Origin: Candidatus Doudnabacteria bacterium
GTDB lineage: Bacteria; Patescibacteriota; Doudnabacteria; UBA920; VMFF01
Length of the DNA stretch: 64,000 nucleotides
Assembly: GCA_963840645.1 (NCBI GenBank)
Contig: CAWIZL010000004.1
Span: 16,574-80,573 of the forward strand
Reading direction: 5' to 3'
Shown: in pieces, positions 1 through 64,000 of the stretch
Position numbering within the stretch: position 1 is the first letter of the stretch
How the letters are laid out: each line of letters opens with the position of its first letter
The notes under the pieces: generated by a model
Seen by the model: only the letters and a program-made list of their open reading frames with translations
Databases searched by the model: none
What the model was told of the DNA's origin: nothing
Made by a program: the position numbers and the translations under genes

Positions 1-113
1 GACCAGGGAGCAGCTGGTAAGAGACTAGCCGTGCCCACGCAACGATGGCATTTCATCTTCGCTAGCCTGCTGATTACGGCCAGCGTTCTGGGCGCGCAAG
101 CTGTGTGAAGGTT

Positions 114-440
114 TTAATGCCGTTCGAGACGGATCAAGCCGCAACCTTGCCGAGCCGCCATCAACTCGCGGTGGTCGTCGCCGGCGTGATGAAACCAAAA
201 CCCTCGATTCGCAGCGAAGAGCATACTCTCTTGCGCCATCCGATAGCCGGTCAGTTTGAAAGACGCTTTCTCATGGAATGAAGCCCGCCCTTGTATTGGT
301 GGTATTGGCGCAAGTCTATCGATTTGACCTTTCCGCTCTTGGGAAACGTTCGGGATTGGGAACCACGCCGCGGCGTATTGATATTGTCGCCCGATTTTGA
401 ACAGGGGAGGATTCAACCTGTCGAGCATAATTGCACACAT
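114..440 (-). CDS. hypothetical protein (no family recognised)
   Basis: 108-aa ORF in track, isolated at the window edge. No motif recognised. Confidence 0.35.
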   Translation of the reverse strand: MCAIMLDRLNPPLFKIGRQYQYAAAWFPIPNVSQERKGQIDRLAPIPPIQGRASFHEKASFKLTGYRMAQESMLFAANRGFWFHHAGDDHRELMAARQGCGLIRLERH

Positions 441-522
441 CGCGACCAGTGTTGCGGTCTAGTTAGGAAGCCGATCCAGACTGCGATCGGTGGACGCGCA
501 AGCTGCACCGAAAGGGGACGGC

Positions 523-1362
523 ATGGCTGGGAAATTATTAATTGTCGAGGATGAGTCCATTGTGGCCTTGGATCTTCGCCAGGAGCTCGAAGAATTTGGA
601 TGTGAAATAACGGGGCTGGCGGAGTCGGCTGAGGCGGCATTCATGTCGGTCGAAGAATGCAGGCCCGACCTGGTGCTGATGGATATCAAGATTGACGGCC
701 CCATGGACGGAATCGAGACTGCCCGGCAATTGCGGCGCGCCTATAAAGTTCCGGTGGTATTTCTTACTTCGCATTGCGACAAACTGACTCTGGATCGAGC
801 CGCGAAAGAATTGCCGTATGGCTACCTTATAAAGCCCTTCAAGAGCCAGGAACTGCAGGCAACATTGCGCGTAGCGCTGCACAGGGCGGCAATCGACGCA
901 GACCAGCGGAAATCGAGCCAACTCATGTCAATGACAATTGAGGGAGTGCGCGAATCCATGGTTCTGCTTTCGGCCGATGGAATTGTGCAATACATGAATC
1001 GCGCTGCCGAGGAGATGGCGGGCTTGAAACTCTTGCGCGCGCGCGGCATGCTCTTGACTGAAGTGTTTCAATTGCGCGAGATCGCGAAGCGTCCCGTTCC
1101 GCTGCCGGTAGCCTACGGCCAAGCGGTGGCCATCGAGGAATTTGGCTGGTCCCTTTTTGTTCCGGGCAGAGAGCGGATGATGGTCGATTTTTCGGTGAGA
1201 TCCGTGGTATCGGGTGAAGGCAGTCACAGCGGTTATGTGATCGCCCTGCGAGACGCGACCGAGAGAATGCATCAGGAGGTAATTGACGCTTCCCGCGCCG
1301 AGACTCAAACTCTCGCCGAACCGTCCCTCCTCCATACTTCATGCGGGCTGAAAACGCTGTGA
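523..1362 (+). CDS. response-regulator receiver (REC) domain protein with C-terminal PAS domain
   Basis: ORF 490..1362 (GTG). Internal ATG 523 gives MAGKLLIVEDE. REC hallmarks: DE pair, LVLMDIKIDG phospho-Asp, T..., LIKPF Lys. PAS-like segment ends GYVIALRDATER. Confidence 0.85.
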   Translation: MAGKLLIVEDESIVALDLRQELEEFGCEITGLAESAEAAFMSVEECRPDLVLMDIKIDGPMDGIETARQLRRAYKVPVVFLTSHCDKLTLDRAAKELPYGYLIKPFKSQELQATLRVALHRAAIDADQRKSSQLMSMTIEGVRESMVLLSADGIVQYMNRAAEEMAGLKLLRARGMLLTEVFQLREIAKRPVPLPVAYGQAVAIEEFGWSLFVPGRERMMVDFSVRSVVSGEGSHSGYVIALRDATERMHQEVIDASRAETQTLAEPSLLHTSCGLKTL

Positions 1363-1443
1363 CCTGCGAACCCAATCAAATCCAGATTCAATCCGGCAGT
1401 CAGCGCATTTCACGGAAGCTAGCGCAGCCCACAGGAGTTTGAC

Positions 1444-2343
1444 ATGCCCTCTCAGTATCTCGATGAAGTCAGCGAAAGTTCCAGTTACCTCATCCCCGGT
1501 GGCGAAATAAGCGTATTCGCCAAGATTACGCACGACATTACTGTGCAGAAGGTGCATGAGGATGAGCAGAAGAGGAGTTCATTGGAACTGGAGAGCCGGA
1601 TAAAGGAGCGAACCTCGCAGCTTCGAGCCATCGCCGATGAGTTGCATGCCGAGAAGGAAAAGCTTCAAGGCCTGGTCGTCACATTCCGCAAGAAGCTGGA
1701 GGAGAAAGAGGTATTGCTGCGCGAAGTTCACCATCGCGTCAAGAACAACATGCAAGTGGTACAAAGCCTGCTCAAGATGGGGTCGCGGACCATCACCTCC
1801 GGTAACGGCCGCGATGTGATTGCCGCCGCCGTGCAGCGTATCGAGGTGATGGTTACGGCTCATGAACGCCTGTATCAATCGTCTGAACTCGCTGGCCTGA
1901 CGCTGCCTTCGTTCCTTCGTGGAATTGTTGAGGGAGCAATTGCTGCCTACACCGATCAATCCGATCGACTGCAATTGCAGATGGAGGCCGATGAGATTCC
2001 CATATCGATTGACAACGCGATTCTCCTCGGACTCCTGGTGAACGAACTCATCTCAAACTGTCTGAAGCACGGCTTTGCAGGGGATCGCCGAGGCAAGATC
2101 TTTATATCCGCAAGGATTATGCCCGGAACGGTGCGCATTGTGGTTCAGGACAACGGCAAAGGTCTGCCAGGGAACTTCGATGCCTCTCGAAGCGAATCGA
2201 TGGGACTCAAACTTGTCGATAACCTGGCTCGGCAGTTGGGTGGAAAGGTCGAATTTATCTCGAACGACGGATGCCGCGTGCAGACCGACCTCACCCGGCT
2301 TGTTCCGCAGCTTTCGCAACATCCAATGTCAGTTCCCGTTTGA
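1444..2343 (+). CDS. HisKA_2/HWE-type sensor histidine kinase (coiled coil, H-box, HATPase_c)
   Basis: H-box EVHHRVKNNMQVVQSLL, N-box LLVNELISNCLKHGF, G-boxes DNGKGLP and GLKLV. AGGAG (1433..1437) lies 6 nt upstream of ATG 1444. N-terminus is only the tail of a PAS domain (KITHDITVQK). Confidence 0.85.
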   Translation: MPSQYLDEVSESSSYLIPGGEISVFAKITHDITVQKVHEDEQKRSSLELESRIKERTSQLRAIADELHAEKEKLQGLVVTFRKKLEEKEVLLREVHHRVKNNMQVVQSLLKMGSRTITSGNGRDVIAAAVQRIEVMVTAHERLYQSSELAGLTLPSFLRGIVEGAIAAYTDQSDRLQLQMEADEIPISIDNAILLGLLVNELISNCLKHGFAGDRRGKIFISARIMPGTVRIVVQDNGKGLPGNFDASRSESMGLKLVDNLARQLGGKVEFISNDGCRVQTDLTRLVPQLSQHPMSVPV

Positions 2344-2531
2344 GCCGACGATAAAGTTATTTATTTGTTCTGGATGACCGGTCGGTCACTCGTGAAGCGA
2401 TCGCAGCTCGGCTCGCCACGCGTCCGGCGGCTTCGCCCGAAATGGGTTCAGAGGGCGGATTGTCCGTAAACAAGCCGGACTCGAACAACGCGATCTGGGC
2501 GGGGAGCATCCTAGCAACCGAGGAGTTAATA

Positions 2532-2822
2532 ATGAAAAAGCTGTACAACATCTTAGCGCTCACGATCCTTTCCGCGAGTCTCATGGGAGGCGTTGCCGTC
2601 GCCCAGGACCATCACGACAACCACAGTTACGTCCAACACAAGGAATGGAAGAGAGGCGCAACCATTCCGCACGAAGACTGGGATCGCGGCGACAAAGTCG
2701 ACTATCACCAATATCATTTGAGCGCCCCGCCAAACGGTTACGAATGGCGCATGATTGATGGCAACTATGTTCTCGTGAACGTCTCGAACTTCCAGATTCG
2801 CACCGTGATCCGCGTAAAGTAA
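2532..2822 (+). CDS. secreted RcnB/YohN-like domain protein
   Basis: ATG 2532 with AGGAG at 2521..2525. Signal peptide MKKLYNILALTILSASLMGGVAVA. C-terminal pattern PPNGYEWRMIDGNYVLVN...I is typical of the RcnB-like domain. Confidence 0.7.
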   Translation: MKKLYNILALTILSASLMGGVAVAQDHHDNHSYVQHKEWKRGATIPHEDWDRGDKVDYHQYHLSAPPNGYEWRMIDGNYVLVNVSNFQIRTVIRVK

Positions 2823-2843
2823 CGCGTCCTCCCCTGCCTATCG

Positions 2844-2880
2844 GGCCGCCGGGTAAGTCTCAACCGGCGGCCTTGGTATT
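2844..2880 (+). terminator. intrinsic terminator candidate after the RcnB-like gene
   Basis: Perfect 9-bp stem GGCCGCCGG/CCGGCGGCC (2844..2852 / 2864..2872), 11-nt loop, followed by ttggtatttt. Confidence 0.6.
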
Positions 2881-3057
2881 TTCAGATTCAGGCCACGCAA
2901 AGCAATTCAACTGCGGCTAGGCGAATTTGTGGCAAGGCGCTGGCGAAATACGTAGACGCGCTGAGAACTCTGCTTGGTAAGGCATTATGAATTTGCGCGG
3001 GCTCGCTCTTTTTACCTCACGAATCAAGTCGGGAGCTAGAAGCTAGTAGCTGTCTCA

Positions 3058-3942
3058 TCACGCCTTCGTCAGATAGCCCATGCCGTCGAGCACCCCGCGC
3101 ATGAACGCGAAGCTCTCTATCACGCCGGGCATGGGATCGTCGGGATGAATCTCGTACTCGAGATCGACGAAGCCTTTGTAGTTGATTTTGACCAGCGCCT
3201 CGAACATCTCGCGGAAGGGAAGAATGCCCTCGCCCACCGGAACCTGGCTTTCCTTACTCTGGAAACTCGTCAGATCCTTCACATGCATGTCGTAGAGGCG
3301 CGGACCTGCGGCATGAATGGCTTCAACGAGGTTGGCCCCGGCGCGCGCCGCGTGGCCTACGTCGATGCAGCAGCCGATGCGGTGGTCGAGATCCTTCACA
3401 ATTTTGAGCACGTCGAACGGGGAGTGGTAGATCTTGTCCTCGGGACCGTGATTGTGGATGGCGAGGCGAATATCGTACTCGCGCACGAATTTCTCGATGC
3501 GCGGCAGCGTAGCGGGAGCGGGATCGCCGGCCACGATGACGTTGACGCCTGCGCGCTTGGCGTATTCAAATTTCGAACGGATATCATCATCGTCGTCTTT
3601 GGGAAAGGCGACAGTGCCCACGGCGTGGAGCTTAATGCCGGCGGCGGCATAATCGGCCAGCGCAGCGGCCTCAAGCGCCGGATCCATGGGCAGATGGTCT
3701 TTCGTGTCCTTGCAGTTCAAGTCGGTTAGATTGAGCTGCTTCATGAAGTCGATGAGCTTCGCGCGCGTGAAGTTGCGAAAGGTGTAGCTGGCAAGGCCGA
3801 GCTTTACGGGCGAGGGCTTTCCCGCGGCGGGAATGGCTTCAGCTTGCGCAGGTGCGGAGCTGATGAAGGCTGTGGCGGCGGTGGAGGCAGCAACAATCGT
3901 GGACGATTGCAGAAAATTGCGACGGGAAATTGTGTTTTTCAT
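3058..3942 (-). CDS. TAT-exported sugar phosphate isomerase/epimerase (xylose isomerase-like TIM barrel)
   Basis: ORF 3058..3993. Likely start at M18 (MKNTISRRNFLQSS..AQA, a twin-arginine signal). Motifs RLAIHNHGPED and CCIDVGHAARAG are typical of the AP_endonuc_2/xylose isomerase-like fold. Confidence 0.8.
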   Translation of the reverse strand: MKNTISRRNFLQSSTIVAASTAATAFISSAPAQAEAIPAAGKPSPVKLGLASYTFRNFTRAKLIDFMKQLNLTDLNCKDTKDHLPMDPALEAAALADYAAAGIKLHAVGTVAFPKDDDDDIRSKFEYAKRAGVNVIVAGDPAPATLPRIEKFVREYDIRLAIHNHGPEDKIYHSPFDVLKIVKDLDHRIGCCIDVGHAARAGANLVEAIHAAGPRLYDMHVKDLTSFQSKESQVPVGEGILPFREMFEALVKINYKGFVDLEYEIHPDDPMPGVIESFAFMRGVLDGMGYLTKA

Positions 3943-4017
3943 GGCGGAGCCATTATAGGGGATCGCCGGCACGCCAGGCTGTGATTTCGACAAGTGGGCA
4001 GTGTTCTAATTTGAAGC

Positions 4018-4155
4018 TCATTTTTCAATAAGCCTCTTTAGGTCATTGACCGCCTTCTGAAGTTTATCGAAGTTGTGATTGAGGGAGAGCAGTAGGCCAA
4101 AAATCGAGGCCACCAACACAAGAATTACAGTCAACATAGTGCCCAAATATTCCAT
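4018..4155 (-). CDS. 45-aa single-pass membrane protein (small ORF, below the track cutoff)
   Basis: Hand translation: MEYLGTMLTVILVLVASIFGLLLSLNHNFDKLQKAVNDLKRLIEK*. GGAGG (4161..4165, minus strand) lies 5 nt upstream of ATG 4155. Locally A+T-rich. Confidence 0.45.
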   Translation of the reverse strand: MEYLGTMLTVILVLVASIFGLLLSLNHNFDKLQKAVNDLKRLIEK

Positions 4156-4347
4156 TTAAGCCTCCGTCGCCGCCTTCAATGTGGTGCGTGTCCTCCAAAT
4201 TAAGACGCTACCGATATAGAAGTGATGAACTCGTGCGTTCTCACCCCTAAGGCTCGCCGCGTTGCGTCGAGCTTTATGGATGGGGCACCGCCATGAAGGA
4301 TGATTCCCGGGATCAGACACCCGGACACTGGCACGTGATCTCTGCTT

Positions 4348-5133
4348 CTATTGTTTTCCGAAGCGGTAGACAACCCCACCCGTAAAGCCGAAGGCGCCCT
4401 GCACAGTTGAGCCGAAACCGGTGGCGAAATACTCCGGCGCGAGTTTGAATGCGACGCTCGGGGTCAGGTTGTACTCGCCGATAACGCTGGCGGTAGCGGC
4501 GAAGGTGCTGCCAGTCGAATAAAGGAGGCAGTTGCCGGGTGTGGCACAAAGAGAGCCCTCGCCATTGGTGTCGCCGGTGAAGTTGCCGTAGGCCCAGCCG
4601 CCCATCACACGTCCTGCAATGGAGTACTTGGGTTGCAGGTAAAAACGGTAGATGGGGCCGAAGAGTACGTTGTACATGCTGATCTGCGGGCGCGTGAAAG
4701 CGCCCTGGCTCAACGGTGTGACACCGACATAGGCGATTCCGACATAACCGCGGCCATCGAGCGTGTAACCCAGCCGCTCGGTTGAGAAGCGGGTCAGGCC
4801 CGTTTCCCATGCGTAAAATGTGGTGCGCTGCAGGTAGGGACCGGGCGTGAAGCGCAGGTAGCCCCCGTCCAGATAGGTCTCCCACTTGTGATCGTAGGCG
4901 TCATGAATGGCCGTGGCGCGGCGCTGTTCGCGGCGCTGGCGAATGCGTGCCTGGACATTAATTTGTCCCTGAGATTCCTGGGCGGATTGCTGACTGGAAC
5001 TGGTCTGATCTCCGGATTGGCTTTGGTCCGGCGTGGTGCTCGAAGAAGGACTGCCAGAGCTTTGTGCAAATGCGGCCGGCATGGCCGGCAATGCGAACGC
5101 CAGCAAAAGGGTGAGACGGCGAAAAGATTGCAT
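4348..5133 (-). CDS. secreted protein, probable outer-membrane beta-barrel
   Basis: ORF 4348..5178. Start at M16 (MQSFRRLTLLLAFALPAMPAAFA signal). Low-complexity S/Q linker, then alternating hydrophobic/aromatic strands ending ...GGVVYRFGKQ. Confidence 0.55.
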   Translation of the reverse strand: MQSFRRLTLLLAFALPAMPAAFAQSSGSPSSSTTPDQSQSGDQTSSSQQSAQESQGQINVQARIRQRREQRRATAIHDAYDHKWETYLDGGYLRFTPGPYLQRTTFYAWETGLTRFSTERLGYTLDGRGYVGIAYVGVTPLSQGAFTRPQISMYNVLFGPIYRFYLQPKYSIAGRVMGGWAYGNFTGDTNGEGSLCATPGNCLLYSTGSTFAATASVIGEYNLTPSVAFKLAPEYFATGFGSTVQGAFGFTGGVVYRFGKQ

Positions 5134-5296
5134 CGGTATCGGGATTCCTCCACGGGAGTACGAGAGCGGACCAAACATCCGGGCCCCCAGGAAGCGGATT
5201 TTGCTTCTTGGGATGGAAATGGCCGTGCGCTCCCCCCATTGGTATTAAAACATCTTGAAACCAGTTAGGGGAGTTCGGTAGTGGGCCAGTTTGAAA

Positions 5297-5375
5297 CTGT
5301 TTTGAAAGGGCACGAGTTCACTCGTGCCGAAACGCTGCAAAATGAACGCGGGCTTTAGCCCCTGAGGGATGGTTT
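5297..5375. repeat. interspersed hairpin repeat, family C (TTTTGAAAGGGCACGAG..CTCGTGCC ... GGGCTTTAGCCCCTGAGGGATG)
   Basis: Near-identical copies at 37447..37524, 9724..9824 and 24433..24535. Confidence 0.8.
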
Positions 5376-5469
5376 TCCCCGAAGTTAACCCACTACTCGG
5401 GCATCGCGCCGGGGCCCTCCCGTTAGCCTGCTCTGTTTTTGACGCGCGGAGGCGGAAACCAGCACAGTA

Positions 5470-5550
5470 CCGCCGGTCTCCTGACCGGCTGTAGTGCGGG
5501 TCTCCAGACCCGCACTCGCCTCAGACCCGCACTCGCCTGTCGACCCTCAG
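5470..5550. repeat. interspersed hairpin repeat, family B variant (hairpin-TGTAG-hairpin)
   Basis: gccggtc-tcct-gaccggc, then TGTAG, then gtgcgggtc-tcca-gacccgcac. Same architecture as 37368..37424 and 52767..52822, with different but complementary stems. Confidence 0.65.
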
Positions 5551-5571
5551 GAAATCACCAATTTGAATCGC

Positions 5572-6396
5572 CTAAACAATCGCCTTCAGGTCGGCCAGCA
5601 ACTGGGCCTGATCGAAGCCGCCCGGCGAGCCTTTGGCAGCCAGCCAGTCCTCACTCAGCAGCGTGTGCGCCTCGTCGCAATACTCGTTCCAGAAGGCCAC
5701 GGTCATGGCCTTCGGCTGTCCCCAGGTGATGCAGGTAAAGCCGTCCTGATCGTATTTGGGCACGAACACGCAGTGGCCACCCCAGCTGCCGGGTTTGGCA
5801 TCGGAGCCCCCGTTCGCGACCACGTCCCAAACGTCCTGCTGCTGCGCCGTCAAAGGCAGCGACAGGCCGATGTAGACGCCGCCAAAGAGTGCAATCGACT
5901 GGCGTATCTGGGTGAGGTTGGAGGGCCTGGGGTCGGCGAAGGCCGTGAGCGCGTGCCCGGCCAAGCCCTGCTTCCTCCAGTCCGTCAAGACATCGAGTTC
6001 CACTCCGCCGTCGTCGGTCGAAGGATCGCCGGGCTTGTAGCCGTCCCAATTCTCGTAGTACTTTTCGATGGTCGCGTCGGGCAGCGTCACTTCGCCGCCC
6101 ACATTCGCGGACCAAACCTGTATCGCGTGCCCGCAGCCGGCGATCGTGCAATCGCCCAGCGTATCGTTCATCATCATGCCCCAGGCGGTAATACCCCTGG
6201 TCCAGTCGGCCGTGGGCGGTGGCGGCGGCAGGCTAGGCGTCAAATAGTCGGCCAGCATCAGCGTTCGGCTGTCGGTCTTGACGGCCTTGCGGCCAAGTCT
6301 CCGGGGCCCCCACGGCGCGATTGTTACGCCGTGGGGTGGAAGTCTCCGGGGCGGGAGTTTCCCGGGTGGAAGGTTGATCTTCACGTGGTCTGTCAT
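5572..6396 (-). CDS. hypothetical protein; possible papain-like Cys/His peptidase fold
   Basis: 274-aa ORF. N-terminal Pro-rich region, then NDTLGDCTIAGCGHAIQVW (Cys in a nucleophile-like context) and a late SWGGHCVFV His. Functional assignment is tentative. Confidence 0.6.
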   Translation of the reverse strand: MTDHVKINLPPGKLPPRRLPPHGVTIAPWGPRRLGRKAVKTDSRTLMLADYLTPSLPPPPPTADWTRGITAWGMMMNDTLGDCTIAGCGHAIQVWSANVGGEVTLPDATIEKYYENWDGYKPGDPSTDDGGVELDVLTDWRKQGLAGHALTAFADPRPSNLTQIRQSIALFGGVYIGLSLPLTAQQQDVWDVVANGGSDAKPGSWGGHCVFVPKYDQDGFTCITWGQPKAMTVAFWNEYCDEAHTLLSEDWLAAKGSPGGFDQAQLLADLKAIV

Positions 6397-6607
6397 GGGA
6401 GAGGTCCTTTCGTGCGCATGGAATTACCAGACAAGCGCGCGCAGGAATGCGATCGGGAAGCAATCGATCCTCTCAGCCCAGTAGTTTTCCGGATACGCTG
6501 CTGTTATCGTTGCGTAAACGCTGAATTAATCTGCAAAACCACCCGAAGATAAAATTGGGTCGCCGGGTCGGGAAAGATCGGGAAAGATCAGGAAAGGGCG
6601 GGAGAAT

Positions 6608-7243
6608 ATGGGACGTATCGTTTTCGGAATAATTTTAGGGCTGCTTCTGGCGCCTTTGGCGATTGTGGCGTGGTTTCACGCGGGCAAAGCGCCGGTGGCT
6701 GTAGCCGATCCACCGCTGCCTATGGAAAGGCAAATCGCGCACATGGCGCTCGACGCGCGCATTGCCCGCGACGCGCCAGGAAACCCGCCGATCCAGGCCG
6801 AATGAGGACAATCTCACCGCCGGCGCGGAAGTTTATCGCGACCAATGCGCGGCCTGCCATGGGTTTCACGGCAAGCCCTGACCTTTGGCCCGCACATGTA
6901 TCCCAACGCTCCCGGCTTGTGGCAGAAGCACGGTAACAGTGATGTGGTCGGTGTGAGCGATGACGCGCCGGGCGAGACCTACTGGAAAGTCGCAAACGGC
7001 ATCCGTCTCACCGGCATGCCGTCTTTCAAAGACACGCTCTCCGACACGCAGATGTGGCAGGTAAGCCTGCTGCTCGCCAACTCCAATAAGCCATTGCCTC
7101 CCGCGGCGCTTGCCATCGTGCGCGGCGAGCAGACCGCAGCGCCGCCTGCCCCGCCTGTTGCGCAAACTCAGTTGAGGCGCGAGCGGCAGGTGGCCACGCG
7201 AGTCAAGATCGAATTGGAAACGAAAGGGAAGTTGGATCCATGA
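6608..7243 (+). pseudogene. membrane-anchored class I cytochrome c, frame-disrupted as sequenced
   Basis: N-terminal TM helix in ORF 6608..6805. Heme motif CAACH (6846..6860) lies in a different frame (6804..6881). C-terminal part with Met ligand GMPSF is in ORF 6845..7243, back in the first frame. This gives two compensating shifts. Confidence 0.8.
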
Positions 7244-7494
7244 GTTTCCTCGCTACGCTCAAAAAGGGCTTAGGATTCGTCTTGCTCAGCATGGGCGTCT
7301 CGCGGCCAACACCAAAGCCCAAACCCGACACGAAACCCCCGGCCAAGCCGGGCCGGCGAATAGGCGGCGTCCAGCGGGTTGCCTGCGACGGTGCCTTCGG
7401 TCATTCGCCGCACTCCTCGTACAATGAGAGAGGAAGCTTACCCTACACGGCCGATGGCGGAATCCGAAGACAACAAGACCAAATCCGACGCTGA
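7240..7494 (+). CDS. small hypothetical protein (Pro/Lys-rich), extent uncertain
   Basis: ATGA overlap with the cytochrome c stop (7240..7243). MSFLATLKKGLGFVLLSMG... The 3' part overlaps the ABC gene start, so the true stop is probably earlier. Confidence 0.3.
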   Translation: MSFLATLKKGLGFVLLSMGVSRPTPKPKPDTKPPAKPGRRIGGVQRVACDGAFGHSPHSSYNERGSLPYTADGGIRRQQDQIRR

Positions 7495-9521
7495 ACCCGG
7501 GCCAAGTCCGGCTCGGGCGAAGCCCGAAAGAAGCCCGACGAGGACCCCGTCGGCAAGGTCTACGACGCACGGCTGATGCGGCGGCTGGGCCACTACGTGC
7601 GCCCCTACTGGCTGCAGGCCGCCATCGCCTCGCTCTCGGTCACGCTCAAGTCCCTCTGCGACGTCGCCGGGCCCATCCTGGTGATGGTGGCCGTCGACCG
7701 CTATCTCGCACCGGACGCCGCCGACGCAAGATGCCTCGAACGCCGTCGCGCATTGGGTCGCCAATGCCAGCCCTCTCGCCCACATGCTTCCGCCGGATCC
7801 CGTCGCCGGCATAACGCGCCTCGCTGCCATCTACCTCGATCATGCTGGTTTCGGCCTATCTCTTCCAATTCGTCCAGGTCTACCTGATGCAGTGGATCGG
7901 CCAGAAGATCATGTTCGACCTGCGCCGCGATATTTTCCGCCACATGCAGCGCATGCACATGGGCTTCTTCGACATACATCCCGTCGGCCGTCTGGTCACG
8001 CGCCTCACGTCCGACGTGGACGCCGTCAACGAAATGTTCACCGACGGCGTTCTGGCCATCGTCAACGATTTCTTCATGCTCACCATCATGGCCGCGGTGA
8101 TGCTCGCTATCAGTTGGTGGCTGGCGCTGCTGGCCTTCGCGGTGCTGCCGCTGATTCTCATCGTCACGCGCATTTTTCGTCGATCCATGTCCGCGAAAGC
8201 TACCGCCGCGTGCGCACCGCCATTGCGCGCATCAACAGCTTCACCCAGGAACACATCTCCGGCATGAGCGTCGTGCAGCTCTTCAATCGCGAAGATCGCG
8301 CCTACAAGGACTTTGAAGCCGTCAACCGGCAGCACATGATCGCGTTCAAGGACACGATCTTTGCCTACGCGCTCTACTATCCGGCCGTCGATTTTCTTTC
8401 CTCCGTCGCCATCGCCCTGGTGGTGTGGCGCGGCGGCTTCGGCGTGCTGCACTGCCGCCCACCGTGACCATCGGCGTGCTCATCATGTTCACGCAGTTCT
8501 CGCTGCGCTTCTGGCGGCCGATCCAGGATCTGAGCGACAAGTACAACATCCTGCAAGCCGCGATGGCGGCCTGCGAGCGCATCTTCAAGCTGATGGATTC
8601 GGCGCCGGAGATTGTCAGCCCCGCGCATCCCGTAGCCGGCGACGGGTCGAATCGCATCGAATTCCGACACGTCTGGTTCACCTATCAGAAACTGCACCGA
8701 TGCGCAGAAGGCCGCCGTCGCAGCGGCGGCGCAAGGCGACCGGCAGGCGGCGCGGCCCTGGCCGCTCTGGATGACATCGAGTGGATTCTCAAAGACGTTT
8801 CCTTCACCATCGAGCCAGGCCAGACGGTGGCCATTGTCGGCCACACCGGGCGCGGCAAGACCACGCTCACCAGCCTGATGATGCGCTTTTACGAAGTCAC
8901 GGCCGGGCGCATTCTGATCGATGGCGTCGACCTGCGCGAGCATGATCTTGACCGCGCTGCGCCGCCACTTTGCCGTGGTGCTGCAGGATCCGTTCCTGTT
9001 TTCCGGCACCATCGGCGAAAACATCCGCCTCGGCAACGAGGAAATCACCGACGCGACGATGCGCCAGGCCGCGCGCGACGTCAACGTGCTCGACTTTATT
9101 GAGATCGCTGCCCCACAGCTTCGATGAGCCGGTGCGCGAGCGCGGCAATTCGCTCTCCACGGGCCAGAAGCAGCTCATCAACTTCGCCCGCGCGCTGGCC
9201 TACAATCCGCGCATTCTCATTCTCGACGAAGCCACATCGAGCGTCGACACCGACACCGAGCTTCGCATCCGCGGCGCCCTGGAGCGCATGGTCGAAGGGC
9301 CGCACCAGCGTGCTGATCGCGCACCGGCTGTCGACGGTGCAGCGGGCCGAAACCATCCTGGTGATGCACAAGGGACAGCTGCGCGAGATGGGCTCGCATC
9401 AGGAACTGCTCGCCGCAGCGCGGCCTTTACTGGAAGCTTTACCAGTTGCAGTACAAAGATCAGGAGACCGGCACTCTGGCACCGCCTGCGCAAGAGCCCT
9501 CCGCCGCCCCCGCGATGTGAA
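7454..9521 (+). pseudogene. MsbA/lipid A-export-like ABC transporter (fused permease + ATPase), multiply frame-disrupted as sequenced
   Basis: Homolog-like sequence hops through ORFs 7379, 7576, 7842, 7784, 8425, 8921, 8970 and 9124 (at least 8 frame changes). Motifs: KVYDARLMRRLGHYVRPYW, TM6 domain, Walker A GHTGRGKTT, signature LSTGQKQ, Walker [11 protein letters not shown]-loop LIAHRL. Ends ...[14 protein letters not shown] at 9521. Confidence 0.9.
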
Positions 9522-9639
9522 AAAGCTACCCCGTCGAGCAAGAATCGCTCGCTGGGGCTCCGGCATCGAACGAAGGACTAAGAAAGACATGGAACGAGGA
9601 GCAGGGAACTGATGTCTCAAATGCCCTGCGCCGTAGGCG

Positions 9640-9826
9640 CGTCGTTCGTTAGCCCCGCGCTTCAGCGTGGGGAAAGCGGATTGCGCAATCCCATCACGGA
9701 GTCCCGTAGGGACGGCGCTGATTCTGTTTTGAAAGGGCAGGACTTCAAAGCCTGCCCTGAGCGAAGTCGAAGGGTGCCACAAGGGAACAGAATCCTTCGG
9801 GCCTTTAGGCCCTGAGGGATGTTTGA
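9640..9826. repeat. composite cluster of hairpin repeats (family C copy fused to the family A core CCTGAGCGAAGTCGAAGG)
   Basis: agccccgcgcttcagcgtgggg, gtcccgtagggac, ttttgaaagggcagg..cctgccctgagcgaagtcgaaggg, gggcctttaggccctgagggatg. Track ORF 9612..9815 is composed entirely of this repeat material. Confidence 0.75.
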
Positions 9827-9949
9827 GGTCCCCGATCACCATGCCTTCGTCCCGAACGTTGTAATGCCCGAAAACCTACATCACGATATGATAGGTACGT
9901 GGGGTTTTTCTCGCTCAGCCGCGCGAAACCCGAGCGATTGCAGGAACCG

Positions 9950-11590
9950 ATGACGGAAAAGACAATAAAGAAAGTCGAGCTGTTCGACACCAGCCTGCGC
10001 GACGGCATGCAGCAGCCGAACCTCGAAATCTCGGTGCCCAACGCCGTCATGCTGCTGGAGCGTATGGCGGCGTTCGGCGTGCGCTACGCCGAAATCGGTT
10101 TCGCCGGCGCCAACCAGTTTGTCGGCGACCTGACCAGCGCGCTCACTTCCGGTGCGACACCGGCGCGATGAAACTGGCCCTCTTCGGGCGCACGCGCGGC
10201 CGCGGCGCCAAGGTTGAAGATTGGCCCGATGTGCAGTTCATCCTCCGCCACAAGCGGCGCGTTCCCGTCGCGGTGGTCGTGGTCAAGTCGCGGCTGCTCG
10301 ACGTGGAGCGGTCGCTCGGAACGACCCCCGAAGAAAATCTGCGCATGACGTGGGAGACGATCGAGTGATCTGCAATCGCACGGCCTCGAAGTATTCGTCG
10401 ACCTCGAGCACGCCATGGATGCGAATTGCGGCCGCTGCGAAAACGGCAATCCATGCAACGCCGATTTTAGCCAGCGCAGCCTCGACCATTTCCGCCAGCT
10501 TACCGAGCAGTGCGTTCGCCAGAACGTGAGCCGCATCGTTGTGTGCGACACCAATGGCGGCGCGAGCCCGGAAGAAGTGGCAGCGCGTGATCGACGGGCT
10601 CATCCGCGATTTTCCCGGGCGAATTTCGGATTTCACGGCCACACCGATCGCGGCCTGGGCGTCGCCAACACGCGCGCCGCCATTCTGGCCGGCGCAGTCC
10701 AGGTGCAGGGAACGCTGATTGGCACCGGCGAGCGCTGCGGCAACGTGAATCTGACCACAGTGGTTGGCGCCATGCAGCTGCGCGGCGAAGCGGAGTTTGT
10801 TCCGCCCGGTCACTCAGCGGGCTTGACCAGCCTGGCGCATTCGGCCTACGCGGCCTTCGGCACTCGATCCGCCGCACGGCGCGCCCATCGTCGGTCCCGG
10901 CGCGTTCGGCACCTGGGCCGGCATGCACGGCTCGAGCGAGCGCAAGAATCCCGGGCGCGTATCTGTGGTGCGATCCGGCGCGCGTCGGCGCGAATCCAAC
11001 CATCGGCGTGAACGCGCAGTCGGGCAAGGCCAACATCATGCTGCTGTCCGAGTCGCTCGGCGTGCCGCTCAATGTCCGCGCAGGCGCAGGCGCTGATGGA
11101 CGCGAATCCAGGCCATGATCGAGGGCGGAGGATTTACGGCCAGCGAGGTTTCCTTCCGCCTGGCCTGCATGAGGACGCTCGGAACATTGCCGCAACTGGT
11201 TCACCGTCAGGAGCTGGCGCGTCTTCGACGAGTCCGACGAAGTCGGTGACACGTTTGTGCAGGCCTTTATGACGCTCGTGCTCGGCGACTCGAAGGTCGC
11301 CACCACGCGCGCCGAAGGCGCCGGCCCGGTGGACGCACTGACCAAGGCCATGCGCCACGAACTCGAGAAGTGGTATCCCGTCTCTTGCCGCAGATGCGTC
11401 TCGGCACTTCACCGTCGCGGCACTCGACGTCAAGGCACATGACTCGGCCGCGCATGTACGCGTGACGGTGAGCTTCAATGCCAACGGCCACGAGCCGTGG
11501 ATCACAGCGGGCGTGAGCAGCGACTTGAACCAGGCCGCGCTCATGGCCATCGTGGATGGCTTCCACTACTGGCTGCTGACAACCCGGTGA
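9950..11590 (+). pseudogene. 2-isopropylmalate/citramalate synthase family (LeuA/CimA-like), multiply frame-disrupted as sequenced
   Basis: MTEKTIKKVELFDTSLRDGMQQP.., EIGFAGAN, VVCDTNGG, FHGHTDRGLGVANTRAAILAGAVQVQGTLIGTGERCGN. C-terminal regulatory-like tail ends ..DGFHYWLLTTR*. Pieces are spread over at least 5 frames/ORFs. Confidence 0.8.
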
Positions 11591-12555
11591 ATCGAATCGA
11601 GCTCGTTTGACCGCCACGCAACCATCGTCGCGGCACTGAAGTAGCCTGAGCGGCCCGCACTTTCCGAGTCGGGGCTGGCATCCGGACCGCCGGTAATAGA
11701 TGTATTCCGAGATTAAACCCACAGACATTAACCCATCGCTAAGGCCATTCTCCCATACTTTTGACGCATTTCTCAACCGGTTCGGTAGGCCGGCCGCAAT
11801 TTAGAGCAATTTAGCTCACGGTCCGCCTTCAATACCCGCCTGAGACAATTCACGGCCACATATGCCGATCAGTCCGGGCAACGGACTGGTGCTAATCGAG
11901 GCTGCAGTTTCCGCCAGTCGACTCGAGATCACCCTGCGAGAAATCCGCGAAAGGAGGACTGAATGTCCACGGAATTGATAGAGCCTCGATATCTATACCA
12001 TCGCTATGGGCCCCGTTCACGCATGCTGAAGAAACCCGAGAGACCATACTCGCCGTCCGAAATCGAGGAGCTGGCCGCCTTCGTTTCTCCATCATTTTGA
12101 CTGCGAAGATGGGAAGCCACTGCGATGAGGACCCGAGGAGCGCGAAGGGTTGCGCGGCGAGTTGTCGCTCCTGCGCCGCCACTTCGGTGATAAAATCGAC
12201 CGAAATCGCCATGACGTTCGGTGTTGAGGAGGCCATGAAGACAAAAGACCAGGTGGAGCGAACCGTCGTGGTGCCGCGCGACTTGAAGCCGCTGAATATT
12301 CGGCGCTACGAAAGAGTGAGCTGCGAATAAGGCGACGATACCAGCTATGGCATCTGAAAGCGAATCGCCAGCGTGTTGCGCGGATCTTCAGGAAACAAAC
12401 CCAGACTCCACACGGGGTGCCCGGGTCTGCGATTTTGAGACCCGGGAACCACAAAAGTGAGGAGCAAACAGGAGATCAGATAATCCGGTCCACAAGTGGA
12501 ATGCGGCCCACCGCACCACGGTCTGGCGCATTTTTCTGTAATCGTGGCGCTGCAA

Positions 12556-13606
12556 CTACCGGACAGCAACGGAGGGCCGAGTATCGAGCTTGCCGCTTTG
12601 TCATCTTCCGCCATCTCGGTGATCGGAATCGGCACGTAGTCGCCGGCGTGGCCGGCCTGGCCGAATTCGGTCATGCGCGCGGACACAACCTTTGCCATGG
12701 CCTCGCGCGCAGGCTTCATGTAGTCGCGCGGATCGAACTTCTCCGGTGACTCGGCGAAAACCTTGCGGATAGCGCCGGTGATCGCCAGGCGATTGTCGGT
12801 ATCCACGTTGATCTTGCGCACGCCATTGCGGATGCCGAACTGGATCTCTTCGACGGGCACGCCCCAGGTTGGCTTCAGATTGCCGCCGTACTGATTCACA
12901 ATGTCCTGTAGTTCTTTGGGCACAGACGAACTGCCGTGCATCACCAGGTGCGTAAACGGCAGAAGCTTGTGAATCGCGATCAGCACATCCATCTTCAGCA
13001 CGGAGCCATCCGGCTTCTTGTTGAACTTGTAAGCGCCGTGGCTGGTGCCGATGGCGATGGCCAGCGCGTCCACGCCGGTGCGCTCCGCAAACTCGACAGC
13101 CTGATCGGGATCGGTGATGTGCTCGAGGCCCGTGCCGCCCGCGCCATGGCCGTCTTCCACGCCGCCCAGCACGCCAATCTCGCCTTCAACGGTCACGCCA
13201 CGCTCATGCGCATAGTCAACCACGCGGCGCGTGACGTCGATGTTCTCTTCAAAGCGTCGACGGAGTCTTGCCGTCTTCCTTCAGCGACCCATCCATCATC
13301 ACCGAGGTGTAGCCCAGCGCGATAGCGCTCTTGCAGGTCTCAAAGCTATTGCCGTGATCCTGATGCATGGCGATGGGAATGTCAGGATTGAGCTCGGCCG
13401 CCGCCTGAATGAGCTTGAACAGGTAAAGGTCCTCAGCAAACGCGCGCGCGCCGCGGCTGGCCTGAACGATCACCGGCGACTTGGTTTGCTTGCGCGGCCA
13501 TCATGATGGCCTGAATCTGCTCCATATCGTTGACATTGAATGCACCAACCCCGTATCGGCCTTTGGCAGCCTCGTCGAGGAGCTGCCGCATGGAGACTAG
13601 AGGCAT
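12556..13606 (-). pseudogene. fba: class II fructose-bisphosphate aldolase, frame-disrupted as sequenced
   Basis: [26 protein letters not shown] (ATG 13606, AGGAG upstream), [60 protein letters not shown]. At least 3 frame changes. Probable true C-terminus ..GKLDTRPSVAVR* (TAG 12556..12558). Confidence 0.9.
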
Positions 13607-13946
13607 AAAATTCTCCTTTGTGGTGGCTCTAGCTGCCCTTGCACTCAATCCCTGGATCAGTCGAAGGGATCCCTGCTGCGGGAACCGCAATCATCTCTAT
13701 CGTAGCAGAGATGCGCAAAGAAAACCGTGGCTGCGAACACGGGTTGAATCGTTCTGTGTCGACGAGTCTTTCGCCAACGCAGCCCATTCCAAAATGAAAT
13801 AAATGGCTGAGGTCGAAGAACAACACTGCCCAGACGTATGCAATGCGCGACAAGTGCCAAGATATCAAAGGCTGAATGCCGGAAGATCGTACGTGGGCGT
13901 TTGCTGAGCCTAAGGTTATGAGTCTTAAAGTTCCGATAAATGCGCT

Positions 13947-14041
13947 GTCATCCTGAGCGAAGTTTGCCGCGCTCTTGCGGCAAACGGAGTCGAAAGCCTG
14001 CCCTGAGCGAAGATCGTAGGTGCGATCGTAGTCGAACGGGG
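13947..14041. repeat. family A hairpin repeat, two tandem units
   Basis: gtcatcctgagcgaag-[tttgccgc..gcggcaaa]-cggagtcgaaag followed by cctgccctgagcgaag-[atcgtagg..]-tcgaacgg. Confidence 0.8.
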
Positions 14042-14100
14042 ACTGCGGTTGTTTTTCGACGAACTTCAGGTTCACCAGACCAGGGTGGGGTCACTAAAGC

Positions 14101-15368
14101 TCAATCACCTGCGGCGCCAAGCCGCTTTACGCGAACGTAACCTGCCCCAAAATCACCGCGTCGGCTCTGCGCCCGTCGCAGCAGGCACGTTTCCCGGCAG
14201 CCGATGCCAGTTTGCCACGCCAGCAGCGCAAACGCCGCCGCCTCTTTGGCTTCGGCGGGCAATCCGAAAGCTTCGCTCGTCGCCAGGTGCATCCCAAAGG
14301 TTCAAGCCGCGCGGCCAGCATCGCCATCAGCGTCCGATTCCGCGCGCCGCCACCGGAGACGATGAAATCCACGGCGTTGCCTCTTCATCCTCGGCATCAC
14401 AAATCGCGCGTAACTGCGCGCGATTGTCTCCGCGGTAAGCGCTGTCGCCGTCGCCAGCGCATCTTCGGGCGATTCTTGGATTTCGCACGGCACTTCTCCA
14501 AAAATTCCGCCGCGTAAGCCTCGCCCGAACTGTTCGCGGCCCGCGGTCCGCGGCGGCTTCAGTTTGAAATAGGTATGGCGCAGCGCGTCTTGCAGAACGG
14601 GCTCAATGACCGTTCCCGCGCAGCCAGCGCTCCGTTGCGATCGAAAGATTTATCGAAAAGTTTTTGCGTCAGCCAGTCAATCACCATGTTGCCCGGTCCG
14701 GTATCGAAGGCAATCACTTCGTCGGGCCGGCCCCGGCCGGAATCGCAGTCAGATTCGCGATGCCGCCAATATTTTGCAGCACGCGCCCGCGTTTGTTGAT
14801 CGGCGAACAGCACATAATCCAGAAGCGGAACCAGCGGTGCTCCCTGGCCGCCGGCCAACATATCGGCCGGCCGGAAGTTCGAAACCACCGGCACGCCCAG
14901 CGCCTCGGCAATCGCCTGCGCCTCGCCCGCTTGCCATGTGCAGGCAAACTTCCGCCCGCATAGGCTCCGCGCGCGCCTGGTGATAGAGCGTCTGTCCATG
15001 GCAGCCAACGAGATCGAGCTTCACCTTGTGCCGGTCGCGCGTAATCTTCACAGCCTCCGCATAGGCCAGGCCGAGCCGCCAGTTCAGCCGCGCCAGCTCC
15101 GCCGTCGAAGTCGAAGCCGCATTCATCGCCGCCAGCACCGCTCGCCGCAACAGCAGTCGGATAAGCAAAGTCCTCATGCGCCAGCAGCGTGAGCTTTCAA
15201 AGAGAGCTTGACCCCACCTCGCCGCGTTTGTTGCGCTAGGGTGGGCTGCACAATCCGCACCACGGCCACATCGATTCCATCGGCCGACGTCCCGCTCATC
15301 ACCCCGGCCACCGTCATGGCACGCGCCTTCATGATGTCTCCGCCGGCGCAGCAGCCTCTTGCGATCAT
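14101..15368 (-). pseudogene. anmK: anhydro-N-acetylmuramic acid kinase, multiply frame-disrupted as sequenced
   Basis: GVMSGTSADGIDVAVV, VGCHGQTLYHQ, NFRPADMLAGGQGAPLVP, NIGGIANLT, AFDTGPGNMVIDW, EAAAFALLAWQT, spread over at least 6 ORF fragments. ATG 15368 overlaps the nagZ stop (ATGA). Confidence 0.9.
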
Positions 15369-16486
15369 GAGTCCGTCTCCTTGCCGCCAACCACGTCGCC
15401 GAATCGCGCGCATCGCTCGCGCAGTCTCGAATTGCTTCGCCTCAAGCGCCGCAGGACATCTTGCGCCGTAAAGTGTCCTGCCGCTTCCGCGCCAACTCCT
15501 GCGCGCGATCAAGCAGGAACTTACTGAAACGCAGCCGAACGCTCGCCTTCGCGCAATCAGCGCCTCGTACGTCTGCAAAATCGGCTCCGGACTGTGGCAG
15601 ATTTCCAGCAGGTCGCTGCCTGCGCGCACGCGGCGATTGCAGCTTCCTCAATGGGCATAAACTTAGAATGCCGCCCATCTCCAAGATCATCAGAGAGAAT
15701 GATGCCGCGATAGCCGATGCGTTTGCGCAGCACAGTCTGATCCAGAAAGTCGACACGCTGGCCGGGTGCACTCTTGCCCGGCGTCAGCGGATACGCCGCG
15801 TGATTCATCATGATCATCGGCAACTCGTCGCGCAGCTCGCGATAAGGCTCCAGATCCTCATTCCAAATCTGCTGCCAGGTGCGCTCAATCTCCGGAGTCA
15901 CAAAATGCGAATCGCCGGTGCGCTCCGCCCAGCCCGGGAAAGTGCTTGCCGCAACCCGCCACTCCCTGCGCCGCTGAGCCCTGCAAGAAACTCGCGCGCA
16001 TACGGTCACTACGGCCGCGTTCGCTCCGGCAGCGACGCGAGCCCAGCACTTCGCGCGACTCCGGCAGCGCCAGATCGACCACCGGCGCAAGCGTTGTGTT
16101 GAACCCGAAAGCCTTCACCGACTCGCGCGCAATCAACTCCCCGTGCTCGGCGCGTTCGCAGCGCCAGGTTCGATTGCGCGAGCCTTCGCGCCGCATCGCC
16201 TGCGCCACCGCCTGCGCCGACGGCATCGGCGCCAGCGCATCGCGCAGCCGGTTCACCGTCCCGCCTTCCACATCGACACAACGCGCCGCAATGCGGCGCG
16301 CAAACGCTGGTCGCCTCAGCGAGCAGCGCGCGCGTTTGCGTCGCGTCGACAATATTGCGCTTGAAAAGGATGATGCCCGCCGGCCGCACCAGCTTGAGCC
16401 ACGCGCGCTCCAGCGCGGTGAGCTCCGTTCCCGCCCAGCCCCACCACCAGCAGACTTCCCGCAGCCTGCCGCAAACTTTCTTTCAT
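15365..16486 (-). pseudogene. nagZ: beta-N-acetylhexosaminidase (GH3, NagZ), multiply frame-disrupted as sequenced
   Basis: MKESLRQAAGSLLVVGLGG (ATG 16486), RPAGIILFKRNI, VDVEGGTVNRL, GFNTTLAPVVDL, CGKHFPGLG, MIMMNHAAYP, GIILSDDL. At least 5 frame changes. Stop overlaps the anmK start. Confidence 0.9.
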
Positions 16487-16583
16487 ATCCCTCAGTCCTT
16501 GAGCATTCCATCACCAAACCTAGTGGGTGCCCCCGGTCCCTCGCATTGGGACCGGGGATGATCCTAACAAGCGCTGGCTGCAC

Positions 16584-19359
16584 CTATCGGGGATCGATCC
16601 AGTCCCTTACTCCCATAGTCCCTAGTCCCTGTTCCTTCAATTCCTGCTGCAGTTCTTCCAGCAGATTCAGCGCCTGCAGCGGCGTCAGCGAGTTCACATC
16701 CGTCGCTTCAATGCGATCCACAATCCTCTGCGAGAGCGGAGTAAAGATCGTCATCTGCATCGGTTCGGCCGCTGTCTCCACCTGCACGCTCTGCCGCTCC
16801 TGCTTCTCGTGCTGGCGCAGCACATGCTTGGCCCGTTCGATCACCGCCGCTGGCAGTCCGGCCAGCCGCGCCACTTCGATGCCATAGCTCTTGCTCGCCG
16901 CGCCCGGCTCAATGTTATGCAGAAACACAATGCCGCCTGCCGACTTCCTTCACGCCCACGCGCAGATTCCGCACGCGCGGCAGCTTCTCCGCCAGCATCG
17001 TCAGCTCGTGATAGTGCGTGGCAAACAGCGTGCGCGCGCCCACCTCCGCATGCAGAAACTCCACCGTCGCCCACGCCAGCGAAAGCCCGTCGAAAGTCGC
17101 CGTTCCGCGGCCCATCTCATCGAGCAGAATCAGCGACCGCTGCGTCGCCGTATTCAAAATCGTCGCCGTCTCCGTCATCTCCACCATAAAGGTCGACCGG
17201 CCGCGCGCCACATTATCGCTGGCGCCGATGCGCGTATAAATGCGGTCGACAAGGCCAAAGCGCAAGCTGTCGGCTGGCACAAAACTGCCCATCTGCGCCA
17301 TCAGCACCAGCATCGCCGCCTGCCGAAGATAGGTGCTCTTGCCGCCCATGTTCGGTCCGGTAATCAGCAACAGGCTCGGCGGCGCTCTCGCACTTCGCCT
17401 TTAGAGAAGATCTGCGAGGCACAGATAAAGATCGTTCGCAATGAAACGCCCCTCGCGCGTCTCCTCCATCCACTGCTCGATCACCGGATGCCGCGCCGCA
17501 ACAGCCTCCAGCACCGGCTCATCCGCCAACTGTGGCCGCACATAGCGGCGCGCCGCCGCCAGATGCGCAAAACACGCCAGCAGATCTGCCTCGGCCACAG
17601 CCGCCGAGCTGCGCCGGATTCGTCCCGCCGCTGTCGAGCACAAACTGTCCGCAGCTCGGCAAAAATGCGCTTCTCAATCTCGATGCAGCGGTCGTGCGCA
17701 GTAAGAATCTTGCGCTCGTATTCCTTCAGCTCCGGCGTCGTAAACCGCTCGGCATTCACCAGCGTCTGTTTGCGCTCGTAGTCGGCGGGAGCCAGCGCCA
17801 GATTCGCCTTCGTGATCTCGATGTAATAGCCGAAGACCGAGTTATAGCGCACCTTCAGCGATCCGATCCCAGTGCGTTGCCGCTCGCGCTCTTCAATGGC
17901 CGCGATCGCCTGCCGGCCGGTGGTCGAAATCGAGCGCAACTCATCCAGTTCCGCGTCCACGCCCGCGGCAATCGCGCCGCCATCGACCAGCGTCAGCGGC
18001 GGCTCGGCAACCAGCGTTCGTCACAATCCGCGTCGTCACGTCGTCGAGCGTGTCGAGCCGCGCGCCAGCTGCGCGCCACAGCGGCGCCGTCATCGCTTCG
18101 AGCGCGGTCTTCAATCCCGGCAGCCGCGCCAGGCTCGCGGCCAGCGCGCGCACATCGCGCGGCCCTGCCGAGTCGAGCGAAATCCGCGCCAGCAGCCGCT
18201 CCAGATCCAGAATTCCCTGAAATGCCCGCCGCATTTCTTCGCGCTTCAGCAGATCGCCGTGCGCTTCGGCGACTGCTTCATAGCGCGCCTCAATTTCCGG
18301 CGCATCATTCAGCGGCCGCAGAATCGTCGCCCGCAGCAGCCGCTTGCCCATCGGCGTCTGGCATGCATCGAGAGTGCGAAACAGCGTGACGCGATCGTCC
18401 TGCCCGGCAAACAGCGGCTCGACCAGTTCGAGATTCCGCACCGTCACCTGGTCGAGTTCGAGCGCGGTCGAGTGCTCCTCGAAATTCAGACGAGTCGATG
18501 TGCAGCGCCTCGTTCTTCTGCGTGGTGCGCACATAGTGCAGCACGGCCCCGGCCGCAATCGCCGCCGGCATCGTGCCCATCCAGCCCGAATCCTTCGAGC
18601 GAACGCACATTCAGTTGCCGTTCGACGAGCGGGACAGCAAAGTCGCGCGTCCACACCCAGTCCTCAACGCGCGTGCGCGCCGCAATCCGCTCCAGCTGCG
18701 GCGGCAACTCCGCGCTCGTCGCCAGCAGCACCTCGCTCGGAGCCGCCAGCAGCAACTCGTCGATGGCCTGCGCCGCGCGCATCGCGCCCGCGAAATTCCG
18801 CAGTGCGAAACTCGCCGGTCGACACATCGAGCAGCGCCAGCGCGCAAACATTTCCGGGTGCCCCATCCTGGCGGCGTCTTTGTTTCCGCCGCCACGGTGG
18901 GAATCCTCGTAAAGCGCCGCAAGAAAATTGTTCTGCTCCTGCCCCAGCGCCGCATCGAGCGCCGTTCCCGGCGAAAGCACCCGCGTCACCTCGCGCCGCA
19001 CGATCTTCTTCGTGAGCTTAGGGTCTTCCATCTGATCGCAGAGGGCGATGCGGTAGCCCTTGCGCAGCAGGCGCGTCAGGTACTCTCGACCGCGTGATAG
19101 GGAACGCCGCACATGGGCATGCTGCGCTCCCGGTCGCGCGCCGTCAGCGTCAGTTGCAGCTCGCGGCTGGCCGTCGCGGCATCGTCATAGAAGAGCTCGT
19201 AAAAATCGCCCATGCGAAAAACAGCAGCGCATCGGGATTTTGCCTCTTCGCCGCCGTCCACTGGCGCATGAACGGCGTTAGTTCCGTGGAGTTGCTCTCC
19301 GCCTGCGGCTTTCCGCGGGCAGGGAAGTGAGCGCGAACTCTTCTTGAGCCCGGCGTCAT
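16584..19359 (-). pseudogene. mutS: DNA mismatch repair protein MutS, multiply frame-disrupted as sequenced
   Basis: TPFMRQW...[48 protein letters not shown], and Walker [29 protein letters not shown]. Eight fragments: 19150..19485, 19076..19261, 18486..19112, 17941..18654, 17481..17960, 17401..17643, 16915..17370, 16584..16928. Confidence 0.95.
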
Positions 19360-19738
19360 CCGCAAGCGTAGTGGTCGCGTTTTAGCCGGCAGGCGCGGGT
19401 TGCAGGCCGCTCGTGGACGGCAGCCGCGCGCCATCGGGGGGCAAGGCTGCGTCCGGAAGTAGGGCAACCGGAGGGGAGTCAGCACGGGCGGGGTTAGAGT
19501 CGTCGCGGATCACGCTGGTTCTAAGATTATCGTGGCGGCGAGCCGCGGGGGTAGCGGAAACGGAAGTGGAAGCCTGTTTAGTCCATCCTGTTTGATTTCC
19601 CGTCAAATGACCCGCCAAGAAATTTGGCGGCCATCGATGCACCCATGTACAATCGCTGCGATTCACGGGCATCCTGAATCCCTGCGCCGAATTCCGGCCA
19701 AAGCGCCGAATTCCAAAATTCCCTCGGAGGAAAATCAA

Positions 19739-20536
19739 ATGAACAGAATGAAGCAGTATCTCGTTTGCACGTTGCTTGCCGCGCGGCGCTGTGCGCTGCA
19801 CCGGCCCAGGCTCAATCCCCATTCGACGGCACATGGAAGACTGACCTGTCGCAGACCAAGTTCAGCCCCAAACCCCTGGCTTTCTATATCAGCCAGGGAT
19901 GGTATCACTGCGTCACTTGCAACCCCGCCTTCGACGTTGCGGCCGACGGGCAGGATCACGCCGTCACCGGGCAGTCCTACGACACCATCAGCGTTACCGT
20001 CGTAGACCCGCACTACCATCTCTGTCGCGACCAAGAAGGGCGGCCAAGCCGATTATGAGCAGACCCGCACCGTCTCTGCTGACGGCAAAACCCTCACTGT
20101 CAAAACCACCGGCCATCCCGCGAATGGCGGCGCGGCGACGAGCTTTGACACCACCGCCAAACGCAGCGGCACGGCGCCTGCCGGCGTGCATGCGACCTCC
20201 GGCCAATGGATCATCCAGAAGCAGAGCGGAAGCGACAATGGCCTGTTGACCACCTACAAGTTGGATGGCGACCAGTTCACGATGACCTCGCCCACCGGTG
20301 AAACCTACACCGCGAAATTTGACGGCGCCGACTACCCGGTGACGGGCTCGAATTACTACAACGCGGTCTCGCTGAAGAAGATCAACGCCAACACGATTGA
20401 GGAAACCGACAAGCGGGATGGCAAAGTCACGGATGTGTCGACAATGACCGTCTCGGCAACGGCAAGATCGATGACCGTGGTCGATAACGACAAGATCACC
20501 GGCCGCACTGCAACATACATCGCCAAAAAGCAGTAA
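19739..20536 (+). pseudogene. secreted hypothetical protein (beta-rich), frame-disrupted as sequenced
   Basis: Signal MNRMKQYLVCTLLA..AAPAQAQSPFDGTWK. Repeated 'GxxYTAKFDGxDYPVTG'-like beta modules. Pieces in ORFs 19532, 19765 and 20186 (at least 3 frame changes). Confidence 0.6.
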
Positions 20537-20802
20537 CGTTCCGAGTTAGTGGGTCGTTGAGCGTGAAACGGCTCGACACAGCGTGCCGAAGCGTCGCCAA
20601 AATTCCGTGGCACAGCCCCGGGACCGTGACCCGCGCAGGCGCCTGGAAGCAGACCCTCGGTCGATTACCGAGATGTCTGCATCCCGCGAGAGCGCGACTT
20701 GCAGCACAGATGCCATCAGTCCTGCGGGTTAATCCTTAAGCCGCGACCGGGTGATTTACATCACAGTATACTGATCGGTAACGCCTTAAGGTAAAAGCTG
20801 CC

Positions 20803-21640
20803 ATGTACCTTCTCTGGCTACGAGTTGCGGCCATTTTGTATGCGGCGGCAAGTGTCGCCATCTTTCCCGCCGTGCTCTACGAAATCGCTGCCCTGGCGCA
20901 AAACCTGCGTCCATCTGGGCGGCATGGCGTTCTTCTTCCATTTTGTCTCCGTGGTTGAAATGCTGGTGCAGGCGCACCGCTGGATGCCGGTCGGCGTTCG
21001 CGAAATCGAGTCGCTGCTGGGCTTTGCAGTGGCGGGCCTGTTTTTCCTGGTCTGGTGGCTCTATGACGCCATCTCTCTCGGAATCTTTGCCTTGCCGGCG
21101 ACATTCTTCCTCGTTTTTATTCCCGCGCTGGGCCCGGACCGCATACGTTTCCCCAGAAGGCGTCTATAATAGCTGGCTCGTCGCGCACATTATTGCCCTG
21201 CTTCTCGCTTATGCCGCCCTCTGCTTCAGCCTGCTGGCGTCCATGCTTTATCTCGTGCAGGAGCGCCGCATCAAGTCCAAATCCAAAGCCGGCAGGACGC
21301 AACGCTGGCAGCCGCTGGACTGGCTGCCGCCGCTCGACACGCTCGAGCGTCTGGCCCTGGCTACCCTCGAATTCGGATTTCCCTGCATGACAGTCGGCCT
21401 GATCATTGGGTCGGTCCTGGTGCAGGAAACGTCGCTCGGCGCTGCCTATTTTCTCGATCCCAACATCATTGCTTCGTTCGTGATGTGGATCGTTTACGTC
21501 ATCCTCCTGCTCGTTCCGCCGCAGCGCAGGGAATGCGCGGCCGCAGGGCTGCCTATGTCTCCGGCGGGGCGCTGGTCGTAATGATGGCAGTTTGGGCCGT
21601 CAACTTTTTCAGCCAGGTGCACAGGTTCGGTCCGCAATGA
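20803..21640 (+). pseudogene. cytochrome c assembly (CcsA/HemX-like) membrane protein, frame-disrupted as sequenced
   Basis: Polytopic membrane protein immediately upstream of hemA: MYLLWLRVAAILYAAASVAIF.., WLVAHIIALLLAYAALCFSLLASMLYLVQERRIK, FLDPNIIASFVMWIVY. At least 3 frame changes. Stop overlaps the hemA ATG (ATGA 21637..21640). Confidence 0.7.
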
Positions 21641-23039
21641 CGCTCGCACTCATTGGCGTGAACCACAAAACGGCGCCCATCGCGCTCAGGGAGAGGATCG
21701 CCATCGGCCGCGACGATTTGGCAGAAGCCACGCGCGCCCTGGCTGCAACGCCGGGAGTGACCGAGTGCATGATCGTCTCCACTTGCAATCGCGTGGAACT
21801 GCTGGCCGCCGTCGAGGGTTCCGTCGCGCCGCTAGCGGGTTTCCTTGCGAATCACTTCGGCATCGACGCCTCGGTACTCGCGCCGCACCTGTACGAGTAT
21901 CACGATAAAGATGCCGTCAGCCATCTCTTTCGCATGGCCGCAAGCCTTGATTCCATGGTGGTCGGCGAGCCGCAGATTCTCGGTCAGGTGAAAGAAGCCT
22001 TCGCCGTTGCGCGTGCCGCGGGAACTGTCTCCGGCCAGCTGGACCACCTGCTGCAAAGCGCGTTCGCCGCAGCGAAAAAGGCGCGCAGCGAAACCGGCAT
22101 CGGCTCGAATTCAGTTTCCATCGCATCCGTGGCTGTAGATATGGCGCGCAAAATCTTTGGCTCGCTGAAGGGCCGCACGGTGTTTCTCGTGGGCGCAGGA
22201 AAAATGAGCGAGATCGCCGCGCGGCATCTCGTGCAGCAGGGCGCGGGCGCCATCCTGGTCAGCAATCGCACCGCCGAGCGCGCGCGCCGCATGGCCGAGG
22301 AGTTTTCCAGCGAGGTGGCGCCGCAGGTGATCGAATTCGATCAGCTCTACGAAGCGGCCAGCCGCGCCGACATCGTCATCAGCTCCACTGGCGCGCCGCA
22401 TCCCATCTTCCGTCGCGAGCACGGGCAGGCTTTCCTGCACAAGCGGCGCAACCGGCCCATGTTCTTCATCGATATCGCCGTACCGCGCGACGTCGATCCG
22501 GAGATGAACAAGCTCGACGGCATCTTCGTCTACGACATCGACGATCTGCAGCCAGGTGGCAGCGGCGCACATGGAAGAACGCAGCCGCCAGGCCGTCGAT
22601 GCGGAAACGCTAATCGCCGCGGAGGTAGAGCGATTCCACCTGCGCCAGCGCACCGTCAGCGCTGCACCGGCCATTGTTGCGTTGCAAAGGAAAGCCGAAG
22701 AAATTCGTGTGGCGGAGATTCGATCGCATTCACAATCGCCTCGGCCAGCTCACGGCCGAGCAGCTCGCCGCCGTCGAAGCGCTCACGCGCGGACTGGTGA
22801 ACAAGTTTCTGCATCCGCCCATACAGGCGCTCAAGCAGGCGGCGCGCGAAGGCGACTCCGCGCGGCTCGATGCGCTCTGCGACGAGTGGGCGGTTTCGCC
22901 GGCTGCCCAGGCCGAGCCGCAACCCGCAGGCGAGCCAGCGGCGAATGCCGAACCAGAAAGCCCAAGCGCCGAGGCTCCTGAGAGCAAACGCATCGTCAAT
23001 TTGAGAGTTATCGAAGGCGGCAGTGAGGCGCGCCGATGA
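21637..23039 (+). pseudogene. hemA: glutamyl-tRNA reductase, two frame changes as sequenced
   Basis: MTLALIGVNHKTAPIALRE, VSTCNRVE, GEPQILGQVK, VGAGKMSE. Continues in ORFs 22556 and 22674 (..LTRGLVNKFLHPP..). Insertion-type shifts near 22552 and about 22705. Confidence 0.95.
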
Positions 23040-24003
23040 AGCTGCGCATCGGCAGCCGTGGATCGCAACTCGCACTGTGGCAGGCCAATCACATTGCCGG
23101 ATTGCTGCGCGTCAGGGCCACGAAGTCGAAATCGAAATCATCAAAACTACCGGCGACCGCCTGCAGGACATCACCTTCGCGCAAGTCGGCTCCAAAGGCA
23201 TGTTCACCAAGGAAATTGAAGAAGCTCTAGCCATGGCCGAAATAGATCTCGCCGTGCATTCGCTCAAAGACCTGCCCACCGAACTGCCTGAGCCATTTAC
23301 GCTCGCGGCCACGCCGGTGCGCGTCGATCCGCGCGACGTATTTGTTTCCGTCAAGCACGCCAATCTCGCCGCGCTGCCGCTAGGCGCGCAGCGTTGGCAC
23401 CAGCAGCCAGCGCCGACGCGCGCAGTTAAAGGCGCTGCGGCCCGACCTCGATCTGGTCGAGTTTAGAGGCAATGTTGACACGCGGCTGCGCAAGCTGGCC
23501 GAAGGGCAGGTAGAGGCGATTCTGTTCGCCGCCGCCGGGCTCGACCGCCTGGGCCGGACCGACTGGGTGCGCGAGCGGCTCGATCCTAAAGAATTTTGTC
23601 CTGCCGCCGGGCAGGGCGCGCTCGGCATTGAAACCCGCAAAGATGACGCAGCGACCATCGAGGCGGTCAGCTTTCTCGACCACGCCGATACGCGGTTCGC
23701 CGTCTCGGTCGAGCGCGCAGCGTTGGCTGCTCTGGGCGGCGGCTGCCAAGTGCCCATCGGGATATATTGCCGCCAAGTTCAAGTTAAAGATTGGCAGGCC
23801 GCCGGCGAAATCACGCTCACGACGAAGTCTTTGCCGTCGTTGCTCGCCCAGCCACAGGCGCGATTGTCCGCGTCTATCATCGAAGCGTGCGCGACAACAA
23901 CGATCCCACAGCACTCGGTCGCAAGGTTTCCGCGATGCTAATGGAAGCAGGCGCAGGCCCGTTGCTTGCGGCCTCCTGCGAAGCCGCAGGCGGAGCTGCC
24001 TGA
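23036..24003 (+). pseudogene. hemC: hydroxymethylbilane synthase (porphobilinogen deaminase), about 3 frame changes as sequenced
   Basis: [41 protein letters not shown], (R)[44 protein letters not shown] overlap with the hemA stop and TGATG overlap with the hemD start. Confidence 0.95.
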
Positions 24004-24908
24004 TGACGCCCGAGCCGCTTGCTGGCAGCCGCGTGCTCAAGGGAAGACGCGTCCTCGTCACGCGCGCCACGCACCAGGCAAGCAAATTGAGTGACGGCCT
24101 GCGCGCGTTGGGCATCGAGCCGGTCGAAGTCCCGGTGCTCGAGATTCAGCCCCCAACAGATTACGCGCCGCTCGACCACGCGTTGCGCTGCCTCGACTCG
24201 TATGACTGGCTGATTCTGACCAGCGCAAACACGGTGCGCGCCCTCGCGGGCCGCGCGGACTCGCTCGGTTTGCCACTTGCGCTGGGCCCGCACCTGCAGG
24301 TGGCTGCGATCGGAGAATCCACGGCCGCCGCGGCGCGCGAGACCGGCTTTACCATAGCCCTTGTCCCGCTGAATTACGTCGCCGAAAGCCTCGTCAAAGC
24401 GCTCCTCAATGGAGCCAAACGCTCAGACGCCGTGAAAGGGCACGACCGGGGAACCCACACAGTGTGTGGGTCGCGTGCCGATAAGTGTCAATCAAAAGAG
24501 GGGGCTTTAGCCCCTGAGGGAAGCCTTCAGGGCCAGAGATTTCTGCTTGCCCGCGCCGAAATCGCCCGCGACGTGATCCCCGACGCGTTGCGCGCCTTTG
24601 GAGCCACAGTCGATGTCGTCGATGCCTACAGAAACGTCATGCCCGCAGCCGCGCCGGAGCTGCTACGCGCGGCCTTAAAGAAGAGAATCGACGCCGCAAC
24701 CTTCACCAGTTCCTCAAGCGTCACGCATCTTGCCGCCGCGGCTCGATCAGCCGGAATCGCATTTCCGTTCGCTGGCGTCCGCGCCGTTTCTATCGGTCCC
24801 ATCACCAGCAAAACGCTGCGCGAACTCGGCTGGGAACCAGCGGCGGAGGCGAGCGTGTCGGATGCCCCCGGCCTGATTGCGGCGGTCGAGAAAGTCTTTC
24901 GTGCCTAG
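24003..24908 (+). CDS. hemD: uroporphyrinogen-III synthase carrying an in-frame repeat-derived insertion
   Basis: Starts MTPEPLAGSRVLKGRRVLVTRA inside track ORF 23628..24908. HemD-like two-lobe pattern (DWLILTSANTV..., FTSSSSV). Uninterrupted frame. Confidence 0.85.
   Translation: MTPEPLAGSRVLKGRRVLVTRATHQASKLSDGLRALGIEPVEVPVLEIQPPTDYAPLDHALRCLDSYDWLILTSANTVRALAGRADSLGLPLALGPHLQVAAIGESTAAAARETGFTIALVPLNYVAESLVKALLNGAKRSDAVKGHDRGTHTVCGSRADKCQSKEGALAPEGSLQGQRFLLARAEIARDVIPDALRAFGATVDVVDAYRNVMPAAAPELLRAALKKRIDAATFTSSSSVTHLAAAARSAGIAFPFAGVRAVSIGPITSKTLRELGWEPAAEASVSDAPGLIAAVEKVFRA
24433..24535. repeat. family C hairpin repeat copy located inside the hemD coding frame
   Basis: gtgaaagggcacg..cgtgccg...ggggctttagcccctgaggga matches the intergenic copies at 5297 and 37447. 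Encodes ..SDAVKGHDRGTHTVCGSRADKCQSKEGALAPEGSLQG.. in HemD. Confidence 0.75.
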
Positions 24909-24934
24909 CCGTCCTGCGATATTGCTTGGCCTGC

Positions 24935-24966
24935 CCCGCTGACTTGCTAACCCGCTGACTCGCTCG
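24935..24966. repeat. family E short tandem motif (CCGCTGACT[T/C]GCT; reverse complement GTTAGCGAGTCAGCG)
   Basis: ccccgctgacttgctaacccgctgactcgctc. Related copies at 31267..31289 and 52172..52200 (opposite orientation). Confidence 0.6.
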
Positions 24967-24967
24967 T

Positions 24968-25663
24968 TCAGCTGCTCCAGGTCTTATCCTTCGACCGGCA
25001 GAGCGGCTCGAGGTTGCACACATTGCACTTCGGATTGCGCGCGGTGCACACCTGCCGGCCGTGATGAATCATCTGGTGCGAGAAGCTGATCCAACGCTCG
25101 CGCGGAATCACCTGCATCAATTCCTGCTCCACTTTCTCCGGCGTGTCGCCTTTGGCGAGTTCGAGGCGCCGCGCGATGCGGAAGACATGCGTGTCGACCA
25201 CAATGCCCTCGGCCTTTCCGAACGAAACACCAAGCACCACGCTAGCCGTCTTCCGCGCCGCCCCCGGAATCGTAATCAGCTCCGCCAGCGTTTGCGGAAC
25301 CTCGCCGCCGAAGTCCGCAATGATTTTGCGCGCCGCCCCCTGGATCGACTTCGCCTTGTTGCGAAAGAAGCCAGTGGTCCTGATGAGTTCCTCAAGCTCT
25401 GGCAAGCTCGCTTTCGCCATCGCAGCCGGAGTCGGAAAACGCTTAAACAATTCCGGCGTCACTATATTCACACGCACATCGGTGCATTGAGCGGAAAGTA
25501 TCGTCGCCACCAGCAGTTCCCACGGCGAGCGATGATGGAGCGCGCATTCGGCGTTTGGATAAGCCTCGTCGAGGCCTTTCAGAATTGCGGCCACACGCTC
25601 CGGCGCGAGCGGCCCGTGGGCTGACTTTGATGGGATGTGGTGGGTTGGCGACTTCTTCGACAT
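24968..25663 (-). CDS. nth: endonuclease III (DNA-(apurinic/apyrimidinic site) lyase / glycosylase)
   Basis: HhH-GPD motif LITIPGAARKTASVVL, catalytic-region VDTHVFR, and C-terminal 4Fe-4S cluster C..ARNPKCNVCNLEPLC. Start at M9 (ATG 25663). Confidence 0.95.
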   Translation of the reverse strand: MSKKSPTHHIPSKSAHGPLAPERVAAILKGLDEAYPNAECALHHRSPWELLVATILSAQCTDVRVNIVTPELFKRFPTPAAMAKASLPELEELIRTTGFFRNKAKSIQGAARKIIADFGGEVPQTLAELITIPGAARKTASVVLGVSFGKAEGIVVDTHVFRIARRLELAKGDTPEKVEQELMQVIPRERWISFSHQMIHHGRQVCTARNPKCNVCNLEPLCRSKDKTWSS

Positions 25664-25667
25664 AGAT

Positions 25668-26066
25668 TCAGGATAAAAGCCGGGCACGCCTGCCCTGCGC
25701 TTTGAGCAGTTTCACGGCTTGCTTGTCGAAGCTAACAAACTCTTCGGCGCCAAGCCAAGCGCCTTCGTATGCGATTACTCCGTCGGCAAAGTCACCGCCC
25801 TTGTCGAGCAGCTCTAATCCGGCCTCCACCGAAGCACGGTCTGTGACCACGTTCTCGCTATCGATCAGGAACCGAATTGCCTTTGCTACTTCATCCGAAT
25901 CCTTCTTATATCCCTGTCTGAGAACCCAGACGAATTCGCATAGGACGGACACCGGTATGGCGACGAGATCAGCAATCCTGAGAACCTCCGCGACCAAACG
26001 CGCCTGGCGAGGATTGTCGTGCAAGGCGTCGCGCAGAAGCACATTCGTGTCCGCAACGATCCTCAT
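25668..26066 (-). CDS. vapC: PIN-domain ribonuclease toxin VapC
   Basis: MRIVADTNVLL.. (first acidic D), later conserved E/D positions. 132 aa. 4-nt ATGA overlap with the upstream antitoxin. Confidence 0.85.
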   Translation of the reverse strand: MRIVADTNVLLRDALHDNPRQARLVAEVLRIADLVAIPVSVLCEFVWVLRQGYKKDSDEVAKAIRFLIDSENVVTDRASVEAGLELLDKGGDFADGVIAYEGAWLGAEEFVSFDKQAVKLLKAQGRRARLLS

Positions 26067-26314
26067 CGCTTGCCCGCCCAGGCATCTTCGGTGATCTTCT
26101 TGATTTGAGCGATGCTGAGCCGCGGCGTGCCCGGCTTAGCCAGGCAGCCACTGAAAGCCTCGATCGAGTGCTTCCGTGCCGCGGGCCGCACTTCAAGCCG
26201 GCCATCCGGCAACTTCTCTACTGCAACCTTCTGACCGGGCGCGACCTTGAGATGCCGCAGCAGTTCCTGCTTCAGCGTGATTTGCCCCTTTGCGGTGATC
26301 GTGAGCGTGGCCAT
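26063..26314 (-). CDS. vapB: AbrB/SpoVT (MazE-like) antitoxin VapB
   Basis: MATLTITAKGQITLKQELLRHLKVAPGQKVAVEKLPDGRLEV is a swapped-hairpin AbrB-type DNA-binding domain. AGGAG lies 6-7 nt upstream of ATG 26314. Confidence 0.8.
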   Translation of the reverse strand: MATLTITAKGQITLKQELLRHLKVAPGQKVAVEKLPDGRLEVRPAARKHSIEAFSGCLAKPGTPRLSIAQIKKITEDAWAGKR

Positions 26315-26335
26315 AAGCAACTCCTACTTAACCAT

Positions 26336-26357
26336 GGTAAGGTAAAAATGCCTTACC
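26336..26357. promoter_or_regulatory. perfect inverted repeat GGTAAGG-N8-CCTTACC upstream of vapB (candidate VapB operator)
   Basis: Seen directly, about 22 nt upstream of the vapB start codon, in the vapB/TIGR03435 divergent spacer. Confidence 0.55.
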
Positions 26358-26435
26358 GTCCAGTGCGATCATGATTATTCGGCGGATCCGCACCATTCTG
26401 AAAGAGCGCGAGTGCGGGAATACACTGGACCTACG

Positions 26436-27245
26436 ATGGTTTCGAGACGCGTGATAGCAGGCTCGCTATTGTTCGCGATGATGAATGTCTCATGCGCGGA
26501 TGCGCAGCAAACGCCTCCGGCCGCAGCGGCAGAGAGTCGGCCGAGCTTCGAGGTCGCCTCCATCAGACCGAGCCGGCCTGACTCACGAGGCCTCGACTGG
26601 GACGATTCTCCGGGTCGGATTTCCATCCGCGGATATGACCTTCGCCAATTGATTCGCGCGGCGTACGGCCTCAAATCGAACGCGCAGGTATTGGGCGGCC
26701 CAAAATGGATCGACAGTGAGCGATTCGACATTGTGGCCAAAGCCGACGATGCCGAGACCGCGAAGATGCAGAAGATGGGCGACGCGGATTGGGCAAGGGA
26801 GCGGAATCTGATGCTGCAATCGTTGTTGGCGGATCGTTTTCAGTTGAAGTTGCACCGGGAGACGCGCATCTTGCCGATCTATGCGCTTGTGGTGGCCAAA
26901 TCGGGGATTAAATTTAAACCGTCAAAACCCGAAGAAGGCGACGATCTTTCCGGCTGGGGCGGTCACCTGGAGGCAACCGCAATCACGATGGATGCGTTTG
27001 CGGATTATTTGACGGGATTCCGCGAGATTGCGGATCGAGTAGTTCTGAACCGCACCCGCTTGACGGCAACCTACGACTTCAACCTCGATTGGTCGCGCGA
27101 TCGCGGCGATGGTGGCTCGCAGGACTCTGAGTTTCCGGGTTTATATACTGCTCTTGAAGAGCAACTCGGTCTGAAACTCGAACCAGAGAAAGCGCCGGTC
27201 GAAGTGGTAATCGTGGAATCAGCGAGTCAGCCGGCGCCGGAATGA
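26436..27245 (+). CDS. TIGR03435-family protein (acidobacterial paralogous family, unknown function)
   Basis: Signal peptide, then the family signature FEVASIRPS..., LRQLIRAAYGL, GGPKWIDSERFDIVAKA, MLQSLLADRFQLKLHRETRILPIYALVVAKSG. Confidence 0.85.
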   Translation: MVSRRVIAGSLLFAMMNVSCADAQQTPPAAAAESRPSFEVASIRPSRPDSRGLDWDDSPGRISIRGYDLRQLIRAAYGLKSNAQVLGGPKWIDSERFDIVAKADDAETAKMQKMGDADWARERNLMLQSLLADRFQLKLHRETRILPIYALVVAKSGIKFKPSKPEEGDDLSGWGGHLEATAITMDAFADYLTGFREIADRVVLNRTRLTATYDFNLDWSRDRGDGGSQDSEFPGLYTALEEQLGLKLEPEKAPVEVVIVESASQPAPE

Positions 27246-27301
27246 GACGGCTCATGCTGCCTTAACGGGATAGGGCTTGACGACCAGCCTCACTCCAGCG
27301 T

Positions 27302-28129
27302 TTACGACGGCCTAACTTGGGCTTGGAGCTTCTCTAATCCTTTCAAACATCGATTCATGCCCTCTTTTAACGCTTCTTCGCGAATTGTTCGGCACGGAAG
27401 CTCCTTCTGAATCGTCAGGTATAACTTCAGTGCTTCTGCGTACCTCTCCTGCATGACCCTGCAATTCGCCATATACATCAACGAAAGTGTTTTTGTCGCT
27501 CCTTCTTCGCTTTCGTATGCTTGGTTGGCGAGTTCGTACGCCTCTTCATACCTACACAGGCCATAGAGGGAACGGGATTTGTTGAACAGAATCTCCGTCT
27601 CCATCCAGCCATAGATCTGGCGCGTCGTTTCGTCGCCACAGCTGGCCTCGTTAGGAAACAGAGAGTGAGCCATCTCAAGCCATTCGAGGGCTTCATTCCA
27701 CCTTTCCAATCGCTCAAGAGCCTTTCCCTTGAAGAAGAAGAGCTGGTACTTATGCACTTTAAAGTCGTCACGATCGAAGTAACCCGTCTCGATGCACAAG
27801 TCGAGGAGGGTCAGCGCGTTCTGGGGCCTGCCCAGATCGGACTCGGCGTTTGCTCTGGTCAAGTTCGCCAGGACCCGGGAGATTTCCGGCTGCGGCAGTT
27901 CGTCCAGTTCTGATAAGGCATCTTCCGTCACAGTGTGAGCTTCAATTTGCGTAGAACAGGAGATGATGTGAAAGAGGAGCAGCATGCGTGTGCTGTCATC
28001 ACCGGCGCGTTCCAACATCTCTTGCATTCGGGCAAGCGCACCAGTGAAGTCACCCCGAGTACGCAGCTTAGCAGCGGCGTCAATCTCTTCTTCAGTCACC
28101 GGCAATTGGGAGGCTTCGCTCATGCTCAA
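27302..28129 (-). CDS. TPR-like repeat protein, compositionally atypical (A+T-richer by eye)
   Basis: 275-aa intact ORF. Helical-repeat pattern (..ALERLERWNEALEWLEMAH.., ..RYEEAYELANQAY.., ..RYAEALKLYLTI..). 33 nt downstream of hemQ on the same strand. Confidence 0.7.
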   Translation of the reverse strand: MSMSEASQLPVTEEEIDAAAKLRTRGDFTGALARMQEMLERAGDDSTRMLLLFHIISCSTQIEAHTVTEDALSELDELPQPEISRVLANLTRANAESDLGRPQNALTLLDLCIETGYFDRDDFKVHKYQLFFFKGKALERLERWNEALEWLEMAHSLFPNEASCGDETTRQIYGWMETEILFNKSRSLYGLCRYEEAYELANQAYESEEGATKTLSLMYMANCRVMQERYAEALKLYLTIQKELPCRTIREEALKEGMNRCLKGLEKLQAQVRPS

Positions 28130-28161
28130 CTTTCAGAATTGAGGTCCGTTTGCTGGCAGCC

Positions 28162-29016
28162 CTACAGCTTCCCCTCAACCCACCCGCCCAGCTTCTCCAC
28201 CGGCAGCCTCACCCCAAGATAGAACTGCCCGAAAAGCGCGTACAACGCGCTCACTTCGTCGAAGCGCATCTCGTAAATCAGCTTCTTGAAGACCACCGGA
28301 TCGTCGGCGAAGAGATCGACACCCCACTCCCAATCATCCATCCCAATCGATCCGGAAATAATCTGCCTCACCTGCTCGGCATATCTGCGGCCGATCATGC
28401 CGTGCTCGTGCATCATGCGCTGGCGCTCGGCAAACGGCACCGTGTACCAGTTCACCCGCTCACCGCGCTTACGGTCCATGGGATAAAAGCAAAGATACTT
28501 CGCGTCGGGAACAGACGGGAACAGCCGCGGCTTCATGGCGTCGGTTCCGCGTGCGAGCGTATTTGCAATCTCGGCATTCCACTCCGGCGTGTGTGCCTCA
28601 AAACCCTTCGCCGACGCGGCCTCATAGGTCTTGCGGCTCGACTCGTAAAGGCCCAGCTCCACCACAGAAACATAAGAGTGCGTCGGTATGAGGAAATCAA
28701 ACAGCGCAGTCTGCGCCAGATCCAGCTCTACCTGGTTCAGCGCTTCAAAGGACTCGCGAAAGTGCACAAATATCAGATCAGCCTTGTGCCCGAGCTGCGA
28801 GTAAAGCGCCGAGCGCACTGGCGCGTCGGGACCAGAACGCTCCATCGTGCGCAGAGCATCGATTGCTTCGGCAACAATTTTCTTGCGCTTACCCGACGCG
28901 CCCGACTTACGCCCGCCGTCCGCGCAGGACCGCCAAGCCTTCCAGTCGAAACGGAAGAACTGGTGAAGCATGCATGAGCCTTCCAAAGTAAGCGGTACGG
29001 GCGGGAAATCGGGCAA
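28162..29016 (-). CDS. hemQ: coproheme decarboxylase / chlorite dismutase-family protein (HemQ/ChdC)
   Basis: LEGSCMLHQFFRFDW, YLCFYPMDRKRGERVNWY, MMHEHGMIGRRYAEQVRQIISGSIGMDDWEWGVDLFADDPVVFKKLIYEMRFDEVSALYA. Confidence 0.9.
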   Translation of the reverse strand: MPDFPPVPLTLEGSCMLHQFFRFDWKAWRSCADGGRKSGASGKRKKIVAEAIDALRTMERSGPDAPVRSALYSQLGHKADLIFVHFRESFEALNQVELDLAQTALFDFLIPTHSYVSVVELGLYESSRKTYEAASAKGFEAHTPEWNAEIANTLARGTDAMKPRLFPSVPDAKYLCFYPMDRKRGERVNWYTVPFAERQRMMHEHGMIGRRYAEQVRQIISGSIGMDDWEWGVDLFADDPVVFKKLIYEMRFDEVSALYALFGQFYLGVRLPVEKLGGWVEGKL

Positions 29017-29156
29017 CGCATCCTCCTAAAGCCGCGAAGCAAGTACACCCCATCCTAACAAATGAGAAATGCATACGTGTGCATGTTTCTTTTCTCGGTA
29101 CACCGCCGCGCGCACCCCGCTCGACCGCGCAAGTGGCTTATATACTGGGTACGCTC

Positions 29157-29803
29157 ATGAGCGAAAAGATCGTCGCACTCGTATTTCAATTTGTCATTCA
29201 TGTCATCAACGCCGGCGGCTACGCAGGCATCGTCGGGCTCATCACGCTGAACTCGTGCGGCATCCCCATTCCTTCTGAAGCCATCATGCCGTTCTCCGGG
29301 TACCTTGTTTACCTCGGCCGCTTCAATCTGATTTTGGTGGCCATCGCCGGAGCGGTGGGATGCAATATCGGTTCGGCAATCGCCTATTGGATCGGCGCCA
29401 AAGGCGGGCGCCCGCTTGTGGCGCGTTACGGCAAATGGGTGTTGATGAACCCCACGATCTGGATCTGATGACAAAGTTTTTTGAGAAGTACGGGTCGATC
29501 GCGATTCTGGTGGGCCGCATGTTGCCGATGGTGCAAACCTACGTCGCGTTTCCCGCGGGAATCGGCAAAATGCCGCGGCTGCGTTTTCACATCTACACCA
29601 CGGTCGGGTCGCTGATCTGGTATTTCTGCCTGGCCTGGATGGGCATGAAGCTTGGCCAAAGCTGGAATACCGATCCGCGCCTTCAGGAGACCTTTCATCG
29701 CTTTCATCTGGTCGTGGAGTTGGCCGTCGTCGCGTTCTTTATATGGTTCCTGTGGTCGCACATCAAGCGGTGGAAGAAACAGGGAGTAGCAAATAGCCAA
29801 TAG
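29157..29803 (+). pseudogene. DedA/SNARE-associated family membrane protein, one frame change as sequenced
   Basis: MSEKIVALVFQFVIHVINAGGYAGIVGLITLNSCGIPIPSEAIMPFSG.. (ORF 29079) continues as ..HDLDLMTKFFEKYGSIAILVGRMLP.. in ORF 29360. Shift near 29450. Confidence 0.85.
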
Positions 29804-29874
29804 AGAGCAGGAAGCGAAGTTTCCCGTGGTACAAAAATTCGCGATCAAATTCCAAAAGAAGAACAGGAGAAGGA

Positions 29875-31257
29875 ATGGCAACGAAGGGAAAAGGCGGCAA
29901 GAAGGCTCAGGTCGGCGCGGGCAAAACGTCCGCGAGTAAAGCGGCCGCCGCAACAAAAGTTGAGCCCGCGAAGGGCAAGCTGGGTGTGATGGTCGTTGGC
30001 CTGGGCGCCGTCGCCACCACCATGATCGCCGGCGTCGAAGCCATACGCCGCGGACTGGCCACGCCCGTCGGCTCGCTCACGCAAATGGGCACCATCCGGC
30101 TGGGCAGGCGCACCGATAACAAGTCGCCGCTCATTAAGGACTTTATTCCGCTCGCCAATTTGAAAGACATCGTCTTCACCGGTTGGGACATCTTCGAAGA
30201 CAACGTGTACGAGGCGGCCGCGCACGCAGCCGTGCTCAAGCCGGAGATGCTGAAGAAACTCAAGCCAGCTCTCCAGAAGATCAAGCCCATGCCCGCCGTC
30301 TTCGACCAGCATTACGTCAAGCGGCTTAGCGGCACGCACGTAAAGAAGGGCAAAAACAAGCGCGATCTCGCCGAGCAGTTGCGCGCTGACATTCGCGCCT
30401 TCAAGAAAAAAGTCGATCGCGTGGTGATGATCTGGTGCGGCTCAACCGAGATTTTTCTCGAGCCGAAGCCCGTGCATCGCTCCATCGCAGCCTTCGAGGC
30501 CGGACTGCTGAACAACGATCGCGCCATCGCCCCTTCGCAAATTTACGCTTACGCGGCGCTCACTGAAGGCGTGCCCTTCGCCAATGGCGCGCCGAATCTC
30601 ACCGTCGACCTTCCCGTCATGATCGAGCTGTCAAAGCAGAATGCCGCCCCCATCTGCGGCAAGGACTTCAAGACCGGCCAGACGTTCATGAAGACAGTGC
30701 TCGCGCCGGCCTTCAAAGCGCGCATGCTGGGAGTCAGCGGATGGTTCTCCACCAATATCCTCGGCAATCGCGACGGCGAAGTGCTCGACGAACCGCAATC
30801 CTTCAAAACCAAAGAGGAATCGAAGCTCGGGTCACTGGAGTATATTTTTCAGCCGGAGATTTATCCCGACCTCTACAAGGACATCTACCACAAGATTCGC
30901 ATCAACTACTATCCGCCGCGCGGCGACGAAAAAGAAGCGTGGGACAACATCGACATCTTTGGGTGGCTTGGATATCCCATGCAGTTGAAGGTGAATTTCC
31001 AGTGCCGCGATTCGATCCTCGCCGCACCCATCGCGCTTGATCTCGTGCTCTTCCTCGATCTCGCCAAGCGCACGCCCGAACTGCGCTCTATCGGCATTCA
31101 GGAGTGGCTCAGCTTCTACCTCAAATCGCCGCAGAGCGCGCCCGGCCTTTACCCTGAGCACGATCTCTTCATCCAGTCCATGAAGCTCAAGAACACGCTC
31201 CGTCACATCATGGGCGCAGGCTTGGTAACGCATCTGGGACTCGATTATTACGACTGA
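29875..31257 (+). CDS. ino1: inositol-3-phosphate (myo-inositol-1-phosphate) synthase
   Basis: 460-aa intact ORF with AGGAGA SD. GVMVVGLGAVATT, IWCGSTE, NGAPN, GKDFKTGQT, NILGNRDG, SILAAPIALDL. Confidence 0.9.
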   Translation: MATKGKGGKKAQVGAGKTSASKAAAATKVEPAKGKLGVMVVGLGAVATTMIAGVEAIRRGLATPVGSLTQMGTIRLGRRTDNKSPLIKDFIPLANLKDIVFTGWDIFEDNVYEAAAHAAVLKPEMLKKLKPALQKIKPMPAVFDQHYVKRLSGTHVKKGKNKRDLAEQLRADIRAFKKKVDRVVMIWCGSTEIFLEPKPVHRSIAAFEAGLLNNDRAIAPSQIYAYAALTEGVPFANGAPNLTVDLPVMIELSKQNAAPICGKDFKTGQTFMKTVLAPAFKARMLGVSGWFSTNILGNRDGEVLDEPQSFKTKEESKLGSLEYIFQPEIYPDLYKDIYHKIRINYYPPRGDEKEAWDNIDIFGWLGYPMQLKVNFQCRDSILAAPIALDLVLFLDLAKRTPELRSIGIQEWLSFYLKSPQSAPGLYPEHDLFIQSMKLKNTLRHIMGAGLVTHLGLDYYD

Positions 31258-31266
31258 ACAAAGACA

Positions 31267-31289
31267 GCAAGTCAGCGAGTTAGCGAGTC
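31267..31289. repeat. family E short motif (GCAAGTCAGCGAGTTAGCGAGTC)
   Basis: Directly downstream of the ino1 stop. Reverse-complement relative of 24935..24966. Confidence 0.55.
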
Positions 31290-31412
31290 CCACCCCAGCT
31301 GTAAGAACAAGGCGCGGCTAGGGTAGGATTTCCGACTCGTGTGCGGTAGGCGCGACTTAGTTCTCCACCGGCTCTGGTTGGCCGGCGATTTGCCCGCGGA
31401 TATACTGATGGG

Positions 31413-32168
31413 ATGAAAGCCTGGCGTCTTCTCCTTCTAATTTGCTGCCTCGGTTCGATTCGTTTGGCGCGCGCCGGTTGCTCGCAGCCGCAGCCCAGGT
31501 CGGTCTGCGCGGAGTATTCTGTCTCAAAACTCGTTGTAGAAGCCACCCTTCTTAAAATCGATAACGTGCTTTACAAGAATGATCCGGAGTCTGTTACTGG
31601 AAGCTACTACACACTGAGGGTCGATCGAGTTTTCCGGGGCACCCCTGGGCAGACAGTCAGGATCTACGATGGAAATGACAGCGGCCGCGCTTCCTTCGAT
31701 TGGAAGGTGGGGAGAAAGTACGTTCTCTTCCTTTTCGATTCGATAGAGAAAGCCAGCGAGAAAGTGCTTGAGTTAGACGGATGCGGTAACTCGGGTCCTG
31801 CTGCCCACGCGAATTCCCTCCTTCGCGAGATAGACCAGATGAACGATCAGCGGGGAACTGCGCATATAACAGGGATGGTAAGCGCCTTCAGCCTCGATGG
31901 TGCCATGCCGAACATTGAGATGATAGCTCGCGGCGGCGGAGCCAGCTACAAAGGCCGGACGAACCGGCAGGGGAAATTCACGATCGAGGTACCGCCCGGA
32001 GATTATGTAGTGATACCGGTAAATCGACAACTGTCGTTTGAAGTCTCTGACTTGAGTTATGAGGACCCGCTGCATTTGACGATGCAGCCCGGCAGCTGCG
32101 CACAAGTACAGTTCGTCGAAACCATAAGTGGCACAAGGGGTTCCTATCTATCCGGCAAGAGACGCTGA
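31413..32168 (+). CDS. secreted hypothetical protein: TIMP/NTR-like N-terminal module plus carboxypeptidase-regulatory-like beta-sandwich
   Basis: Signal MKAWRLLLLICCLGSIRLARAG followed by CSQPQPRSVCAEYSVSKLVVEATLL...YTLRVDRVFRG...KYVLFL...LDGCG. C-terminal YKGRTNRQGKFTIEVPPGDYVV. A+T-richer than its neighbours by eye. Confidence 0.6.
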   Translation: MKAWRLLLLICCLGSIRLARAGCSQPQPRSVCAEYSVSKLVVEATLLKIDNVLYKNDPESVTGSYYTLRVDRVFRGTPGQTVRIYDGNDSGRASFDWKVGRKYVLFLFDSIEKASEKVLELDGCGNSGPAAHANSLLREIDQMNDQRGTAHITGMVSAFSLDGAMPNIEMIARGGGASYKGRTNRQGKFTIEVPPGDYVVIPVNRQLSFEVSDLSYEDPLHLTMQPGSCAQVQFVETISGTRGSYLSGKRR

Positions 32169-32220
32169 TAGTGCGGGACACGAGTGTACGCGACGTACGA
32201 TAGCGTAAGCTGAATTGAAG

Positions 32221-33070
32221 ATGAAAGATTCAGCCGTTTTATTGATCGATTGCCCCGATCGCAAGGGCCTGGTGGCGCGCGTGTCGGGCCTGCTCTATGA
32301 GCGCGGCGCCAACATTCTGCATGCCGACCAGCACATCGACCACGAGCTCGGCCTGTTCTTCATGCGCGTCGAGTTTGAACTCGACGGCTTCGATCTCGAG
32401 GGCTTTCGCGCCGTCTTTGCCCACTCGCTGCCGAGCTTAACATGACACTGGAAGCTCACTTCAAGCGCGCGCCCGCCGCGCGTTGCGCTCTTCTGCTCGC
32501 AATATCTGCACTGCATGGCCGATCTGCTGCACCGCTGGCGCGCCGGCGAACTGGTCTGCGAGATTCCCCTGATCATTTCGAATCATCGCGAAGTGGACGA
32601 GCCTGGCGGCTTTTTACGGCGTGCCGTTCGAGCATGTGCCGGTGACCGCAGAGACGCGCGCCGGAGCCGAAGCTCGGCAACTCGAACTGCTCGCGCAGAA
32701 CAAAATCGAGCTGGTCGTTCTCGCGCGCTACATGCAAATTCTTTCGCCGCAATTCGTGTCGCGCTATCCTGCGGCCATCATCAACGTGCACCACTCGTTT
32801 CTGCCGGCGTTCACCGGCGCGCGGCCCTATCACGCGGCGCACGCGCGCGGCGTCAAGCTGATCGGCGCCACCAGCCACTACGTCACCGAGGTGCTCGACG
32901 ACGGCCCCATCATCGAGCAGGACGTGGCCCGCATCTCGCACCGCGACCAGGTCGAGGACCTCGTCGCTCGCGGCCGCGACCTGGAGCGCATGGTGCTTTC
33001 GCGGGCCGTCCGCTGGCACCTGGATCGCCGAATTCTCTGCTACGGCAACAAGACAGTCGTCTTCGATTAG
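32221..33070 (+). pseudogene. purU: formyltetrahydrofolate deformylase, about 4 frame changes as sequenced
   Basis: ACT domain [38 protein letters not shown], then [82 protein letters not shown]. Confidence 0.9.
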
Positions 33071-33280
33071 GGCGAGAACGCCGCTCGACCCGGTCTTGTA
33101 GGCAGAGCTTCTTCACGCAGCGGGCAGAACGGCTCGATTAGAGCCCCTAAATCAATCAACCGTTCGCCGTCTACCTGAGGCGCCTTTTGAATCGGCGAAT
33201 TATCGGCCTCAGCGGGGAGACTGGTCGCAAACAGTTAAAGAAGCATAATGTAACGAATTTATCAACCACATCAAATCCCC

Positions 33281-33325
33281 TTGCCAAAACCCGCTTCTGA
33301 GTTAATTTACTAACCAGTTAGTTAA
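33281..33325 (+). promoter_or_regulatory. candidate sigma70-type promoter (TTGCCA-N16-TAATTT) overlapped by a TetR-operator-like palindrome
   Basis: TTGCCA 33281..33286; TAATTT 33303..33308. Inverted repeat ACTAAC-ca-GTTAGT at 33309..33322 (9-bp arms with one mismatch over 33306..33325), immediately upstream of the TetR ATG 33338. Confidence 0.5.
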
Positions 33326-33337
33326 TTCGCCAAACAC

Positions 33338-34076
33338 ATGACACCGCCACACCACAACCGAAGCCCAGGCCGAGCGATCGGCCGAAACCCGAGGCCGGAT
33401 TCTCGATGCCGCTCTGAGCGAGTTTGCCGCCAACGGCCTGGCCGGAGCCCGCACCGAGCAGATCGCCACGACGGCCGGCGTCAACAAGGCGCTGATCTAC
33501 TACTACTTCGAAAGCAAGGAGAAGCTGTATTCCGCGGCGCTGGAGATGGTGTCGGGCCGGGTTCGCGATCGCTCGATGGCGGTTTTTCTTCGCGATGCCA
33601 GTCCCGGCGAGCGTTTGTTGCGCGCGGCGCTCGATCATTTTGATCGTATTTTGACGCAGCGCGAATTCCAGAGCCTGATGCAGCAGGAAATGATGCGGCT
33701 GCACAAGGGCGAGGAGGGCGAGCTGCCCATCCTGGTCAAGCGCGTCTTCGCGCCGCTGCACGCGATGTTTCAATCGCTGGTGCGCGAGGGAATTTCATCG
33801 GGCGAGTTGATCAAGTCGGATTGGTTCCAGATGGTGTTGTCCGCGCTCGGAGGGAACGTCTTCTATTTCCTGAGCGCGCCGGTTTGGAAAGAGATTTTGG
33901 CGTTTGAGCCCTTCGACGAAGAAGCGTTACGGGCGCGCAGGGTTGCGATGGTGGAGTTTCTCGGCCAGGCAATTTTCCAGGATAGACAGCAGGGCGCGAA
34001 GCTCGCAGAACGCGTGTTAGCAGATTCGCCGATGCCGGACTGCGCCAATTTCAAGGGGCCAATTTCAAAGGTTTGA
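33338..34076 (+). pseudogene. TetR/AcrR family transcriptional regulator, one N-terminal frame change as sequenced
   Basis: ATG 33338 (MTPPH..) shifts near 33350 into the frame of ORF 33546. HTH: RGRILDAALSEFAANGLAGARTEQIATTAGVNKALIYYYFESKEKLY. Confidence 0.85.
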
Positions 34077-34088
34077 GGTGAAAGACAA

Positions 34089-35162
34089 GTGAACGCGCGA
34101 AATCGAGTTTTCATCATATTGGGCGTGCTGACCGTCGGATCGCTGATCTGGTATCTGCTCACCACGCGGCGCAGCAGCGATCTGCAACTGATCGGCACCG
34201 TCGACGCCAACGAAGTCATCGTGAGCTCCAAAATTCCCGGCCGCATCCAGACACTGACCGTCGAAGAGGGCCAGGATGTAAAGGCGGGCGAGCTGATCGC
34301 CACCATTGAGAGCGACGATCTGGCTGAGGCGCACAAAGGCCGCCGAAGCCACTGCGGAAAGCGATGCCCAGAAGTTGCGCGAGGCACAGGAGACGGAGCG
34401 TCAGAACCAGGGCGAGACCTCCAGCGCAACGCTGGCTGCAGAGGCGCAGGTAAAGGCCGCGCAGGCCACAGTTGGCGCAGGCGCAGGCTAATCTCGCGCA
34501 CCAGCAGGCCGACACCAGCCGCACGGTTGCTCTGGCGCAGCAGGGAATTGACGAGCACGCAGGCAACGAGACGAAGCGGTCACCAGCCTGCAGGCTGCCG
34601 AGGCCGCGGTGAATACGGCGCAAGGGACAATCTGGACGCGGCGCAGGCATCGCTGCGCCAGGCGCGCGCGCATGAATTGCTGACGCAAGTGAACGCGAGC
34701 AACGTCGACGAGACCCGCGACGCCGAGGCCAATGCAAAATTCCTGGCGGACGAAGCGAAAGTGGAAGCAGGGCTATTCGCAGGTCGATCTCGCCCATCGA
34801 CGGAAAAGTGGACGTGTGGGCGGCGCGGCAGGGTGAAGTGGTCACGATGGGCGAGCCGATCGTCACCATCATGGACCTTTCGCAAACCTGGGTCTACGCG
34901 CCGCTGCCGGAGACGCAGGCCGACAGCGTGCAGCTTGGCGACTCGCTGCGCGTCGTGATGCCCAGTGGCGACACTATCTACGGCAAGGTCATTGCCAAAG
35001 TCGGCCGAGGGCGACTTTGCCACGCAGCGCGACGTGAACAGCATGAAGCGCGACATCAAAACCATTCAGCTGAAACTGCTCATCCCCAATCCCGGCGAGA
35101 AGTTTGTTCCCGGAATGACCGCCGAGGTCTACATTCCCAAAGCGAAGCTGGTGAAGCAGTGA
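34089..35162 (+). pseudogene. HlyD-family membrane fusion protein (YbhG-like), multiply frame-disrupted as sequenced
   Basis: N-terminal TM RVFIILGVLTVGSLIWYLL, lipoyl-like GRIQTLTVEEGQDVKAGELIATIE, coiled coil, C-terminal beta-barrel ..VYAPLPETQADSVQLGD..VPGMTAEVYI. At least 4 frame changes. Confidence 0.85.
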
Positions 35163-36203
35163 GCTCTGCCATCAATCAAAGCCCGGCCAACGGCAACGGC
35201 GCCACGCGGCCAATCGCCATCGCGGTCGAGAATATCGTCAAGCGCTATGGCGATTTTGAAGCCGTCAAGGGCGTCAACTTCAGCGTCTCTGAGGGCGAGA
35301 TCTTCGGCTTGCTCGGCCCGAACGGCGCCGGCAAGAGCACGCTGATCCGCATGATGACCACGCTCATTCCCGTCACTTCAGGCAAAGCCATCGTCGCCGG
35401 GCACAACGTGGTCGAAGATCCTGACGATGTGCGCCGCGTGATCGGCGTCATTCCGCAGGCGCTCACCAGCGACCAGGACCTCACCCTCGAAGAAAATCTG
35501 CTCGATCTATGCCAAGCTCTACGGCGTTCCGCGCGCCCAGCGCGAGAAAAATATCGAGGAAGTGCTTGAGGCCGTTGACCTCGTAAAGTGGCGCGACGCG
35601 CAAACCAAAACCCTTTCCGGCGGCATGCGGCGGCGGCTCGAGATCGCGCGCGGCCTGGTGCACAATCCCAAAATCTTTTTTCTCGACGAGCCGACCACCG
35701 GACTCGATCCGGTTTCGCGCATCGCGGTGTGGGAGATGCTGAACAAGCTAAAAACCACGCGCAACCTCACCATGCTGCTCACCACGCACTACATGGAAGA
35801 AGCCGACAAGCTGTGCGACCGCATCGCGATTGTCGACCACGGCAATCTGGTGGCGCTCGGCACGCCGGTCGAGCTCAAGAACAGCGTGGCCGGCGCGAAT
35901 GTTGTCGAAGTGCGCTTTGACCGCGACGCCGAAGCCTGGGAAGAGCGGCTGAAGAAACTCGAAGGCGTAACCAGCGTGCAACCGGAAAGTGCGGGGTTCT
36001 ACCGCGTGCTCACTACGTCGGGATCGAAGACCACCATGCAGATTGTGGAGCTGGCGCAGAGCCTGGGCGAGACGCTCACTTCGCTCAGCGTGCAAAACAC
36101 AACGCTCGACGACGTATTTATCCACTACACGGGCCGGCAATTGCGCGACGAGACGGTCAAGCCGGTATTCATGATGCCGCCGCGCCCCGGAGCGCAGCCA
36201 TGA
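35159..36203 (+). pseudogene. ABC transporter ATP-binding protein (ABC-2/YbhF-like), one frame change as sequenced
   Basis: Walker A GPNGAGKST, signature LSGGMRRRL, Walker B IFFLDEPTTGLD, H-loop LTTHYMEEA. GTG 35159 overlaps the HlyD stop. Shift near 35505. Confidence 0.9.
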
Positions 36204-37314
36204 ACAGAATGTTCGCCATTATCGAGCGCGAAATGCGCAAGTTCTTCCGCTCGCCCACGCTGATGATCATGTCGCTGATGATGCCCATCCTGCAGTTGAT
36301 CATCATCGGCAACGCATTCGGCGGCAAAATCGTCGGCACGCACGTCGCCGTCGTCGATCACGATCACGGACCGCAGGCGGTCAAAGTGCGCGAGGCCTTC
36401 GATGCCGTCGCCGCCAATATCAAGACCTTCACCACCATCGATTACCCCAATGAAGTCGCGGCGCGCGAAGACGTGCGCACCGGCAAAATCGACGCCGCGG
36501 TAATTATCCCCGAGCATTATTCGCGCCGCGTCTACGCGCAGGACGCGCCCCAGCTCGGCTTTAGTCGTCGACAACTCCGACCTGTTCACTTCGGCGACTC
36601 TCGAAGGCGAGATGCAGTCGCTGGTGGACGCCATGAATGCGCCGCAAATTCAGGATCGCCTGACGAAAACCATCGCGCTCGAAGTCGTCGAGCTTTACCC
36701 GTACGTGAATTATCTGAAGTATCTTCTGCCGATGACGATCGCGCTGGCCATGTACATCTCGGTGATGATCGGCGGCGGCATGCTCTACATCGACGACAAG
36801 GCGCGCGGCGTGCACGAGGGCTACCTGGTCACGCCGATTACGAAACTTGAGCTGGTCTTCGGGCTGAACATCGCCGGCGCAATCAAGGCCACGCTGGCCG
36901 GAATATCGATCGGCGTCATCGGGTCGCTCATCGCCGGCCTCGGCATTATCTTTCATCCCATGATCGATGCTGCAGATGTTGAGCCTCATCATCGCCGGCT
37001 CCATCGCCTTCAACGGCATGATGTTTCTGCTCATGGTGCGCGTCGACGATCCGCTCGTGCCGCGCGCCATGTTCGGCGTGCTCAATGTGCTCCTGTTATA
37101 TCCCTCGGGCGCAATGTATCCCACAGCGTCGTTCCCCAGGTGGATGCAGGCGATGTCCGTGATCGATCCCTTCACCTACGCGATTCACGGCTTCAAGGCC
37201 GTCCTACTCAAAAACGGCGGCTGGATCGCCATCAGAGGCGACCTCGCGTTCCTCACCATCTTCGGAATCGCCACGCTGCTGATTGCGACGCCGCTGTTCA
37301 AGCGCACTTTGTAG
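36200..37314 (+). pseudogene. ABC-2 type transporter permease, two frame changes as sequenced
   Basis: MNRMFAIIEREMRKFFRSPTLMIMSLMMPILQLII.. and C-terminal ..AFNGMMFLLMV..LLLYPSGAMYP..FPRWMQAMSVIDPFTY. ATGA overlap with the ATPase stop. Stop codon TAG 37312..37314 lies inside a family B repeat. Confidence 0.85.
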
Positions 37315-37524
37315 CGCCGGTCTCCCGGCCGCGACCAAGTGCCGCCAACGCTGAGTCGAGGCCGCAGCTTTTGTAGCGCCGGCCTCCCGGCCGGCTATAC
37401 TGAGGCCTCCTGGCCCTCAGAGAACTTGCCATGCCGCGAAACTCCGGTTTTGAAAGGGCACGACTTCACTCGTGCCGTAAACGCCGCAGATAGAGCAAGG
37501 GCTTTAGCCGCTGAGGGATGCTTC
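37308..37524. repeat. cluster of family B (x2) and family C hairpin repeats
   Basis: tttgtagcgccggtctcccggcc (37308..37336); ttttgtagcgccggcctcccggccggc..ctgaggcctcctggccctcagag (37368..37424); ttttgaaagggcacgac..ctcgtgcc..gggctttagccgctgagggatg (37447..37524). Confidence 0.85.
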
Positions 37525-37555
37525 TCTGACCTGTGTGCCCTCCTCACACGCTTTT

Positions 37556-38120
37556 CTAATTCGTCTTGGGAATCGGACCCGCGGCGCCCGTGACGCGCTC
37601 CTTCCACAGCTTCTCCCAATTCCACAATTCCGATGTCACATTGTTCGGCAGTCGAAATCCAAGTTGATGCGCAAGCATGCACACCTGCCCGCGATGGTGA
37701 GCTTCGTGAGAAATCATGTAGCACAACATTTCCGGACCGACCGGCCATGGCCGAGCCCAGCCGTCGCGCAGAAACTCTTGCACGCGGCCTTCTCGCTCGG
37801 TGAGCGCCTCAACGAGCATCTCCGTGCAGCGAGCGGCGCTCTGGGCCAACTCCCTACTTACTTGGGTTGGCGTGCAATGCGCGCGATTGAGTTGCCGCGG
37901 AACTTTCAGGCGGAGCTGAGAGTCTGATCCATTTGCAGCGGACATTGTGCATGTGCGCAAAGATAGCCGCAACCGACCGCACCTTACCCGGTGGATGCGC
38001 TTTCCAGACGGCGGGATCAATATGCTCGATGAGCATCTGGTTCAAACGTTCGTTCAGAGCAAAAATCCGCACTGCGGCGTGGCCGAATTGCGTGTCAGCA
38101 TTCTGTTGACGCTTGGCCAC
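37556..38120 (-). pseudogene. DinB-superfamily (DinB_2-like) protein, one frame change as sequenced
   Basis: GTG 38120 MAKRQQNADTQFGHAAVRIFALNERLNQMLIEHI.., IFAHMHNVR, C-terminal ..ISHEAHHRGQVCMLAHQLG (His triad of the DinB fold). Confidence 0.75.
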
Positions 38121-38133
38121 AGTTTCGTGCTCC

Positions 38134-38814
38134 TCACTGAGCTGGCGGCAACCACTGCTTCAACTTCTCGGATGTCTTCTGGAACGCGTCCGTGTCGGCT
38201 TCGGCGTTATAGTGCGCGCCGTCCCGCACAAAATCGTGGTCGGCCTTGTCGTAGGTATACAGCTCGAACGGCTTGCCGTCCGCCTTGGCAGCGGCTGCGA
38301 GGCCGCGTGCGCCGTCCGCCGTGCAACAACTATTGCGGAAGTGATCTTTCTCTCCGGCAAACATGAGTACCGGCACCTGCAGCCGATCGGCAAAACCGGG
38401 CACGTTCTTGATGAATGCATTGGCTGGAAACCACACGACAATTCCCGCCACAAGGTCCGGCCATTGCGAGGCGTAGTACATCGCTTCGCCTCCCCCGGCG
38501 GAGAAGCCCAAGACGACCACCTTGCCAGGAAGCGCGTGCGGCATCTGTTGCGCCTGCAGAATGGCGGCATGCACCGCCTGACCCTGCGTGTGCTCCATGG
38601 CCTCGCCGTCAAAGAGGACTACATCGTAGCCGAGTGCGGAAAAATCGCGCGACACGCGCACGTAATGCGACATGCCGGAGAGGCCGCTGGCCACCACCAC
38701 TACCGGGCCTTTACCTTGCGGCGGCGCAAACTCCTGCTGTGCAAAAACCACGGTGGATGCAGCCACCAGAGCTGCGACGGCGAGCGCGGGGAAGAATGGG
38801 CGGAACGGGATCAT
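38134..38814 (-). CDS. secreted dienelactone hydrolase-family alpha/beta hydrolase
   Basis: Start at M37 of ORF 38134..38922 (MIPFRPFFPALAVAALVAAS signal). Nucleophile elbow VVVLGFSAGGG, and late D...H (ADHDF). Confidence 0.75.
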   Translation of the reverse strand: MIPFRPFFPALAVAALVAASTVVFAQQEFAPPQGKGPVVVVASGLSGMSHYVRVSRDFSALGYDVVLFDGEAMEHTQGQAVHAAILQAQQMPHALPGKVVVLGFSAGGGEAMYYASQWPDLVAGIVVWFPANAFIKNVPGFADRLQVPVLMFAGEKDHFRNSCCTADGARGLAAAAKADGKPFELYTYDKADHDFVRDGAHYNAEADTDAFQKTSEKLKQWLPPAQ

Positions 38815-38991
38815 CGAATCGACCTCCAGTGCAAGCAGGATATGCCACGCCGCTCCGTAGTTGACAAGAAGTTTTTTGTGAAATCTCCAGGCCTCTGGGT
38901 GCCAGGGCTCTGGTTGCCCCATCCTAAAGGCGCATTTTGCCTTTAGGGTGGGATAGCAGCATTTTCACTTCCACGGCAACTTGATCTACGC

Positions 38992-40158
38992 CTAGTTAGA
39001 TTTTTCCCTGCCTCGTCCCGCGAGCACTTGCTCGTAATAGCGCACATATCGCGGAACCACGAGGTTCGCGCAGAAGCGCTTCTTCGCAGTCTGGCGCGCG
39101 GCTTCGCGCATCGCTTCGAGTCGCGGCGGATCATTCAGCAGGCTCAGCGCGCCCGCAGCCATACCCTCCACATCGCCGACGGGGTAGAGCAGTCCGGTCA
39201 CGCCGTCGTCGATGAGTTCCGGAACGCCGCCGACGAGCGTGGCAATGGTGGGAACCTTGCAGGCCATGGCTTCAAGCGCCGCCAGGCCAAACGACTCCAG
39301 CTCGCTCGGCATCAGCAACAGGTCGGCCAGCGCAAGCAGTTCGCTCACGCGCTCCTGCTTGCCCAGGAAATGCACGCGGCTTTGAATGCCCAGGTCGTGC
39401 GCGAGCCATTCGGCGGAGGAGCGGTCTGGCCCGTCGCCCATCAGCACAAGTTGCGCCGGGCGCTCCTTCGCCACGCGCGCAAACATCTTCACCACATCGC
39501 ATACGCGCTTCACGGGACGGAAGTTCGAAAGATGCATCAGGATCGGCTCGTCGGGCGCCGCGAAGCGATGGCGCGCGCACTCCTTTTCCTTCTGCGCCTC
39601 GTCCTCGATCGGCTTGTACACATCGCAATTCACAAAATTCGTGATGGTCTCAATCGGCCGCGTAATGTCGAAGTCTTCGATAGTCTTTTCGCGCAGGTAA
39701 TTGGAGATGCTGGTCACTCCATCGCTTTCCTGGATGGCGTAGCGCGTGATGGGCAGATAGCTGCGGTCGAGTCCGACCAGCGTAATGTCGGTGCCGTGCA
39801 GCGTGGTCACGAAGGGCAGATGGCGGCCGCGCGTCGCCAGCATCTGGCGCGCCAGCAGCGCCGAAACCGAGTGCGGAATCGCATAGTGCACATGCAGCAG
39901 ATCGAGCCCGTAATACTCGGCCACCTCGGCCATGCGCGAGGCCAGCGCCAGATCGTACGGCGGAAACTCGAAAAGCGGATAGTTGGAGACGGGAACCTCG
40001 TGATAGAAGATCCCCTCGTCGCGCCCGTTCAGGCGGAATGGCTGCGAATACGAGATGAAGTGGATTTCGTGGCCGAGAGCGGCAAGCTCAATGCCCAGCT
40101 CCGTCGCGACAACGCCGGAGCCGCCGTAGGTCGGATAACACGTAATCCCGATGCGCAT
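38992..40158 (-). CDS. bshA: GT4 glycosyltransferase of the BshA type (N-acetyl-alpha-D-glucosaminyl L-malate synthase-like)
   Basis: 388-aa intact ORF. MRIGITCYPTYGGSGVVATELG..., PPYDLALASRMAEV, LHVHYAIPH, TTLHGTDIT, and C-terminal E..GLAALEAMAC..P closely follow the BshA pattern known from Bacillus. Confidence 0.8.
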   Translation of the reverse strand: MRIGITCYPTYGGSGVVATELGIELAALGHEIHFISYSQPFRLNGRDEGIFYHEVPVSNYPLFEFPPYDLALASRMAEVAEYYGLDLLHVHYAIPHSVSALLARQMLATRGRHLPFVTTLHGTDITLVGLDRSYLPITRYAIQESDGVTSISNYLREKTIEDFDITRPIETITNFVNCDVYKPIEDEAQKEKECARHRFAAPDEPILMHLSNFRPVKRVCDVVKMFARVAKERPAQLVLMGDGPDRSSAEWLAHDLGIQSRVHFLGKQERVSELLALADLLLMPSELESFGLAALEAMACKVPTIATLVGGVPELIDDGVTGLLYPVGDVEGMAAGALSLLNDPPRLEAMREAARQTAKKRFCANLVVPRYVRYYEQVLAGRGREKSN

Positions 40159-40242
40159 GGTGCCTCTTGATGTTCTATCTTCTGTTAATTTGCTGGGCAG
40201 GAATTCTAGTTTGCTAAATCAGAATTCCGCATCACAATGGAT

Positions 40243-40305
40243 TTGTCATCCTGAGCAGAGTCCCGGCGTGCCGGGAAGGAGCCGAAGGATCAGCGGTTGC
40301 TTTTC
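40243..40305. repeat. family A hairpin repeat
   Basis: ttgtcatcctgagcagag-[tcccggc gt gccggga]-aggagccgaaggatcagcggttgcttttc. Confidence 0.8.
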
Positions 40306-40373
40306 CACGGGCGTCAAGCTCACCACCCTAGGTTATGGACGCGCGCGGGTTAGCGCAAGATGCAAGGAAACAG

Positions 40374-41251
40374 TCAGTCAGTAGTGAGCGACTCAGCCGA
40401 CGGCGCGGCCGAAGCAGAAGTTTCGAGGTCGGCAAACGAAATGAGCTCGATGCCGGGAATCTCCGGGATTGCAGCCAGGGCCAGACGCTCGACGTCGCGC
40501 GAAGCGCGCAGCCGCGTGCGCACGCGCGCCAAGATCCGCGTCGTTGTAGCCGGGATGAGTAACCAGTTCCCATGTGCCGGCAGGAAGCTGATCGAGCAGG
40601 GAACGCAGCGCTGCCGCGTCGAGTGTGCCGGTGCCGGCCATAGCGATGGTTCCATCGGTCGTGATAAATCCCTCCTCTGCGATGATCCTGCGGGAGCGCG
40701 GCTCGAGCCGGCGCAGCGCCGCAACCTGTACCACGCGCGCCAATGGAGCGCCAGGCGTGGCGCGGACGGCCCATTCCGGCTCAAAAGGATTGCGCACCGC
40801 GCGAATCCCGCAGCGCGGGCCGCGCGCAGCACGGGACGAAGCACCGCGGAAACATGTGCGTGTGCTTGTGGGTGTCAATGTGCGTCAGGCGCACGCCGCG
40901 TTGCTGTAGAATGCGCGATCTGCGCCGCGGCTTCGGCCTCAATCTCGTCGGCGCGGATGCGGCCCGTAAAAAGCCGCAGCAGGAATGCCGCTGAGTGGAA
41001 TTCGGGAAATGCCCGGTCCGCGCATCGACAAGCGACGGAATCTTTGCCGGCGGAAGCACGGGGTCGCCATCGACCAGAACCACATGGCAGCCCACGCCGA
41101 GCGATCGGATGTTGCGCGCGCCAGCTCGATGGCTTCGTCTGTCGCGCCGGCGCGCGCCATCAGCGAAGTGCTGGTTACCAGGCCCGCAGCGATGCAACTC
41201 GACGATGGCCCGGTTGACTCCGGAAGTCAGCCCGAAATCGTCGGCGTTCAC
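40374..41251 (-). pseudogene. YdjC/ChbG-family carbohydrate deacetylase (HpnK-like), multiply frame-disrupted as sequenced
   Basis: (V)NADDFGLTSGVNRAIVELH, GVGCHVVLVDG, GVRLTHIDTHKHTHMFP, GTWELVTHPGY. Pieces in ORFs 40781, 40393 and 40374 (at least 3 frame changes). Confidence 0.8.
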
Positions 41252-41357
41252 GATGAGGCGGCCACGCGGCTGAGTTTATCAATGTGCGCCAGTTCATGCC
41301 TCCGGAGAGCGATCGCGCTGATATCATGAATGAAGGCCGCAATCCCACGCGCAGAGT

Positions 41358-41434
41358 GGGCGGTTAGCTCAGTTGGTTAGAGCGCCTGCCTTACAAGCAG
41401 GAAGTCCGGGGTTCGAGTCCCTGACCGCCCACCA
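41358..41434 (+). tRNA. tRNA-Val (anticodon TAC), CCA encoded
   Basis: Cloverleaf by hand: acceptor GGGCGGT/ACCGCCC, D-arm GCTC..GAGC, anticodon stem CCTGC/GCAGG with loop CTTACAA, T-arm CGGGG-TTCGAGT-CCCTG, discriminator A + CCA. Confidence 0.9.
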
Positions 41435-41527
41435 TGCATTGCATGCAGCAGCCGCTCGCTATTCGCTCGCAGGAGGTTTGAGACCTGCACCGCTCACTTT
41501 TTCTCCCGCCATTTTCCGTCCACAAAA

Positions 41528-41596
41528 TTGTCATCCTGAGCGGAGTTTGCCGCGCAGTTTGCGGCAAACGGAGTCGAAGGACCTGCGGCTGCTTTA
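41528..41596. repeat. family A hairpin repeat
   Basis: ttgtcatcctgagcggag-[tttgccgc gcagttt gcggcaaa]-cggagtcgaaggacctgcggctgcttt. Same orientation as the copy at 40243. Confidence 0.8.
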
Positions 41597-41748
41597 ACGA
41601 GCCTCAGATTTATCGCACGAATGAGGACGATCTTCTTCATTTCGCCGGCCTCCGCGCATGCGCATCCGGCCACTTCGGCAGCGTTGGCCGGCATCTTGGG
41701 CGATCATAGGAGAGGTGCGCGCGAGGAGCGAAGAGGAAGGGGAACGAT

Positions 41749-43136
41749 TTGCCGCCAGGCACAAAAAAATCGGTGATCGTGGTCGGCGGAGGCGTGGCCG
41801 GCATGAGCGCGGCCTGCGCGCTGGCCGAGGCCGGGCTCCGCGTCCAAGCTCGTCGAGCGCCGCGGCTACCTGGGCGGCCGGGCCAGCTCCTATCGGCATC
41901 CCGGCGTGGATGAGGTCATCGACAACTGCCAGCACGTGCTCTTCGGCTGCTGCACCAATCTCATTGGTTTTTACCAGCGCATCGGCGTCGCGGATCAAAT
42001 CCACTGGACGCACACCATGACCATGATCGAGCCGGGTGGCCAGCGACTCGCTTGCTCGGCCCAGTTGGTTGCCGGCTCCGCTGCATGGTCTGCCCAGCCT
42101 GCTTGCGGCGAAGGCTCTCACAGCGCGGAGACAAAATAGCCCTGACGCGCGCCTTTCGTGCGTTCATGCGGCCGGTCGCGCCGGAGTCGGCCGAGACCCT
42201 GGGCGACATGGCTCCGGCTGAACGGGCAGACGCAGGGCGCGATCGACCGTTTCTGGCGGCTTGGTGATTGCGAGCGCGCTCAATGCCGATGTGGACGAGA
42301 TCGCCCTGCCCTATGCGGCGAAGGTGATCCGCGAATTGTTTCTGAACTCGGCCGAGGCGGGCAGCGATGGGCATGAGCACCGTGCCGTTGAGCGAGCTGT
42401 ACGCCGGCGCGGAGCAATATCTTGCGCGAACGTGGCGGCGAGGTGGTCTTCAGCGCTGAGCGTGGAAGGTGCAGAGTGGGATGAGGAGACGTCGCAGTGG
42501 ACGCTGGCAACGCGTGCGGGCGCGCTGGTGGCGGATTACCTGGTGCTGGCGCTTGCCGTTTGAGGCGACGGCGAAATCTGCTGCCGCAGATGCCGCCAGC
42601 CGACGGCGTCGAGCCCCTCGCCGCACAAATCGAACGGCAAGAGCACGGGCCCATCTGCAGCGTGCATCTCTGGTTCGACCGCGAAATTACGGATCTCGAA
42701 CACGCCGTGTTGCTCGACCGCGAAATTCACTGGATGTACAACAAGAGCCGCCTGCAGCCGTGCGCGCAGGACGAAGGGGAGTTACATCGAGCTGGTGGTG
42801 AGCGCTTCGCACAAGTTTGCCGCGCTCAGCCGCGAAGAGGCGATTGATCTGGCCGTGCGCGAACTGGCGGAGTTTTTCCCGGCCGTCAACGCGGCGAAGC
42901 TGGAAAAAGCTGCGCTGGTGAAAGAAGTCCGCGCGACGTTCACCGTGCCGCCGGGAATTGACGCGGCGCGGCCCGGCTCCATTTCGCCGTGGCCGAACTG
43001 CGTGCTGGCAGGTGACTGGATTCGGACCGGCTGGCCCTCCACGATGGAGAGCGCAGCGCGCAGCGGCCATCTGGCGGCGGAGGCAGTGTGCGCCGCCGTC
43101 GGCGCACCCCGCAGAAGTTCCTCGACCCCGACTTGA
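41749..43136 (+). pseudogene. FAD-dependent amine-oxidase/desaturase family protein, HpnE (hydroxysqualene dehydroxylase)-like, multiply frame-disrupted as sequenced
   Basis: Dinucleotide fold KKSVIVVGGGVAGMSAACALAEAGLRV..VERRGYLGGRA, then IDNCQHVLFGCCTNLIGFYQRIG and C-terminal LAGDWIRTGWPSTMESAARSG. At least 7 frame changes. C-terminal end approximate. Confidence 0.7.
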
Positions 43137-43256
43137 AGCCGCGGGGACTCATGCGATTTCTAAGTGCAGTTCCGGAGTAGCGATAAGTCCCGCGCTTCGT
43201 GAAGGGACGTTACTCAATCGAGGTAGTTGTTTTCAGCTTCCGGATGCGAGCTGCTT

Positions 43257-44159
43257 TCAGTGCGCCAGCAAATAGACGCCAACGCACACCAGCACCGCGG
43301 CGTCCAGCGCCGCCGGTCGACATTTTCCTTGAGGAAAATCTTGCCGGCGATGGCATTCGTCACAAGCGTGAGCGAGGCCGAGGCCGGACGCGACAAGGCT
43401 CAGGTTGAGATGATTCAGCGCAAAGAGCAGCGAGAAGAAGGCCAGAGCCAGAAAGAAAACTCCGGCGAAAAACAGCGGGCAGGTGACCACGGCGCGGATC
43501 GCGCCTTTCATACCCGAGCGCGCGCGAATCACGTCCAGATCGCCGATCGACTTCATGGCCGCGGCGGTGAGCACTTCGCCAGTTGTCGAAGTGAGCACGA
43601 CAGCGGCAATCATCGCCGCAGCGAACCACGGATCTGAGGTTGCGTGCAAAGCGCGCGGTGAGGAGAGCGTCATCGCATTTCGGCTTCGCTATATGGGCTC
43701 CAGTTCCGCAGGCTCCAGGTCTGGAGGCACTTGGTCTGCGAATTCCCAGCTTCGGCAGCGGGGCGCTCGGTGAGGGAAGGCCCTTGCGCGACGAATCCGA
43801 CGCCGAGCGTGATGAGCACAATGCCGGCCCAGCGTTCGAGCGAAATGGCCTCGTGCAGCCAGAAGCGCGCAAGCAGCGCGACGATCACGTTGCCAAACGC
43901 GGTGGCCGGAAGACAAACGTGAGATCGGCCCAGGAGAGCGCCGTGAGATAGCTGGCGAAAAAGCCGATCAGCAGCGCAATGCCCAGCAGCGATCCATGGC
44001 GTGAAGACGGCGGCGATCAGCGCGCCAGGATGCGCCAGCGTAGATGGCCGGCACGTCCGTCATGCCACGCGAAAGGCAAGCTATCGCCCAGCGGCGCGCA
44101 GACAGCAGACGAGTCCCAGGATCAGATATTGGCGCGGCAAGAGGGTGTGATTGAGCCAT
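43257..44159 (-). pseudogene. EamA/DMT-superfamily transporter, multiply frame-disrupted as sequenced
   Basis: Two EamA-like halves: ..RFWLHEAISLERWAGIVLITLGV.. and ..TNAIAGKIFLKENVDRRRW..VCVGVYLLAH*. Fragments in ORFs 43968, 43670, 43257 and 43214. Confidence 0.65.
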
Positions 44160-44191
44160 CGGTCGCAGTGATCTGATGCAGTCTCAAATGC

Positions 44192-45745
44192 CTAAAGAAG
44201 GCCTAAAGAAAATAAGGGCGGACGCAAAGGCGCCGCCCTCGACTTCGATTGACTGCAGTCCCTATGCGCCGGCGCCGGCCGGTGCAGGCGGCTGGCCTGC
44301 TGGCTGCGCGTCTCCTTCACCATCTTGTTGCGTTGCGCGCGCAGCTTCAGGAACGACTTGGCCTCAACATAGAGCCGCGGCAGATCGCGATTCACGATCG
44401 CCTTCCAGACCACGCGGAACGCCGCCTTCGGACGGAAGTAGTACTCGTCGTAGAAGCGGTGCACCATCTCCATCACGTAGTCGGTGGGCAGGCCAGGATA
44501 CTCGATGTGCGCCATCTGGTGGCCGCCGCCGTCTTCCATCTTCTCGTTGGTGATGAATCCGTTCTTCGCGGCGTACTCGTAGAACTCGGTGCCCGGGGTA
44601 GGCGTGCGCGATCGACACCTGGATGGTTTCGCAGTCCAGCGATCTTGGCAAAGTTGATGGTGTTGCGGATCGATTCCTTCGTCTCGCCGGGCAGGCCGAG
44701 AATGAAGTCGCCGTGAATGGTCAGGCCGAGTCGAATGGCAGTCGCGCGCAAAGTCGCGCGCGCGCTCAACGGTTGCGCCCTTCTTGATGTTCTTCAGGAT
44801 CTGCGGATCGCCGGATTCGAAGCCGACGATGAGCAGACGGCAACCGGCTTCGCGCATGGCCTTCAGCGTGTCGTAGTCGGTGGTGACGCGCGAGGTGCAG
44901 CTCCAGGTAATGCCGAGCGGCTTCAGCTTTTCGCAGAGCTCAATGGTGCGCACCTTCTGGATGTTGAAGGTGTCGTCATCGAAGAAGAATTCCTTCACCT
45001 CAGGGAAGTTCTCCTTGGCCCACTTCATCTCGGCGGCAACATCGTCGGTGGAGCGCTTGCGCCACGCGTGCCCGCTCAGAGCGTCTGCGGCCACAGGCAG
45101 AAGGTGCACTGCGCCGGGCAGCCGCGCGTGGAGTAGAGCGCGATGTACGGGATGCAGCAGGAACGGCACGTTGTAGCGCGTCACATCCATGTCGCGCTTG
45201 TAGATCTTCGTGGCCCACGGCATCGCATCCAGGTCTTCAATCTGCGGGCGGTCGGGGTTGTGGACGATCTTGCCGTCTTTCTTGTAGCTGATGCCGAGAA
45301 TCTCGTTAAGCGGCTTGCCTTGCGCAAACTCGACGACGGAATAGTCAAACTCGCGGCGGCAGATGAAGTCGAGCGCGGAGCACTCGTTCAGCGCGCGGTC
45401 GGGGTCGGTGGTCACCGGCGGGCCAACGAAGGCAATGCGAATCGACGGATTGGCCGCCTTGATAGCCTCGGCAAGGCGCTGGTCGCCCTCCCATCCCACG
45501 GTCGAAGTGAAGAGCACCAGGAACTCGTAGTCCTTGCAAATCTCGATGGTTTCCTCGGCAGAGACGTGGTGGGGCGGCGCGTCGAGCACGCGCGAACCCT
45601 CAAGCAAGCCGGCCGGATAAGTGAGCCAGACCGGGTACCAGTAGGACTCGATCTCGCGAGTCGCTGGCCAGCGCGAGCTGGCGCCGCCGTCGAAGTTCTT
45701 AAAGGAAGGAGGGTTGAGGAAGATTGTTTTCAGTGGCATGGGCAT
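44192..45745 (-). pseudogene. hpnJ: B12-binding radical SAM protein HpnJ (hopanoid biosynthesis-associated), frame-disrupted as sequenced
   Basis: MPMPLKTIFLNPPSFKNFDGGASSRWPATREIESYWYPVWL, FFFDDDTF, WSCTSRVTTDYDTLKAMREAGCRLLIVGFESGDPQILKNIKKG. The CxxxCxxC motif (GCPAQCTFCLWPQ) is out of frame at 45085..45123. C-terminal third is shifted again; 3' end approximate. Confidence 0.85.
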
Positions 45746-46162
45746 CTCTTCAATTCTATCATTCAGATAGAAATTTAGACGGATTTCCCGCTCTTCAAAG
45801 GCAATTGATTTTGACCGGCCTCCAGCCTCGCTTGAAGCGCATAAACCTATTGCAATCAGCGCGTTTCTCGCAGGACCTCGCCGCGACAAACAAGATGCGG
45901 GGGTTGGTCGCAAGGTTCCTTAGCTCGGAATGGAGTTCGTTACGATGAACCCGCATGTGGCCAAGGGCACGGCGCACGCAGGGACGCCCGGTTTGCCCGG
46001 CCCATTCGGCCGCGACGGCCGCGTGCCCACATCTTGACTTTTTGATCGTGTGGCAGGAACTTAAGCAACACGGGAAATTTGAGACACTCCACCGACAAGC
46101 CGCTGATCGTCGAATAACAAAGCAATGACAATTCCCATAGACTTCGCTGGCTACCATGCAGC

Positions 46163-48328
46163 ATGGACATTCTGCGAGATCGACGCGCCATCTCGTGGAT
46201 CGAACGCTTCACTCTACTGCTCGCGATTGCATATCTTGGCATGCACTCTTGGCCGCGTGCCTGGTCCAAGCTCAATACGGATTTTCCCAACTACTATCTA
46301 ACAGCGCGTTTGGTTCACGAAGGCTACGATACCGACCGAATCTATGAATGGGTGTGGCTCCAAAGAGAGAAAGACCATCGTTCGATCGACAATCCCTTAA
46401 TCGGGATGATCCCGATTACCCCATTTTCCACTCTGCTCATGTGGCCTATCAGCGAGCTTCCAGCACTCGCCGCCAAGCACGTGTGGATGCTGGTGAATCT
46501 GGCCCTGCTCGTTCCGCTCTGTTGGTTATTGCGCGCGATAACCGGATTGTCGTATCAGCGTATTGCTCTCGTCTGCGCGCTCAGTTTTCCACTGCACCGG
46601 AATCTGTTCCTCGGGCAGTACTACATATTTCTACTGCTATTGATCGCCGCTGCATGCTTGGCTTACTTGAGGGAGCTCTATCTTGTATCGGGCGCGCTCA
46701 TTGCGATCGCGGCAGCCTGCAAGATATTTCCCATACTTTTCCTGGCGTGGTTTCTGCAGCGAAGAAACTGGCGCGCTCTTGCATCGGCGCTGGTCACCGG
46801 CATCGCAACACTCGCCATATCAATCGCCGTCTTCGGCTGGAACGTTCATCGCACCTATCTGCATGAAGTTCTGCCCTGGACGCTGCGTGGCGAAGGCCTG
46901 TCACCATATGTAACCTCCGCTGCATCCATTTCGAGTCTCCTGCACTATCTGCTGCTTCGCGAACCAGAGTGGAATCCGCATCCGTGGCATAACTCGATTT
47001 TCACTTATTCCCTGTTACAGCCGGCCTTGCCGGCGCTGCTGTTAGCCCCCGCGATCTTGTTAATTCGCAGGAAGGACCAGACGCCGCGACGGATCGTTCT
47101 CGAGTGGGCGGGATTGCTGACGGCCTCCCTTGCGATCTCAACAATTCCTGCCGGTTACGACTTCGTGCTGATGATATTTCCAGTATGTGTGCTTGGCGCG
47201 CTGCTGATCGATCGCGGCGCCGTCGCTTGGCTGATCGCACTCCTGATTGCTTACCTGGGCATTGGAATTTCCATGCCCGCTCCAAGCCACCCGATGGGAC
47301 CGGCGATCCTGCTCTATGTCCCGCGACTTCTTCTCATGCTCGCCGTTCTGCTTGGAACTTATGCCCTGCTTTGGTCAGGTCGCGATCGGGACAAAGAATG
47401 GGATTGGACACACTACGCCTGGGCGGGCGCGATGACCTTGGCAATGCTGTTCAGTATGCAATCGACATATCGTCTGCAACGGGCAGTCCGCCAGGAATAT
47501 GTTTATCGGGTTGCGCTCAAAACCCCGTCTTTGTTTGATAGCGATCCGGTCGTTAATGGCGACGCTCTACGCTATATTGCGACCGCCACACGCTATAACT
47601 CGACCGCGTTTGAAGGTTATCGCCTGGTCGCTGACGGAAATTCGACGTGGTTCGATTCCTCCCCCGGAGATGATCTTTCGTTCGCTGCCAGCCCGCGGCA
47701 ACTACTCGTCGAGAAAGCGCGCAGCCAGAACTCCGAAATTGTCGACCTGCAGGATCCAGCGAAAACCATCGCCGACACTGGGCGAAATCCGATGCTCTCG
47801 ATCGACGGCCAAGACCTTGCATTTGTGCGCGACGATCACGGAAGGGGAAGGCTCATGGTGCAGCCTTCCCTCCAGTCCGGTAGTTCGAACCAGGTCGCAC
47901 TCACTCCTCCTTCAATAAATGTTTACGAAGCAGCGTTCGCTTCGCGGAGTGAGTATGCGGTTTCCGGCGTCGAGAACGGAAAACCGCCGCAGATTTATCT
48001 GACCGACCGTGGCCACTCCAACACGCGGCTCGATCTCGGAGAGTCTCGCTTTCCTGCGTTGTCTCCAGATGGGCGCTGGATGGCCTATAGCCATCTGGAC
48101 CACGGCGCGTGGAATCTTTGGATCCGCGATCAGGAGACGGGCGCAACGCGCCGCGTGGCCGATCTGCCATGCAATCAGATCGAGCCGTCCTGGGAAAGCG
48201 ACTCGAAAAGCCTGATCTACGCCAACGACTGCGGCCGCAGCCTCTGGTCAACTGGGGGATCTCGCGCCGCCAGGTCATTCCATGAGGGCTTGCGCGTCAA
48301 CTCCCGTAGTATCCCGATCGAACGGTAG
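46163..48328 (+). CDS. polytopic GT-C-like (DUF2029/GT87-like) glycosyltransferase fused to a PD40/TolB-like beta-propeller
   Basis: 721-aa intact ORF. About 400 aa with more than 10 hydrophobic helices, FPNYY near the first loop and AACKIFPILFL. C-terminal about 300 aa with PD40-like repeats (PALSPDGRWMAYSH, EPSWESDSKSLIYAND). Confidence 0.7.
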   Translation: MDILRDRRAISWIERFTLLLAIAYLGMHSWPRAWSKLNTDFPNYYLTARLVHEGYDTDRIYEWVWLQREKDHRSIDNPLIGMIPITPFSTLLMWPISELPALAAKHVWMLVNLALLVPLCWLLRAITGLSYQRIALVCALSFPLHRNLFLGQYYIFLLLLIAAACLAYLRELYLVSGALIAIAAACKIFPILFLAWFLQRRNWRALASALVTGIATLAISIAVFGWNVHRTYLHEVLPWTLRGEGLSPYVTSAASISSLLHYLLLREPEWNPHPWHNSIFTYSLLQPALPALLLAPAILLIRRKDQTPRRIVLEWAGLLTASLAISTIPAGYDFVLMIFPVCVLGALLIDRGAVAWLIALLIAYLGIGISMPAPSHPMGPAILLYVPRLLLMLAVLLGTYALLWSGRDRDKEWDWTHYAWAGAMTLAMLFSMQSTYRLQRAVRQEYVYRVALKTPSLFDSDPVVNGDALRYIATATRYNSTAFEGYRLVADGNSTWFDSSPGDDLSFAASPRQLLVEKARSQNSEIVDLQDPAKTIADTGRNPMLSIDGQDLAFVRDDHGRGRLMVQPSLQSGSSNQVALTPPSINVYEAAFASRSEYAVSGVENGKPPQIYLTDRGHSNTRLDLGESRFPALSPDGRWMAYSHLDHGAWNLWIRDQETGATRRVADLPCNQIEPSWESDSKSLIYANDCGRSLWSTGGSRAARSFHEGLRVNSRSIPIER

Positions 48329-48425
48329 CAATAGCTGCTGTCGGCAGGCGTAAGGTGGGCAAGTGAGTTTCCTGGCCACACAGGAAATTCGACGTGAAGA
48401 GCTCGAGGCTGCAGGCTTCGCCCTA

Positions 48426-49789
48426 CTATGGCTTCTTCAGCTCATCGAGCCAGTCCTGCATGTGGCCGAGCGCCCGCAGCAGATTAAGCGCGCCTTGCTC
48501 AGGTCAGCCCGAATCGAGGGCATCGAGATAATTCTGGCGCTCATCGATGCGCGCCTGTTGCTCGGCCGTGGGTGAAAGCTGCGGCGGCGCGCCGGGCCCG
48601 TGCCGGTCTGCCCATTTCCCAATTCTAGCTGGGCCAGAACGCTCTTCAACTCTCCGCGGCAATCTGCTGCTGCAGGCTGGCAATTCAGCCTGCGCATCCA
48701 GTTCGCGCAAGGTCGCGGTCAGTTGGCTGATCAGAATGTCGTTCTGCTGCTGCGCCTGCTCGGCCTCGACCTTCGCGCGAAGGGCTTCGGCGGCCGACTC
48801 TCTCGCACTTGGCGTGCAGGCCCATGTCGAACAGGTGAACTTTGATCGAGAATCCTGTGCTGAAGTTGTTAGCGGGAAATGGTTGTCTGTAGTAGTCGTT
48901 GATGCTGTTCAGCAGCGTGGTGTTGCGGTTGTATATGGGCGCCAAAGGCAACTTCCGGGCAGCAGCCATAAATGCTCCCGGTCGCCTTTTGAAACCAGCA
49001 ATTTCGATTTGGCTTCCGCATTGCTGGCGACCAGGGCAGGCGTCGAAATGGGTCATCTCCCGTGACCGGCGGAACTTCGGGAATGCTCGACGTGATCGGG
49101 AGTAATCGATCCAGCGGGCAATCCAGTCAGCGTGGCAAGCTGCTTGGCCAGCGTTGCGGCGCGCGTTTCCAGATGCAACCGGCTAGCTTGAGTTGCGCCG
49201 CAGTCAGTTGCGCCTGAAACAGGCTGCTCAGCGGATCGACGCCGGCGTCCGTTCGCTGCTGCTCGATGTGACCAGCCGTGCCGCATCTGTTCCTGCTCGC
49301 GTGCGGCTTCGAGCTCCCGGTTCACCGTGTCGAGCTCGATATAGTGCCGTCGAAGCGTCGAGAGCAACCTGCTCCGTGCATCCTTCAGCGCGAGTTGCGC
49401 CGACTGCACCCCGCGCGCGCCGCCTGGATGTACTGGATCTGCGGCAGGCTGAAAACCAGCGACTGCATAGTGCCGTCCCAAATGGTCGGCAGGGAGCCGG
49501 TAAAACCAACTTCAGGAAACGCCGGAGGCCCGAGCCAAACGAGAGCGACGGAATGAAAGCATCGCTGCTTTGCGCCAGTTGCGCCGTTGCCTTTTGCACG
49601 TCGGCCTGCGCCAGCCGCACCGCTGCGCTGTTCTTCTGCGCCAGGTCCACCACGGTGGTCAGCGAGACCTGCGCTGGCGTCCCGTGCAGACGCAGCAAAA
49701 ACCGCGCCGACCAAGGCGCCAAGCGCGGTGCCCCGTCCGTTGTCCGCCGCGGCGGAAAAGGGCGGAAACCACAGTGCTCGTTTCGCCAT
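48426..49789 (-). pseudogene. TolC-family outer-membrane efflux protein, multiply frame-disrupted as sequenced
   Basis: Signal, then SLTTVVDLAQKNSAAVRLAQADVQKA.., P.LSFGSG.., LQIQYIQAARAGVQSAQLALKDA.., later coiled segments, ending ..GHMQDWLDELKKP*. At least 5 frame changes. Confidence 0.75.
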
Positions 49790-49857
49790 GATCAGGGCTC
49801 GTCTTTCGAAAGCGTCTCACAGTCGATGCTGCCATCATCTTCGCAATCCTATGCTTT

Positions 49858-50857
49858 TCAATCCTGCGCCGGGTTAAATTCGCGCGCCATCGCCGTAGCC
49901 GCGGCAAACTCCTGCTGTGCTCCAGCAGCATCGCCGAGTTGTTGCTTGAGGCCCGAACGGCGAATGTGCGATAAATGCGGGCGCCTCCTCGCTTTTCGAC
50001 GAGCTCGCCAGATAATTCTCCAGCATCTGCGCGGCAAGTTGCGGATTGCGCTTGGCCGCGATCAGCACGCCTGCGCCGTCATACAGTCCGACGCCCGGGT
50101 GCTTGTCGCCGCCGCGGCGCTCACGCAATTCTGAATCGCCGCATCCAGATCGGACCAGCGCTGGCGGCCACGATAAAAATTCGCCAAGACCGTCCAATCG
50201 TCAGCCGGATTTGGACTCGTCGTCGCCGCCTGTTTGTATTGCGGTTTCTGCCGTGGTGTAATCCTTGCCGCCACGGCGATGTCGCCCCGCAATTGCGCTG
50301 CTCTCGCTGCGTCCACCTTGTCGAGCTGCGAGGCAACTGCTGCGCTTTGCTCGTCCCACCGCCCGCGATGCTCGGCGCCTGCGCATAATAATCGCCCAAG
50401 TCAGAGAGCGCCGGCCCATTCTGCGGATTCAGTTGCACCGCGGTCTGCATCTCCGCGAGCGATTTTTTTGCATCGCCATAGGCTGAGAGAAACGATGCGT
50501 GGCTGGCCTGCTGGCCCAATGCCCGCCCCAGCCACATGAGATAGTCCGAGTTCTTGCTGTTCAGATTGACTGCCTGCTGGCACTCGCCGCACGCCTGGTT
50601 CCACTGCTTGCAACTCGAACCGCACCCGGCACAATAGGTTCTGCGCCTGCGTCCGCGCCGGCGCCGGTTGCGGGCAGCGGCGTAAGCAGCGCGAGCGCTT
50701 GTCGGCCTGCCCATTCTGCAGATAAGTGTTTGCCTGCGTAAGCGTCGCCGCGGAAATTTGCGCGGAAGCAACAGCGCCCCGGCAATCGCTAGGTCGCCAC
50801 GCTCGCCAAAAATAGCGCAACTGCTTTTGAAATCTCTTTCACCGGGCTTCCTTGCAT
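49858..50857 (-). pseudogene. membrane-anchored TPR-repeat protein, multiply frame-disrupted as sequenced
   Basis: ATG 50857 overlaps the adaptor stop (TGATG). MQGSPVKEISKAVALFLASVAT.. anchor. TPR-like SDYLMWLGRALGQQA, ALSDLGDYYAQAP. Probable end ..AMAREFNPAQD* (TGA 49858..49860). Confidence 0.6.
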
Positions 50858-52102
50858 CACCTGACTTCCTTGATCGGCACGCCCTCCTGCAAGGGCTGCC
50901 CGTTGGTTGTTCCGATGGCGACCATGTCGCCGTCCTCGAGGCCTGAGAGAATCGGCACCTGGGTTACGGTTCGAGGTCCAATGGTGACCGCAACTCGCTT
51001 CAACTCGTCACCCACGACCTTGAAGACAAAGTATTTTCCGTCCTGTTCGTGCAGCGCTTCGCGCGGCATGCTCAGAGCATTCGGCTTGCTTGAAATTGTT
51101 ACCGTGACCGTGACATTGGTGTCGGGCAGCAGGCCGTCGTCGCGCCCATCGAAATCGATCAGCACCTCGCCCACGTTGCGCGTGGTGTAGTGACCACGGC
51201 TGCACGGAAGCCGGATAATGTGCCCGTGCCATTCGCGGCCCGGTTTCGCATCCCAGCGAATCACGACTGCTTCTCCCGTTGCCAGCCGGCCCAGATCAGG
51301 CTCGTCAAAGTAGCCGCGCACGCGCTCGTGGCGCAGGTCCGCCATCTCTAGCAGCAGCTTGCCGGCTTCGGCGTACTCTGAAGGCGCAGCGTCCATGGTG
51401 TAGATCGTTCCCGTCACTGGGCGCATAGATTGAAGTTTGCGCCTCGACATGCTGCGCGGCGGCCAATGCTGCTTCCGCGTCGCCCAGCGCTGCCTGGGCG
51501 CGGGCAATCTCCTGCGGTTGAGAAACGATGTTGCCGTTTTGTTGCGCCGCATTCAGGCTGGCCTGCGCGGTTGCCAGGCGCTCTCGCGCCGACGCTACTT
51601 CGCCGGGCGAAGCGGCGCCGGTCGCGGCCAGCTTGGTCAGCGCATCCAGATCGTGCTGCGCCTGATCGCGCGCCAGGCGATCCTGCTCGACCTCTGCGGC
51701 GGATGCCTGCCGTTCGGCCTGGGTGCCGTTGTGCGAGCCGCGTCCAGATTTGCCTGCGCCGACTTTCACGCGCGCTCTCAGCGCTCGCCACTTGTGCGCG
51801 GGCCGCCACGTCATCGAATGTCAGACCATCAGTTTGCCGCTATGCACCTGGTCGCCTTCCTGCGCATACACGGCTTTCACCGTGGTGGCGAGCGGGCTGT
51901 AGAACTGATAAGGGGCAACCGGCTCCACGCGCCCGTTGTTGCTCACGGTGTTTTGCAGCATCGTGGCTGCTCCACCTGCGCCACGCGCACCGGCAACCGA
52001 TCTCGCAGAAAGATACCGCGCCAAGAAAAATACGGCAATCAGGACGACTGCCGCACCGATCCAAAGCCAGCGGCGGTTCATTTGCGTTCTTGCTTCAGCC
52101 AT
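50857..52102 (-). pseudogene. HlyD/MacA-type periplasmic adaptor (membrane fusion protein), multiply frame-disrupted as sequenced
   Basis: MAEARTQMNRRWLWIGAAVVLIAVFF anchor, lipoyl-like ATTVKAVYAQEGDQVHSGKL, coiled coil, SIYAPVTGTIY, and C-terminal ..VTIGPRTVTQVPILSGLEDGDMVA. Confidence 0.8.
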
Positions 52103-52171
52103 GCAATTAACCAAAGTCAGTATATAAGACTCGAATCGTTGAAGTTAGGATTCAGACAAAAGATGGCGGCG

Positions 52172-52200
52172 GAGTTAGCGGGGTCAGCGGAGCTAGCGGA
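52172..52200. repeat. family E short tandem motif (GAGTTAGCGGGGTCAGCGGAGCTAGCGG)
   Basis: In the divergent spacer between the adaptor gene and queF. Confidence 0.5.
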
Positions 52201-52329
52201 GCCAGGCCTCTGATCGATTGAAGAAGAGCCTCCCGTGCCCCGTCCATTCGCCGTTGTCTGGCGAACGGCGTGGGAACCTACCAAAGCCAAAAGTACGAAT
52301 TCATAGGATAAGAGAACTAAAATAATCCC

Positions 52330-52720
52330 ATGACCGCTCCCCGCTACACCGACGAGCACGCAAAAGCCGGCCTGGACTTCGACTTTCCCCCCATCGAGAC
52401 CTGGCAAAATCAGTTTCCCGGTTACGAGATTCAGATCGACGATCCGGAGCTGACTTCCGTTTGCCCGAAAACCGGCCTGCCCGACTTCGGCGTGCTCACC
52501 ATCCGCTACATGCCGCAGAGAGCGCTGCCTCGAACTGAAATCGCTCAAAGAATATCTCTTCAGCTACCGCAACCTAGGCATTTTTCAGGAAAATATCGTC
52601 AACCAGGTTCTGGAAGATATCGTGAAGGCCTGCGATCCCGTGTGGGCCGTAGTAAAAGGCGAGTTCCGCCCCCGCGGCGGCATCGGCACCACCGTAGAAG
52701 CGCGCTGGCCGCGGCCGTAG
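52330..52720 (+). pseudogene. queF: NADPH-dependent 7-cyano-7-deazaguanine reductase (unimodular QueF), one frame change as sequenced
   Basis: ..ELTSVCPKTGLPDFGVLTIRYMP.. then, after a shift near 52525, (C)LELKSLKEYLFSYRNLGIFQENIVNQVLEDIV..RGGIGTTVEARWPRP* (TAG 52718..52720). Confidence 0.9.
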
Positions 52721-52766
52721 TTTTTGAAGAAACCTACTTCAGCGCAAGTTCCGCTGCTGGCCCCGC

Positions 52767-52822
52767 ATTTGTAGCGCCGGCCTCCCGGCCGGCTGTACTG
52801 AGGACCTCCCGGCCCTCAGAGC
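52767..52822. repeat. family B hairpin repeat
   Basis: atttgtagcgccggcctcccggccggctgtactgaggacctcccggccctcagagcc, near-identical to 37368..37424. Confidence 0.85.
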
Positions 52823-52968
52823 CCCGTCGCTCCCTCGCTCACTGTTTTCTTGTTCCCCTGGTCCCTTGTTCCCTCGGTCCCTGTTTCTGTGGTATTCCTT
52901 GGACTTCGCGAAGCTCTCAACCGGACTTCAGACCCTTGCCAACTTCTCTCCAATCGCTGCGCCCCCGC

Positions 52969-54234
52969 ATGAATCCCGCTCTGGGAACATTTCTGCTGCT
53001 GATCGCGCTCAATCTGCTCAATTACCTCGATCGCTACATCCTCCCCGGTGCGCAGCCACTCGTCCAGAAAGAGTTCAGCGCAACCGACCAGCAAATGGGC
53101 GCGCTCACCACAGCATTCTTCCTCACCTACATGATCTGTGCGCCGCTCAGCGGTTGGCTGGGCGACTGGTTTCGCCGCAAGCCGCTCATCATCACCGGCG
53201 CGATTCTCTGGAGCCTGGCCACGCTCGGTACTGCCTTTGTGCACACCTACTTGAGCCTCTACACCTGGCGCGCGCTGGTTGGCGTAGGCGAGGCCACCTT
53301 CGGCATCTACGCCCCCGCCGTGCTCGCAGATTTCTATCCGGAGCGCGACCGCAACCGCATCCTCTCCATCTTCTATCTGGCCATTCCCGTAGGCGCGGCA
53401 TTCGGCTATCTTGCGGGCGGGGAACTGGGCAGCCTGTGGGGATGGCGTCGGCCCTTTCTCCTCTGCGCCATCCCCGGCCTGATCATCGCCGGGCTCTACG
53501 GCGTGTGGGGCCGCGAGCCGGAACGCGGCGCGAAGGACCATCGCGAGAAGCAGGCCAGAACGCCAGCTCAGACTCATTCTAGAGATGTATCTCCGAAAGC
53601 GCTGCTCAACTTCATCTGGGAGCGCCGCAAAATCCTCATGAACCCGGCCTTCCTCGCCTCGACCTTTAGCCTGGCCGCCATCACCTTCGCGCTGGGTGGA
53701 ATCTCCGCCTGGGTGCCCACGTTTCTGCACCGCGTCAACGGCCTCTCCGTGGCCAATGCCAGCCTCGTGGTCGGCGCCATTACCGTCATCGACGGCATTG
53801 GCGGCACCATTACCGGCGGTTGGATCGCGCACCGCTGGCAGCGCACCAACCACCGCGCCCTCTACCTGGTTTCGTTCTGGAGCGTCGTTCTCACCATCCC
53901 CTTCGGCGCTCTGGTTTTCTTCGGACCCCACTCAACCACCATTCCCGCGCTCTTTTGCGCCGAGTTCTTCATCTTTTTGAATACTGGCCCGCTCAATGCC
54001 GCCATCGTCAACTCGGTCGAGGGAGCCGTACGCGCCACGGCAATCTCCATCAATCTCTTCTGCATCCACGCCTTCGGCGACACCTTCTCGCCGCAGATCA
54101 TCGGCGCCATCAGCGACCACTCAACCCTGAGCATCGGCCTCGGCGCGACCCTGGTTTCGCTCGTCATCGCCTGCTGCATCCTCTGGTACGGCGCGCGCTT
54201 CGCCCCGCCATACTACGAAGCCCAGGCACCCTAG
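52969..54234 (+). CDS. MFS transporter (Spinster-like)
   Basis: Internal ATG 52969 of track ORF 52330..54234. MNPALGTFLLLIALNLLNYLDRYIL, MFS motif GWLGDWFRRKP, 12 predicted TM segments. Confidence 0.85.
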   Translation: MNPALGTFLLLIALNLLNYLDRYILPGAQPLVQKEFSATDQQMGALTTAFFLTYMICAPLSGWLGDWFRRKPLIITGAILWSLATLGTAFVHTYLSLYTWRALVGVGEATFGIYAPAVLADFYPERDRNRILSIFYLAIPVGAAFGYLAGGELGSLWGWRRPFLLCAIPGLIIAGLYGVWGREPERGAKDHREKQARTPAQTHSRDVSPKALLNFIWERRKILMNPAFLASTFSLAAITFALGGISAWVPTFLHRVNGLSVANASLVVGAITVIDGIGGTITGGWIAHRWQRTNHRALYLVSFWSVVLTIPFGALVFFGPHSTTIPALFCAEFFIFLNTGPLNAAIVNSVEGAVRATAISINLFCIHAFGDTFSPQIIGAISDHSTLSIGLGATLVSLVIACCILWYGARFAPPYYEAQAP

Positions 54235-54242
54235 TCGGTGGA

Positions 54243-54310
54243 GGGAGGAGGGGCCTTCAGGCCCCTGAAGGATGGAGTCGGTGGTCCTGGCCTTCAGGCT
54301 CGGGCCTTCT
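54243..54310. repeat. hairpin repeat related to the family C tail (GGGGCCTTCAGGCCCCTGAAGGATGG ... GGCCTTCAGGCTCGGGCC)
   Basis: Directly after the MFS stop. Confidence 0.6.
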
Positions 54311-54393
54311 CATTGATTGTGTGTTGTTGCGCTTAAATTCTCATTTCTTCATAGGCCGTATCGACACTCAGGCCAACCGCAACACAAAGAAGC

Positions 54394-54463
54394 TTGTCAT
54401 CCTGAGCGAGGTTGGGAGCGTCCTTTGCTCCCAACGGAGTCGAAGGATCTGCGGTTGCTTTTC
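54394..54463. repeat. family A hairpin repeat
   Basis: ttgtcatcctgagcgagg-[ttgggagc gtccttt gctcccaa]-cggagtcgaaggatctgcggttgcttttcg. Confidence 0.8.
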
Positions 54464-54649
54464 GTCAGCGATGCTCGCCTCACAAGCCCGCGGGAGAATT
54501 AGTTCGCCGCCCGTTGCCGATTATTCCGCTGCTTTGGCGCACAATCCAGCTATGTGCAGCCAGAACCGGAACGTCAGGCATGCCTCCGGTCCGCACCGGT
54601 TTATACCCCTCCCGCACTCACCCACTGAAATTAATTAAAGAAAAACGTA

Positions 54650-55321
54650 CTACCTATACCCCGGTAGGGTATCAATATAGGTCGAGATCCATAACATCAG
54701 GTGAATCAATGGTATAGCCGAATAATTGCCCTGCAAAGCCGTCGAGCCAAGGCGAAAGACCGCACCACAATCGGTGCAAAAGGCTGGCGCTCCGCTATTT
54801 CCCCGGCAACGTCTCCTGATCGTGGTGTTCATAAACGCGCGGCGGCCGCCCTGGCCGCGCAGGTTGGGATCGTTCACCGGCGGCCGTTCCTGCTCGGCGT
54901 TGAAGCCGCGAGCGAGCAGGGGATTGGGCCTGAACTTCGGTGGACCGCCATAGAACTGGCGGGCATGGCTAAGGACCATGCCGGCCCGGCCGTGCATGGG
55001 CTGCACGATGCCGCGAATTTGCACGTCGGTGTCGCGATATTTCTTCAGCTCGCCGACATCGGCGCGGTCTTCCTGAAAGCTGACAACGGTGAAGCGGCAT
55101 TGCTCGTCCGTGGTTTGCGGCGAGCAGACGTCGAGGAACCGCGTGCCATCTGGAAGTTGCACCACATCATAGATATGCGCGGAAACGCAAATGTCTTTGT
55201 TGAGCATTTGCGTCGCCTGGTCGGCGGGGACGCACGGCTTGGGTTTGGCGGCAAACGCGAGCGCCGGCGCGCAAATGGGGATCACCGCCAGACAGGCGGG
55301 AGAGCTTGAACCGCATCGCAA
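54650..55321 (-). CDS. secreted hypothetical protein (ends uncertain)
   Basis: Track ORF starts at TTG. A better start is ATG 55316 with GGAG upstream, in another frame (MRFKLSRLS..), implying a shift near 55290 into ..[19 protein letters not shown].. A likely earlier stop (..[15 protein letters not shown] 54795..54797) requires a second shift. Confidence 0.55.
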
Positions 55322-55414
55322 ATCTCCGAGGAGAATTGTTGACAGCGTAGCGCGATAGGGGCAGGGAAAGGATGTGATGGCGATAGTGCTGCAAGAGCTC
55401 GTGAAGTGCAGTGC

Positions 55415-56671
55415 TTAGCGCGTGCCGACGAGTTCGCCGCGCTTCGCGCGCCTGCCCGTAGTGGCTCTCCACGTAGTGGTCGAGGATCTGCTTGAACTCG
55501 GCGACGATGGTATCGCCGCGCAGCGTAGTCGAAAGCTTGCCGTCGACGTAGACCGGCGCAACGGGATCCTCGAATGTGCCCGGCAGGCTGATGCCGAGGT
55601 TGGCGTGCTTCGATTCGCCGGGGCCGTTGACGACGCAGCCCATCACGGCGAGCTTCAGCTCTTCGACGCCGGGATACTTCTTGCGCCATTCGGGCATGGA
55701 GGTGCGCAGGTAGCTCTGAATCTGCTCGGCGAGCTCCTGGAAATAGGTGCTCGTCGTGCGGCCGCAGCCGGGGCAACTCGTCACCTGCGGCATGAAGCTG
55801 CGGATCGAGAGCGACTGCAGAATCTGCTGCGCGGCCTGCACTTCTTCCGTGCGGTCGCCGTTGGGCTTGGGCGTCAGGCTCACGCGAATCGTGTCGCCGA
55901 TGCCCGCGAGCAGCAGCGGCGCGAGTCCAGCAGTGGAGGCGATCAGCCCCTTCGAGCCCATGCCGGCTTCAGTCAGTCCGAGGTGCAGCGGATAGTCGCA
56001 GCGCGCGGCCAGAGCTTCGTGTAAACATCGAGCAGATCGCGCACGCCGCTCACCTTGGCCGAGAGAATGATCATGTCGTGGCCCAGGCCGTAGCGCTCGG
56101 CGGCCGCGGCAGAATCGAGCGCGCTCGCGATCATGGCCTCGATCATCACGTCGCGCGCGGGCAGCGGCTCAGGCCTGCTTGCTGTTCTCGTCCATCATGC
56201 GCGTCAGCAGCGACTGATCGAGCGAGCCCCAGTTGACGCCGATGCGCACCGGCTTGTGATTCTCGACCGCGCACTCCACCATGGTGCGGAAGTTGTCGTC
56301 GTCTTTGCGGCCGATCGAAACGTTGCCGGGATTGATGCGGTACTTGGCCAGCGCGCGCGCCGTGGCGGGATATTTCTTGAGCAGGATGTGGCCGTTGTAG
56401 TGAAAATCGCCGACGATCGGCACGCGCAGGCCGCGCTTCTCGAGACCTTCAACGATGTGCGGAACGGCGGCCGCAGCGTCTTCGTTGTTCACCGTGACGC
56501 GAACGAGCTCAGAGCCGGCAAGGGCCAGCGCCGCAACCTGTTCAATGGTGCGATTGCGACGTCGGCTGTGTCGGTGTTGGTCATCGACTGCACGACGACC
56601 GGAACTTCCCAGCCGACGCGCACGTGGCCGATTTTTACAGTTGGGGTTTTTCTGCGCTGAATCTCCGCCAT
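55415..56671 (-). pseudogene. ispG: 4-hydroxy-3-methylbut-2-en-1-yl diphosphate synthase, multiply frame-disrupted as sequenced
   Basis: [84 protein letters not shown]. At least 4 frame changes. Probable end ..[10 protein letters not shown] (TAA 55415..55417). Confidence 0.95.
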
Positions 56672-56847
56672 GCTTCTAGTTTACCCGGAATCAAGCCGCG
56701 TCGAACGCCGGGCGCGGTTACCCGCCGAGGTACGCGAATGCATACGCGGGCAAGCCAGTACTAGAGCCTATTCAGGTCGGATTTTGGCAAGATTTTGAAA
56801 AGAAAGGCCGTTAGTCGCCGCATTCGATCGATCAGCAGGCCCAGAAA

Positions 56848-58433
56848 TCAGGCGCGGACCACATCTTGATAGGCCGATGTAACACTGATTTGCTCGCAGA
56901 GAGGGGCAATGCCCATAGGCCTGCCGAAGTGCCATCCCTGAGCATACCGAACCCCGCGCTTCAGAAGGTACTGCGCCTGCGGTTCCGTCTCTACGCCCTC
57001 AGCAACCATTTCGAGGTGCAGCGAGTGGGCCATTTCGATGATATGCAGCACCACCTGGCTAGTAGCGCCGTCGGTATTGATGGTTTCCACAAAGGCGCGA
57101 TCGATCTTCAGCGTGTCGAGCGAGAGAGATTGCAGGCAGGAAAGGCTCGAGTAGCCGGTGCCGAAGTCGTCGATGGCTACGCTGAATCCCTTGGCGCGCA
57201 GAGAATTGATTAGCTCCGCGGTCTCGGGGCCCTGCAGGAAGGCGCGCTCCGTGGCTTCGATCTCGACGTTCTCGGGACGTGCTCCGGAAACGCGCAGGAA
57301 CTCGTCCATGGCATCAATGGTGCGGATGTCGCATAGGTCGGCTGCGGAAAAGTTCACGGCGACACAGAAGTGAGGATCGATCTTCAGGAACTGTGGCAGA
57401 TCGCGCGCCACCATCGCGAGGACCTCCGCCGTAATGAGTTGGATCATGCCGCACTGTTCCGCCTGGGGAATGAAATAATCGGGCCGCATGTCGGCGTAGC
57501 TGCTCTTCCAACGCAGCAGCGCTTCCGCGCCCACCACGCGCCGCGTCGCCAGCTCCACAACCGGCTGATAAAGCACAAACAGACTTCCGTCCTTGAGGGC
57601 GCGGCGAAGCATGGTGGGGAACGAGGAGTGCATGCGCGCAAGCAGGCTGGCCATCAGCGAGAAGACCGCCCCGCAGAGCACGCCGATGGGGATAAGGAGG
57701 AGCGCGAAGTGGGCAATGCGTTGGAAGATGTAGCGTTGCGGCGATGCCACCACAACAGCGAGATCCCACTGCGCGGAGCGCACCCGGGAAACCAGGTAGC
57801 CGCTATCCAGAATAGTCGAATCGGATCCTTGATCAATGGGGTCGAACCAATCGGTAGGGAAGTTCTGGCCCTGAACGGCCACAAGATCGTGATTGGGTGT
57901 AGATGGAACAAATACGGCGAGCTCGACATCCGTGCCTTCAGTCGAAACGTCAAGAGACAAGTTCGGGTCAACGATCATCGCAAATCCGCCGATCGCGACC
58001 ACGTCCAGCGGATGCGAAGGTTGGCCCCCCAGATTTCTTTTGAAGTATTCCGAGACACCGTGCCCGGTGACCAGATCTGGCTTGCCCAGTGCAATGAAAT
58101 TCGTGGCTCCCTGCGAAGTGCATAACAGAGTGTCGTGCGTGACACGGCCGATCGCCTTCATATAGCTGGATCCGAAATCTACTTGCCGCATGAGCCTGAT
58201 GTCCTGCGCCGAGCAGGGCGGCAGGTCAGCTTGCGTCAGTTTCTGCGCGTCTTGCTTGAATTGCCTTTGGGTCTCTTCGACGCGACGCAGCACCTCCTGA
58301 GCGTTGTTGAGGCTGAGCGTCTTTTCCGTCGTGTAGCTCTCCCACCAGGCGAGATAAACGGAGGCCAAAACGGGCGCAAGAAGGCTACGAGCGCACTGAA
58401 CAGTGCGATGCCGACTCGTATTTTTTTCGCCAT
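56848..58433 (-). pseudogene. CSS-motif sensor domain + EAL c-di-GMP phosphodiesterase, one N-terminal frame change as sequenced
   Basis: ATG 58433 MAKKIRVGIALFSALVAF.. (TM) shifts near 58375 into ORF 56848..58368. Periplasmic Cys pair (PPCSAQD.. / LLCTSQG), second TM, then EAL domain: YQPVV, EALLRW, EATER, DDFGTGYSS, KIDRAF, EGVET, QGWHF. Confidence 0.85.
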
Positions 58434-58851
58434 ACGTGAGCCTCTTCAGCAGGGTACGGTATTACCTAAGTTACCGATAGAGCGCAATCGAATGGGCCAT
58501 ACCATCACCCGTCCGATGCAGAAGAGGGGCGCAAAAGCTCCAAACCGCTACGACAATTAAACCTTTTTGATCTCCTGAAAGGCGCGTCGATTGGGCGTCG
58601 TTCCTGCGCCCGCGGCGTCGGGAGCAGGGTAGTAGGCACCGCGGATCTGGACCGATGGCGTGCAATGTTTTTCATCGCTCGAGGCGATGCTGAAGGCTGT
58701 CGCAATTCATCACAGTGTTCGCTGAACGTTGCACGCGACGGAGTGACGGCTTACGTTGCGGAGGCAAACTAAAGTTTTTGACGACAGTGCATCGGGATGT
58801 TCGGTATATTGTCGGCATCCCCCAAATCCGCGAGCAGCGCAGGTCCACTAA

Positions 58852-58903
58852 TTCGGATTCATCCGTTTCCTCGAAATCCGAACCGCAAAATCTGAACCGC
58901 AAA
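58852..58903 (+). promoter_or_regulatory. 8-bp inverted repeat plus 14-bp tandem direct repeat upstream of the methyltransferase gene
   Basis: TTCGGATT (58852..58859) and AATCCGAA (58875..58882). ATCCGAACCGCAAA (58876..58889) is immediately followed by ATCTGAACCGCAAA (58890..58903). SD AGGAGG at 58916..58921, GTG at 58928. Confidence 0.5.
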
Positions 58904-58927
58904 TTGAAATGTAAGAGGAGGTCAACT

Positions 58928-59940
58928 GTGGGCGACCAGCCGACACCGGAACACATCATGCAAATTGGCTTTGGCTTCTGGGCCTCAAAGACGCTTTTGA
59001 GTGCGGTCGAAATGGGCGTGTTTACCGAGCTGGCGAAGCGTCCTGGAAGCTTGGAAGAGTTGGCAGGCCGTTTGGGGCTGCATTCGCGGTCATCGCGCGA
59101 TTTTCTTGACGCGTTGGTGGCGCTGGGATTTCTCGAGCGGCGTGACGGAGAGTACTCCAACACGCGGGACACGGAATTGTTCCTGGACAAGCAAAAGCCA
59201 TCCTACATTGGCGGAATTCTGAGATGTGCAACCACCGGTCCTATGGCCATTGGGACCATCTGACGGAAGGACTGCGCACGGGCTTGCCGCAAAACGAATT
59301 GCGAGTCGGAGGCGCGCCTGTTTTCGAAACCCTCTACGCCGATCCGGCGCGGCTCAAAGAGTTTCTGAAGGCAATGACCGGCGTGAGCCGTGGCGCGAAC
59401 CTGGCCATCGCGGCTAAGTTTCCCTGGGCGCAGTACAAAACCGTTGTCGATAGCGGGCCGGCACAGGGCGATCTGCTGACGCAAGTGCTTTTGAAAAACC
59501 AGCACCTTCACGGCGTCGGCTTCGATTTGCCGGAGGTGGGTCCGATCTTCGAGGAATATGTTGAAGCTCACGGATTATCCTCGCGGCTCCGTTTCCAGCC
59601 GGGGAGCTTCTTCACCGAAGCGTTGCCGACGGCAGATGTGATCATGATGGGACACATTCTGCACGACTGGGATCTTGAGCAAAAGCGCATGCTAATCGCA
59701 AAAGCATACGACGCTCTTCCCAAGGGCGGCGCGCTGCTCGTGTACGACGCAATGATCGACGACGACCGCTCGAAAAACGCTTTCGGCCTCATGATGAGCC
59801 TGCACATGATGATTGAAACCTACGGCGGCTTCGACTACACCGGAGCCGATTGCCAGGGATGGATGCGCGAAGCCGGATTCAAAGAGACGCGCAAGGAGCA
59901 CTTGGTGGGGCCGGACTCGATGGTAGTGGCAATCAAGTAA
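58928..59940 (+). pseudogene. class I SAM-dependent O-methyltransferase (family 2, with N-terminal dimerisation/winged-helix domain), one frame change as sequenced
   Basis: [24 protein letters not shown].. (dimerisation domain) in ORF 58715. After a shift near 59220, ORF 59224..59940 continues: ..[11 protein letters not shown].., [25 protein letters not shown]. Confidence 0.8.
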
Positions 59941-59991
59941 GGAATTTGTGATTAGGGGCCGAGGCCGACGCGATCCATTGCTCCTGCGCTT

Positions 59992-60504
59992 TCAGTCCGC
60001 TTGCTTGAGCAAGGTCCAGATCCAGCCAATAAATGTGAGAACGAGAAACGGATACGCCATGTAAGGCAATGGCTTGGATATCGGCAGGATTTGTTCTCCC
60101 CAGAAGATTCTCAATGAGGTAATGGCGAAAAGCAGAGCGCCAATAAAGCCTGCGATGCGCGTCCAGATGAGGAAGGTTTTCGGCGTGCTGACGAGCAGCA
60201 GGCCAGCGGCCCACAAAGCTGTGCCGGCGGCGAAGGAGGGAACGCTGGCTTCAAGCGAAGCGGCAGTTCCGCCGAGCATCACAGCCTCGCCAATGGCATA
60301 GACGAGAAAACCGCCAGCGACGCAGTCGTTCCCTTTGCGGAAGTAGATCAGAGCCAGCAGGGAGGCGGCGACTACCAGGGCGGTGCCGTCAATTGCCCAC
60401 GAGACAGCACGCACATTTTGCGCCGTCACCATCGTCCCGACCATGCCAAGCGCACCGCCAAGAGCAAGCCCGGCGATAGCGACGATCTTTAGCGGATTTC
60501 TCAT
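59992..60504 (-). CDS. hypothetical polytopic membrane protein
   Basis: Start at M34 of ORF 59992..60603 (MRNPLKIVAIAGLALGGALGMVG..). About 6 hydrophobic segments. No family recognised. Confidence 0.6.
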   Translation of the reverse strand: MRNPLKIVAIAGLALGGALGMVGTMVTAQNVRAVSWAIDGTALVVAASLLALIYFRKGNDCVAGGFLVYAIGEAVMLGGTAASLEASVPSFAAGTALWAAGLLLVSTPKTFLIWTRIAGFIGALLFAITSLRIFWGEQILPISKPLPYMAYPFLVLTFIGWIWTLLKQAD

Positions 60505-60622
60505 AACGATTGAAATCGTATAACAGCATGGGAACAAATGGCGAGAGTGTTGTGCGCCCTGAATTTCGACGCGGCGAAAGTGAAATGGGGCGGTGGCAAG
60601 CACTGCTTTGCGCCCGTGGCCG

Positions 60623-60664
60623 CCCGGTAAAATAAGAACCTATCCCGGTAGAATAAGAACCTAT
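60623..60664 (+). repeat. 21-bp tandem direct repeat (x2, one mismatch) abutting the hemE start codon
   Basis: CCCGGTAAAATAAGAACCTAT (60623..60643) and CCCGGTAGAATAAGAACCTAT (60644..60664), followed directly by ATG 60665. An A+T-rich island in G+C-rich DNA. Confidence 0.85.
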
Positions 60665-61757
60665 ATGGACACGATGAATTTGGGATCGAATCTGGCGGCT
60701 CCGATCCTCGACGGCAGCCGCTTTGTGCGCGCCTGCCTGCGCAAGCCGGTGGATCGCACGCCGGTTTGGTTTTTGCGGCAGGCCGGCCGCTACATGCAGG
60801 AATACCGCGACGTGCGCAAGCACCACACGCTGGTGGAGATTTGCAAAGACCGCCAGAGCTGGCCGCCGAGGTGACGATTACCGCCGCCGAGAAACTGGGC
60901 GTGGACGCGGCGATTATCTTTGCCGATCTGCTGTTGCCTCTCGAGCCCATGGGACTGGATTTCGAGTTTCAGGCGGGCGAGGGGCCGGTGGTGCATCGTC
61001 CGCTGCGCACGGCGGAAGACGTGCGCGCCCTGCGGACAGATCGCGCGGACGATCTGGCCTATGTGGCGCGGGCGATTGAAAAAGTGGCCGCGCATTTTCG
61101 CGACCGGCTGGGCATCATCGGTTTTTGCGGCGCGCCCTACACGCTGGCCAGCTACATGATCGAGGGCGGCGGGTCGCGGAATTACATCGAGACAAAGAAG
61201 ATGATGTACCGCGATCCCCTTGCATGGCGCAGCCTTTTGGACAAGCTGGTCGCCGTGTTTGACCGAGTATTGCCAGCCTGCAGGTGCAGGCCGGCGCTGA
61301 CGTGATTCAGATATTCGATAGCTGGGTTGGCTCGCTGTCGCTCAGCGACTATCGCGAGTATGCTTTCGAGGCATCAAAGCGGCTGGTGCGCGCGGTGCAG
61401 GCGATGGGCGTGCCGGTGATTTACTTCGGCGTCGAGACCGCGGGACTGCTCGAAGCAGATGGCGCCGACCGGTGCCGACGTGATCGGCCTGGACTGGCGG
61501 CAGCCGCTCGACGAAGGCTGGCGCGCTGTGGGTCACGGGCACGCGGTGCAAGGAAACCTCGACCCGATTACGTTGTTTGCTCCGCTTGAAGTGCTGGAGC
61601 AGCGCGTGAAGGAGATTCTGCGCGCCGCCAACGGACGGCCGGGCCACATCTTCAATCTTGGCCACGGGATTGTGCCCGAAACGCCGGTAGAGAATGTGCA
61701 GGCCGTGGTGAGGATGGTGCGCGAGTTCCGCACTCGAGAGGGGCCGCGCGTGGCTAA
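60665..61757 (+). pseudogene. hemE: uroporphyrinogen decarboxylase, multiply frame-disrupted as sequenced
   Basis: [80 protein letters not shown]. At least 4 frame changes. 3' end inferred (TAA 61755..61757 in the +1 frame). Confidence 0.95.
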
Positions 61758-62723
61758 ACAGGCAGTGCTGCTACTGGCGCACGGCACTCCGGAGACGGTC
61801 GAGCAGATTCCCGAATATCTGCGCAACGTCGTGAGCGGGCGGCCGGTGCCGCAGGCAGTTGTCGAGGAGATTCAGCATCGCTATTCGCTGATCGGCCACA
61901 GCCCGCTGACCGAGATCACGTTTGCGCAGGCGCGGCTGGTCGAGGCAGAGCTGGCCGCCGCGGGCGACACGCGTTCCCGTATACGTAGGCATGAGAAACT
62001 GGCGGCCCTATATTCCTGAAGTAGTGCGGCAGATGCGCGCCGACGGCATTGAGGAGGCCGCGGTGATCTGCATGGCGCCGCAAAATTCGCGCACCAGCGT
62101 GGGGCTTTACCGGCGCGCGGTGGAGGCTGAGGCGGGCAGACTTGCGCATCGACTTTACTGATGGATGGGCACAGCATCCACTGTTGGCCGACGCGTTTGC
62201 TGAGCGGCTGGGACCAGCTTTGGCGAAGCTGAGCGCGGAAGTTGGCGAGCCGGTGCCGGTGTTGTTCACCGCGCATAGCGTTCCCACCCGAACGGTGGAA
62301 GCGCCCGCTGCTGACGCAGATGCCGGCAAACGTCTCTGGCCCGGGCAGGGCGCCGATCCCTACGCCGAAGAGGCGCGCCATACGGCTGAGCTGGTGGCCG
62401 CGCGCGTACAGGAAATTCCCCGCTGGTGGTTTGCTTTCCAGAGCCAGGGCGCAAGTGGTGGACCGTGGCTGGGGCCGAGCGTGGAAGAAACACTTGACCA
62501 GCTTGCGGCCGAAAGAGTGAAGGCTCTGATTTTGCAACCGATCGGGTTTCTCTGCGATCATGTGGAAATTCTGTTCGACGTGGACATCCTTTTCCGCGAG
62601 TACGCCATCAAATTAGGCATCCGGCTAGAGCGTCCGGAATCGCTCAATACTTCCGTAACGCTGGCGAGAGCAGTTGCGGATCTGGCGCACGATGGGTTAG
62701 GGCGGTTGGGCACGCTGCAGTGA
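61750..62723 (+). pseudogene. hemH: ferrochelatase (probably coproporphyrin ferrochelatase in a HemQ-type pathway), at least 2 frame changes as sequenced
   Basis: GTG 61750 VAKQAVLLLAHGTPE...YLRNV, SPLTEIT, VYVGMRNWRPYI, VLFTAHSVP, QSQGASGGPWLGP, PIGFLCDHVEILFD. Confidence 0.9.
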
Positions 62724-62925
62724 GTCCAATTAAATGACGGCGGGCCGGTGGTGAGTTAGTAGTTATTGTGGTTATTTGTATGTAAGTTACCCCAGTATCA
62801 CAGTTGGTCCCATCTGCGTTTTGCGCGGCCACTTTGGGGATAAGATCGAATTAAGTCGATCCGGGTGTAAGTCCCCGATGATCCCCCATCCACTAACCAG
62901 GAAATTCAGCTAGGAATCAAAAAGC

Positions 62926-62984
62926 CTTCGCTCGAATCTTGGCGGTGGGCAGCTTGTATTGCCAGCGAGTCGAAGCGTTTTTTT
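62926..62984 (+). terminator. strong intrinsic-terminator-like hairpin + T7 tract, 8 nt upstream of the RBS of the next ORF (terminator or attenuator)
   Basis: Imperfect 13-bp stem (CTTCG/CGAAG, CTCG/CGAG, TGGC/GCCA) with a 17-nt loop, then cgTTTTTTT (62978..62984). GAGGAG at 62985..62990, ATG at 62998. Confidence 0.65.
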
Positions 62985-62997
62985 GAGGAGTTGATGC

Positions 62998-63273
62998 ATG
63001 TCGGAAGTAATGGCGCGGCGAGCCCTGGCAGGGAGCTTTGTGAAGGCCGGCAACATCGTCGAGGTCAAGGCTATCGAGGCGAACCCCGCGGATGTGCGGG
63101 TGCACTGCGATGCATGCGGCAGTGATGAGGTCTATCGCATTTTCCGCAAGGGCTTTTTTGAGGAGAGGATTTATCCCCTGGGCGGTTTCTATCCCTGGCG
63201 GTGCAAGGGGTGCGGCCTGCGCCTGATGCTACGCAGGCGCGATCTGGCGAGCAAGCCGGATGGCACAGAATGA
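62998..63273 (+). CDS. small zinc-ribbon-like protein (two CxxC pairs), unknown function
   Basis: 91-aa ORF with a GAGGAG SD. CDAC...(37 aa)...CKGC. Confidence 0.55.
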   Translation: MSEVMARRALAGSFVKAGNIVEVKAIEANPADVRVHCDACGSDEVYRIFRKGFFEERIYPLGGFYPWRCKGCGLRLMLRRRDLASKPDGTE

Positions 63274-63398
63274 ATTCAAACTAGCAGGAGCTCAGGAGCG
63301 GAAGAGGTTTCGCGCCAAATTGCGCTGCGAGTCGCGGCGCACTCCAAACAACATCTGAAGCTCGAAGGCTAATCCGCCTTTCGCGGCGCGTTTCTCCG

Positions 63399-64000
63399 TC
63401 AACGCACCTGGAACAAGGCGCTGCCATGCGGCGGCAAGGTGACGCTCACGTCTTTGGATTCTTTGGTGGTCGAATCGTCCCAGGCATTCTCGACGGAATG
63501 TTTTTGGTTATCGAGGCCGAGGTCCTTCCAGGTGGTGCGCACCGTGGCCGGGCTCGACCCGAGATTGAAGAAGGCAAAGAATTCGGCGTAACCCCGCGCG
63601 CCCGGTTCGTTGATGGTGGCGCGCCAGACGCGAATATTTTCAAAGCCTGTGCCCAGGGTAGAGGCATCGACGGGCCGGCTATAGGTGGCGTCTTGATTCA
63701 CGAAGAGAACGGCCTGGTTGGTAATGAGCGAACGTGTGAAATCGTCGAGCCGAGTCAGGTTGCCGCCAAGGATGAGGGGCGAGCGGGTCACAGCCCAAAG
63801 AGTGAATTCGGTGCGCTGTTCGTCCTGCGTCTCGCGCGATTGCCGCGCTTCGCCTAATCCGGGGTGTGGGCCAAGCCAGCCTTCGGGGAGCATGTCGGGA
63901 TCGGGCCAGCTTCCCGGGCCCGTATAAGTGAACCACTTCGCAATGCGATCGAATTCGCCCTGCAATCCAAAAGGAAACTCGTCGTCCGGCTTGTTGGGAA
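63399..64000 (-). CDS. GH27-like alpha-galactosidase, C-terminal part (gene continues past the window end)
   Basis: Frame stays open to position 64000. GSWPDPDMLPEG..., EQRTEFTLWAVTRSPLILGGNL, VLFVNQD, then a C-terminal beta-sandwich. The track start (TTG 63965) is not the real start. Confidence 0.7.
   Translation of the reverse strand, partial: PNKPDDEFPFGLQGEFDRIAKWFTYTGPGSWPDPDMLPEGWLGPHPGLGEARQSRETQDEQRTEFTLWAVTRSPLILGGNLTRLDDFTRSLITNQAVLFVNQDATYSRPVDASTLGTGFENIRVWRATINEPGARGYAEFFAFFNLGSSPATVRTTWKDLGLDNQKHSVENAWDDSTTKESKDVSVTLPPHGSALFQVR

Follow-up and report, generated by a model that had tools for sequence, protein, structure and literature searches.

The hemD gene of the window (the whole stretch of 64,000 nucleotides that was analysed) contains, in frame, a copy of a short repeat with two hairpins, which Terracidiphilus-like Acidobacteriaceae carry in abundance. 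The repeat family is previously undescribed, but of a kind already known; we found the peptide motif 'GHDFSRA' in no paper, and our literature search returned no description of the family in Acidobacteria. We consider it very probable that the hemD insert is a tolerated selfish copy of this dispersed, non-autonomous repeat, residing at a permissive loop of the enzyme that has been colonised repeatedly.

The product of the gene, uroporphyrinogen-III synthase (HemD), matched the Pfam family HEM4 (PF02602) with 190.9 bits (E=2.3e-56; cut-off 27.5), in two stretches split by the insert, and a protein alignment showed that the invariant residues of the family are kept. The order hemA-hemC-hemD-nth around the gene is conserved in relatives. 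We set the limits of the insert by codon-by-codon comparison with the insert-less hemD genes of two related loci, L001 and L009, together with the protein alignment (Table 1). The additional DNA amounts to 37-38 codons when compared with L001 and is inserted after codon 138, in agreement with the roughly 38 added residues given in a preliminary description of this DNA, and the 301-residue translation bears out the statement made there that the reading frame runs straight through the element. Translated in this frame, the element reads ..SDAVKGHDRGTHTVCGSRADKCQSKEGALAPEGSLQ.., and the predicted peptides spanning its junctions include ..NGAKRSDAVK / GHDR.. and ..GALAPEGSLQGQR.

Table 1. The hemD gene, the parts of the element copy inside it and the intergenic copies of the repeat (positions in the window).
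Feature	Position	Strand	Remarks
hemD (uroporphyrinogen-III synthase)	24003..24908	+	Host gene; intact ORF, 301 aa
In-frame insert, codons K139-Q176	24417..24530	+	Relative to insert-less alleles; ends uncertain by 1-2 codons
5' head of '..GAYGYYTTGAAA' type, reads D-A-V-K	24426..24437	+	Same head 5' of hairpin 1 in intergenic copies
Hairpin 1, outer arms GGGCACGAC / GTCGCGTGCC	24438..24479	+	Extended subfamily variant; from the fold
Nested hairpin CCCACAC-AGT-GTGTGGG in the loop of hairpin 1, encodes T-H-T-V-C-G	24454..24470	+	Subfamily marker
Variable spacer between the hairpins, D-K-C-Q-S-K-E	24480..24500	+	37-44% identity among 15 hemD copies
Hairpin 2 (GGGGC-TTTA-GCCCC) and tail TGAGGGA, reads G-A-L-A-P-E-G	24501..24521	+	20-mer common to four window copies
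Intergenic copy, simple form	5299..5377	+	TAG of hairpin 2 falls in the frame that gives KGH..
Intergenic copy	9724..9824	+	Hairpin 1 interrupted by another small repeat (..CCTGAGCGAAGTCGAAGG..)
Intergenic copy, simple form	37447..37528	+	Best match to the family profile, E=1e-22

The core of the element is about 85-105 nt long and consists of a head, hairpin 1 (GGGCACGAC-TTCA-GTCGTGCC), a spacer of about 21 nt, hairpin 2 and the tail. In a consensus of 36 copies the head was either TTTGAAAGGGCAC or GTGTCAGGGCAC, and some copies sat within a longer GTAGTGGG...CCCACTAC palindrome. The segment of hemD at about 24433-24521 aligned with the other three copies in the window, all of which lie between ORFs, as had been described. 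Four occurrences of the 20-nt 3' motif GGSCTTTAGSCSCTGAGGGA were counted in the window, where 0.03 would be expected; none of 100 shuffles reached this count. A profile made from the other copies retrieved the hemD copy at E=2e-12 in a search of 1.6 Mb. The proposal that the hemD segment is a copy of the intergenic repeat was confirmed, and the nucleotide similarity survived both formal alignment and profile search. The family profile gave 62 matches in 1.6 Mb of related loci (E-values 1e-12 to 1e-23). The interrupted variant seen at 9724..9824 is also present at L001 2560-2654.

Only one forward frame of the element is free of stops. It encodes a hydrophilic peptide, x-(K/S)-G-H-D-F-S-R-A followed by seven variable residues and G-A-L-A-P-E-G; in hemD, the remaining two forward frames meet TAG or TGA at hairpin 2. 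Neither comparison of a filled site (L071) with an empty one (L065) nor inspection of the hemD junctions revealed a clear TIR or target-site duplication. Searches of the window and of three copies against Rfam yielded no relevant family; over the intergenic copies they returned only chance-level matches, far below the gathering scores. A permuted hammerhead, considered for the GAAA...CTGAGGGA layout, was rejected; the core misfits CUGANGA, and no ribozyme model matched.

The window HemD has thousands of homologues, of which we compared the 120 closest clusters (251 to 380 aa). Their differences in length map to a single loop, with an insert of at least 28 residues in 62 clusters and a short loop, typically ..CLAGQxAGKK.. 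with a conserved AGQxAGK form, in 57. Insertion of a REP/MITE-like repeat into the frame of this essential enzyme, as first described, is real, but not a one-off: it is seen in roughly one in two of the close HemD clusters and, as detailed below, in many other genes. The inserts are translations of the element, (L/V)(K/S)GHDFSRA, seven variable residues and GALAPEGSLRG, and each insert-bearing cluster has from one to five hairpin-1 motifs. At the nucleotide level they were confirmed in DNA from nine orthologous loci, and the frame was open in every HemD orthologue insert examined. In the hemD of L006 a 54-nt unit is amplified in tandem, and in those of L008, L046 and L076 two or three copies of the element stand one after another. 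The loop of L008 also holds one copy of a separate, GTAG-tagged repeat family, which is found in the window at 5461, 37308, 37370 and 52768. A second hemD insert (P0004, L010) showed no repeat behaviour in the DNA examined.

In a scan of GTDB species representatives, the 80 best-matching loci were all from Terracidiphilus or Acidobacteriaceae MAGs; 13 of them have an element-derived insert at the HemD loop, and a few loci have loops of intermediate length, resembling deletion remnants. The HemD orthologues seen to bear an insert are thus far all from Terracidiphilus/Acidobacteriaceae assemblies, and no homologous insert from a genome free of the repeat came up among them. In 40 of 89 sources, copies of the family are found less than 10 kb from hemD. 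Some of these genomes have an insert-less hemD; L001, L009 and L017, for example, carry family copies a few kilobases away from it.

An AlphaFold2 model of HemD, computed with the orthologue alignment, had a mean pLDDT of 85, with most of the core above 90. The two-lobe alpha/beta fold with its two long joining strands is present in the model, and Foldseek matched it to the solved U3S structures 3re1, 1jr2, 1wd7 and 4es6 (E 5e-13 to 1e-11). Within the insert, residues 139-166 had pLDDT below 50, and residues 139-178 were modelled without secondary structure. The model places the insert in the lobe of residues ~50-201, after helix 126-138 and before strand 179-185; we take the long strands 39-49 and 202-212 as the inter-lobe hinge. 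The surface loop between the two HemD lobes that had been proposed is thus predicted to be a disordered loop indeed, but one within a single lobe. For HemD, the one protein whose fold was tested, the model indicates that the insert is a disordered surface loop compatible with the fold.

The hairpin nested in the loop of hairpin 1, which had been described as an extra of the hemD copy, is present, but it marks a widespread subfamily and is not a secondary event in hemD. Its pattern, GGCACGACCGGGGNACCCAC, had at least 120 metagenome matches, and only 1 of the first 82 copies was in hemD. In the first loci all three nested copies were in hemD, and a restriction of the nested hairpin to hemD, suggested by these, was rejected by the metagenome scan. 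Other copies contain compensatory variants of the nested hairpin, such as CCCACCC/GGGTGGG. Long ORFs contain roughly a quarter to a third of these 82 nested copies, and the subfamily was found in frame in genes for a DinG-like helicase, RecN (two contigs), UvrC, LpxK, ThyX, MiaB/RimO, a GlcF-like protein, ScpA and SpeE. Pfam domains of several of these hosts flank the insert on both sides or span it. Where a copy was forward-oriented and its longest spanning ORF had at least 250 codons, the stop-free frame was the one used in 18 cases out of 23. A profile of the insert peptide matched 1318 representative proteins, mostly short ORFs called over intergenic arrays; the genuine hosts included ScpA, a FolC-like Mur ligase (two sites), LipB, a MiaB-like enzyme and HemD.

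Another loop of variable length exists in MutS, whose gene lies ~5 kb upstream of hemD. This loop (NNFLAAL..loop..ALLDVSTGE) is 29 to 81 residues long and contains at least three different repeat families. In the mutS genes of L009, L017 and L020 the hemD-type element occurs at one loop, reversed and in frame; at this loop L023 shows a shorter form, and the mutS of L084 carries a further in-frame copy.

A different account of the HemD insert supposes one ancient insertion event, passed on by vertical inheritance, whose product was exapted as a functional loop and came under selection as a peptide. The use of the same loop in many lineages, the GHDFSRA and GALAPEGSLRG motifs that the inserts have in common and the invariably open frame would all be expected on this account. 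We nevertheless regard it as unlikely, given the pattern of conservation within the insert, the state of the loop across the phylogeny and the low confidence (pLDDT below 50) of the insert in the structural model.

To compare codon positions, we calculated pairwise identities among 15 insert-bearing hemD genes. In the flanking conserved hemD codons the third-position identity was 0.55, and synonymous sites there were near saturation. In contrast, hairpins 1 and 2 had third-position identities of 0.88 and 0.96, respectively, the arms of both hairpins being conserved at every codon position. The spacer varied freely, with identities of 0.37-0.44 across all codon positions. Conservation of the arms at all codon positions, next to a free spacer, implies a constraint on the nucleic acid and not on the peptide. 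Indeed, changes in the stems are compensatory in the DNA and non-synonymous in the protein (D to G, or D/S to E/T). In a covariation analysis of 36 copies, 95.7% of cells were paired and 6 of 13 pairs had changed on both sides; none of 500 shuffles scored as high, and slid controls were only 28-42% paired. For the simple form of hairpin 1 in 36 copies, the corresponding values were 99.3% and 3 of 8 pairs. The residues that appear conserved in the inserts are those encoded by the hairpin arms; what is conserved in the insert is the hairpin, not the peptide. Given the high conservation of the arms, the hairpins could themselves have a function inside genes.

The distribution of the insert also argues against a single event. 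We built a neighbour-joining tree (100 bootstraps) from a query-anchored concatenate of MutS, CcsA, HemA, HemC, the HemD core and Nth (2472 columns, 81 taxa), and reconstructed the state of the loop by Fitch parsimony. With 20 insert-bearing and 55 short-loop taxa, at least 12 changes of state were required, although the deep nodes are weak (bootstrap 17-58), so that this count is approximate and may be inflated. L028, which has the insert, and L083, which does not, are sisters with a bootstrap of 99, and insert-less taxa surround L005/L012 on the tree. The copy number at the loop ranges from zero to five.

Features of the inserts themselves point in the same direction. The junction residues (HEVSG.., SDALKG.. 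and ..PEGS) belong to the head and tail of the element itself, are present in intergenic copies as well, and are therefore uninformative on the common descent of the hemD inserts; for this reason HEVSG.. and SDALKG.., considered as evidence of a single insertion, were rejected as such. Two head types, both known from intergenic copies, occur in the HemD loop, as do three compensatory stem variants (GAC/GTC, GGC/GCC and GAG/CTC) in different lineages. The nearest relatives of the window insert are non-hemD copies, at 76-77% identity, and the other nested hemD inserts rank only 50th and 79th of 120. Taken together, the changes on the tree, the element's own heads and tails at the junctions, the head and stem variants and the nested subfamily favour a HemD loop that would be a permissive site, repeatedly colonised by different subfamilies and subject to turnover. 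Possible alternatives are a small number of old insertions, or just one, with many subsequent losses, and spread of the insert among lineages by recombination. As to the choice between 'exapted' and 'tolerated' that the preliminary description had left, the disordered model, the copy number of zero to five and the conservation of the hairpin speak for tolerated and against exapted.

The history of the tolerated selfish copy probably ran as follows. A copy of the element landed in hemD after codon 138, in the stop-free frame; copies that are read in this frame in surface loops leave the host protein intact, and the 37-38 extra residues of HemD would be disordered and merely tolerated. We infer that the loop has been colonised repeatedly, by different subfamilies, and may then have been remodelled as copies were amplified in tandem, other repeats inserted into them and stretches were deleted, with insertions elsewhere in hemD presumably removed by purifying selection. 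As a lead, the mobilisation may perhaps have been carried out by the RAYT-type (Y1/HUH) transposases that are common in the genomes of relatives.

We also considered that the mature protein might lack the segment, the element having been taken out beforehand like a small intron or intein and its open frame being incidental. The strong structure of the segment would fit such a process. It is, however, very improbable: a search of the hemD copy against Rfam 15 gave no match, and so none to an intron or ribozyme, even at E up to 10, and with ~110 nt and 37 aa the insert is far below the size of known inteins and group I/II introns. An open frame would be needless if the segment were spliced out, yet it is the stop-free frame that most copies in long ORFs use (the 18 of 23 above), and all inserts examined in HemD orthologues are open.

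It is scarcely credible that the insert arose as an artefact of sequencing or assembly in an error-prone MAG built from long reads, for instance a repeat collapsed or misjoined into hemD. The window assembly is error-prone, as this explanation supposes, and individual bases of the hemD copy are uncertain and may be wrong: mutS, ccsA, hemA, hemC, nagZ, anmK and purU are broken by frameshifts (hemD, nth and ino1 are intact). However, JGI, ENA and NCBI assemblies from many samples and species have an insert of this kind at the identical codon and keep the frame intact, and because these independent assemblies show it too, the existence of the insert does not depend on the window assembly. That the segment is a native, lineage-specific loop of HemD and the intergenic copies are chance or hemD-derived pieces, an idea that draws solely on the position of the segment inside the gene, is already refuted by the profile matches and by hundreds of copies in unrelated contexts, and the hemD genes of close relatives are insert-less with the conserved short loop.

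Several known systems resemble the hemD family. Rickettsia palindromic elements (RPE; Ogata et al. 2000), as they are presented in PMC10969869 and PMC3733652, are palindromic repeats found in frame in housekeeping genes and are regarded as selfish DNA tolerated by the host. Going by these accounts, both are short, dispersed palindromic repeats, many of them in frame in unrelated housekeeping genes, and both give a conserved peptide from one open frame at positions compatible with the protein fold (for the hemD family, according to the HemD model). We claim no sequence relationship; judged by host phylum and layout, the likeness would be a functional analogy only. The hosts of RPE, in the same accounts, are obligate intracellular alpha-proteobacteria, whereas those of the hemD family are free-living Acidobacteriaceae of peat soil. 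Unlike RPE as described there, the hemD family has two separate hairpins, a variable spacer and several subfamilies, and recurrently occupies the same loop, in zero to five copies and interspersed with other repeat families.

Intragenic REPs (Di Nocera et al. 2013) are GTAG- or CGTC-tagged palindromes that are enriched in replication and repair genes (PMC3733652). They, like the hemD family, are mostly extragenic small hairpins with an intragenic subset that encodes 20-80 extra residues (PMC3733652); both occur as singles, dimers and clusters, and both are enriched in genes of repair and replication, the hosts here including mutS, uvrC, recN and the DinG-like helicase. In contrast to REPs, the hemD family has neither the GTAG nor the CGTC tag in its 36-copy consensus, its heads being ..TTTGAAAGGGCACG or ..GAAGTGTCAGGGCACG. 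In-frame fusions are likewise on record for ERIC, Correia, QMITE1 and Anabaena MITEs (review PMC10969869). These, too, are non-autonomous repeats that can be read as coding sequence, but no TIR, target-site duplication or parent insertion sequence was identified for the hemD family.

REPtrons and TIRtrons consist of RAYT or TIRYT Y1 HUH transposases with flanking hairpins. We looked for RAYT genes by local tblastn, using a RAYT sequence as a probe only, and the Pfam annotation of homologues confirmed one such gene, of type PF01797, in L028, 1.1 kb from hemD. Its homologues P0276 and P0278 also lie beside nth and hemD. RAYT-like PF01797 genes formed 1799 related clusters at E<=1e-20, with many members in Terracidiphilus genomes. 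The RAYT genes of L028, L210, L213 and L216 have flanking inverted hairpins, GGGGCC-TTCA-GGCCCC and GGC-TTTA-GCC, which resemble hairpin 2 only; in L216, one composite copy has the head and hairpin 1 of the family fused to the RAYT flank. Among the RAYT genes examined, none was flanked by complete copies of the hemD family, and the window has no RAYT gene and one solo copy of the RAYT flank, at 54240-54269. The resemblance of the hairpins and the single composite copy are suggestive of a mobilisation of the hemD family by RAYT, and suggestive only.

A more far-reaching reading, which we put forward tentatively and hold to be doubtful, is that Terracidiphilus-type Acidobacteriaceae harbour an active REPtron-like system. 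RAYT-type transposases, one of whose genes adjoins nth and hemD in several lineages, would mobilise two-hairpin elements that have evolved a stop-free frame with a disordered peptide; surface loops of essential genes (hemD, mutS, uvrC, recN, lpxK and others) would be colonised, cleanly left and recolonised, and the hairpins would be under nucleotide-level selection within coding sequence. If this reading were true, housekeeping enzymes would have hypervariable loops across a whole soil lineage.

The features of the hemD family that stand out are the recurrent occupation of the same loop, the spread of copy number there and the conservation of hairpin and not peptide in essential genes. For the catalogues made from metagenomes the inserts have practical consequences, as they inflate and split protein families and generate hundreds of spurious small ORFs, for example with 'GHDFSRA...ALAPEG'. 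They also mark positions at which an enzyme tolerates insertion. Selfish DNA in coding genes is best known from the reduced, intracellular Rickettsia; here it is found at scale in free-living Acidobacteriaceae, whose repeat family offers a natural system for the movement of hairpin repeats and their frequent targeting of repair genes.

In the HemD homologues P0004 and P0007 another loop, after ..LRxL, holds a second in-frame insert (10193-10306 in L010, one of the related loci from Terracidiphilus/Acidobacteriaceae assemblies). The insert, which reads ..TDPCPILSASSAERTGNQ.., contains its own hairpin, CCTTTCGGC...GCCGAAAGG; elsewhere in the DNA examined it found matches of 19 nt only. At another related locus, L006 (10001-11071), hemD holds four tandem copies of the 54-nt unit HEVSGHETEAPGATLSRK, followed by the full two-hairpin element. 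Since L030 and L022, close relatives of L006, have one copy of this unit, the amplification arose in place.

A GTAG-tagged REP family (..GTAGCGCCGGCCTCCCGGCCGGCT..), distinct from the two-hairpin family, clusters beside the two-hairpin copies at 5299 and 37447 of the window, and is also translated within the hemD loop of L008 (~10440-10500), reading ..DVTPASWPAVVRAS.. there. A further repeat, TGTCATCCTGAGCG...GGAGTCGAAGGATC, is present several times in the window, and a related piece, CCTGAGCGAAGTCGAAGG, splits hairpin 1 of the two-hairpin copy at 9724 (nested at ~9745-9775). Hairpin 1 of the copy at 2560 in L001 is split the same way; nested insertions thus seem to target the hairpin-1 loop of the two-hairpin element. 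Some two-hairpin copies are enclosed by a longer imperfect palindrome with the ends GTAGTGGG...CCCACTAC. One of these, in L071, is absent from the orthologous site of L065, giving a filled/empty pair that differs in length by ~130 nt. The intergenic copy at 9724 has an Acido-Lenti-1 RNA ~50 nt upstream of it.

In several lineages nth and hemD are adjoined by a RAYT-type Y1 transposase gene (PF01797), with inverted hairpins GGAGGGAGCAGGGGCCTTCAGGCCCCTGAA...GGCTTTAGCC on both sides. The window has no RAYT gene, and a single solo copy of the flanking hairpin (54240-54269). The position taken by the RAYT gene in other lineages is occupied in the window, and also in L004 and L005, by a toxin-antitoxin pair.

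Features in the window and at related loci
Feature	Locus	Position	Strand	Remark
RAYT-type gene	L028	12086-12532	-	
RAYT-type gene	L210-L214	1501-1998		
PIN-domain + MazE-like toxin-antitoxin pair	window	25668-26320	-	just past nth
GTAG-tagged REP copies	window	5461-5499, 37308-37331, 37367-37405, 52765-52803		
TGTCATCCTGAGCG...GGAGTCGAAGGATC copies	window	13946-14016, 40278-40305, 41528-41595, 54394-54461		
Palindrome-enclosed copy	window	5250-5420		
Palindrome-enclosed copy	L071	4797-4945		
Acido-Lenti-1 RNA (RF01687)	window	9627-9672	-	40.4 bits; gathering score 37
mutS	window	~16626-19269	-	
MutS-loop repeat family 1				in frame; HPSGKNKDAARVGHP
MutS-loop repeat family 2				in frame; PSTRPAxRDSLRMT
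MutS-loop repeat family 3				in frame; two-hairpin family reversed, PSGAKAP..ARLKSxP
MutS-loop example	L017	3956-4037		
MutS-loop example	L009	3930-4030		
MutS-loop examples	L022, L006			

Most genes neighbouring hemD in the window (14165-23982 and 32221-33067) are frameshifted relative to their orthologues: mutS at least six times, nagZ and ccsA three to four times each, hemC three times, hemA twice and purU once, with anmK also disrupted. Three genes, hemD, nth and ino1, are intact. The frameshifts do not look like signs of pseudogenes but like faults of an error-prone long-read assembly.

Among L001-L085 the MutS loop between NNFLAAL and ALLDVSTGE varies in length from 29 to 81 residues, and at least three repeat families occur in frame within it. 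The MutS loop is a second insertion hot spot, ~5 kb from hemD.

Follow-up and report, generated by a model that had tools for sequence, protein, structure and literature searches.

The window analysed, meaning the whole 64-kb stretch of DNA, contains a bshA glycosyltransferase gene (38992..40158, minus strand) whose product is 91% identical to BshA of Terracidiphilus-like bacteria, a ydjC-family gene (40374..41251, minus strand) and a tRNA-Val gene (41358..41431, plus strand; Rfam RF00005, 74.9 bits) that is conserved in the related loci L241 and L245. The ydjC-family gene is read here as two overlapping ORFs split by a frameshift, and its orthologues in relatives encode proteins of 287–295 aa with the domain PF04794. 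These genes are the context of a repeated hairpin element, Family A, and lie outside it. The window was searched with a covariance model built from 32 Family A copies. Four full copies (13946, 40244, 41529 and 54395) and two core fragments (9755 and 14002) were found, all on the plus strand. No further match with E <0.1 was obtained in the 64 kb, the other 32 matches having E ≥0.36 and falling on both strands. An exact 12-mer, GTCATCCTGAGC, occurs four times in the window, always on the plus strand.

The copies share a constant shell, TGTCATCCTGAGC-GNAG-(variable hairpin)-C-GNAG-T-CGAAGGAYCTGCGGTT. The copy at 40244..40305 (plus strand; 54 bits, E 2e-17) begins with the tag TGTCAT (40244-40249), and its inner hairpin consists of TCCCGGC (40261-40267), the loop GT and GCCGGGA (40270-40276), followed by AGGAGCCGAAGGATCAGCGGTTGCTTTT; it is located between the start of bshA (40158) and the end of ydjC (~40374), antisense to the ydjC-bshA operon. 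The copy at 41529..41597 (plus strand; 83 bits, E 6e-28) starts 98 nt downstream of the tRNA-Val and carries the inner hairpin TTTGCCGC-GCAGTTT-GCGGCAAA, while that at 54395..54463 (plus strand; 84 bits, E 2e-28), flanked by convergent genes, carries TTGGGAGC-GTCCTTT-GCTCCCAA. In the fourth copy (13946..14006, plus strand; 50 bits, E 1e-15) the inner hairpin is TTTGCCGC-GCTCTT-GCGGCAAA, and its degraded 3′ side (CGAAAGCCTGC) merges with a second unit, giving a composite. This second unit (14002..14056, plus strand; partial match at 14007-14035, 13 bits, E 0.02) reads CCTGAGCGAAG-ATCGTAGGTGCGATCGTAG-TCGAACGGGGACTGCGGTTGTTTTT and is missing the 5′ TGTCAT tag. A minimal core without an inserted hairpin, CCCTGAGCGAAGTCGAAGGG, lies at 9755..9774 (plus strand; 12.5 bits, E 0.05); it has neither the TGTCAT tag nor the CTGCGGTT tail and is probably a degraded or partial unit; 20 nt (AAAGCCTGCCCTGAGCGAAG) are common to it and the unit at 14002.

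The first-pass annotation had described five copies with common flanks around hairpins whose stems differ. The repeats are real and their shell is constant, but the count is better given as four full copies plus two core fragments. The stems that it quoted are correct and pair perfectly in the window sequence, and the copies placed at 41528 and 13947 do share one stem with different loops (GCAGTTT and GCTCTT), although the latter is actually part of the composite with the tag-less unit. The site at 9760, described as fused flanks without a hairpin, holds a hairpin-free core indeed (CCTGAGCGAAGTCGAAGGG), but not the complete flanks, tag and tail both being missing. The conserved unit is also slightly longer than the flanks first proposed: conservation is strong from TGT to YCTGCGGTT (in a profile of 176 copies, T/G/T at −3..−1 and YCTGCGGTT at +1..+9) and weak in an A/C-rich stretch at −15..−6 and in GCTTTT up to +15. 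The TGTCAT tag is invariant and the stem is ATCCT/AGGAT, followed by C. Beyond the six units in the 64-kb window, 177 copies were counted in 0.97 Mb of loci selected for having one, 19 of them overlapping a called gene, and tandem arrays and nested units occur among these repeats.

Variation in the hairpin preserves pairing. In the 32-copy alignment 93.5% of the cells were paired, and all nine pairs of the inner stem were changed on both sides; 62 double-change cells were observed compared with 15 in shuffled alignments (0/500 shuffles reached the observed value), and slid controls gave a pairing of only 32–45%. When 150 copies from near ssn genes (see below) were aligned, 14/16 pairs covaried, outer-stem pairs included (U-A to C-G 14 times, C-G to U-A five times, G-C to C-G six times); this alignment leans towards structure, since it was fitted to the model. 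Almost all the stem pairs are Watson-Crick (770, against 13 G.T, 5 A.C and 15 others). The covariation proposed from the window alone was thus borne out by both alignments, as was the view that the variation preserves structure and is not simple decay. The objection that the copies might be members of a few identical subfamilies was also examined, and recurring hairpin classes do exist, but many compensatory intermediates link them. A second set of repeats said to behave in the same way, Family B, is equally real, with three GTAG/GTAC-tagged double hairpins on the plus strand. Those at 37373..37423 (GTAG-CGCCGGCC-tccc-GGCCGGC-T-GTAC-TGAGGCC-tcc-TGGCCCTCAG) and 52771..52822 are near-identical, and the one at 5467..5516 has different stems that still pair (GTAC-CGCCGGTC..GACCGGC; GTAG-TGCGGGTC..GACCCGCA).

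A gene associated with Family A was detected in relatives. Among 120 Acidobacteriaceae loci fetched through the repeat, five contained a GIY-YIG ORF; in all five a sense copy was located upstream, its 3′ edge 37–76 nt before the first protein-matched codon, and in the four complete loci an inverted copy was located 24–69 nt past the end of the match. The association was also observed from the protein side, in 80 metagenome loci fetched through the protein alone, with a sense copy within 300 nt upstream in 51/76 and an inverted copy downstream in 53/78. Counting only the best 150 covariance-model matches, the figures were 43/75 upstream, 50/77 downstream and 31/72 on both sides. Within an element, both modules vary in concert, the outer stem included (CCT/AGG, CCC/GGG, GCT/AGC and CTT/AAG).

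The nuclease encoded by these loci has ~100 aa, and PF01541 (E 1e-11 to 3e-15) is its sole domain above the cut-off. Searched by tblastn, it matched an N. gonorrhoeae locus with 52% identity (E 6e-20); this locus, surrounded by CGTCATTCCCGCGCAGGCGGGAATCTAG, codes for a protein of 94 aa in which Y6 and Y17 are present, in agreement with PMC11893778. By blastp it was 49–53% identical to the Neisseria SsnA over 85–86 aa (E 4e-28 to 1e-31). SsnA belongs to Ssn, a family of small single-domain GIY-YIG nucleases (Chenal et al., Nat Commun 2025, PMC11893778) defined there as single-domain GIY-YIG proteins of ~94 aa homologous to N. meningitidis SsnA with tblastn E < 1e-10, a threshold that the acidobacterial protein passes. 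The protein flanked by Family A is therefore, judged by sequence, an Ssn homologue. The best solved structure by sequence was the UPF0213 protein 1zg2 (E 0.004), and an NCBIfam search returned no match and no name. Within the 64-kb window no ssn gene was found, a weak tblastn match at 7917-7997 being an ABC-transporter membrane domain and not a GIY-YIG one; the repeat-ssn-repeat arrangement occurs in the relatives, and an ssn gene presumably lies elsewhere in the source genome of the window.

The repeats that co-occur with Ssn nucleases are the SRMs, called NTS in Neisseria, which are oriented hairpin repeats (PMC11893778). Taken together, Family A is very probably the acidobacterial (Terracidiphilus-like, Acidobacteriaceae) form of these SRM/NTS repeats. 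It shares with them the oriented hairpin with a (C/T)GTCAT tag at the 5′ end, a stem that begins with TCC and ends with GGA, the ATC-Y-N-B after the stem and, to judge by repeat-selected loci, probably also the abundance of mostly intergenic copies, in the hundreds. Inverted copies stand on either side of a GIY-YIG gene of ~94–115 aa whose product is 49–53% identical to SsnA, and flanking on both sides reaches 43% for Family A, close to the published 42% of ssn genes (71% having at least one SRM; PMC11893778). The features that distinguish SRM/NTS repeats, an oriented palindrome with an (H)GTCWY tag and a C after the palindrome, are present in Family A, where the outer ends correspond: TGTCAT fits HGTCWY and GGATCTGC fits G-RNCYNB. 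By contrast, the published pattern, HGTCWYN(0-2)YYVSBRHN(0-5)WNVSBRGN(0-2)RNCYNB, which canonical NTS match and which was built as a search tool from 29 genomes rather than as a definition of the family, matched 0/157 Family A copies, only its two ends fitting. Family A differs from canonical SRMs in its length (60–70 nt against 20–50), in an apex formed by a variable hairpin of 16–40 nt or even a nested unit in place of a loop of 0–5 nt, in the conserved purine-rich mismatches of the lower stem (GAGC-GNAG / C-GNAG-T-CGA, including G.A), in the extra tail CTGCGGTTGCTTTT after the unit and in an extreme orientation bias to the C-rich strand. Family A is, on this reading, a loop-extended SRM variant. 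The main text of PMC11893778 does not mention Acidobacteria, and a literature search with the repeat sequence string returned primers only.

This assignment suggests why the shell is constant and the inner hairpin covaries. The Neisseria and Wolbachia enzymes act on ssDNA only, neither on dsDNA nor on RNA, and SsnA binds no RNA; they cut one strand, the reverse strand being left uncut, and tolerate replacement of the substrate loop by arbitrary or complementary extensions (PMC11893778). The Neisseria enzyme lost its activity when the NTS stem was altered with the hairpin retained (PMC11893778), from which free variation would be expected for the apical part only. If the acidobacterial Ssn behaves like these enzymes, the Family A top strand would fold once the DNA becomes single-stranded, and the nuclease would read the base of the hairpin and cut a few nucleotides upstream. 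That base would be the shell, comprising the TGTCAT tag, the ATCCT/AGGAT stem, the purine-rich GAGC-GNAG / C-GNAG-T-CGA segments, which may form sheared G.A pairs, and the C after the stem. The apical part would only need to keep both shell halves joined, so that its sequence would be free provided that it stays paired, which would yield the constant shell and the perfectly paired, covarying inner hairpin. Pairing would then be kept while sequence drifts because an Ssn-type nuclease reads the hairpin as ssDNA, only foldable copies being recognised or propagated. In relatives the ssn gene is framed by a pair of inverted modules, a layout like that of an insertion sequence; the window copies stand alone, much as REP sequences do with respect to their RAYT transposase. 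The first-pass annotation had suggested selection on a folded RNA or a DNA cruciform. The variation does preserve a structure, which is most likely a hairpin in single-stranded DNA recognised by a GIY-YIG nuclease of the Ssn family, but RNA finds no support and a double-stranded cruciform is unlikely because Ssn is inactive on dsDNA and the purine-rich mismatches lie on one strand only.

The same covariation would be expected if Family A were a structured RNA, such as a terminator, a 3′-UTR stabiliser like the REP of E. coli, a cis-regulator or an sRNA, in which selection acting on the transcript would maintain the pairing. The excess of G.T over A.C mismatches (13 vs 5), a T-rich tail after the unit, the location of three of five window sites downstream of a plus-strand gene or tRNA and a mild sense excess in tandem intergenic regions (51 vs 36) all point in that direction. 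Nevertheless, this reading is improbable. No match was found among the Rfam 15 families, either at the gathering score or at E up to 10, folding energies of single sequences were uninformative (z +0.1 to −2.3, as RNA and as DNA), and SsnA does not bind RNA (PMC11893778). Every intergenic class is used in about background proportion (51 tandem-sense, 36 tandem-antisense, 28 convergent and 19 divergent copies; divergent, 19/134), and the copy at 40244 is itself antisense within the ydjC-bshA operon. Relative to flanking genes, a comparison that the first-pass annotation had called for, orientation was about random, roughly as the background, and it follows strand composition instead (regression −0.107 for the copy vs −0.024 for the gene). 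The geometry is not that of an intrinsic terminator, as the T run begins ~10 nt past the stem, and both a terminator and a REP-like mRNA stabiliser were rejected on the orientation and context statistics. The CUGA/GA content had prompted ribozyme and RNA-motif readings; hammerhead, k-turn, box C/D and sarcin-ricin-like cores do not fit, and none was matched in Rfam.

Mobilisation of Family A as a REP/REPIN-type repeat by a Y1 (HUH) RAYT or IS200/IS605-like transposase acting on ssDNA at the fork is as improbable as a transcript-level role. It would account for the hairpin with a conserved 5′ tag and for an orientation bias that resembles that of IS200/IS605 (PMC6006769); RAYT genes are known in Acidobacteria (PMC3733652), and GTAG-tagged Family B repeats share the window. 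REP/REPIN-RAYT systems (REPtrons) and BIMEs resemble the Family A system in several respects: the hairpins are short and bear a conserved tag that stays unpaired, stems differ among subfamilies in a compensatory way, the gene is far outnumbered by solo copies and flanked by inverted ones, and the enzyme acts on ssDNA hairpins. However, the Family A tag is TGTC and not the GTAG/GTRG of RAYT-associated repeats, tags of that type (GTAG/GTAC) being those of Family B. The flanked gene encodes a GIY-YIG nuclease and not a Y1 transposase, no Y1 gene was seen beside any of the copies on general inspection of the loci, and the copies are mostly single and co-oriented rather than inverted doublets. The least probable reading, a very improbable one, takes Family A as the ends of a composite mobile unit with ydjC and tRNA-Val, or as a MITE of a conventional DDE transposon. 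The two same-orientation copies do stand 1.2 kb apart around these genes, as had been pointed out, but the bracketing is coincidental: L241/L242 and L245/L246 keep the gene order (amine oxidase, tRNA-Val, ydjC, bshA) while lacking both copies. In L241 and L245 the spacer orthologous to that at 40244 holds no copy, and neither does the region orthologous to that at 41529, where the tRNA is kept. In addition, the two copies are direct and not inverted, long terminal inverted repeats are absent, and the GNAG boxes cannot be a target-site duplication, since left (GAAG/GGAG) and right (GGAG/GCAG/GAAG/GTAG) differ in base preference. The presence or absence of Family A copies between relatives, together with the IS-like repeat-gene-repeat layout, makes the earlier suggestion that they are not just a mobile element doubtful.

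Other palindromic elements were compared with the SRM-type Family A. Integron attC sites have R″/R′ cores, RYYYAAC ... GTTRRRY, around an imperfect palindrome and form cassette arrays; Family A has ends TGTCAT ... GGATC without GTTRRRY, and its copies are scattered with no cassette arrays. Palindromes arising by hairpin nicking (P-nucleotide-like) were rejected, as unrelated stem sequences could not be produced in this way, and no evidence for them was found. The CGTC-tagged palindromic repeats (Di Nocera et al. 2013, PMC3733652) likewise consist of a tag with GTC at its end, followed by a stem and a conserved 3′ tail of short length, and were reported to lack a dedicated transposase; they differ from Family A, with its TGTC tag and two-tier stem, in having stems of 8–9 bp and loops of 4–5 nt. 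Because the Neisseria NTS begins with CGTCAT, these repeats and NTS/SRM probably form one superfamily. IS200/IS605 elements also have subterminal hairpins recognised on one strand as ssDNA and an orientation coupled to replication direction, but their catalytic protein is different, and SRM/Ssn is not known to transpose.

The predicted cleavable strand was located on the C-rich strand in 148/177 copies overall. Where |GC skew| exceeded 0.1, this was the case for 93/94 copies by pattern match and for 56/56 by covariance-model match, and an independent set of viral-contig loci gave 23/24. In N. gonorrhoeae, a 300-kb sample showed no such bias (15 vs 8), and the Ssn paper (PMC11893778) does not mention it. 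For calling the leading strand, dnaK was the only housekeeping gene found, in locus L145, on the G-rich strand. The gene caller had been trained on called genes, with a check on L246, and may miss some genes on G-rich strands; an apparent share of 59% for the C-rich strand among coding bases is therefore not trusted. In other bacteria the G-rich strand is the leading strand, and the ssDNA exposed at the fork is the lagging-strand template. We offer only as a tentative proposal, with slightly less than an even chance, that in the strongly skewed chromosomes of Acidobacteriaceae nearly all Ssn-cleavable strands of these repeats lie on the C-rich strand and that the resident Ssn meets the repeats at replication forks. 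If the G-rich strand is leading, the cleavable strand would be on the leading-strand template, off the exposed lagging-strand template, and the SRM top strand would be placed opposite to that of IS608.

An attractive candidate for a covarying RNA is now assigned to a recently described DNA system and need not be followed up as a riboregulator. The SRM pattern in PMC11893778 is too narrow and misses a whole, very abundant clade, which makes current Ssn/SRM censuses underestimates; part of that clade is the shell GTCAT[CT]CTGAG...CGAAG[AG]ATC, which cyanobacteria and numerous viral contigs from soil also carry. The natural variation mirrors the in-vitro result that the substrate loop can be replaced by arbitrary paired extensions (PMC11893778), a replaceability useful for designing programmable ssDNA cutters. 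If the proposal on replication forks is true, copies in the exposed orientation may have been purged, as avoidance of self-restriction, or modules may be inserted strand-specifically into fork ssDNA, as are IS200/IS605 elements; the modules, with their extended loops and capacity for nesting, would then amount to a natural library of "split" substrates for Ssn. The strand bias is near-absolute and directly testable, and bears on the role of Ssn outside the naturally transformable Neisseria.

The Family A repeats followed one layout, tGTCATCCTGAGC - GNAG - hairpin - C-GNAG-T - CGAAGGAYC - TGCGGTTGCTTTT, in which the hairpin is perfectly paired but variable in sequence, and the exact word GTCATCCTGAGC occurred four times in the window, always on the + strand. 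A covariance model built on 32 copies recovered four strong copies, at 13946-14006, 40244-40305, 41529-41597 and 54395-54463 (E 1e-15 to 2e-28), and two partial units, at 14007-14035 and 9755-9774, all on the + strand; no other match with E < 0.1 was found in the window. The unit at 14007-14035 comes after the 13946 copy and lacks the 5' tag. Four of the five copies claimed in the first-pass annotation are thus full ones, and the "9760 copy" is a bare core only. Judging from the sequence, the conserved "internal loops" (5'-UGAG/CGAA-3', and 5'-C-GNA-G facing 5'-C-GNA-G) would be sheared G.A pairs, possible on one strand only.

The variation of the stems preserved their structure, as had been proposed from the window. 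In the 32-copy alignment, standard pairs made up 93.5% of the pair cells, all nine inner-stem pairs showed changes on both sides, and 62 double-change cells were observed versus about 15 after shuffling (0 of 500 shuffles reached 62). Pairing was only 32-45% when the partner was slid by 1-3 columns, and stems such as TTTGCCGC, TTTGGCGC, CTTGGCGC, ATTGGCGC, TTCGGCGC, ATGGGCGC and TTGGGAGC were each accompanied by the matching 3' arm. The outer stem also covaried in 150 further copies (U-A to C-G 14 times, C-G to U-A 5 times, G-C to C-G 6 times), aligned by fitting to the model, which favours structure. The stem pairs of Family A comprised 770 Watson-Crick, 13 G.T, 5 A.C and 15 other pairs. Hairpin classes recurred across species, yet many intermediates connected them, so the copies are not merely a few identical subfamilies, an objection foreseen at the outset.

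The first lead to an associated gene was a small ORF between the repeat copies of a tandem array in an Acidobacteriaceae locus, L228. By tblastn and jackhmmer, this ORF was found in 5 of the 120 genome loci listed; it carries the motifs YYVY..LYIG..REKQLKGW, and its product has a single domain, GIY-YIG (PF01541, E 1e-11 to 3e-15). A sense copy of the repeat lay just upstream in 5/5 loci, ending 37-76 nt short of the first codon matched by the protein, and all four complete loci had an inverted copy downstream, 24-69 nt past the match end. To remove ascertainment by the repeat, 80 metagenome loci were fetched via the protein alone: a sense copy was present within 300 nt upstream of the gene in 51/76 and an inverted copy downstream in 53/78. 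With the best 150 model hits only, the figures were 43/75 upstream, 50/77 downstream and 31/72 on both sides. The two modules of one element had outer-stem variants in common, and often an identical inner hairpin too.

A small GIY-YIG family of ssDNA nucleases, Ssn, has been described together with its repeats (Chenal et al., 2025, PMC11893778). In Neisseria the repeat is called NTS and reads CGTCATTCCCGCGMAVGCGGGAATCYRG. Related repeats of other phyla are termed Ssn-related motifs (SRMs); they flank ssnA, which codes for a GIY-YIG protein of 94 aa with a single domain. The hairpin is bound by SsnA as ssDNA only, and not as dsDNA or RNA; the enzyme leaves the reverse strand uncut, and its cleavage site is located a few nucleotides 5' of the repeat. 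The three nucleotides that precede the palindrome are the main determinant of cutting, and the C that follows it is the main determinant of binding. The loop can be exchanged for extensions, whether unpaired or complementary. At least one SRM was near 71% of Ssn homologues, with SRMs on both sides in 42% (PMC11893778).

The acidobacterial protein matched an N. gonorrhoeae locus with 52% identity (tblastn E 6e-20); the product of this locus (MQPAVYILASQRNGTLYIGV..., 94 aa) has Y6 and Y17, both as in PMC11893778, and the locus lies among canonical NTS copies. Its blastp matches had 49-53% identity (E 4e-28 to 1e-31). Family A agrees with the published degenerate pattern at its 5' tag (TGTCAT for HGTCWY) and at its 3' end (GGATCTGC for G-RNCYNB), whereas the pattern taken whole matched 0 of 157 Family A copies. 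Family A was therefore filed as a putative loop-extended, G.A-containing variant of the SRM. Since TGTCATTCTGAGTGAAACGAAGAATCTC flanks the Planktothrix ssn homologue, the Family A-type shell is not confined to Acidobacteria. This homologue, at 18.2-19.7 kb of the Planktothrix agardhii plasmid NZ_LR882964.1, has its own SRM-like repeats; with an MmeI-type restriction-modification gene on one side and the DISARM gene drmA on the other, it is in a defence-gene neighbourhood. No ssn gene was found across the 64 kb of the window.

From the published properties of SsnA, the enzyme would recognise the hairpin at its base, with the apex needed only for holding both halves together, so that an inserted stem would be free to drift as long as pairing is kept (PMC11893778). 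Pairing could be kept through propagation of foldable copies only, i.e., element-level selection, or through host use of the sites. Element-level selection has been argued for REPINs.

Selection on a folded RNA or a DNA cruciform had been suggested from the window. Conservation of the structure was upheld, and our verdict is that it is probably the single-stranded DNA substrate of a nuclease, not RNA. An RNA element was rejected because Family A matched no Rfam family, even at E up to 10, the copy at 40244 is antisense between ydjC and bshA, and the intergenic classes resembled the background. With a gene caller that had been trained on existing calls and tested on locus L246, 51 of the 134 classifiable copies fell in tandem-sense, 36 in tandem-antisense, 28 in convergent and 19 in divergent regions, near the background proportions of those classes, and orientation relative to flanking genes was close to random. 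The bracketing of ydjC and tRNA-Val by the copies at 40244 and 41529 proved coincidental. The order amine oxidase, tRNA-Val, ydjC, bshA was kept in relatives with ~90% identical BshA, where both copies were absent from the locus; a composite unit ended by them was thus rejected, and they are lineage-specific gains in neighbouring spacers.

The viral-contig scan with CATCCTGAGC-N(4-34)-CGAAGGA returned at least 120 loci (IMG/VR, viral or proviral contigs). Among the matches listed, the minimal form was GTCATCCTGAGC-GNAG-CGAAGGATC, and longer forms had a hairpin or a second, nested unit inserted at the apex; no ssn gene was found in the DNA fetched around loci L001-L120. When genomes were scanned for the form with the tail, at least 120 loci were again obtained, nearly all of those listed being Acidobacteriaceae (Terracidiphilus, Granulicella, Edaphobacter and KBS 146). 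Tandem SRM arrays were observed in L228 (840-1870; periods 62 and 86 nt), adjoining an ssn gene, and in another locus, L272 (970-1405; six units, period 79 nt).

Family B, consisting of GTAG/GTAC-tagged double hairpins, showed the same behaviour, as claimed previously: its three + strand copies (5467-5516, 37373-37423 and 52771-52822, the last inside a long ORF call at 52330-54234) had compensatory stem differences. These repeats look like classical REP/BIME elements, and RAYT transposases are known from Acidobacteria (PMC3733652). The CGTC-tagged palindromic repeats, reported without a dedicated transposase (Di Nocera et al., 2013, PMC3733652), resemble the NTS/SRM repeats (CGTCAT...) and may be Ssn-associated.

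The window has a G+C content of ~60%, and its BshA (38992-40158, minus strand) shared 91% identity with proteins from Terracidiphilus-like Acidobacteriaceae. A match to the Acido-Lenti-1 RNA (RF01687) at 9627-9672 on the minus strand (40.4 bits; gathering score 37) fits the Acidobacteriaceae-type origin indicated by BshA; the core fragment of the SRM at 9755 is ~80 nt away. Compared with intact orthologues, ydjC, amine oxidase and ABC transporter genes are broken by frameshifts (40374-41251, ~41650-43100, 7842-8267 and other places), reflecting either pseudogenes or an assembly rich in indel errors. Just upstream of bshA (~40172-40212), a palindrome with 8-bp arms, GGAATTCT..AGAATTCC around TTAGCAAAC, is part of a ~150-nt segment missing from the orthologous spacer in two relatives (L241 and L245).

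GC skew was exceptionally strong in the 8-kb Acidobacteriaceae loci (mean |skew| 0.115, up to 0.33), and third-position skew was +0.28 when genes lay on the G-rich strand, against -0.42 when they lay on the C-rich strand. The repeat top strand lay on the C-rich strand in 148/177 copies (r = -0.74) and in 98/121 when one copy per locus was taken. At |skew| > 0.1, this was so for 93/94 pattern matches and 56/56 covariance-model hits, including 21/21 hits not matching the scan pattern. Independent viral-contig loci gave 48/62 overall and 23/24 at |skew| > 0.1. Gene direction accounts for little of the bias, since its regression coefficient was -0.024 versus -0.107 for copy orientation. In bacteria the G-rich strand is generally the leading strand, which in the Acidobacteriaceae loci is supported by one dnaK gene only. 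If this holds, the leading-strand template would carry the predicted cleavable strand, which would keep it off the lagging-strand template, where ssDNA is exposed. Either strand-specific insertion or avoidance of self-cleavage at replication forks may explain the bias. A 300-kb chromosome sample of N. gonorrhoeae, in which the G-rich strand had 15 copies and the C-rich strand 8, showed no such bias, and the Ssn paper makes no mention of skew or replication strands (PMC11893778). The SRM/Ssn system has been known since 2025; Family A would be a new variant of it, and its strand bias deserves follow-up.
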